Positions 1 to 30,986 of a stretch of 30,986 bases of DNA are shown in pieces. Under the pieces are notes generated by a model that saw only the letters and a list, made by a program, of their open reading frames with translations, had not been told where the DNA came from and searched no databases. The stretch is taken from positions 1-30,986 of the IMG/VR virus record IMGVR_UViG_3300025084_000127; one strand, given 5' to 3'. Within the stretch, counting starts at the first letter, position 1, and each line of letters opens with the position of its first letter. The translations under genes and the position numbers were made by a program. The DNA is from a virus. Lineage: Duplodnaviria > Caudoviricetes.

Positions 1-1
1 A

Positions 2-697
2 TTCACAGGTACACTCGACGGTAGCAAGACTCATAAGTGGGTCTTGGAAGGATTGTTTGGTGCATGTGAACAGGTTACGAAAACGGATACGCTTATCAAG
101 AAAGGATTCCTTTCCAGCTTGCGAATCAAAATCCTAGTCTGCAAGCATGACTATCAATACTTCGCTGACTTCCATGAGGAGATGGAATACATTGTAACAC
201 ATGAAAAGCGAAACAACTTAATTAAAAATATTGTTAACGACATAGAAGGCAACACATTAGTTCTCTTTAACTATGTGGAAAAACATGGTGAGCCTTTATA
301 TGAGTTAATAAATAATTACATCAGTGACGACAGATCTGTATTCTTCGTCCATGGTGGTACTGATACCGAAGATAGGGAACAAGTAAGAGCAATTACAGAA
401 TGCGAATCTAACGCTGTCATCATAGCATCTTACGGTACGTTTTCCACAGGCATCAACATTAAAAAATTACACAACATCGTATTTGCTTCTCCATCCAAAT
501 CTAGAGTTAGAAACCTACAATCTATTGGTAGAGTTCTACGTAAAGGAGATGGGAAAGATATTGCAACCTTATATGATATCGCTGATGATATCTCTGGACG
601 TAACTATAACTACACTTTAAAACATCTTATTGAAAGGATTGCAATATATCAAGAAGAGAACTTTAAGTACGAAACTATAAACATAGACTTAAGGTAA
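2..697 (+). CDS. uvsW: UvsW SF2 DNA helicase, C-terminal part (5' truncated)
   Basis: Frame is open from base 2 (FTGTLDGSKTHKWVLEGLFG). SF2 motifs ASYGTFSTGINI and LQSIGRVLR. Upstream of g55 as in T4-like cyanophages. Confidence 0.95.
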   Translation, partial: FTGTLDGSKTHKWVLEGLFGACEQVTKTDTLIKKGFLSSLRIKILVCKHDYQYFADFHEEMEYIVTHEKRNNLIKNIVNDIEGNTLVLFNYVEKHGEPLYELINNYISDDRSVFFVHGGTDTEDREQVRAITECESNAVIIASYGTFSTGINIKKLHNIVFASPSKSRVRNLQSIGRVLRKGDGKDIATLYDIADDISGRNYNYTLKHLIERIAIYQEENFKYETINIDLR

Positions 698-700
698 AGA

Positions 701-1087
701 ATGGAAGAAGAATTTTATGCAACGTTAAAGCTAACATCAAATGAAGAACTACTTGCTAAAGTATGTTATCTAACTGAAGAAGAATGTCTGCTTGTGGAAA
801 AACCCTTGCTGGTTACTCGTGCCACTCAAAAGAAAAGTGGTAGGCTTGTGGAAGGATTCTCATTAAGTGACTGGGTGATGTCTTCTTATGAAGAACTATA
901 CGTTGTAAAGATGGAACAAGTAGTAACCATTACTGAAATGGATAAGAAGATAAAAGGATTCTACATCAGTCACTTATCTAAAGAAGATGATGATGTATCT
1001 ACAGATAAGATGTCAAAAGAAATGGGGTATCTAGGATCAGTAACAGATCAAAAAAGTAAATTAGAAGATCTATTTAATAAAAGCTAG
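701..1087 (+). CDS. Conserved cyanophage hypothetical protein, probable Sm-like fold
   Basis: 128-aa ORF 3 nt after uvsW. Pattern LKLTSNEELLAKV...P...W...VVTITE is shared with other small ORFs in the window. Confidence 0.75.
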   Translation: MEEEFYATLKLTSNEELLAKVCYLTEEECLLVEKPLLVTRATQKKSGRLVEGFSLSDWVMSSYEELYVVKMEQVVTITEMDKKIKGFYISHLSKEDDDVSTDKMSKEMGYLGSVTDQKSKLEDLFNKS

Positions 1088-1114
1088 TATGTCTCTGGAA
1101 CCCTTAACAGAGTT

Positions 1115-1143
1115 ATTCTATAGGTGTTAGGTGTATTTGTCAA
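1115..1143 (-). promoter_or_regulatory. Sigma70-type promoter on the minus strand (antisense to the 701 ORF and uvsW)
   Basis: Reverse complement reads TTGACA-17 nt-TAGAAT. Confidence 0.6.
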
Positions 1144-1164
1144 GCCCTGTGGAAAACTATTGAC

Positions 1165-1193
1165 TTGACACCAAAACAAATTTGTAGTATACT
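1165..1193 (+). promoter_or_regulatory. Sigma70-type promoter for g55
   Basis: TTGACA (1165-1170), 17-nt spacer, TATACT (1188-1193). Confidence 0.8.
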
Positions 1194-1214
1194 AGTTAAA
1201 GCAAACAGAAAATT

Positions 1215-1709
1215 ATGGTAAGAAAGCCAAAAACCGAATACTATGTAAATAACAAAGAGTTTTTGGAAGCCCTTGTTGCCTATAAGTTTCGTGTTAATAG
1301 AGCAAAGGATGCTGGAGACAGTAGACCTATCGTCCCCAATTATGTTGGTGAGTGTTTCCTTAAGATCGCTACACACCTATCATACAAACCAAACTTTGTC
1401 AACTACATGTTCCGTGAGGACATGATCTGTGACGGCATTGAGAATTGCCTACAGTATATTGACAACTTCAATCCAGAGAAGTCTTCCAATCCGTTTGCTT
1501 ACTTCACACAAATTATCTACTATGCTTTCCTTCGCCGTATTCAAAAGGAGAAACGTCAGCTAGAGATCAAGAGTAAAATCCTAGAGAAGTCTGGTCACCA
1601 GGAGATCATGCACACTGATACGTATGATGGTGACATGGCAGGGATGAATGCTTCCTACTCTGACATGGGTAGTATTAAAGAAAACATCGAAACTAGAATG
1701 AACAGATGA
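1215..1709 (+). CDS. g55: Late transcription sigma factor gp55
   Basis: YVNNKEFL, IATHLSYKPNFVNY, DMICDGIENC, NPFAYFTQIIYYAFLRRIQKEK are characteristic of gp55. Confidence 0.96.
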   Translation: MVRKPKTEYYVNNKEFLEALVAYKFRVNRAKDAGDSRPIVPNYVGECFLKIATHLSYKPNFVNYMFREDMICDGIENCLQYIDNFNPEKSSNPFAYFTQIIYYAFLRRIQKEKRQLEIKSKILEKSGHQEIMHTDTYDGDMAGMNASYSDMGSIKENIETRMNR

Positions 1710-2749
1710 CAGTAGCACTTATTACAGATCAACATTTGGATGGTCGTAAAGGTTCTCTGGTATTCTGGAATTACTTCAGAAAGTTCTACGATGATGTGTT
1801 CTTCCCTACGCTAGAGAAGAAAGGTATTACAGAGATCATCGATCTAGGTGATACGTTTGATAACCGTAAAGCCATTGACTTCAATGTCTGGAATCGAATC
1901 CGTACTCACTACTTCGATAGACTGAATGAGATGGGCATCACAGTCCACACCATTCTGGGTAATCACTGTGTGTATTACAAGAATACAAACTCTATCAACT
2001 CTCCTGATCTGCTGCTAGGTGACTATGATAATATTCGTGTCTACGATGAGACTTGTACTGTTACTATTGAGGGTACGAAAATTTGTTTTGTCCCTTGGAT
2101 CAATAGGGAGAACGAAGAAGCGACAATGGAGCATCTCAAAAATACAGATGCAAAAATAGTCATGGGTCATCTTGAGCTTGATGGGTTTGAAGTAACTCCA
2201 GGCATGAAGATGGAGCATGGTATGGATCCCACGATCTATAAGAACTTTAAGCAAGTCTTCTCTGGTCACTTCCATCACAAGTCAACTAGAGGTAACATCA
2301 CATACCTCGGCAATCCTTACCAGATGTTCTGGAATGATTATGCTGACATCAGAGGATTTCATCTGTATGAACCAGCATCTAACAAGTTGCGTATGGTCAA
2401 GAACCCATATGAAATTTTTAAGAAAGTATACTACAACGATGTAGATAAGGACATGGTTCTGGATTACACCCAGTTCAAAGATACGTTTATCAAAGTCATT
2501 GTTGAAGAGAAACGTGACTACTACAAGTTTGAAAAAATGATTGACCAGTTGTATAACTCTGGCGCTCATGACATCAAAATTGTAGAGACTTTAGTTGACG
2601 AAGATAATGTAGAAGAACCAGATCTAGAAGTAAAAGATACATTGACATTACTCAACGAGTATATCGATGAGGTAGAAATGTCCGTAGAGAAATCTGACCT
2701 GAAGAAACTGATGAGATCCCTATATATTGAGAGCTGTGAAATGGTGTGA
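1706..2749 (+). CDS. g47: Recombination endonuclease subunit gp47 (Mre11/SbcD-like)
   Basis: Metallophosphoesterase motifs TDQH, GDTFD, GNH, GHLE, SGHFH. Confidence 0.95.
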   Translation: MTVALITDQHLDGRKGSLVFWNYFRKFYDDVFFPTLEKKGITEIIDLGDTFDNRKAIDFNVWNRIRTHYFDRLNEMGITVHTILGNHCVYYKNTNSINSPDLLLGDYDNIRVYDETCTVTIEGTKICFVPWINRENEEATMEHLKNTDAKIVMGHLELDGFEVTPGMKMEHGMDPTIYKNFKQVFSGHFHHKSTRGNITYLGNPYQMFWNDYADIRGFHLYEPASNKLRMVKNPYEIFKKVYYNDVDKDMVLDYTQFKDTFIKVIVEEKRDYYKFEKMIDQLYNSGAHDIKIVETLVDEDNVEEPDLEVKDTLTLLNEYIDEVEMSVEKSDLKKLMRSLYIESCEMV

Positions 2750-3018
2750 TGTCTTTCATCTTAACTCTCAAAGATTTACCAGAGGGAGTTTTCTCTGTTG
2801 TAGATAAAGACACAGGAGATCATGTCATCCCTATCTTTGATGACAGAGATGACTGTGAACGATATGCCGAACAACTATCTGATTCAAGCTCACAATTAGA
2901 TTTGCAGATGGTTCAGATTGAGAAACAACTAATTGTTTTTGCTTGCGAGCAGCGAGAGCAAAGATATGCTATAATCACTATAGACGACTTCATCATACCA
3001 CCTGACGACTTAACATGA
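2749..3018 (+). CDS. Hypothetical protein (DUF3110-like)
   Basis: Overlaps both neighbours' start/stop codons. EGVFSV...IFDDRDDCERYA resembles cyanobacterial DUF3110. Confidence 0.65.
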   Translation: MSFILTLKDLPEGVFSVVDKDTGDHVIPIFDDRDDCERYAEQLSDSSSQLDLQMVQIEKQLIVFACEQREQRYAIITIDDFIIPPDDLT

Positions 3019-4745
3019 TTACGTTTGAAAAAGTTCGCTGGAAGAATTTTCTTTCTACTGGCAACACATATACTGAAGTCGATCTGACCGCTAGTAAGAC
3101 TAACCTTATTATTGGCACGAACGGAGCTGGTAAGAGTACCATCTTGGATGCTCTTACCTTTTCTTTGTTTGGCAAACCTTTTCGTAAGGTCAACAAACCG
3201 ATGCTGGTCAACAGTGTCAACGAAAAAGATTGCTTGGTTGAGATTGAATTCACTACAGGACCAAATCAATTTCTTGTTAAGCGTGGTATCAAACCAGGTG
3301 TGTTTGAGATTTGGCAGAACGGAGCTATGCTAGATCAATCCAGTAATGTTTCTGACTATCAGAAGCACCTGGAGCAAAATATTTTGAAGATGAACTATAA
3401 GTCGTTCACTCAAATTGTTGTGTTAGGTTCGTCTACGTTCGTTCCTTTCATGCGTTTACCTCTAGCACAACGTAGAGAAATTATTGAAGACATCTTGGAT
3501 ATTCAGATCTTTTCTGTGATGAACACAGCACTGAAAGATAAGATGAAAGCTTCTAACGAAGAGATGCGTGACGTTGACTATAACGTTGACATGGCAGAGC
3601 AAAAGATTTCTATGCAACGTCAGATGATCGAGCAACTATCTACTCGTGACGAAGCAAATATTAAAGAGAAACAAGAACGTATTGAAGAATTGTTGGTAGA
3701 AGAAGAAACCTGTCAACGATCCATATCTATACTAGGTGAAGAATACGAAAGACTTTGTGAAGATATGACAAGTCTTTCATCAGCAAATAAAAAACTGATA
3801 ACTTTAAATAACCTGAAAGGAAAACTAACAAACAAGTTTTCTACCTACAAGAAACAACATGAGTTTTTTGCTGACAATGATACATGTCCTACGTGTAGTC
3901 AATCAATCACACAAGAGTTGAAAGAACAAAAAACCAACGAGATTACTTTAAAGTATAAAGAACTTGTCTCGGCAATTGAAGAGATTCACTCTAACATCGA
4001 AGACGAACAGTCAAGAGACCAGCAGCACACTGCAAAAAATCAAGAGTTGAGTGAGGTTCAGCAGAAGATTGCTGGTCACAATGCTACTGTTAATCGTATC
4101 CATAAGAACGTCAAGCAGCTCTTTTTGGATGTAGAAACATTACAAAATTCCAAGGATGATAAGTCTGAAGAGTATGAGAAGTTAAAATATCTACAGAAGG
4201 AACATGATGATCTGAAAAAACAGATCGCAGTTGTCAAGAAAGAAAGAAATACTTTACTTGCAGCTGGTCAATTACTTAAAGATAATGGTATTAAAACTAG
4301 AATCATTAAAAGATATCTGCCAGTGATGAATAAACTCATCAATCAATATCTCCAGAACATGGACTTCTACATTAACTTCGCACTAAATGACAGTTTTGAA
4401 GAAACCATCAAGTCACGGTTCAGGGATATCTTTTCCTACGAATCTTTCTCGGAAGGAGAGAAAGCTCGTATTGATATCGCTCTGCTGCTTACTTGGCGTA
4501 GCATTGCTAAACTTAAGAATAGTGTGGATACTAACATCTTGATCCTGGATGAGATCTTTGATGGATCTCTTGACAACAATGGTACAGGAGAACTTGGGTG
4601 GATACTACGCAACTTTGATGACAATACAAACGTCTTTGTCATCAGTCATAAGGAGAGTTTGGAAGGAAAGTTCGACCGAACACTCACCGCAATCAAAGAA
4701 AAGAACTTCAGCATCATGCAGGAGACACTTTCTGAAGCGGCATAG
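3015..4745 (+). CDS. g46: Recombination endonuclease ATPase subunit gp46 (Rad50/SbcC-like)
   Basis: Walker A GTNGAGKS, zinc hook CPTC, coiled coils, signature FSEGE, Walker B LILDE. Confidence 0.96.
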   Translation: MITFEKVRWKNFLSTGNTYTEVDLTASKTNLIIGTNGAGKSTILDALTFSLFGKPFRKVNKPMLVNSVNEKDCLVEIEFTTGPNQFLVKRGIKPGVFEIWQNGAMLDQSSNVSDYQKHLEQNILKMNYKSFTQIVVLGSSTFVPFMRLPLAQRREIIEDILDIQIFSVMNTALKDKMKASNEEMRDVDYNVDMAEQKISMQRQMIEQLSTRDEANIKEKQERIEELLVEEETCQRSISILGEEYERLCEDMTSLSSANKKLITLNNLKGKLTNKFSTYKKQHEFFADNDTCPTCSQSITQELKEQKTNEITLKYKELVSAIEEIHSNIEDEQSRDQQHTAKNQELSEVQQKIAGHNATVNRIHKNVKQLFLDVETLQNSKDDKSEEYEKLKYLQKEHDDLKKQIAVVKKERNTLLAAGQLLKDNGIKTRIIKRYLPVMNKLINQYLQNMDFYINFALNDSFEETIKSRFRDIFSYESFSEGEKARIDIALLLTWRSIAKLKNSVDTNILILDEIFDGSLDNNGTGELGWILRNFDDNTNVFVISHKESLEGKFDRTLTAIKEKNFSIMQETLSEAA

Positions 4746-4770
4746 GGGGGTCTTCGGACCCTCTTTTTTT
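4746..4770 (+). terminator. Intrinsic terminator with UUCG tetraloop after g46
   Basis: GGGGGTC-TTCG-GACCCTC followed by T7. Confidence 0.85.
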
Positions 4771-4802
4771 GTATATAATATGTGCATCACCGCAAGAGAC
4801 CG

Positions 4803-6911
4803 ATGAACACTGCAGAAATCAAAGGTAACCTCGCTCGTCTGTTGGCTACAGAGAACCTTATCGTTGAGCACCGTAAGGTCTCTACTGCATGTTTTAATAC
4901 AGAGACTCGTGTGCTCACCCTGCCCCTCTGGAACGCCTCTAACAGCGTCTATGACCTGCTTGTAGGGCACGAGGTAGGACATGCTCTCTACACGCCTAAC
5001 ATCGACTGGTGGGAGGTTGCGAAGGTGCCTAAAGATTATGTCAACGTGGTGGAAGATGCTCGTATTGAGAAACTGATGAAGAGAAAGTATCCTGGATTGT
5101 CCAAGACTTTCTTCAAAGGATACCAAGAACTTGATAATGATGACTTCTTTAATGTCAATGATGAAGAACTAGAAAACATTTCTTTCATCGACCGTATCAA
5201 TCTCCACTGCAAGATTGGTGCTTTCTCTGCCATGCCTTTCAATGATGAAGAGCGTGTGATGGTCAAGGAAGTAGAAAACTGTGAGACTTTTGATGATGTA
5301 ATTGCTGTTTGTCAGAAAATTTATGAGTATTCTCAACAGGAAAAGCATGAGGATACTCCTGCTGCTGTGTCTGCACAAGGTACTACAGAACAGGTTGATG
5401 AATCATCAGAGTCTAAACCAGAGAATGATGAAACAACTGATAGCGGACAACCTGTGCAGCAAGATGGTGATGAGGGTGAACAGCTAGATGGAGATATTGC
5501 TGCTGGTGGAAGTGCTGGTGGTGATACTGCTGAAACACAACGCGCCTTTGATGAAAACATAAAGGACTTAACTGATACTGCTCCATACTTCAGAGATCCT
5601 GTGTATGTAGAGATTCCCAAGATCAATATTGAAAACATCATTGTGGACCAGGCAGTGCTTCAAAAACATATTGATGCTCATTATGGATGCCGTGATCACA
5701 AACGTTATGACAATCCTCTAGAATTTGCTGACAACAGTTTTGAGCTGTTTAAAAAAGATTCACAGAAGGAAGTCAACTACCTAGTCAAAGAGTTTGAATG
5801 TAAGAAAGCAGCAGACTCTCATGCTCGCACATCAACTGCACGTACTGGTGTTCTTGACTGTGCCAAGCTTCATACTTACAAGTACAATGAAGATCTATTC
5901 AAGAAAATTTCTGTAATTCCTGATGGCAAGAATCATGGAATGATCTTTATCCTTGACTGGTCTGGATCTATGGCAAACTATTTGCAAGATACAATCAAGC
6001 AATTGTTGTCTCTGGTTATGTTCTGTCGTAAGGTAAACATTCCTTTTGAGGTCTATGCTTTCACTTATGAATGGAACAATCGTTTTCTCGATCCTGAAGA
6101 GCATGACTATGATCCAGATGCAGTACAAGAAAGGTGCGTTCGTGAAGAAAATAAATTCATGTTCCATAAACGATTCTCTCTTCTGAATTTGTTGTCATCT
6201 CGTGCAAACAGTAAGAACTTTGATCGTCAGTGCCGTAACATCTTTCGCATCGGTTTCTTCATGAACTCCTATGGTGTAGCTACACCTCCTGGTATTGACT
6301 TGAGTGGTACACCTCTCAATGAATCTATTATTTCGATGCACGAAATCATTCCCATGTTCAAAAAAATGACTGGGGTTCAAAAGATCAACACTGTAATTTT
6401 GACTGACGGTGAGTCAAACAATATCAGCTACAATGTTACTATTGGTGCTGGTAGTGAGTACACTTACTGGGGTCAACGTGCTGTTGATGGTGATGTTCGC
6501 CTTCGTGATCGTAAGACAGGTAATGTTTATAGGCGGTGTGGATCTAACTACAATGATTGTATCACTACAATTTTGCTTGAGAACCTATGTCATAACTTCC
6601 CTGAAGTAAACTTCCTTGGATTCAGAATCTTGACTGGTAATGATTTTTCTTACCTCTATCGGAATACATACAATCAACCTGCTGATAGTGTTCTTAAAAA
6701 ATGGAGGAAAGATAAGTCCTTTGTGTTTGAGAAACAACTTGGATACAGTTCCCTGTACCTAATTGCATCTACTTCAATTAATAAATCATCCGACTTTGAA
6801 GTTTCTGATGATGCTACTAAAGCACAGATTGCTAAAGCATTTAAGAGTATGTTGAAAGCAAAGACCACGAACAAGAAAATCCTTTCTTCCTTTGTCGATA
6901 TGGTCGCTTAA
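4803..6911 (+). CDS. Metallopeptidase-like (HExxH) plus vWA/MIDAS protein (CobT-like partner of the adjacent AAA+ ATPase)
   Basis: GHEVGH and NVVEDARIE near the N-terminus, an acidic linker, then MIDAS elements LDWSGSM, SGTPL, LTDGE. Confidence 0.85.
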   Translation: MNTAEIKGNLARLLATENLIVEHRKVSTACFNTETRVLTLPLWNASNSVYDLLVGHEVGHALYTPNIDWWEVAKVPKDYVNVVEDARIEKLMKRKYPGLSKTFFKGYQELDNDDFFNVNDEELENISFIDRINLHCKIGAFSAMPFNDEERVMVKEVENCETFDDVIAVCQKIYEYSQQEKHEDTPAAVSAQGTTEQVDESSESKPENDETTDSGQPVQQDGDEGEQLDGDIAAGGSAGGDTAETQRAFDENIKDLTDTAPYFRDPVYVEIPKINIENIIVDQAVLQKHIDAHYGCRDHKRYDNPLEFADNSFELFKKDSQKEVNYLVKEFECKKAADSHARTSTARTGVLDCAKLHTYKYNEDLFKKISVIPDGKNHGMIFILDWSGSMANYLQDTIKQLLSLVMFCRKVNIPFEVYAFTYEWNNRFLDPEEHDYDPDAVQERCVREENKFMFHKRFSLLNLLSSRANSKNFDRQCRNIFRIGFFMNSYGVATPPGIDLSGTPLNESIISMHEIIPMFKKMTGVQKINTVILTDGESNNISYNVTIGAGSEYTYWGQRAVDGDVRLRDRKTGNVYRRCGSNYNDCITTILLENLCHNFPEVNFLGFRILTGNDFSYLYRNTYNQPADSVLKKWRKDKSFVFEKQLGYSSLYLIASTSINKSSDFEVSDDATKAQIAKAFKSMLKAKTTNKKILSSFVDMVA

Positions 6912-6913
6912 CT

Positions 6914-6958
6914 AACTGTCCACTGCCCCCTGGTCTTGGGGGTATCCTGCCCTATAAT
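6914..6958 (+). promoter_or_regulatory. Putative phage early-type promoter (AACTGTCCAC box, inverted repeat, TATAAT)
   Basis: AACTGTCCAC 6914-6923, TGCCCCC/GGGGGTA inverted repeat, TATAAT 6953-6958. No good -35. Confidence 0.6.
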
Positions 6959-6980
6959 TAATCCATCAACAAAAAAGACA

Positions 6981-8036
6981 ATGCCTCGTTCCGCTAACAT
7001 CGATCCCAACGCACTTCAGCAGTTTTTCTCTGACAACTATGGCAATGAGTTTGATAGTCAAGCAGTTCTGAAAGCTGCGGATCAGTTTGGTGTTTCTTAC
7101 CCTACCATTTGCAAGCGTCTTGAGAAGTACAAAGTTAGTTACGGTAAGTGGAGTCTCACTGCCGAGCAACTAGAGCAAACCTATCAGGCACCTACTGCAC
7201 AACCTGCTATTGAACTAAATCTTATTCCTGAAAAAGATGATTCCTTCATCCAGTTTGGTGATTTTGCTGATATCAAAAAAATTATTAAGTCCCGTATTTT
7301 TTATCCTACGTTTATCACGGGTCTCTCTGGTAATGGCAAAACGTTTTGTGTCGAACAAGCGTGTGCTCAACTTGGCAGAGAACTCATCCGTGTCAACATC
7401 ACAGTAGAAACTGATGAAGATGATCTTATTGGCGGTTTCCGTCTGGTTGATGGTAATACTGTCTGGCACAATGGTCCTGTCATTGAAGCTCTTGAGCGTG
7501 GTGCTGTTCTCCTTCTGGATGAAATCGATTTGGCATCCAACAAAATCCTTTGTCTCCAATCTATTCTTGAGGGTAAGGGTATCTTCTTGAAGAAGATTGG
7601 TAAGTTTGTTCAACCTACAGAAGGATTTACCGTTCTTGCTACTGCCAACACCAAGGGTAAGGGTTCTGATGACGGTCGTTTTATTGGTACTAACGTATTG
7701 AATGAAGCATTCCTTGAGCGTTTCTGTGTCACCTTCGAGCAAGAGTATCCTACTCCTGCTGTTGAGTCCAAGATTCTTTTGAAACTCTGTGATGATGCAC
7801 AGTTCGTTGAAAAACTAGTAGACTGGGCAGACATCATTCGCAAGACTTTCAAAGATGGTGGTATTGATGAGGTTATCAGCACCCGTCGCCTGGTCCACAT
7901 TGTACAAGCCTACAAGATCTTTGGTAAGCGTATGAAGTCTATCCAAGTTTGTACCAATCGTTTTGACGAAGAAACTAAAACATCATTCATTGAACTCTAT
8001 GACAAAATTGATGAGAATGTAGACTGTGAAGAATAA
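6981..8036 (+). CDS. cobS: CobS-like MoxR-type AAA+ ATPase
   Basis: Walker A GLSGNGKT, Walker B LLLDEID, ATANTKG, NEAFLERF, ISTRRL. Confidence 0.9.
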   Translation: MPRSANIDPNALQQFFSDNYGNEFDSQAVLKAADQFGVSYPTICKRLEKYKVSYGKWSLTAEQLEQTYQAPTAQPAIELNLIPEKDDSFIQFGDFADIKKIIKSRIFYPTFITGLSGNGKTFCVEQACAQLGRELIRVNITVETDEDDLIGGFRLVDGNTVWHNGPVIEALERGAVLLLDEIDLASNKILCLQSILEGKGIFLKKIGKFVQPTEGFTVLATANTKGKGSDDGRFIGTNVLNEAFLERFCVTFEQEYPTPAVESKILLKLCDDAQFVEKLVDWADIIRKTFKDGGIDEVISTRRLVHIVQAYKIFGKRMKSIQVCTNRFDEETKTSFIELYDKIDENVDCEE

Positions 8037-8041
8037 ACCAC

Positions 8042-8070
8042 TTGACGTATCCTTACATGGATGCTATCAT
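8042..8070 (+). promoter_or_regulatory. Sigma70-type promoter upstream of the clamp/clamp-loader operon
   Basis: TTGACG, 17-nt spacer ending in TGC (extended -10), TATCAT. Confidence 0.75.
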
Positions 8071-8096
8071 AACAAATTGAGGTACATCAACCAAGC

Positions 8097-8384
8097 ATGT
8101 CTTTGAAATACAATGAAGAAGCTCTTCTTCAAGAGCTACGTGATTACATTACTGGAACTTATGGACAACACTATTCAGCAGGCAATGATGCAATTCAGAC
8201 GTTAGATCTGATTGAAGCCTGTGGAGATGCAGAAGCATTCTGTCGCAGCAACATTCTAAAGTATGCTTCGCGGTATGATAAGAAAGGAACTGCCCGTCGT
8301 GACATCATCAAGATCCTTCACTACGGTCTTCTCCTTCTCCACTTCTCCGACAAAAGTAACATTACTGAATCATATCCTCAATGA
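8097..8384 (+). CDS. DUF3310-like hypothetical protein
   Basis: HY...QTLDLI...FCRSNILKYASRYDKKG...DIIKILHY pattern. RBS GAGG upstream. Confidence 0.75.
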   Translation: MSLKYNEEALLQELRDYITGTYGQHYSAGNDAIQTLDLIEACGDAEAFCRSNILKYASRYDKKGTARRDIIKILHYGLLLLHFSDKSNITESYPQ

Positions 8385-9046
8385 GCAAACTCATTTTATC
8401 TAATGACACTCACGCAATCCTAAAGAACTTTGCTACAATCAATAGTTCTATTATGATTCGTCAGGGTAATACTCTGAAGACTATCAGCGTGGGTGAGAAC
8501 TCTATTGCAGAGTTCAACTGTGAAGAGACTTTTCCACAGAGTTTTGGCATCTATGACCTGTCGGAGTTTCTGACTGGTATGAGTTTGTTCGACTCTCCTG
8601 TTCTGGAGTTTGCAGAGCAACATGTCAATATTATTGGCAATGGTCGCAAGGCACGTTACTACTTCTCCAACCCAGAGATCACTCTCAAGGCAGCACCTGA
8701 AAAGAATGTAAAGTTCCCTGGTGCTGATATTGAGTTTAATATTTCTGCTGAAGATATTAAAGCTTTGAAGACTGCCAGCACGGTGTACAGTCTGCCAGAT
8801 CTATCATTTACTTCTGATGGTGATGGCAACATTGCAATCAAGCTCTTCAACAAAGAAGATGCTACTAGCAATGTATACGAGCAGACTGTAACTGGTAACT
8901 CTACAGGCATTCATAATCTTTGTATGAAGATGGATAACCTCCGACTTCACAATGGTGATTATCATGTAGAAGTTTCCCAGAAACTAGTGAGCATGTGGAA
9001 GCATCAACGTCTCGACTTGAAGTATTTTATTGCACTTGAACCTTGA
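8381..9046 (+). CDS. g45: Sliding clamp gp45
   Basis: LKNFATINSSI, FGIYDLSEFL, C-terminal YFIALEP. Confidence 0.95.
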   Translation: MSKLILSNDTHAILKNFATINSSIMIRQGNTLKTISVGENSIAEFNCEETFPQSFGIYDLSEFLTGMSLFDSPVLEFAEQHVNIIGNGRKARYYFSNPEITLKAAPEKNVKFPGADIEFNISAEDIKALKTASTVYSLPDLSFTSDGDGNIAIKLFNKEDATSNVYEQTVTGNSTGIHNLCMKMDNLRLHNGDYHVEVSQKLVSMWKHQRLDLKYFIALEP

Positions 9047-9990
9047 TGAACAAGAAATTTTTATGGGTGGAAGAGTATCGTCCTCATACAATTGATGACT
9101 GTATTCTTCCTGCGAGCATTCTCAATGTGTTCAAAGGTTTTGTTGAACAGGGTGAACTCCCTAACCTGCTACTCCCTGGTAGTGCAGGTATTGGCAAGAC
9201 CACGGTTGCGAAAGCATTGTGTGAGGAGATTGGTGCCTCATATATCGTTATCAATGGTAGTGACGAGGGTCGCTTCCTAGACACCATCCGACAGAAGGTG
9301 CGTACATTTGCCAGCACTGTCTCTCTGTCCTCTAGCAGCGCCCACAAGGTCGTTATTATCGATGAGGCAGACAACACCACCAACGACGTTCAACTGTCGT
9401 TGAGGACCGCTATCGAAGAGTTCCATAGCAACTGTCGGTTCATCTTTACCTGTAACTTTCCTAATAAGATCATCGAACCACTGCATTCTCGATGCACTGT
9501 GGTTGATTTTAGGATCAAGAATGAGGACAAGCGAGAGATTCAGGGTAAGTTCTTCTTGCGTATGACAAAAATTCTTAAAGAGAATAATGTCACCTTCGAC
9601 AAAGATGTCATTGGTAAGTTAGTCATGCGTTACAGCCCTGACTGGCGTCGTTTGATCAATGAGTGTCAAAGACACGCAGCTGCTGGTGAGATCAATGTAG
9701 ATATCCTATGTGATATTGCAGATATCAAACTAGATGACCTTGTGAAAGCAATGAAGAACAAGGAGTTTACTACTATTAAAAGATGGGTAGTAGAAAATAC
9801 TGACAATGACCCAAACATTGTCATGCGTAAAATTTATGATATCCTTTATGCTAACCTTAAAGGATCATCTATACCTGAAGCAGTTCTGGTTCTAGCCAAG
9901 TACCAGTATCAAATTGCTTTTGTTGCCGATCAGGAGATCAACCTGTTGGCATGTTTAACAGAAATTATGCTAGGATGCGAATTTAAATGA
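9046..9990 (+). CDS. g44: Clamp loader large subunit gp44
   Basis: LWVEEYRP, GSAGIGKTT, IIDEAD, HSRC (RFC-like). Confidence 0.96.
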   Translation: MNKKFLWVEEYRPHTIDDCILPASILNVFKGFVEQGELPNLLLPGSAGIGKTTVAKALCEEIGASYIVINGSDEGRFLDTIRQKVRTFASTVSLSSSSAHKVVIIDEADNTTNDVQLSLRTAIEEFHSNCRFIFTCNFPNKIIEPLHSRCTVVDFRIKNEDKREIQGKFFLRMTKILKENNVTFDKDVIGKLVMRYSPDWRRLINECQRHAAAGEINVDILCDIADIKLDDLVKAMKNKEFTTIKRWVVENTDNDPNIVMRKIYDILYANLKGSSIPEAVLVLAKYQYQIAFVADQEINLLACLTEIMLGCEFK

Positions 9991-10268
9991 CTGTACTACT
10001 GCGACTATACTCTGGCGAAGATGTTATCTGCCAGATCAAAGAAGAGAATGATGACCGCTATCTCGTAGAGAATGCTGTTGTTGCTGTGCCTATGGAACGT
10101 GGACAACTGTCCTTTGCTCCCTGGTCTCCTCTCGCCAAAGAAGGAATTCCTTTGACTATCACCAAAAATTATGTGGTGTATCAAACAGAATTGAATGAAG
10201 ATTTAACTCAATCATACGAAGGATTGTTTTCTAAAGTAATTACACCACAGAAGAAAATTATTCTCTGA
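9987..10268 (+). CDS. Hypothetical protein, Sm-like fold
   Basis: LLRLYSGEDVIC...FAPW...VVY pattern. Overlaps g44 stop. Confidence 0.75.
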   Translation: MTVLLRLYSGEDVICQIKEENDDRYLVENAVVAVPMERGQLSFAPWSPLAKEGIPLTITKNYVVYQTELNEDLTQSYEGLFSKVITPQKKIIL

Positions 10269-10465
10269 TGAAAGTACCTACACAGGAAGAACTGATACAT
10301 CTAAAAATTCAAGCCGCGATGCGTGAACACGCATGGATTGATGAGGAACTAAAGTATCTTGGTGAACGTGCAGGACATCACTGGTATCTTATTGCGGGTG
10401 AGCATGAAGTATCCGCAAATCAAATTGAGGATTTTGAAAATGTCAATGAAGAAGACGACACCTGA
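10268..10465 (+). CDS. Small hypothetical protein
   Basis: 65-aa ORF whose ATG overlaps the previous stop (TGATG). Confidence 0.7.
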   Translation: MKVPTQEELIHLKIQAAMREHAWIDEELKYLGERAGHHWYLIAGEHEVSANQIEDFENVNEEDDT

Positions 10466-10706
10466 AAATGTTCAGGAAGCAAATGAAGCACTGTTTCATG
10501 CTACAATGAATCTACCTCATGCTGCAGCTCATTGTGGTATGACAGAACGTGAAATGAAAATGATCTTTCGTGAGTACCTTAAATATCATGCCCCAGACAT
10601 TGAAGTCGCTAAAAACTCCGTTGAGGTATCCAGGGGGAAAGAGCAGAGCGGTAAGCAAACTGTTCCAGTACCTCCCAGACCTTTCCCAGGCAAGAGAGTA
10701 TCGTGA
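10446..10706 (+). CDS. Small hypothetical protein (HTH-like), 3' end overlaps dam
   Basis: MKKTTPENVQEANEALF...LPHAAAHCGMTEREMK fills the gap before dam. Start position uncertain. Confidence 0.6.
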   Translation: MKKTTPENVQEANEALFHATMNLPHAAAHCGMTEREMKMIFREYLKYHAPDIEVAKNSVEVSRGKEQSGKQTVPVPPRPFPGKRVS

Positions 10707-11427
10707 ACCATTTCTTGGTGGCGGCTCTGTTGCCATCGAGATTGGTAAACGTTATCCAAAACTAGACATCTGGGTCAATGATCTGTATGAACCACTGTAT
10801 AACTTCTGGAGAGAACTCCAGGAGAATGGTACAGAGATTCGTGATCAGTTGATGCAGTTGAAAGAAGTTTATTGTGAACCAGTATCAGCTAAAGTATTAT
10901 TTCAACAAGCTAAAGGAAAGGTAAACGATGATCAGACATCCGACATATCTCGTGCTGTTGCTTTTTACGTTGTTAACAAGTGCTCTTTTTCTGGTCTCAC
11001 TGAATCCAGTTCCTTCTCAAAGCAGGCTTCAGAAAGTAATTTCTCAATGCGAGGCATTGATAAACTCCCAGACTATTCGTTGATGATCAAAGAATGGAAA
11101 ATTACTAATCTATCTTATGAACAGCTCTTCACCGATGATCGAGATACCTTCATCTATCTCGACCCCCCATATGATATTAGAGATAACCTCTATGGAAGGA
11201 GCGGGTCTATGCACAAGTCCTTCTGTCATGATACCTTTGCTAATGATTGCGATCGGTTCATCTGTCCTCAACTTGTATCTTACAATTCGTCTCAACTGGT
11301 CAAAGATCGGTTCCAAGGGTGGACAGTAGGAGAATTTGCACACACTTACACCATGAGGAGCGTGGGGAGTTATAATACAGATCAAGCAGCTCGCAAGGAA
11401 CTAGTCCTTACTAATTATGAAGTGTGA
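10588..11427 (+). CDS. dam: DNA adenine methyltransferase (Dam/D12 class)
   Basis: PLRYPGGKS, EPFLGGGSV, NDL and catalytic DPPY. Confidence 0.93.
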   Translation: MPQTLKSLKTPLRYPGGKSRAVSKLFQYLPDLSQAREYREPFLGGGSVAIEIGKRYPKLDIWVNDLYEPLYNFWRELQENGTEIRDQLMQLKEVYCEPVSAKVLFQQAKGKVNDDQTSDISRAVAFYVVNKCSFSGLTESSSFSKQASESNFSMRGIDKLPDYSLMIKEWKITNLSYEQLFTDDRDTFIYLDPPYDIRDNLYGRSGSMHKSFCHDTFANDCDRFICPQLVSYNSSQLVKDRFQGWTVGEFAHTYTMRSVGSYNTDQAARKELVLTNYEV

Positions 11428-11557
11428 AGTCACCCTATTCGTAGCAGGCACCGTCTTTAAAGAAGAGGTGATTGCACGTAACTACCAGGAAGCAAGAGAG
11501 GTTGCTCTTGCTCGTAATCCAAATGCAAAAGTGATGAGTGTTACTGCTAAATTATGA
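11417..11557 (+). CDS. 46-aa hypothetical protein (below ORF-track cutoff)
   Basis: MKCEVTLFVAGTVFKEEVIARNYQEAREVALARNPNAKVMSVTAKL*. Fills the dam-g62 gap and its stop overlaps the g62 ATG. Confidence 0.75.
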   Translation: MKCEVTLFVAGTVFKEEVIARNYQEAREVALARNPNAKVMSVTAKL

Positions 11558-11940
11558 GTTATAAACTTACTGATTATTTGTATTCAATTAATCAGTCGAA
11601 GAAAAATATACTGCATGGAGATAAGGAAGCTGTAAAAGGTTATCCTCCCTTCATTATTAATAAGTGCATGTCACATCATATTGATTCGATATTGTACGCC
11701 AATGAAATGAATATGCATCCTGAATTAGATAAGCAGATGCAATATGATTTTTTTATAAATAGTTTGAAACCTAGGAAGCGTTTCGCTCCTTGGGCGAAGA
11801 AGGAAACTCTTGAGCATCTTGACTTGGTGAAGCAATATTATGGATATAACCATAACAAAGCACTTGCCGCTTTAAGAATTCTCACGAATTCTGATCTTGA
11901 AACAATAGCAAAACTATTAGATACAGGCGGAACAAGATGA
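11554..11940 (+). CDS. g62: Clamp loader small subunit gp62
   Basis: YPPFIINK, ANEMN, QYDFFINSLKPRKRFAPW, VKQYYGY. Confidence 0.93.
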   Translation: MSYKLTDYLYSINQSKKNILHGDKEAVKGYPPFIINKCMSHHIDSILYANEMNMHPELDKQMQYDFFINSLKPRKRFAPWAKKETLEHLDLVKQYYGYNHNKALAALRILTNSDLETIAKLLDTGGTR

Positions 11941-12359
11941 GCACTGAAATTGAAGTACAATGGCAACCTTCTGATATGGTAGAAGTTAGTCTGTCTGAAC
12001 CAGACGATTTTCTGAAGGTTCGTGAGACACTAACCCGTATTGGTGTTGCTTCAAGAAAAGAACGTAAGCTATATCAATCATGTCATATTCTACACAAGCA
12101 GGGTAGATATTACATCGTTCATTTTAAAGAGTTGTTTGCTTTGGATGGCAAAAAAACAAACTTTACTCTTAATGATGTTCAACGAAGAAATCGTATCACT
12201 CAACTGTTATCAGACTGGGGTCTCGTATCTGTAGTTGAAGCAGAACGCATTGAAGATATTGCTCCTCTCAATCAAATTAAAGTGTTGTCTTTTAAGGATA
12301 AAGATGACTGGATCCTAGAGTCAAAATATAATATTGGTCGCAAGAAAACTGAAGTGTAA
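11937..12359 (+). CDS. regA: Translational repressor RegA
   Basis: PDDFLKVRETLTRIGVAS, LYQSCHILHKQGRYYIVHFKELF. Confidence 0.97.
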   Translation: MSTEIEVQWQPSDMVEVSLSEPDDFLKVRETLTRIGVASRKERKLYQSCHILHKQGRYYIVHFKELFALDGKKTNFTLNDVQRRNRITQLLSDWGLVSVVEAERIEDIAPLNQIKVLSFKDKDDWILESKYNIGRKKTEV

Positions 12360-12363
12360 ACCG

Positions 12364-12401
12364 AATAAAAAATAACGGGGTTCAACACCCCGTTTTTTAT
12401 T
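12364..12401. terminator. Probably bidirectional intrinsic terminator after regA
   Basis: A-tract, AACGGGG-ttcaaca-CCCCGTT, T-tract. Confidence 0.85.
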
Positions 12402-12423
12402 GCTAGTGTTAATATATACTTAT

Positions 12424-12473
12424 GGATGCCTTCGGGGTCCACACAAAAACACTCGCTAATACAGGAGTTACTC
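12424..12473 (+). promoter_or_regulatory. ROSE-like RNA thermometer in the hsp20 5' UTR
   Basis: cUUCGg hairpin (12424-12440), then ACUCGCU pairing with the SD AGGAGU with a bulged G. Confidence 0.65.
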
Positions 12474-12908
12474 ATGAACAAGTACGCTTGGGATGTCTAT
12501 TCCCCACACTTTGTCGGGCTCGATGATATCTTTCATCGCCTAGATAGTATGACTGCACACAATACTAACTACCCCCCGTACAATTTAATCAAGCATGACA
12601 CTAGTAATTACGAAATCGAAATTGCTCTTGCAGGTTTTAAAAAAGAAGAGATTGAGGTATCTACAGAATCTAACATTCTCAAAGTTGCCAGCATCAATAA
12701 GAAAAGAGATACTGAACCAGAATACTTACACAAAGGATTGTCTAAAAGATCCTTTACCAATACCTGGCAACTAGGTGATGATGTTAGAGTTGTAGATGTA
12801 GTTTTTGAAGATGGTTTGCTTTCTGTTTCGCTAGAAAAAATTCTACCCGAACATCAAAGAAGAACTGTCTATAATATTGGTGGTGATAAAGAGTTATTGT
12901 TAGAATGA
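12474..12908 (+). CDS. hsp20: Small heat shock protein (Hsp20/IbpA-like)
   Basis: NYPPYNL, EIALAGF, YLHKGLSKRSF, FEDGLL. SD AGGAG at 12463-12467. Confidence 0.95.
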   Translation: MNKYAWDVYSPHFVGLDDIFHRLDSMTAHNTNYPPYNLIKHDTSNYEIEIALAGFKKEEIEVSTESNILKVASINKKRDTEPEYLHKGLSKRSFTNTWQLGDDVRVVDVVFEDGLLSVSLEKILPEHQRRTVYNIGGDKELLLE

Positions 12909-13096
12909 AATCATTAATTATTCACTTGGTAGCCTTCTGGAATGTTGCGGTAGTAAATTGCGTCCAACCAGTCAACTGGCAGTATTGTTATCGAGTGGAT
13001 CAGTGGTTGATACCTGAAATGATACAAGGATATAAGCTTTGGTCTGGACAAACTCATCCATACCAAAATGAAAAGGAATATCTTATTACTAAATAA
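12905..13096 (+). CDS. Small hypothetical protein with hydrophobic N-terminus
   Basis: 63-aa ORF, ATGA overlap with hsp20. Confidence 0.65.
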   Translation: MKSLIIHLVAFWNVAVVNCVQPVNWQYCYRVDQWLIPEMIQGYKLWSGQTHPYQNEKEYLITK

Positions 13097-13156
13097 AGAC
13101 ATATCGTCGCCGCAGAGGGGCAACTGGCACAATCCAGTTGACGCCCCTCTTTTTTT
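13090..13156 (+). ncRNA. Candidate late small RNA / terminator element
   Basis: TAAATA (13090-13095), then ATCGTCGCCGCA and the hairpin GAGGGGCAACTGG-cacaat-CCAGTTgacGCCCCTC with a T-tract. Confidence 0.4.
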
Positions 13157-13166
13157 GTGTTAAAAT
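13138..13166 (+). promoter_or_regulatory. Sigma70-type promoter for the g43 operon, embedded in the hairpin
   Basis: TTGACG (13138-13143), 17 nt, TAAAAT (13161-13166). Confidence 0.7.
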
Positions 13167-13190
13167 AAAACAGTTCAACACTTTTCTATT

Positions 13191-13589
13191 ATGGCAAACG
13201 CAATCGTAGTCCTGTCTGGTACACACGAACGTATTATTTGTGACCTGCAGGAAGTACGTGAAGGAGACGAGCAAGATGGCAAGCCCATTTGTCTCATCAT
13301 GATTCGACCCTACACTTTGAACCTAGAACAGGGTCCTGAAACGGGGCGTCAGGAAGTGCAAGTCCGATTCAATAAGTGGCTTCCATTCTCTATTGATACA
13401 CAATTTAAAATTCCATTCTCTTCCGTAACATGTGTTGGTGCAGTGGATCCTGGTTTGGAAGAAGCTTATACAAGAACTGTAGCACAAGCAGTAGAACAAG
13501 AGCAAGCACAAGTGGAAGCAGCAGCTGCTGAAACTGGATTTGTTCCAGTAGTTGAGGAGGTAACTGATGCTGAAGCTCCTGCGGTTTGA
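13191..13589 (+). CDS. Conserved hypothetical protein, Sm-like fold
   Basis: IVVLSGTHERIICDL...RPYTL...KWLPFS...VTCV pattern. Usual position upstream of g43. Confidence 0.75.
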   Translation: MANAIVVLSGTHERIICDLQEVREGDEQDGKPICLIMIRPYTLNLEQGPETGRQEVQVRFNKWLPFSIDTQFKIPFSSVTCVGAVDPGLEEAYTRTVAQAVEQEQAQVEAAAAETGFVPVVEEVTDAEAPAV

Positions 13590-13812
13590 GAGTCGCTGGA
13601 TAGTCAGCGAAGTTGAAGAGATTCCTGGTGTTGAGTTCGGGGATCCCGATTGTGTGCTAAAATACCCCTGTGAGGTAACGGAAGATGGTCTCACCACCTT
13701 CCCACCTTTTTCCGATGACCGTGAGTTGGCGGTCAGGTCTTCAGACATCACTTTGATTGCTGAACCTGATAGCAAAACCGCATCGCTTTTTTACGAAATC
13801 AAATCTGAATGA
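13567..13812 (+). CDS. Conserved hypothetical protein, Sm-like fold
   Basis: IVSEVEE...GDPDCVLKYP...SSDITLIAEP. SD GAGGAGG upstream; stop overlaps the g43 start. Confidence 0.8.
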   Translation: MLKLLRFESRWIVSEVEEIPGVEFGDPDCVLKYPCEVTEDGLTTFPPFSDDRELAVRSSDITLIAEPDSKTASLFYEIKSE

Positions 13813-16301
13813 AGTTTTACACCAGTGTTGAGCAAACAGGCAATACGATCCTAGTCCGTGGGTACGACCACGGTCTGCCTTTTGAAGATCGTGTCAAGTT
13901 TAATCCTACACTGTTTCTTCCTTCTAGAGTTAAGGAAGAATGGAAAACACTTGATGGTCGAAGTGTGCGCCCTGTCCAACAGGGTTCTATCGGGGATGCA
14001 AAATCCTTTATGGAAGCACACCGAGACCTAGAAGACTATGAAATCTGTGGTCAGACTCGTTTTCTTAATCAGTACATCTTTGAGACGTACCCTGATGAGG
14101 ACATGAAGTTTGATATGAATCAGATTCGTATCTTCACTCTTGATATTGAGACGGGTGCCGAGAATGGTTTCCCTGACATCGAGTCGGCTGACCAGGAGAT
14201 CCTTCTGATCAGCATTAAAGACTCTACAACGGGCAAGATCACAGTGTATGGTTCACGTCCCTTCATGAATACAGAGAAGGACGTGCAATACCTACAGTTC
14301 CAGACCGAGGAAGGTTTGTTGAAAGGATTCCTCCACGATTGGCAGGCAAACTGCCCTGACGTGATCACTGGATGGAACGTACAACTGTTCGATATGCCGT
14401 ATATCATCCGCCGCATAGAGCGTATCCTTGGTGAGAAAGAAGCAAAGCTTCTCTCGCCTTGGAAGAACATCTATCCACGTAGGATCTTTATCAAGGGTAG
14501 AGAACAACTTGCTTATGACATCACTGGTGTAGCAACACTAGACTATCTTGAGTTGTATCGTAAGTTTACTTACACCAACCAAGAATCTTATCGTCTAGAT
14601 CATATTGCATTCGTAGAACTAGGTCAGAAGAAACTTGACCACAGTGAGTATGATACTTTTAAAGAGTTCTATACTAAAGACTGGCAGAAGTTTGTAGAAT
14701 ATAACATCATTGACGTTCGCCTGGTTGACAGGTTGGATGACAAGATGAAACTGCTAGAACTAGCTGTCACCATGGCGTATGATGCCAAGGTAAATTTTGA
14801 GGATGTGTATTCACAGGTCCGTATGTGGGATAACATCATCTATGTGTATCTTGCACGTCAGAAGATTGCTATCCCACCTAAACGTAAATCACAAAAAGAT
14901 GCGAAGTATGCTGGAGCGTATGTTAAAGAACCTATTCCAGGGATCTATGACTGGGTTGTCTCTTTTGACCTCAACTCCCTATACCCTCACCTCATTATGC
15001 AGTACAATCTCTCGCCAGAGACGCTGCTACCCACCCGTCACCCCAGTGCAAACGTCGAGAGACTACTTGCTAAAGAAATAGACACAAGCTCCTTGGAGGG
15101 GGTCACAGTGTGTCCTAACGGCACCTATTACGACACGACAAACCAGGGTTTCTTGCCCAAGCTGATGGAGAAGATCTATCAGGAACGAACCATCTACAAG
15201 AAAAAGATGCTCGCTGCCAAGCAGCAGTATGAGAAGACACCTACTGTCGCATTACAGAAAGAAATCTCTCGCTGTAACAACATTCAGATGGCAAGGAAGA
15301 TCCAACTCAACTCTGCTTATGGTGCCATTGGTAACGAACACTTTCGATACTTTCGATTGGAGATTGCTGAAGCAATCACACTATCAGGTCAGTTGTCTAT
15401 CCGATGGATTAGTGACAAGACCAATGCATACTTGAACAATATTCTGAAGACAAATGACATTGATTACGTTATTGCTTGCGACACCGATTCTATGTATCTT
15501 AACCTCGGTCCTTTGGTGCAGGAGGTATTCAAGGGACGAGAGGCAAATGATGAAGTCATTGTTGGGTTCCTTAACAAGGTGTGTGAGGTGGAATTTGAGA
15601 AGTTTATTGAAAGTTCTTACCAAGAACTCTCCACTTATGTTCGGGCATACGCGCAGAAGATGAAGATGAAGCGGGAGAACATCGCTTCCAAGGGCATCTG
15701 GACCGCCAAGAAACGATATATCCTCAACGTCTGGGACAGTGAGGGTGTTCGTTACAATGAACCAAAGATGAAGATCTGTGGTATGGAAACGGCACGTTCA
15801 TCTACCCCTGCGTTCTTCCGAGACAAACTCAAGAAAGCTTACACCATCATTATTAATGGTGACAATGATGATGTGATTAAATTCATTGATGAAGTAAGAG
15901 AAGAGACAAAAAACCAAGAGTATCAGGACATTGCGTTCCCTCGTGGTTGTAATAATCTCTCCAAGTATCAGTCAAGAACTGATATCTATTCTAAAGGTAC
16001 ACCTATTCACGTTAGGGGTGCTCTGTTGTACAATTTTTACGTGAGAAAGTACAAGATTCAAAACAAACATGCGTTGATACAAGAGGGCGAGAAGATTAAG
16101 TTCTTATATTTGAGAACTCCCAATCCAATCATGGAGAATACTATCTCCTTTATGGGTAGAATACCCACAGAGTTCAATATCGAAAGATATATCGATCACA
16201 AGATGCAGTTTGAGAAATCATTCTATGAACCTCTCAAGAATGTGCTAAACTGTATTGGCTGGGACTCCGAGAAAACTATTTCACTACTATCATTTTTATA
16301 A
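13809..16301 (+). CDS. g43: Family B DNA polymerase gp43
   Basis: Exonuclease DIET, polymerase motifs [28 protein letters not shown]. Uninterrupted. Confidence 0.98.
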
Positions 16302-16303
16302 TT

Positions 16304-17335
16304 ATGGACTTCTTATCTTCTATCCTCAAGGACACCAAGAATGAGTTTGCTTCTCGTGCATCTGATGGCATTGCTGCTGGTGACGTTGAAACTTTTGTTG
16401 ATACTGGAAGTTATATCTTTAATGCCCTGGTTAGTGGCAGCATTTTTGGAGGTATTCCCTCCAATAAGATCACTGCTCTTGCAGGAGAATCGGGGACTGG
16501 AAAGACTTTCTTTTGCCTTTCTGTCGTTCGTAATTTCCTTGATCTTGATCCTGATGCTGGCGTCCTTTATTTTGAAACCGAGTCTGCCATTAGTAAGCAG
16601 ATGATTGAGAGTCGTGGTATTGACTCCAAGCGTATGGTAATTTTCCCTGTCAATACAGTGGAGGAGTTCAGGACCCAGGCAGTCAGGATCATCGACAAAT
16701 ATATGGAAACTCCTAAAGAGGAACGCAAACCTCTCATGTTTGTGCTAGACTCTCTTGGTATGCTAGCCACCAACAAAGAAGTGCAAGACGCCACGGACGA
16801 CAAGCAAGTTCGTGACATGACAAAATCACAATTGATTAAGTCTTGTTTCAGGATTCTTACATTGAAACTTGGCAAGGCTAACATACCTATGCTAGTTACT
16901 AATCACACCTATGATGTCATCGGTTCTTACGTCCCTACAAAAGAAATGGGAGGAGGTAGTGGTCTCAAATATTCCGCCTCTACAATCGTTTATCTCGGAA
17001 AGAAAAAGGAGAAAGATGGAACGACTCTCGTCGGAAACATTATCAAATGCGAGGCTAAAAAGTCTCGTCTGACAAGAGAAGGTTCCAAGATTGAAACAAG
17101 ACTGTTCTTTGACGAGCGTGGACTTGAGAAATATTATGGGTTGCTTGAGCTTGGTGAGGCAGGAGGTTTGTGGAAGAATGTTGCTGGTCGATACGAAATG
17201 GATGGCAAGAAAGTCTATGCCAAACAGATTTTGAAAGACCCTGATCAGTATTTCACACCCGAAGTTCTTGCCAAACTAGATAAACAGGCGCAGAAGACAT
17301 TCTTGTATGGAGCAGACGATGACGGAGAAGCTTGA
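16304..17335 (+). CDS. uvsX: RecA-like recombinase UvsX
   Basis: [29 protein letters not shown]. Confidence 0.96.
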
Positions 17336-18716
17336 ACACTCTATATTAAGAAACCTGCTTTGTAATGAAGAATACTTTCGGAAGGTAGTCCCTTTTGTCA
17401 AAGGAGACTACTTTCAGGATCAAACGGAGCGAGTTTTATTTGAAGAGATTCAAGATTTTTCTAATAAGTATGACAAGTATCCGACCAAAGAAATCTTAAT
17501 CATTAATCTAACTCAACGTAATGATCTTACTGAAGAAATTTACACGCAAACTGTATCGTATGTTAACTCGCTTGGTACAGAGTTTATTGAGACGAAGTGG
17601 TTGGTCGATGCGACGGAGAAATGGTGTCAGGAGAGGGCAGTATACAATGCCCTCCTCGAATCTATCAAAATCGCAGAGGGATCGGGTGAACAGGAAGTAT
17701 CAAAGGATGCGATCCCAAGTATCCTACAACAGGCTCTCGCAGTATCGTTTGATGAACACATCGGACACGACTACGTTCAGAATGTAGACGAAAGATACGA
17801 CTATTATCACCTTGAAGAGCACAAGATTCCCTTTGACATTGATAAGCTGAATCTAATCACCAAGGGTGGTATTCCTAACAAGACACTCAACGTTGCTCTT
17901 GCTGGAACTGGTGTTGGTAAGTCACTATTCATGTGTCATATGGCAGCAGCATGTCTTTCTATTGGATATAATGTCCTCTACATCACACTGGAGATGGCAG
18001 AAGAAAAGATTGCTGAACGTATTGATGCTAACCTCTTGAATGTTAACATCCAAGAGATTGGTGAGATGCCTGAAGCTATATTCAAAAGTAGAGTCAATGA
18101 AATTGGTAGGAAATCTCAAGGTAAATTGATTATCAAAGAGTATCCTACTGCTGCAGCACACTCTGGTCACTTTAAGTCATTGTTGAGTGATCTCTCACTT
18201 AAGAAAGACTTCAGACCTAACATAATCTTTGTTGATTATCTAAACATCTGTGCTTCATCACGATACAAAGGACACATTGTTAACTCTTATACCTATGTCA
18301 AAGCGATTGCGGAAGAGTTACGAGGTCTGGCGGTCGAACATGACCTACCTGTTGTCACTGCTACTCAAACTACTCGCAGTGGTTTTGGTAATAGTGATGT
18401 TGATCTTACAGATACTTCTGAATCTTTTGGTCTTCCCGCTACTGCCGATCTTATGCTTGCTCTCATATCTACTGAAGAGTTAGAGCAGTCGGGTCGTATC
18501 ATGGTCAAGCAACTCAAGAACAGATACAACGATGCTGCTTATTACAGACGCTTCACTGTAGGCATTGACAGATCAAAAATGAAGCTGTATAATGTCGATG
18601 ATTCTGAAGGTGATATCCTATCTTCTGATTCTCCTGAAGAGGAGACCATTGACCGCCTAGACGACATCTCTGACAGGCAATCTAGACTAGACAAATTTTC
18701 CCAATTCGTAATCTAA
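17319..18716 (+). CDS. g41: Replicative helicase gp41 (DnaB-like)
   Basis: [53 protein letters not shown]. Confidence 0.97.
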
Positions 18717-18718
18717 AC

Positions 18719-19123
18719 ATGACCATTCAATTTGAACGCTATGAAGAATTTGTGGCAGCAGTTACTTCAGAGTGCTCTACAAATTTTGTTGACTTTGCTG
18801 ATCGTATTGGTGATCTGGATCGACAAGGTGCCAATATTGAGAGACTTCTTACTGCTGGGGTTGGAATTAATGCTGAAGGTGGTGAGTTCCTTGAGATCAT
18901 TAAAAAAATGGTCTTCCAAGGAAAACCGTGGAACGAAGATAATCGTGAGCATCTTATCATTGAGTTGGGTGATATTATGTGGTACGTTGCTCAAGCTACA
19001 ATGGCACTTGATATATCCTTCGATGAGGTAATTGATACTAATATCAATAAACTGAAGAAACGTTACCCTGGTGGTGAGTTTAGTGCTCATAGGTCAGAGG
19101 TTCGTGCAGCAGGCGATCGTTAA
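18719..19123 (+). CDS. mazG: MazG-like nucleotide pyrophosphohydrolase
   Basis: GINAEGGEFLEIIKK, ELGDIMWY, NINKLKKRYP. Confidence 0.93.
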   Translation: MTIQFERYEEFVAAVTSECSTNFVDFADRIGDLDRQGANIERLLTAGVGINAEGGEFLEIIKKMVFQGKPWNEDNREHLIIELGDIMWYVAQATMALDISFDEVIDTNINKLKKRYPGGEFSAHRSEVRAAGDR

Positions 19124-19134
19124 AATATTATAAA

Positions 19135-19157
19135 GAACCCTCCATTTGTGAGGGTTT
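19135..19157. terminator. Hairpin after mazG (possible terminator)
   Basis: GAACCCTC-catttgt-GAGGGTTT with only short A/T flanks. Confidence 0.4.
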
Positions 19158-19192
19158 CGTGATAATATAGATCTGTCAGCAACGAACTGCCA

Positions 19193-19390
19193 ATGATCAA
19201 CCTACATGAAAAATTTAATCACTACCTCCATACTAACAAGACACCTGATTGTGGAAATATTGACGATAGCTTGATTGGGTATGGTTGGCGTGATGATGGT
19301 AAAAAAATTGTAGGATACTATCTCTTAACCAAACGGCACAGACACCACTACACCTTGACTGATCAGTATGTTGGTAAAGAATCTAACTAA
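19193..19390 (+). CDS. Small hypothetical protein
   Basis: 65-aa ORF filling the gap between two hairpins. Confidence 0.6.
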   Translation: MINLHEKFNHYLHTNKTPDCGNIDDSLIGYGWRDDGKKIVGYYLLTKRHRHHYTLTDQYVGKESN

Positions 19391-19395
19391 CTTTT

Positions 19396-19429
19396 ATACC
19401 TCCTCTAAATACTAGGGGAGGTATTTTTT
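19396..19429 (+). promoter_or_regulatory. Terminator / SD-sequestering hairpin carrying a late promoter (TAAATA)
   Basis: ATACCTCCTCTA-aatac-TAGGGGAGGTAT plus T-tract. TAAATA 19406-19411; SD GGAGG 19417-19421 lies in the 3' arm. Confidence 0.75.
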
Positions 19430-20473
19430 ATGGCAGAAAATATTAGTGCTGACGTTAACGAACTGCACTGTGCCTGGTATCTTAATGGCAAGTCTTGGAC
19501 TGGTGGACTAGATTCTACCGACAAGGCAGTTTATGATGATCGCGTAGAAAAATTATCTAAAAAACCTGATGAACTGAAGGCTCGTATTGCTCAAGCAGAA
19601 GTCATGGCAGACAAGTTTGTGGAGTGGGCTGGTAAACATGGATATACTGGTGTAGATGAGGTATATTGGACTGCCAAATCGTCTTTTAACTATAGAAGTT
19701 TACCTGGTAAGTATAGTTCTTCTTATGTGTCGGAGAGTAAGAACAACCCTACTGATGTACTTGTCAAATTTAAATCTTCTACCAGGTATGCTGATCCATA
19801 TCTAGGATTATCTGCTAAATCTTTGCTCAAAACACTGACTCAAGAGGCACCTGTTAAGAACCCAGGCATGGGCAAGATTGAAGAGTTTATCAAACAACCT
19901 GGAGTCTTTCAGAAACTGTTAGAACAAGGAGTTGCAGCTGCACATAAAGAGTCTAGTGTGCCTTATGCTGGTAAGTATTTGAATAAAGATGAAATTAAAA
20001 GACTACTTAAACCAACAAAGCAAAATAAGAAGGGTGATCCTGATTGGTTGATAGTCAATCAAAAATATACTAAACAAATTCTTGGTGGATGTAGAGACAT
20101 TTTGAAGGATGCATTCACCAAGATGGGTGACATTGATATCAAAATGTATATTTTGGATGAGTTGCTTGACACAGATAAGTTACCCAAGTATGTCAAGGTG
20201 ACTGGTAGATCTGATAAAACTATAACAAACGTTCAGGCAACAGTTGATGACCCACTAGGCAATGCAAAGTTTGATGCACTGGTTAAAAAGAATAAACCAC
20301 TTAAGTATGAGAACCTAGGTGGTGATGATGGTTATACTATTGGTGTTAAGGCAGGTGAAAAACAAATTGTCCAGATCAGATTTAAGTTCTCTGGTACACA
20401 ACTAGCAACAGGACTAAAGATGAGTGTTGCTCCTTGGCCTGGTTCTATAGAGAAAGGGATTGAGTCAGACTGA
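19430..20473 (+). CDS. Hypothetical protein, putative PD-(D/E)xK-like endonuclease
   Basis: 347-aa Lys-rich ORF with DVNE...NPTDVLV...GLSAK motif spacing. Function is inferred. Confidence 0.55.
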   Translation: MAENISADVNELHCAWYLNGKSWTGGLDSTDKAVYDDRVEKLSKKPDELKARIAQAEVMADKFVEWAGKHGYTGVDEVYWTAKSSFNYRSLPGKYSSSYVSESKNNPTDVLVKFKSSTRYADPYLGLSAKSLLKTLTQEAPVKNPGMGKIEEFIKQPGVFQKLLEQGVAAAHKESSVPYAGKYLNKDEIKRLLKPTKQNKKGDPDWLIVNQKYTKQILGGCRDILKDAFTKMGDIDIKMYILDELLDTDKLPKYVKVTGRSDKTITNVQATVDDPLGNAKFDALVKKNKPLKYENLGGDDGYTIGVKAGEKQIVQIRFKFSGTQLATGLKMSVAPWPGSIEKGIESD

Positions 20474-21666
20474 TGTCAAATATTAAACAGCTTAAGCACC
20501 TAGAGCATCTAGAAGATGAGATGTTGAACTATGGCACCGAGGGGTGTGAGGCAGCAGTATCTTTCTTGAAAGAACTCCGTAAAATGTTGGGTCATCAGGA
20601 GAGTGGTGGTTTCATGCAAACTAAATGGGATGGTGCTCCGTCTGTTATATGTGGTGTGCATCCAGAGCATGGGTACTTCTTTGTAGGAACCAAGTCGGTA
20701 TTTAATAAGACTGAACCAAAGATCTGTGCATCAGAAGCAAAGATTGACATGCTGTATCAGGGAGACTTGGCAGAAAAACTAAAGTTCTCTTTGAGATACT
20801 TTAGTGAACTAGGTATCAAGGGTGTGGTGCAAGGAGACCTGTTATTTACCAGTGATCTAAAGACAGAGACAGTTGATGGAGAGAGACTGTATACATTCAG
20901 ACCTAATACTATTACATATGGTATACCTGTAGATCATCCTATTGGAAAGGCAGCAAAGACTGCTAAAATAGGCGTAGTATTCCACACGCATTACACTGGT
21001 AATATTTTATCAGAGATGCAAGCAAGAGCTGGTGCTGATATTACTGGTTCTTCTGATGCATTGGTGATTAAAAATGACACACCAATGGATCGAGTTGGTT
21101 TTAGTCAAACAGAATTACAACGCTTTGATAGACATGTACAAAAGATCGAACGCATGTGCTCTATTGCTGGTAAGTTTCTTGACAATCTTGTCTCTAATAT
21201 GGGTAACAAAGGTGATGCAAAGTTCCACATCTCCACCTTCATCAAACAGTTCTTCAATTCAGAAGTTAGAGCTGGGACTCAAATTACGAACGTGGACGAG
21301 ACGATCTACTCACTGATAAACTTCTATGATGAGAAGATGCAGAAGGAGTTAGCAAAGATCAAGACAGTTGCTAACAGAACAAAGAAGTGTGCGCTGGTGT
21401 ATGAGAGTCAGAACTATCTCCTAGATAATGTCTATAACTTTAAGACTATGATTGCTCTTTATAAAGAGATTCAAGATTTAAAACAAATGGTTATAGATAA
21501 ACTGGACCACCTAGAAGAGTTCCGAACCTATGTCCAGACAGAGAATGGATATAAGGTGACGACACCTGAAGGATATGTTCTTCATAAAGATGGTAGTATG
21601 ATTAAATTTGTTAATAGATTTGAGTTTGCATTCAATAACTTCACTCTACAAAAACAATGGCGTTAA
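20473..21666 (+). CDS. Conserved cyanophage protein (DUF6267-like) with covalent nucleotidyltransferase (ligase-like) motifs
   Basis: KWDG (motif I), QGDLLF (III), EGYV (IV), IKFV (V). Confidence 0.75.
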   Translation: MSNIKQLKHLEHLEDEMLNYGTEGCEAAVSFLKELRKMLGHQESGGFMQTKWDGAPSVICGVHPEHGYFFVGTKSVFNKTEPKICASEAKIDMLYQGDLAEKLKFSLRYFSELGIKGVVQGDLLFTSDLKTETVDGERLYTFRPNTITYGIPVDHPIGKAAKTAKIGVVFHTHYTGNILSEMQARAGADITGSSDALVIKNDTPMDRVGFSQTELQRFDRHVQKIERMCSIAGKFLDNLVSNMGNKGDAKFHISTFIKQFFNSEVRAGTQITNVDETIYSLINFYDEKMQKELAKIKTVANRTKKCALVYESQNYLLDNVYNFKTMIALYKEIQDLKQMVIDKLDHLEEFRTYVQTENGYKVTTPEGYVLHKDGSMIKFVNRFEFAFNNFTLQKQWR

Positions 21667-22220
21667 ATTGTAAGACCTGCTACTTTACGTTTGGCAGATT
21701 CCAACCACCTACTACTGGACACAAAGATAACTTTGATGGAGTGAAACGTGCAGCAGGACGACATGATTATCGCATTTATATTTCTCAATCCCACGACACT
21801 AAAGGAAAGAATCCCCTCTCACCTGATCGTAAACTATTCTACATGGAGAAGATGTTCCCAGAGCATAAGGGTAAGATCTTTTCGGGTCCTAAACAACCCG
21901 TGGAGATCCTACAGGAGCTTATGATGCATGGGTATAATGAGGCAGTGTTCCTTGTAGGTTCTGATAGAGTGAACGCCATGTCATTCCTCCATAAATATAA
22001 CGGAACAGAATTTTCTTTCCGCAAGATTGAAATTAAATCTTCAGGTAGCAGAGATGCTGATGGAGATACCTTTGCTATTTCTGGAACGAAGATGAGACGT
22101 GCAGCATTTAAAGCCGACTTCAAAACATTCAGGGCTGGTATACCCAGAGCACTGAATGATAAAGATTGTATGGCAATGATGATGGAGATAAAAGCAAATC
22201 TACCTGCAAATTTTAAATGA
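21657..22220 (+). CDS. Cytidylyltransferase-like (HIGH-superfamily) nucleotidyltransferase
   Basis: FGRFQPPTTGH, VGSDR, ISGTKMR. Confidence 0.88.
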   Translation: MALNCKTCYFTFGRFQPPTTGHKDNFDGVKRAAGRHDYRIYISQSHDTKGKNPLSPDRKLFYMEKMFPEHKGKIFSGPKQPVEILQELMMHGYNEAVFLVGSDRVNAMSFLHKYNGTEFSFRKIEIKSSGSRDADGDTFAISGTKMRRAAFKADFKTFRAGIPRALNDKDCMAMMMEIKANLPANFK

Positions 22221-22492
22221 AAGATTTCAAAAAATTGAGAGAGCAGGCAGTTCGCCAACAACATAGACAAACTGATACCTTTGCTGAAGGTGATGTTGTT
22301 ATGAATGCATTGACTGGGCAGAAGGGTGTTATACATCGGTCTGGAGTCAACTATGTTATTGCAATTACAGAGTCTGGTGAGATGTTTAGAGCGTGGGTAA
22401 AAGACATCCGCGCTGTACAAGTAATTGATACCATAAATAAAGACAGGAAAAGTAGTATTTTCAATAATGGAAAGACAGAAACCAGTCAATAG
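22217..22492 (+). CDS. Hypothetical protein (SH3-like beta-rich)
   Basis: ATGA overlap with the previous gene. FAEGDVV...GQKGVIHRSGVNYVI...AWVKDI. Confidence 0.75.
   Translation: MKDFKKLREQAVRQQHRQTDTFAEGDVVMNALTGQKGVIHRSGVNYVIAITESGEMFRAWVKDIRAVQVIDTINKDRKSSIFNNGKTETSQ
22432..22439 (+). promoter_or_regulatory. Late (gp55) promoter
   Basis: CATAAATA, 27 nt upstream of the 22467 ATG. Confidence 0.6.
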
Positions 22493-23345
22493 TGTGCAGC
22501 ATAATGATGCCTATTCCCAGGCACTTATCAATTCTTATTCCAAGTGGATGGGTGGAGAAGGATTCCAACAGTCTACTATCAGTGAAGAGGCTGCTACCAT
22601 CCCCGCACCAGAGAAGAAAGAACTAGGAGCTCCTGGTCCTGCTGGTGGTGCTGATGCATCTACTTCTATCCCTGACCTTTCTGGTAAGGAAAAGAAAGAG
22701 GATGACTTCTCCACTAAAGACCCTAAAGCAAACGCTGCTCCCCCTGATCCTGCTGCTAACCTACGTACAGGTCAAGGCATGAAGTATTCTGTTGGTGCAG
22801 AAATTAGAGATACTACAAAGGTTGTTGCTCGTGAAGAGACTGAAGACCTAGAAGAGAAGAATGGTCTCTATGCTAACATCCATGCTAAAAAGAAGCGTGG
22901 TGAAGCACCTGCAAAGAAAGGTAGTAAGGACTATCCTGCTGCTGATGCCTTCACTAAATCTGCAAAGACTGCCAAGAAAGAGTCACTCTCTTTTGAACTA
23001 GGTGGTGAGACATACATCTTTGAAGTTAAGATGGATGGTAAAGATGACAACGGCAATACCTCTTGCTGGAAAGGATATAAGAAGCAAGGCACCAAGAAGA
23101 AAGGTGGTAAGGAAGTTAACAACTGTGTCAAGGCAGGGTTTGAACCCACTGGCGAAGAGATCAAAGAGAAGAAACTTGATCCCGTAGGCAAGGAAGACAA
23201 GGACATCGACAATGATGGTGACCATGATAAGTCTGACAAGTATCTTCTAGCACGTCGCAAGAAGGTCTCCAAGATCATCAACACCAGCAAGAAGATGAAG
23301 GAGCAAGCAGAACTTCGTAAGGAGATCGAAGAAGAAAAAAAGTAA
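22467..23345 (+). CDS. Charged, modular probable head-internal/core protein (short form)
   Basis: 292-aa Lys/Glu-rich ORF after a late promoter, with a DxDxDG motif. Ends at A_AAA_AAG_TAA. Confidence 0.85.
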   Translation: MERQKPVNSVQHNDAYSQALINSYSKWMGGEGFQQSTISEEAATIPAPEKKELGAPGPAGGADASTSIPDLSGKEKKEDDFSTKDPKANAAPPDPAANLRTGQGMKYSVGAEIRDTTKVVAREETEDLEEKNGLYANIHAKKKRGEAPAKKGSKDYPAADAFTKSAKTAKKESLSFELGGETYIFEVKMDGKDDNGNTSCWKGYKKQGTKKKGGKEVNNCVKAGFEPTGEEIKEKKLDPVGKEDKDIDNDGDHDKSDKYLLARRKKVSKIINTSKKMKEQAELRKEIEEEKK

Positions 23346-23374
23346 ATGAGGCTTGCGGATGTGACGACAAGCCT
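23319..23374 (+). other. Programmed -1 ribosomal frameshift signal
   Basis: SD-like AAGGAG 23319-23324, slippery A AAA AAG 23336-23342, 6-nt spacer, stem AGGCTTG/CAAGCCT 23349-23374. Confidence 0.75.
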
Positions 23375-23503
23375 GCAAAGAAAGGCGCAACCGTTGAAAT
23401 AATGCCTGACATTAAAGACGGTGCTGCTGAAGATAAAGAGAATAACAAGAAGAATAAAAAGTATATTCTCAAGGCAATGAAGAGTCAGAAAAAGGCGGAC
23501 TAA
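23342..23503 (+). CDS. 53-aa -1 frame extension of the 22467 protein
   Basis: VNEACGCDDKPAKKGATVEIMPDIKDGAAEDKENNKKNKKYILKAMKSQKKAD*. No start codon near its 5' end; fills the intergenic gap. Confidence 0.7.
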   Translation, partial: VNEACGCDDKPAKKGATVEIMPDIKDGAAEDKENNKKNKKYILKAMKSQKKAD

Positions 23504-23526
23504 ATACAGGGGCATACTATGCCCCT
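23500..23526 (+). promoter_or_regulatory. Late promoter (CTAAATA) followed by a 5' hairpin
   Basis: CTAAATA 23500-23506, then AGGGGCA-tacta-TGCCCCT. Confidence 0.55.
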
Positions 23527-23532
23527 AAAATC

Positions 23533-23733
23533 ATGCTAGCATTTCTACTTCCACTCGCATCAAAAATTATCAAAGATGCAGTTGCAAATATTCCAGAGAA
23601 TGAGGAACTTGGTGAGAAGATGGTTGAGATCTGTCTTGTTATTCTTGCTAAAGCAGTTAAGTTGACCAAGACTGATATGGATGATCAACTTCTTGAAGTT
23701 GTTTCAGCAGCAATTAAGAATAGAGAAGAGTGA
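23533..23733 (+). CDS. Conserved small cyanophage hypothetical protein
   Basis: MLAFLLPLASKII...AVKLTKTDMDDQLL, between a late promoter and a terminator. Confidence 0.8.
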   Translation: MLAFLLPLASKIIKDAVANIPENEELGEKMVEICLVILAKAVKLTKTDMDDQLLEVVSAAIKNREE

Positions 23734-23740
23734 TAATATT

Positions 23741-23770
23741 GGGAGGGGTATAGTGCCTCTCCCTTTTTTT
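23741..23770 (+). terminator. Intrinsic terminator
   Basis: GGGAGGGG...CCTCTCCC followed by T7. Confidence 0.85.
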
Positions 23771-23777
23771 ATAAATA
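23770..23777 (+). promoter_or_regulatory. T4-consensus late promoter
   Basis: TATAAATA directly after the terminator. Confidence 0.8.
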
Positions 23778-23809
23778 ATATGAGAATCGAATAGTCTACT
23801 GGAGATCCA

Positions 23810-24391
23810 ATGTCCCTATACGGAAGCACGGATAGCAACGCCAACAAAGCCAAAGCAGGCATTGGAGTTGCTGCATCCTCACAAGCAAAGCAAACAATTT
23901 TTATTGACGATACTGAAGCAGCTCTTCCCGAGAATAAGGCTCGTGGTTTGAATGCTCCTGGTTGGTGGTCATACTATACCTTCACTGACTGTGATGGTAA
24001 CACCCGCCATAAGGCAGAGATGCTAGTCACTATCGCTGGTCCCGAAACTAACGCTAACGAGACCCAGGCTGATGACGCTGCAGCAGCAGATGAAAGTGTA
24101 ATCATTGACATCCAGACACAACCAGCAGATACTGCTGTTGCTGTTGGTGCTGCTCTATCACTGGTACTCGCTGCCACCGCTACCCCACCTGCAGATGCAT
24201 CTGTTCTCACCTATCAGTGGCAGAAGTTGTCTGAATCTTCACGTTGGGCAAACGTTTCTGGAGAGACTGGAACTACACTTGATATTGGTACATATGCTGC
24301 TACTGACGCTGGTTCATACCGTGTCAAGATCAACTCTACCAACGGTGCTGCTGAAGTTATCTCCGCTACCGCAGTAGTTACTACTGCCTAA
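23810..24391 (+). CDS. Probable virion surface protein with a C-terminal Ig-like domain
   Basis: QPADTAV...LTYQWQK...TLDI...TDAGSYRVKI Ig motif. SD GGAG and a late promoter upstream. Confidence 0.8.
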   Translation: MSLYGSTDSNANKAKAGIGVAASSQAKQTIFIDDTEAALPENKARGLNAPGWWSYYTFTDCDGNTRHKAEMLVTIAGPETNANETQADDAAAADESVIIDIQTQPADTAVAVGAALSLVLAATATPPADASVLTYQWQKLSESSRWANVSGETGTTLDIGTYAATDAGSYRVKINSTNGAAEVISATAVVTTA

Positions 24392-24397
24392 TGATAC

Positions 24398-24754
24398 ATG
24401 AAGTTCGATGAGTTGAACCAGGACAACTGGTTAATGTTTGCTATACGTAATTATAATAACCCGAACTCCGCTACGTATGATGACTTTAAAAAAGATCTAA
24501 ATAAGATCAAGTGCGTCAAACGTTTATTTCGTCGTTATGAAATGCACGGTGAGTTGAAAGTTCATCTCATTTTAAATCATATCATCGTCATGTACAATGT
24601 ATTTGATGATGCTGCAACGCCTCTATTGTTCTATAAAATAGAGGCGAAACACTGGTCAAAATTAAAAGCTTTTATGTTGACCCTTAACCGCTTACCAGAA
24701 AGTCTAAACCTCGACGTTGATCAAGAATGTCTGAAGAATCTAAATCTACTGTAA
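24398..24754 (+). CDS. Conserved T4-like phage hypothetical protein
   Basis: MKFDELNQDNWLMFAIRNYNNP...LILNHIIVMYNVF. Confidence 0.85.
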   Translation: MKFDELNQDNWLMFAIRNYNNPNSATYDDFKKDLNKIKCVKRLFRRYEMHGELKVHLILNHIIVMYNVFDDAATPLLFYKIEAKHWSKLKAFMLTLNRLPESLNLDVDQECLKNLNLL

Positions 24755-25446
24755 ATGAAATGATGGCTGGTGATGGCGCTGCTTTGTCAATGCCACCTGC
24801 TTTCGTGTTTGTTAATCCAAAGTCTCAACGTAGATATAAGAAAGCCAATCAAGACAAGGTAGATGGTCGCACCAAGGGTGCAAAAACAATGCTCTCTCGT
24901 ATACAGTCCCGCAAGAAAATGAAAGAAGAACTAGATACTCAAATTGTAGAAGCTGCTCCTTCTGAAACAGAAAGAGCGCAGAAACAAATCGGTCAGATGA
25001 AAAAACTAGGCCGTTCTAAAGATCTGCAAAAGAAAAGGGACGAAGCGAAGAAAAAAATGCAGTCCAAGACGAAAGAAATGGACGTGCTAATGAAAGCTCG
25101 TATGTCTGACTTTAAAAAGAAGGCATCCGATCAAACATCTAAACTTAAAAAAGAAGAAACTGAAGTGACTACTGACATGATTACTGAATCCACTGCACAA
25201 CAAGATGCTCTAGACGTTGCACTCCAAGTTGCAACCTCCGAACTCAATCCTTCTGGTGAGTCTTCCTTTGCGAAGATTACATTTGGTGATGGATCGCAAC
25301 AGAACCTTGATAATTTTTCTGCAAAAAGAATTGCTGCATGTTATGCACAACTTCCTAATGAGCAGGCAACACAGTTCCGTTACATGTTGAATAAAGATGC
25401 TTCGACCTATCAGTCGGCATTGGATTTCGCTGTAAGGAATGTATAA
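24727..25446 (+). CDS. Hypothetical charged protein, possibly head-internal
   Basis: 239-aa ORF containing VDGRTK and Lys/Glu-rich segments. Start uncertain. Confidence 0.75.
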   Translation: MSEESKSTVNEMMAGDGAALSMPPAFVFVNPKSQRRYKKANQDKVDGRTKGAKTMLSRIQSRKKMKEELDTQIVEAAPSETERAQKQIGQMKKLGRSKDLQKKRDEAKKKMQSKTKEMDVLMKARMSDFKKKASDQTSKLKKEETEVTTDMITESTAQQDALDVALQVATSELNPSGESSFAKITFGDGSQQNLDNFSAKRIAACYAQLPNEQATQFRYMLNKDASTYQSALDFAVRNV

Positions 25447-25449
25447 ATA
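25442..25449 (+). promoter_or_regulatory. T4-consensus late promoter
   Basis: TATAAATA. Confidence 0.75.
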
Positions 25450-25482
25450 TTAAGTATAATTACGCACATTGGATTGTAGTAT

Positions 25483-25941
25483 ATGGCGTTCGGTCTTGGT
25501 AGATTAGCAGTATTAGAAAGTAAACTGAACATTTATGAAGATCTCTCCAAAGAGATGCTTGACAAGCTTGAAAGAGCAGTAGGTACAATCTCTGATAACA
25601 GTAACAAGATTGCTGTAATCTTGGAGCGCCATGAAAATCGTCTGGATGAATCCGAACGTGCCGATAAACTCATCATCGGTATGCTTGAGGAGATGAAGGT
25701 ACGGCATGAAAAAGATAATGAAGTTTTGCACGAGAGAATTTCTTCAGTGCAAAAGAAAGTAGATGTTAATGCAAAGTTTGTCATCGGTGCAGGAGCAGTG
25801 ATTGCAACTGTTGTGACAGTGATGCAAGTGGTTCCAAATTTTGTCAAAACATTGACAGCCACACCAGTATCTGGTATCATGGATGTAGTGATCGACCAAG
25901 TTGATGAGTTACCTGGACAGCAAATACGTAAGTTTAGTTAG
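25483..25941 (+). CDS. Coiled-coil protein with one predicted transmembrane segment
   Basis: Heptad-rich N-terminus, hydrophobic FVIGAGAVIATVVTVMQVV. Confidence 0.75.
   Translation: MAFGLGRLAVLESKLNIYEDLSKEMLDKLERAVGTISDNSNKIAVILERHENRLDESERADKLIIGMLEEMKVRHEKDNEVLHERISSVQKKVDVNAKFVIGAGAVIATVVTVMQVVPNFVKTLTATPVSGIMDVVIDQVDELPGQQIRKFS
25852..25880 (+). promoter_or_regulatory. Sigma70-type promoter for g61-nrdAB, inside the upstream ORF
   Basis: TTGACA, 17 nt, TATCAT. Confidence 0.75.
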
Positions 25942-26890
25942 TCCACAACTGCAGAAGTTTACCAAGAAAAAGGAGCACCTGTATAACTTCAGGTGTCCCT
26001 ATTGTGGTGACAGTAAAAAAAAGAAGAACCTAGCGCGTGGGTATATCTTTCGTGTGAAAACTGATTACGTTTACAAATGCCACAACTGTGGTGTTGGTAG
26101 GACCTTCACTAATTTTTTGAAAGATCAAAGCCCTGGTCTTTACAATGAATATGTCATGGAAAGATACCGTGATGGGTTGACTGGCAAGGGAACACAAACT
26201 CCTTCACCGAAGTTTGATTTTAAAAAACCAGTCTTCAAATCTTCTCTTAATTTACAGAAGATTTCGGAGCTAAATAACTCTCACCCCGCCCGTCAATATC
26301 TAGAGCAACGCAAAATTAAAGACCTGGATTATTTCCTTTACTGTCCTAAATTTAAAGAGTGGACCAACAGTCAAACGCCTACATTCGATGACATGAGAGG
26401 CGATGGTCCACGTATTATTCTGCCACTATACACAGCAGATAAAGTAATGTTTGGTTACCAAGGTAGATCACTCTCCCCCAGAACCAAGTTGCGATACATT
26501 ACTATCATACTAGACGAATCGCAACCTAAAATATTTGGCCTCGATAAAATAAATCCTAATGAAAGAGTCTACATCACTGAAGGACCGTTTGACAGCACGT
26601 TCATTCGCAACTCGATTGCTATGTGTGGAAGTGACGTTCATGTCCCTGATCGGATTGCTAGCGATTGCTGCTACGTATACGATAACGAACCGAGAAATAG
26701 AGAGATCGTCAATCGAGTCAGTAAAACAATCGATTCAGGCAACTCCGTAGTTATCTGGCCGTCATCGATTACACACAAAGACATCAACGACATGTACCTT
26801 GCTGGACATGACGTGCAGCATATGGTAGAATCAAATACCTACCGTGGACTGGAAGCTAAACTTAAACTGAACACATGGAAGAAAGTATGA
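25904..26890 (+). CDS. g61: DNA primase gp61
   Basis: Zinc finger CPYCGDS...CHNC, TOPRIM EGPFDS, YDNEPRN, KDINDM. Confidence 0.96.
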   Translation: MSYLDSKYVSLVSPQLQKFTKKKEHLYNFRCPYCGDSKKKKNLARGYIFRVKTDYVYKCHNCGVGRTFTNFLKDQSPGLYNEYVMERYRDGLTGKGTQTPSPKFDFKKPVFKSSLNLQKISELNNSHPARQYLEQRKIKDLDYFLYCPKFKEWTNSQTPTFDDMRGDGPRIILPLYTADKVMFGYQGRSLSPRTKLRYITIILDESQPKIFGLDKINPNERVYITEGPFDSTFIRNSIAMCGSDVHVPDRIASDCCYVYDNEPRNREIVNRVSKTIDSGNSVVIWPSSITHKDINDMYLAGHDVQHMVESNTYRGLEAKLKLNTWKKV

Positions 26891-29196
26891 GCATCAATGT
26901 AGAAAAGAGAGATGGAACGGTTGAGGTTCTTGACCTAGAAAAAATTCATAAGATGGTTGAAGAGGCATGTCAGGGTCTCGGTGGCGTCTCCTCCAGCCAG
27001 GTGGAGATGAATTCTGGCATTCAATTCTTTGATGGCATCACCACGATCCAGATCCAGGAGATCCTAATTCGCTCTGCAAGCGACCTAATTGATCTGGACC
27101 ACCCCAACTACCAATTTGTTGCTGCTCGCCTGCTCCTGTCCTGCCTACGTAAGGAAGCGTTCCATAAGAACATCTGGAAGGAAGGCATGCCGTCAGTGTT
27201 TGACGTGACTGCATACAATGCTACAGTCAATAGAGTCTATGATGAAGAAATCCTAGACAAGTATACTGATGAAGACTGGATGAAGATCAATTCTTGGATT
27301 GATCATGATCGTGATTACCTGTTTACCTATGCTGGTCTTCGTCAAGTAACAGATAAATATCTCGTTCAGGATAGAAGTGCTGGAGAAGTCTATGAGACTC
27401 CACAGTACATGTATATGCTTATTGCATTAACTCTCTTTGCTGAATACCCATTGGCAACCAGACTCGATTATGTCAGAAGATACTACGACGCAATCAGCAA
27501 GCACAAAATCAACATTCCCACACCTATCATGGCAGGGGTGCGAACTCCACTTCGACAATTTGCTAGCTGTGTTCTTGTTGATAGCGATGACACCCTCGAT
27601 AGTATCTTTTCTAGTGACATGGCGATTGGCAAGTATGTTGCTCAACGTGCAGGAATCGGTATCAACGCAGGCAGAATCCGTGGGGTCAACAGTAAGATCC
27701 GAGGTGGAGAAGTCGCGCACACAGGTGTTATCCCATTCCTCAAAAAGTTTGAAGCAACTGTCAGATGCTGTACTCAAAATGGCATTCGCGGTGGATCAGC
27801 TACAGTCCACTTCCCAATCTGGCACCAAGAGATAGAAGATATTATTGTTCTCAAAAACAATAAAGGATCAGAAGACAATCGAGTGAGGAAACTTGACTAC
27901 TCAATCCAAATTTCAAAACTTTTCTACGAACGTTTCATTGAGAATGGAGAGATTAGCCTGTTCTCACCGCATGACGTACCAGGTCTCTATGATGCTTTTG
28001 GTACTGATGCATTTGACGCTTGCTATGTGGACTATGAATCAGATCAGTCTGTTCCAAGAAAGACTGTCGGGGCACAGGAACTAATCCTAAACCTCCTGAA
28101 GAATCGTGCAGAGACTGGTCGCATGTATCTGATGAACATCGATCACTGTAATTCACATTCATCCTTCCTGGATAAAGTGAACATGAGTAACCTGTGTCAG
28201 GAGATCACCCTGCCTACAGATCCTATTCAACACATCGATGGTAAAGGTGAGATTGCTTTGTGTATTCTATCTGCTATCAATGTAGGTAAACTAAAGAACC
28301 TTGATGACCTTGAGGATCTATGTGACCTTGCTGTTCGTGGTCTAGAAGAACTCATTGACTATCAGGAGTACCCCGTCAAGGCAGCCAGAGAGTCCACAAT
28401 CAACCGTAGGTCTCTTGGCATTGGATACATTGGTTTAGCACACTTCCTGGCGAAGCAGGGTGAGCATTATGATGATGCGAAGGCACTGAAACTAGTTCAT
28501 GAGTTGACTGAAGCATTCCAATACTACTTGCTTAAGTCATCCAATCAGATTGCTAAAGAAAAGGGTGCTTGTGGATACTTTGATCGTACAAAATATTCCC
28601 AGGGCATTCTTCCGATTGATACATATAAAAAAGAAGTTGACGAACTAGTACCAAATGACCTATCGCTTGATTGGGGAACTCTACGGCAGACAATCAAAGA
28701 GTTCGGACTACGACATAGCACGTTGTCCGCTCAAATGCCAAGCGAAAGTAGTTCCGTTGTGTCAAACGCAACAAATGGAATCGAACCACCTAGAGGGTAT
28801 CTGTCCGTTAAGAAGAGCAAAAAGGGACCACTTAAACAGATCGTTCCGCAATACCAGACTCTTAAAAATAATTATACCCTTCTGTGGGATATGCCTAGCA
28901 ACGCTGGCTATATTAATATTGTTGCTGTGATGCAAAAGTTCTTCGACCAGGCAATCTCTGGTAACTGGAGCTACAATCCACTGAACTATCCTGATAATGA
29001 GATCCCTGTGTCTGTTATGGCACAAGATTTCTTAACTACATACAAGTACGGTTGGAAGACTTCTTACTATCAAAACACTTATGATTCAAAAGAAGATCCA
29101 GAAGAAGAAGACAAAAAGCAAAGCATCGAAGACCTATTAACTCAAATTCTAGACACACAAACCGAGGAAGAAGACTGTGACAGTTGCAAAATTTAG
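26887..29196 (+). CDS. nrdA: Class I ribonucleotide reductase alpha subunit
   Basis: ATP cone (VEKRDG), PTPIMAG, FASCV, SNLCQEI, MPSESSS, C-terminal CDSCKI. Confidence 0.97.
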   Translation: MSINVEKRDGTVEVLDLEKIHKMVEEACQGLGGVSSSQVEMNSGIQFFDGITTIQIQEILIRSASDLIDLDHPNYQFVAARLLLSCLRKEAFHKNIWKEGMPSVFDVTAYNATVNRVYDEEILDKYTDEDWMKINSWIDHDRDYLFTYAGLRQVTDKYLVQDRSAGEVYETPQYMYMLIALTLFAEYPLATRLDYVRRYYDAISKHKINIPTPIMAGVRTPLRQFASCVLVDSDDTLDSIFSSDMAIGKYVAQRAGIGINAGRIRGVNSKIRGGEVAHTGVIPFLKKFEATVRCCTQNGIRGGSATVHFPIWHQEIEDIIVLKNNKGSEDNRVRKLDYSIQISKLFYERFIENGEISLFSPHDVPGLYDAFGTDAFDACYVDYESDQSVPRKTVGAQELILNLLKNRAETGRMYLMNIDHCNSHSSFLDKVNMSNLCQEITLPTDPIQHIDGKGEIALCILSAINVGKLKNLDDLEDLCDLAVRGLEELIDYQEYPVKAARESTINRRSLGIGYIGLAHFLAKQGEHYDDAKALKLVHELTEAFQYYLLKSSNQIAKEKGACGYFDRTKYSQGILPIDTYKKEVDELVPNDLSLDWGTLRQTIKEFGLRHSTLSAQMPSESSSVVSNATNGIEPPRGYLSVKKSKKGPLKQIVPQYQTLKNNYTLLWDMPSNAGYINIVAVMQKFFDQAISGNWSYNPLNYPDNEIPVSVMAQDFLTTYKYGWKTSYYQNTYDSKEDPEEEDKKQSIEDLLTQILDTQTEEEDCDSCKI

Positions 29197-30364
29197 AGTA
29201 AGCGATGAAACACCAAAGAAATCTGTTGAAGGCATGACTGTCTTTAATACTAACAAAGTGAATGCTATGAAACAACCTATGTTCTTTGGTGCTCCTTTGG
29301 GAGTTCAACGTTATGATCAATACAAGTATCCCGTCTTTGAAAAACTTACACAGCAACAACTGGGATACTTCTGGAGACCTGAAGAGGTATCGCTCCAGAA
29401 GGACCGTGCAGACTATCAAACACTTCGCCCCGAGCAGAAGCACATTTTTACTTCCAACCTTAAGTACCAGATCCTCCTGGATAGTGTACAAGGGCGTGGT
29501 CCTGGGATGGCTTTTGCACCTTACTGTTCTCTACCCGAGCTTGAGGCTGCAATGAATATCTGGCAGACTATGGAGATGATTCATAGTCGGTCTTACACAT
29601 ACATCATTAAGAATGTGTACCCAGATCCTACCGAGGTTCTTGATACTATTGTTGACGATGAGAAGATTCTTGATAGGGCTCAGTCTGTAACTCGTGCTTA
29701 CGATGAGTTCTTACAGGCAGCACAAGAATGGGGTGCTGGTAATCAATGGGAACACGCACTTGATGATGTTCCTACAGCACAGTATGAACTACGTGAACTG
29801 AAGAGAAAACTTTATAGGGCAGTTGTTAATGTATACATTCTTGAGGGTATTCGTTTTTACGTTAGCTTTGCATGTTCCTTTGCTTTTGGCGAACTTAAAA
29901 TGATGGAGGGTAATGCCAAAATCATTGGACTGATTGCTCGCGATGAGTCACAGCATATGACTATTACCTTAAACATTATTAAGAAATGGTTGGAAGGTGA
30001 TGACCCAGAGATGCGTGAGATTGCTAAAGAAGAAGAGCAAAACATCATTGAGATGTTCCGTGACTGTGTAGAGGAAGAAAAGAACTGGGCAGAGTATCTG
30101 TTTAAAGATGGTAGTATGATCGGATTGAATGACAAACTGCTCTCCAAGTATGTTGAGTGGGTTGCCAACCGTCGTATGAAATCTATTGGTCTGAAACCTC
30201 TGTATGATATTCCTGCTAACAACAATCCACTACCGTGGACAGAGCACTGGTTGAACTCCAAGTCTATGCAGGTGGCACCACAAGAGACAGAGGTTGAGTC
30301 CTATGTCATCGGTGGTATCAAACAAGACGTTGGTGAAAAAACATTCTCTGGATTTAAATTATGA
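29177..30364 (+). CDS. nrdB: Class I ribonucleotide reductase beta subunit
   Basis: FWRPEEV, LDSVQGR, EMIHSRSY, EGIRFYVSF, RDESQH, VAPQETEVESY. GTG start. Confidence 0.97.
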   Translation: MTVAKFRVSDETPKKSVEGMTVFNTNKVNAMKQPMFFGAPLGVQRYDQYKYPVFEKLTQQQLGYFWRPEEVSLQKDRADYQTLRPEQKHIFTSNLKYQILLDSVQGRGPGMAFAPYCSLPELEAAMNIWQTMEMIHSRSYTYIIKNVYPDPTEVLDTIVDDEKILDRAQSVTRAYDEFLQAAQEWGAGNQWEHALDDVPTAQYELRELKRKLYRAVVNVYILEGIRFYVSFACSFAFGELKMMEGNAKIIGLIARDESQHMTITLNIIKKWLEGDDPEMREIAKEEEQNIIEMFRDCVEEEKNWAEYLFKDGSMIGLNDKLLSKYVEWVANRRMKSIGLKPLYDIPANNNPLPWTEHWLNSKSMQVAPQETEVESYVIGGIKQDVGEKTFSGFKL

Positions 30365-30986
30365 GTGAGTGGAGTGCTAGAGAATTTGTAAGTGATCCTC
30401 CATGTTCTCCCTTTGCTCCTACTTGGGACTATACAGTAGGAGAAAAGCAAATTGATCTTGATTTAGATACTCTTTCTGATATCTTATTAACAAAAGAACC
30501 GGATATTAAAGATAAGTTTCCTGCTAGTGGTGATGGAAACACCGGTTTGGGTGATGAAAGTCTTACCTCCAGGTATAAACATTTTAATGTTTTAAGTTGG
30601 GGGTTCCCTGTCACTGATCAGTTACATAAAGAGATTAAAACATTTCACAAACAATACTATCGAAGTTTGTTTGGTCTTATGGAAAAAATTCCCAAGGTTA
30701 GTATTAGATGTTGGGCTAATATATTGAGAAAGGGAGAGCAGATCCAAAAACATTTGCATGCCGCTCACCCTTATACATATCTTGGAGGACACTTTACGGT
30801 TACTTGTGGAAAAACTTGTACGGTGTATTGCAATCCTTATGATGAACACCAAGAATATCATGCAGAGAATGTACCAGGAAAACTAACGTTGTTTCCTAAT
30901 TACCTTCCTCATTATACTTACGTTCATCAAGAAGACTATCCCAGAATTACTGTTGCATTTGATCTTTGTCTATTAGACAAAAGATT
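30361..30986 (+). CDS. Putative 2OG-Fe(II) oxygenase (3' truncated, absent from ORF track)
   Basis: ATGA overlap with nrdB. Frame is open to the window end: WANILRKG...HLH...LGGHF...LFPNYLPHYT...RITVAFD. Confidence 0.8.
   Translation, partial: MSEWSAREFVSDPPCSPFAPTWDYTVGEKQIDLDLDTLSDILLTKEPDIKDKFPASGDGNTGLGDESLTSRYKHFNVLSWGFPVTDQLHKEIKTFHKQYYRSLFGLMEKIPKVSIRCWANILRKGEQIQKHLHAAHPYTYLGGHFTVTCGKTCTVYCNPYDEHQEYHAENVPGKLTLFPNYLPHYTYVHQEDYPRITVAFDLCLLDKR

What the first reader, a model, noticed from the sequence alone, without database searches (positions are those of the whole stretch)
23319..23503. Complete dnaX-type programmed -1 frameshift giving two forms of a late, probably head-packaged protein
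Seen: the 292-aa ORF ends GAA GAA AAA AAG TAA, so the slippery heptamer A_AAA_AAG (23336-23342) sits directly before the stop. An SD-like AAGGAG ends 11 nt upstream. A 7-bp stem (AGGCUUG/CAAGCCU, 23349-23374) starts 6 nt downstream. The -1 frame is closed at 23318, has no ATG for 20 codons past the shift site, and encodes 53 aa of similar composition (VNEACGCDDKPAKKGATVEIMPD...KKAD) ending on the next late promoter. Established: internal SD + A_AAA_AAG + 3' stem-loop is the E. coli dnaX / IS3-family architecture; known phage frameshifts are mostly in tail-chaperone and capsid/tail genes. Inference: 292-aa and 345-aa products made in a fixed ratio. I know of no description of this in a T4-like cyanophage gene of this kind.
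Basis: partly seen in the sequence, partly recalled or inferred. Interest (0 to 1): 0.9.

Follow-up and report, generated by a model that had tools for sequence, protein, structure and literature searches.

The report
Conserved cyanophage -1 ribosomal frameshift
A late gene of this ocean cyanobacterial virus ends in a classic slippery sequence that dozens of related viruses keep unchanged, so some ribosomes very likely slip back one base and add a 53-residue tail to the 292-residue protein; the trick is textbook, but the genome records examined annotate the tail as a separate gene.

Summary
Every element described is at the stated coordinates, and contigs of four public runs match the 7-A run exactly. 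The window is a T4-like cyanomyovirus close to S-CAM1. Among 83 distinct related junctions with the tail motif in the -1 frame, 47 have A_AAA_AAG and no ATG, 34 have their own ATG and no heptamer, 2 have both and none has neither. The codon over the stop is a non-start GTA in 21 of 50. Internal Lys-Lys pairs form the heptamer in only 2 of 521 cases. GGAG lies 11 nt upstream in 34 of 51 despite amino-acid changes, and a hairpin of varying sequence follows in most lineages. A programmed -1 frameshift is therefore very likely (0.88) but not shown experimentally. The layout resembles 'reversed' dnaX. This scan reported the same or an apparently homologous site earlier in other genomes; seven literature searches found no paper on it.

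The parts
22432..22439 (+). Late-promoter motif CATAAATA (NATAAATA type) upstream of ORF1
   Evidence: Sequence; consensus from PMC2984593 passage; activity not tested
22467..23345 (+). ORF1, 292 aa, PHROG 4359; Lys/Glu-rich, modular, predicted largely unstructured; short product
   Evidence: Atlas model pTM 0.19; module starts follow L/I-x-E
23319..23324 (+). Internal Shine-Dalgarno-like AAGGAG, ending 11 nt before the heptamer (likely 5' stimulator)
   Evidence: GGAG ends 11 nt upstream in 34 of 51 relatives, kept across K/A/Q/R/G/M codons; internal Lys-Glu is AAG GAG in 36 of 357
23336..23342 (+). Slippery heptamer A_AAA_AAG in frame 0
   Evidence: present in 47 of 47 tail-bearing junctions without ATG; 2 of 521 internal XKK
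23343..23345 (+). Frame-0 stop TAA directly after the shift site
   Evidence: relatives: TGA 29, TAA 20, TAG 1 of 50
23349..23374 (+). Hairpin starting 6 nt after the heptamer (likely 3' stimulator); this sequence is lineage-specific
   Evidence: positional folding peak just after the heptamer; 27 of 51 below p 0.05 against synonymous recoding
23342..23503 (+). -1 frame tail, 53 codons starting with GTA (Val), PHROG 11250; would give a 345-aa long product
   Evidence: third-position variation around the conserved V-E-V/I-M-P core
23500..23506 (+). CTAAATA late-promoter-like motif overlapping the tail's stop codon, upstream of the 66-aa gene 23533-23733 (PHROG 402)
   Evidence: one mismatch from NATAAATA
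22217..22492 (+). Context: upstream 91-aa gene (PHROG 4808, labelled as a ribonucleotide reductase subunit in records); starts with an MK-x-F-x-x-L-R-E leader like the ATG-class tail genes

Best explanation
Ribosomes finishing this late gene very likely slip back one base on A_AAA_AAG in a fraction of rounds, read past the frame-0 stop and add the 53-residue tail, which would give a 292-aa and a 345-aa form. Shown: the signals, their conservation, and that the tail frame is protein-coding and lacks a usable start here. Inferred from E. coli dnaX and IS3 work: both lysine codons are read by a single tRNA-Lys(UUU) that pairs better with AAA than AAG; the anti-SD pairs with AAGGAG 11 nt upstream; the hairpin 6 nt downstream slows translocation; the tRNAs re-pair on AAA_AAA and GTA (Val) is read next. 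Inferred with about even odds: ORF1 is a prohead core or cargo polyprotein cut by the gp21-type protease after L/I-x-E, and the shift delivers the tail module in fewer copies than the body.
For: (1) Either/or pattern: of 83 distinct junctions with the tail core in the -1 frame, 47 heptamer only, 34 ATGA start only, 2 both, 0 neither. (2) Codon over the stop: GTG 28, GTA 21, CTG 1 of 50; GTA and GTG are interleaved on a tree, with 3-4 changes forced by well-supported branches. (3) Heptamer kept under E, G, S, V or A codons; 2 of 521 internal XKK and 0 of 107 internal EKK use it. (4) In L044 and L149 the stop is one codon later but the predicted hairpin still starts 6-7 nt after the heptamer. 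(5) SD at 11 nt in 34 of 51, within the 9-14 nt given for -1 shifting (PMC5009743 passage). (6) Hairpin below p 0.05 in 27 of 51, and 11 of 16 representatives, against 7 of 35 for the homologous peptide window in ATG-class phages. (7) A distant lineage has 24 junctions, all A6G plus GTA, with a -15 to -23 kcal/mol hairpin and no SD. (8) 12 of 47, the window among them, have no ATG/GTG/TTG before the conserved core; the internal Met is Leu in L044 and has no SD in 47 of 47. (9) One complete marine Synechococcus genome has tRNA-Lys(TTT) and no Lys(CTT) among 43 tRNAs; S-CAM1 and the window encode no tRNA-Lys. (10) For the function: module starts follow L/I-x-E in 114 of 119, 81 of 98, 71 of 78 and 41 of 47 homologues against 3.1% background.
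Against: No protein-level or ribosome-level data. The window's hairpin alone is within shuffle range; 24 of 51 relatives do not beat synonymous recoding, notably the Syn1/S-PM2 lineage. That lineage's SD lies 8 nt upstream, just outside 9-14 nt, and 11 nt from the codon over the stop, so it could also aid coupling (11 of 47). 7 of 51 lack GGAG. The relatives are not independent samples. The real host is unknown and only one Synechococcus genome was checked. T4-GC 842/843/1080/1081 are not listed in the virion table of PMC3037559, which weighs against a stable virion component. The module patterns were picked by eye.
Confidence: 0.88

Rival explanations
1. The tail is a separate small gene started by translational coupling at the stop (GTGA/GTAA overlap) or at the internal Met, as the records annotate it.
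For: Records annotate a separate CDS. 28 of 50 have GTG over the stop. The homologous module is an ATGA-coupled gene in 34 junctions. An SD lies 11 nt before the overlap codon in 11 of 47. In the window a frame-0 ATG follows the stop and opens an 18-codon ORF whose stop overlaps ATG 23402.
Against: GTA or CTG in 22 of 50, and GTA in 24 of 24 of the distant lineage. In the window the SD is 17 nt from GTA. Coupling does not need AAA AAG, and the ATG class does not keep it. Residues before the internal Met are conserved, the Met is Leu in L044, and it has no SD in 47 of 47. The frame-0 ATG is found in only 5 of 47.
Confidence: 0.06
2. RNA polymerase slips on the A-run and adds an A to some transcripts, so standard translation gives the long protein.
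For: T. thermophilus dnaX uses transcriptional slippage (PMC5009743 passage). The run is 7 A in the window.
Against: The run is 7 A in 45 and 6 A in 5 of 50, never longer. The closing G is invariant. SD and hairpin sit at ribosome-type distances.
Confidence: 0.03
3. Assembly or homopolymer error, or a decayed gene with no expressed tail.
For: Homopolymers are error-prone. One database protein (P0113) reads through in frame, but its start also looks shifted, so it may come from an error-prone contig.
Against: Contigs of four runs match exactly. Cultured phages S-CAM1, S-CAM3, Syn1, S-PM2, S-RIM32, Sf-CH11 and Sf-FR1 have the same junction. The tail shows coding-type conservation.
Confidence: 0.02

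Closest known systems
E. coli dnaX tau/gamma -1 frameshift
   Same: A_AAA_AAG, 5' SD within 9-14 nt, 3' stem-loop, single tRNA-Lys (PMC5009743 passages)
   Different: In E. coli shifting makes the short product; here it would make the long one. The gene is an unrelated phage late gene; efficiency unknown.
'Reversed' dnaX (e.g. Chlorobium phaeobacteroides candidate)
   Same: Frame-0 stop directly after the shift site; long product made by shifting (PMC5009743 passage)
   Different: Chromosomal replication gene; described there as an unpublished candidate; no homology to this gene tested or expected.
IS3-family (IS911-type) orfA/orfB -1 frameshift
   Same: Fuses an upstream ORF to a -1 ORF; SD stimulator in many IS elements; 3' RNA structure
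   Different: No transposase or IS features here; simple hairpin; tail of 32-95 aa in the window's class.
Phage tail-assembly-chaperone G/GT and capsid-extension frameshifts
   Same: Short and long forms of a late morphogenesis protein (PMC10885494 passages)
   Different: Gene lies between the MazG/cytidylyltransferase block and primase, away from tail or capsid genes; no chaperone or capsid family hit. A title cited in that paper says T4-like phages make their chaperones without frameshifting (reference list only).
T4 prohead core and internal proteins (gp22, gp67, gp68, IPs)
   Same: Late, charged proteins; L/I-x-E at module borders; ATG-class tail genes start MK with F/Y at 4 and F/L at 7 in 35 of 36 each, the positions said to matter for capsid targeting
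   Different: No sequence homology shown; gp67/gp68 reported missing from cyanophages; not listed in the virion table read.

Membership tests
dnaX/IS3-type programmed -1 frameshift | X_XXY_YYZ heptamer (A_AAA_AAG) in frame 0 | tested here: met
dnaX/IS3-type programmed -1 frameshift | SD-like sequence 9-14 nt upstream | tested here: met
   11 nt in the window and 34 of 51 relatives; 8 nt in 9, 14 nt in 1, none in 7
dnaX/IS3-type programmed -1 frameshift | 3' RNA structure a few nt after the heptamer | tested here: met
   Predicted only; weak in the Syn1/S-PM2 lineage; no covariation test on one shared structure because the hairpins differ between lineages
dnaX/IS3-type programmed -1 frameshift | Conserved, coding -1 frame without its own start | tested here: met
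dnaX/IS3-type programmed -1 frameshift | Host with a single tRNA-Lys(UUU) | tested here: inconclusive
   True for the one Synechococcus genome checked; the actual host is unknown
dnaX/IS3-type programmed -1 frameshift | Transframe protein made at a measurable efficiency that depends on the signals | not testable with these tools
   needs reporter, MS or ribosome profiling
Tail assembly chaperone G/GT | Lies between tail tube and tape measure genes; chaperone family match | tested here: not met
   context; no such PHROG or Pfam hit
T4-type prohead core/internal protein | Late promoter | tested here: met
   CATAAATA 22432-22439; motif only
T4-type prohead core/internal protein | gp21-type L/I-x-E cleavage motifs at module borders | tested here: met
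   motif from PMC9026906 passage; cleavage itself untested
T4-type prohead core/internal protein | Found in proheads or virions | tested here: inconclusive
   not in Table S8 of PMC3037559; core proteins that are cut and expelled would be missed; no prohead data seen

The most novel reading that the evidence does not exclude
The frameshift is a copy-number dial for prohead cargo. One small module reaches the cyanophage head by three interchangeable routes: as a -1 tail on a protease-cut polyprotein, as a free gene with its own capsid-targeting-like leader, or fused in frame. Lineages that use the slip trade SD strength against hairpin strength to hold the ratio (rho -0.64 over 26 representatives, not corrected for kinship), and swap further modules onto the tail.
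Probability: 0.3. Interest if true: 0.75.

Novelty: new member of a known kind. Interest (0 to 1): 0.55.

Why it matters
If true, a large group of abundant marine cyanomyoviruses, including the culturable models S-PM2, Syn1 and S-CAM1, use a dnaX-type recoding signal in a gene that is neither a tail chaperone nor a capsid gene. The records examined then mis-annotate a protein tail as a separate gene. The family is also a natural series of frameshift cassettes (SD plus moderate hairpin, close SD plus weak hairpin, no SD plus strong hairpin), which allows a direct test of how the two stimulators compensate on cyanobacterial ribosomes. The switch between slip, own start and fusion is a tractable case of how a programmed frameshift is gained or lost. 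The mechanism itself is classical, so the surprise is moderate.

Tried and rejected
Homopolymer error: rejected. Relay through the 18-codon frame-0 ORF after the stop: rejected, ATG there in 5 of 47. Phage-wide use of this cassette: not seen in the nearest complete genome; S-CAM1 has 7 in-frame A_AAA_AAG in ORFs of 60 codons or more and only this one has a stop, SD and hairpin; the window's two other in-frame cases have -1 frames of 6 and 13 codons. In-frame fusion as the usual state: only partly supported. L068 and L069 match the tail profile at iE 0.0025 and 0.01, but the other 96 of 98 continuous forms do not reach 0.1. P0113 was set aside as a probable error-prone record. Function by family: Pfam gave only a sub-threshold DUF7201 hit, PHROGs unknown function, the Atlas only hypothetical viral clusters; no fold was run because the Atlas model has pTM 0.19. 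Two motif searches for tRNA-Lys found no tRNA; Rfam plus ARAGORN replaced them. The tree (39 rows, 110 columns, 9 of 36 branches well supported) does not fix the order of the three states: the ATG class needs 5 changes but only 1 is forced. PMC10976474 and PMC12801897 gave nothing on these genes.

Full report
Setting. The window is a 31-kb piece of a T4-like cyanomyovirus: DNA polymerase, UvsX, helicase, MazG and a cytidylyltransferase-like gene precede the site. The 292-aa ORF (22467-23345, PHROG 4359) is 80% identical to its S-CAM1 counterpart and hits 65 phage records, 64 of them named Synechococcus, Prochlorococcus or cyanophage. The 53-codon -1 frame matches PHROG 11250 at 1.6e-32 and S-CAM1 at 94%. 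In seven of the eight annotated records opened the junction has the heptamer, and each lists the tail or part of it as a separate hypothetical CDS with no frameshift note; the eighth, S-CAM4, has an ATG-type junction.

Observation. All elements are at the stated coordinates. Contigs of four public runs cover the junction with no difference or gap, so the 7-A run is real. The hairpin alone is unremarkable against shuffles (16 of 200).

Comparative set. Loci came from eight phage records, a protein search of IMG/VR (best 80 of 229) and a DNA pattern for an upstream peptide that does not include the junction (120 of about 420). With the window, 209 loci gave 172 junction rows and 120 distinct junctions; 11 loci had no anchor and the rest ran off their ends (whose output was cut; the full classes are). 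Classes: heptamer with tail core in -1 and no ATG, 47; ATGA start without heptamer, 34; both, 2; heptamer with core not seen, 3; core in frame, 2; no core found, 32 (other genes sharing the anchor, or truncated loci). These sequences are related: the 51 heptamer loci fall into 29 clusters at 90% and 16 at 80%.

The heptamer is under selection. All 50 heptamer loci without ATG use NNA AAA AAG, with the first codon GAA 45, GGA 2, TCA, GTA and GCA 1 each. Inside the same ORFs only 2 of 521 X-Lys-Lys form it, and 0 of 107 Glu-Lys-Lys; ATG-class genes end mostly AAG AAA AAA or AAA AAG AAA. The codon over the stop is GTG 28, GTA 21, CTG 1, so Val is kept and a start codon is not; GTA and GTG alternate among close relatives. 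The A-run is never longer than 7.

The tail is coding and lacks a start. Around the V-E-V/I-M-P core, second positions are nearly invariant and third positions vary, including codons before the Met. The Met is Leu in L044, has no SD in 47 of 47, and 12 of 47 loci have no ATG/GTG/TTG before the core. A profile of the tails finds 33 of 34 ATG-class genes at iE below 0.01, so the module is the same one that sister phages start with their own ATG. Tails run 32 to 95 aa, the longer ones carrying extra modules.

Stimulators. GGAG ends 11 nt upstream in 34 of 51 loci, and the codon before GAG changes among AAG, GCG, CAG, AGG, GGG and ATG while keeping the G; internal Lys-Glu is AAG GAG in 36 of 357. 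The review gives 9-14 nt for -1 shifting. Nine loci have 8 nt, one 14 nt, seven none. Mean folding energy of 36-nt windows peaks at -9 kcal/mol just after the heptamer, against -1 to -5 away from it; the first paired base is 4-7 nt downstream in 34 of 51. Against synonymous recoding 27 of 51 (11 of 16 representatives) fall below p 0.05, compared with 7 of 35 for the same peptide in ATG-class phages; 24 of 51 do not, including Syn1 and S-PM2. The window's stem lies in a segment absent from L012, which has another hairpin 7 nt after the heptamer. A third scan (120 of about 220 loci) gave 24 distinct junctions of a distant lineage, all heptamer plus GTA with hairpins of -15 to -23 kcal/mol, plus 10 longer ORFs without heptamer, 85 that run off the locus and 1 duplicate; the representatives of that lineage show no SD. 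Its tails match the window-type tails only weakly (3 of 22 at iE below 0.01), so the two sites are probably but not certainly homologous. SD and hairpin strength are inversely related over 26 representatives (rho -0.64), without correction for kinship.

Host side. The complete marine Synechococcus genome behind L242 has 43 tRNA matches over the Rfam cut-off; ARAGORN finds Lys(TTT) once and no Lys(CTT). S-CAM1 has 8 tRNAs, none for Lys, and the window has none. This fits the single-tRNA-Lys condition described for E. coli, but the true host is unknown.

Mechanism. Shown: signals, conservation, a coding tail without a start. Inferred: -1 slippage of tRNA-Lys onto AAA_AAA, helped by anti-SD pairing and the hairpin, giving 292-aa and 345-aa products. 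Efficiency is unknown. Confidence 0.88; coupling 0.06; transcriptional slippage 0.03; error or decay 0.02.

What the protein does. ORF1 has a NATAAATA-type promoter, is Lys/Glu-rich and poorly structured, and is a mosaic of small modules. Among 120 homologues (best 120 of 4362), four module starts follow L/I-x-E in 114 of 119, 81 of 98, 71 of 78 and 41 of 47 cases against 3.1% background (patterns picked by eye). L/I-x-E is the T4 gp21 site. All 36 ATG-bearing tail genes start MK, with F/Y at position 4 in 35 and F/L at 7 in 35, the positions said to carry capsid targeting in T4 IPIII. This suggests prohead cargo, with the slip replacing the tail's own leader. Against it, the clusters of these genes are not in the virion table for S-SM1, S-PM2 and Syn9, although the neighbours T4-GC190 and T4-GC537 are. 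I put this functional reading at about 0.5.

Scope. In the whole S-CAM1 genome this is the only in-frame A_AAA_AAG with a stop, SD and hairpin. Earlier notes of this scan report the same or an apparently homologous junction in other genomes, and similar cassettes in other cyanophage genes. These are unchecked AI notes and not independent evidence; I re-derived the S-PM2 and Syn1 junctions here and did not check the other genes.

Literature. Searches listed no paper on frameshifting in this gene or in cyanomyoviruses; the library lacks most subscription journals. Seen: PMC5009743 (abstract, outline, passages; only the first 300,000 characters are held), PMC3037559 (passages, section 26, supplement 1 parts 3-4, term search of three supplements), PMC9026906, PMC10885494, PMC12801897 and PMC2984593 (passages), PMC10976474 (passages, supplement term search without hits). 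The primary S-PM2 and Syn9 proteome papers and Xu et al. 2004 were seen only as references; their peptide lists could bear on virion presence. The anti-SD sequence used for duplex energies, and GTA being a non-start codon, are from my own knowledge.

Verdict. A real and very probably functional dnaX-type -1 frameshift in 'reversed' layout: a new member of a known kind, unannotated in the records examined, and directly testable in cultured phages. Interest 0.55.

Noticed in passing
window 22217-22492: The 91-aa gene is labelled ribonucleotide reductase subunit or cytidylyltransferase in records and PHROGs, but it has no Pfam hit, the real reductase genes lie further downstream in S-CAM1, and in P-HM1/P-HM2 this part is the N-terminus of a longer protein holding ORF1-like modules. 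Probably a propagated misannotation.
   Followed up: partly
window 23346-23402: A frame-0 ATG directly after the stop opens an 18-codon ORF whose TAA overlaps ATG 23402; the ATG is present in only 5 of 47 relatives.
   Followed up: yes
L293-L412 (e.g. L298, L340, L379): Distant lineage with heptamer, GTA, strong hairpin, no SD, and -1 frames still open at 225 codons where the locus ends.
   Followed up: partly
L068, L069: Relatives in which a tail-like segment follows the anchor in frame (natural fusion; iE 0.0025 and 0.01).
   Followed up: partly
L139, L177: Junctions carrying both a heptamer one codon before the stop and an ATGA overlap; possible intermediates between the two states.
   Followed up: no
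L212:34061-34375: ARAGORN calls a two-piece tmRNA in S-CAM1 next to tRNA-Arg, not listed among the record's annotated features.
   Followed up: no
window 19430-20473: 347-aa ORF behind a CTAAATA motif with no PHROG or Pfam hit; the S-CAM1 gene at this position is longer (407 aa).
   Followed up: no
window 13090, 19406, 23501: CTAAATA variants of the late-promoter motif stand upstream of several genes beside canonical NATAAATA copies.
   Followed up: no
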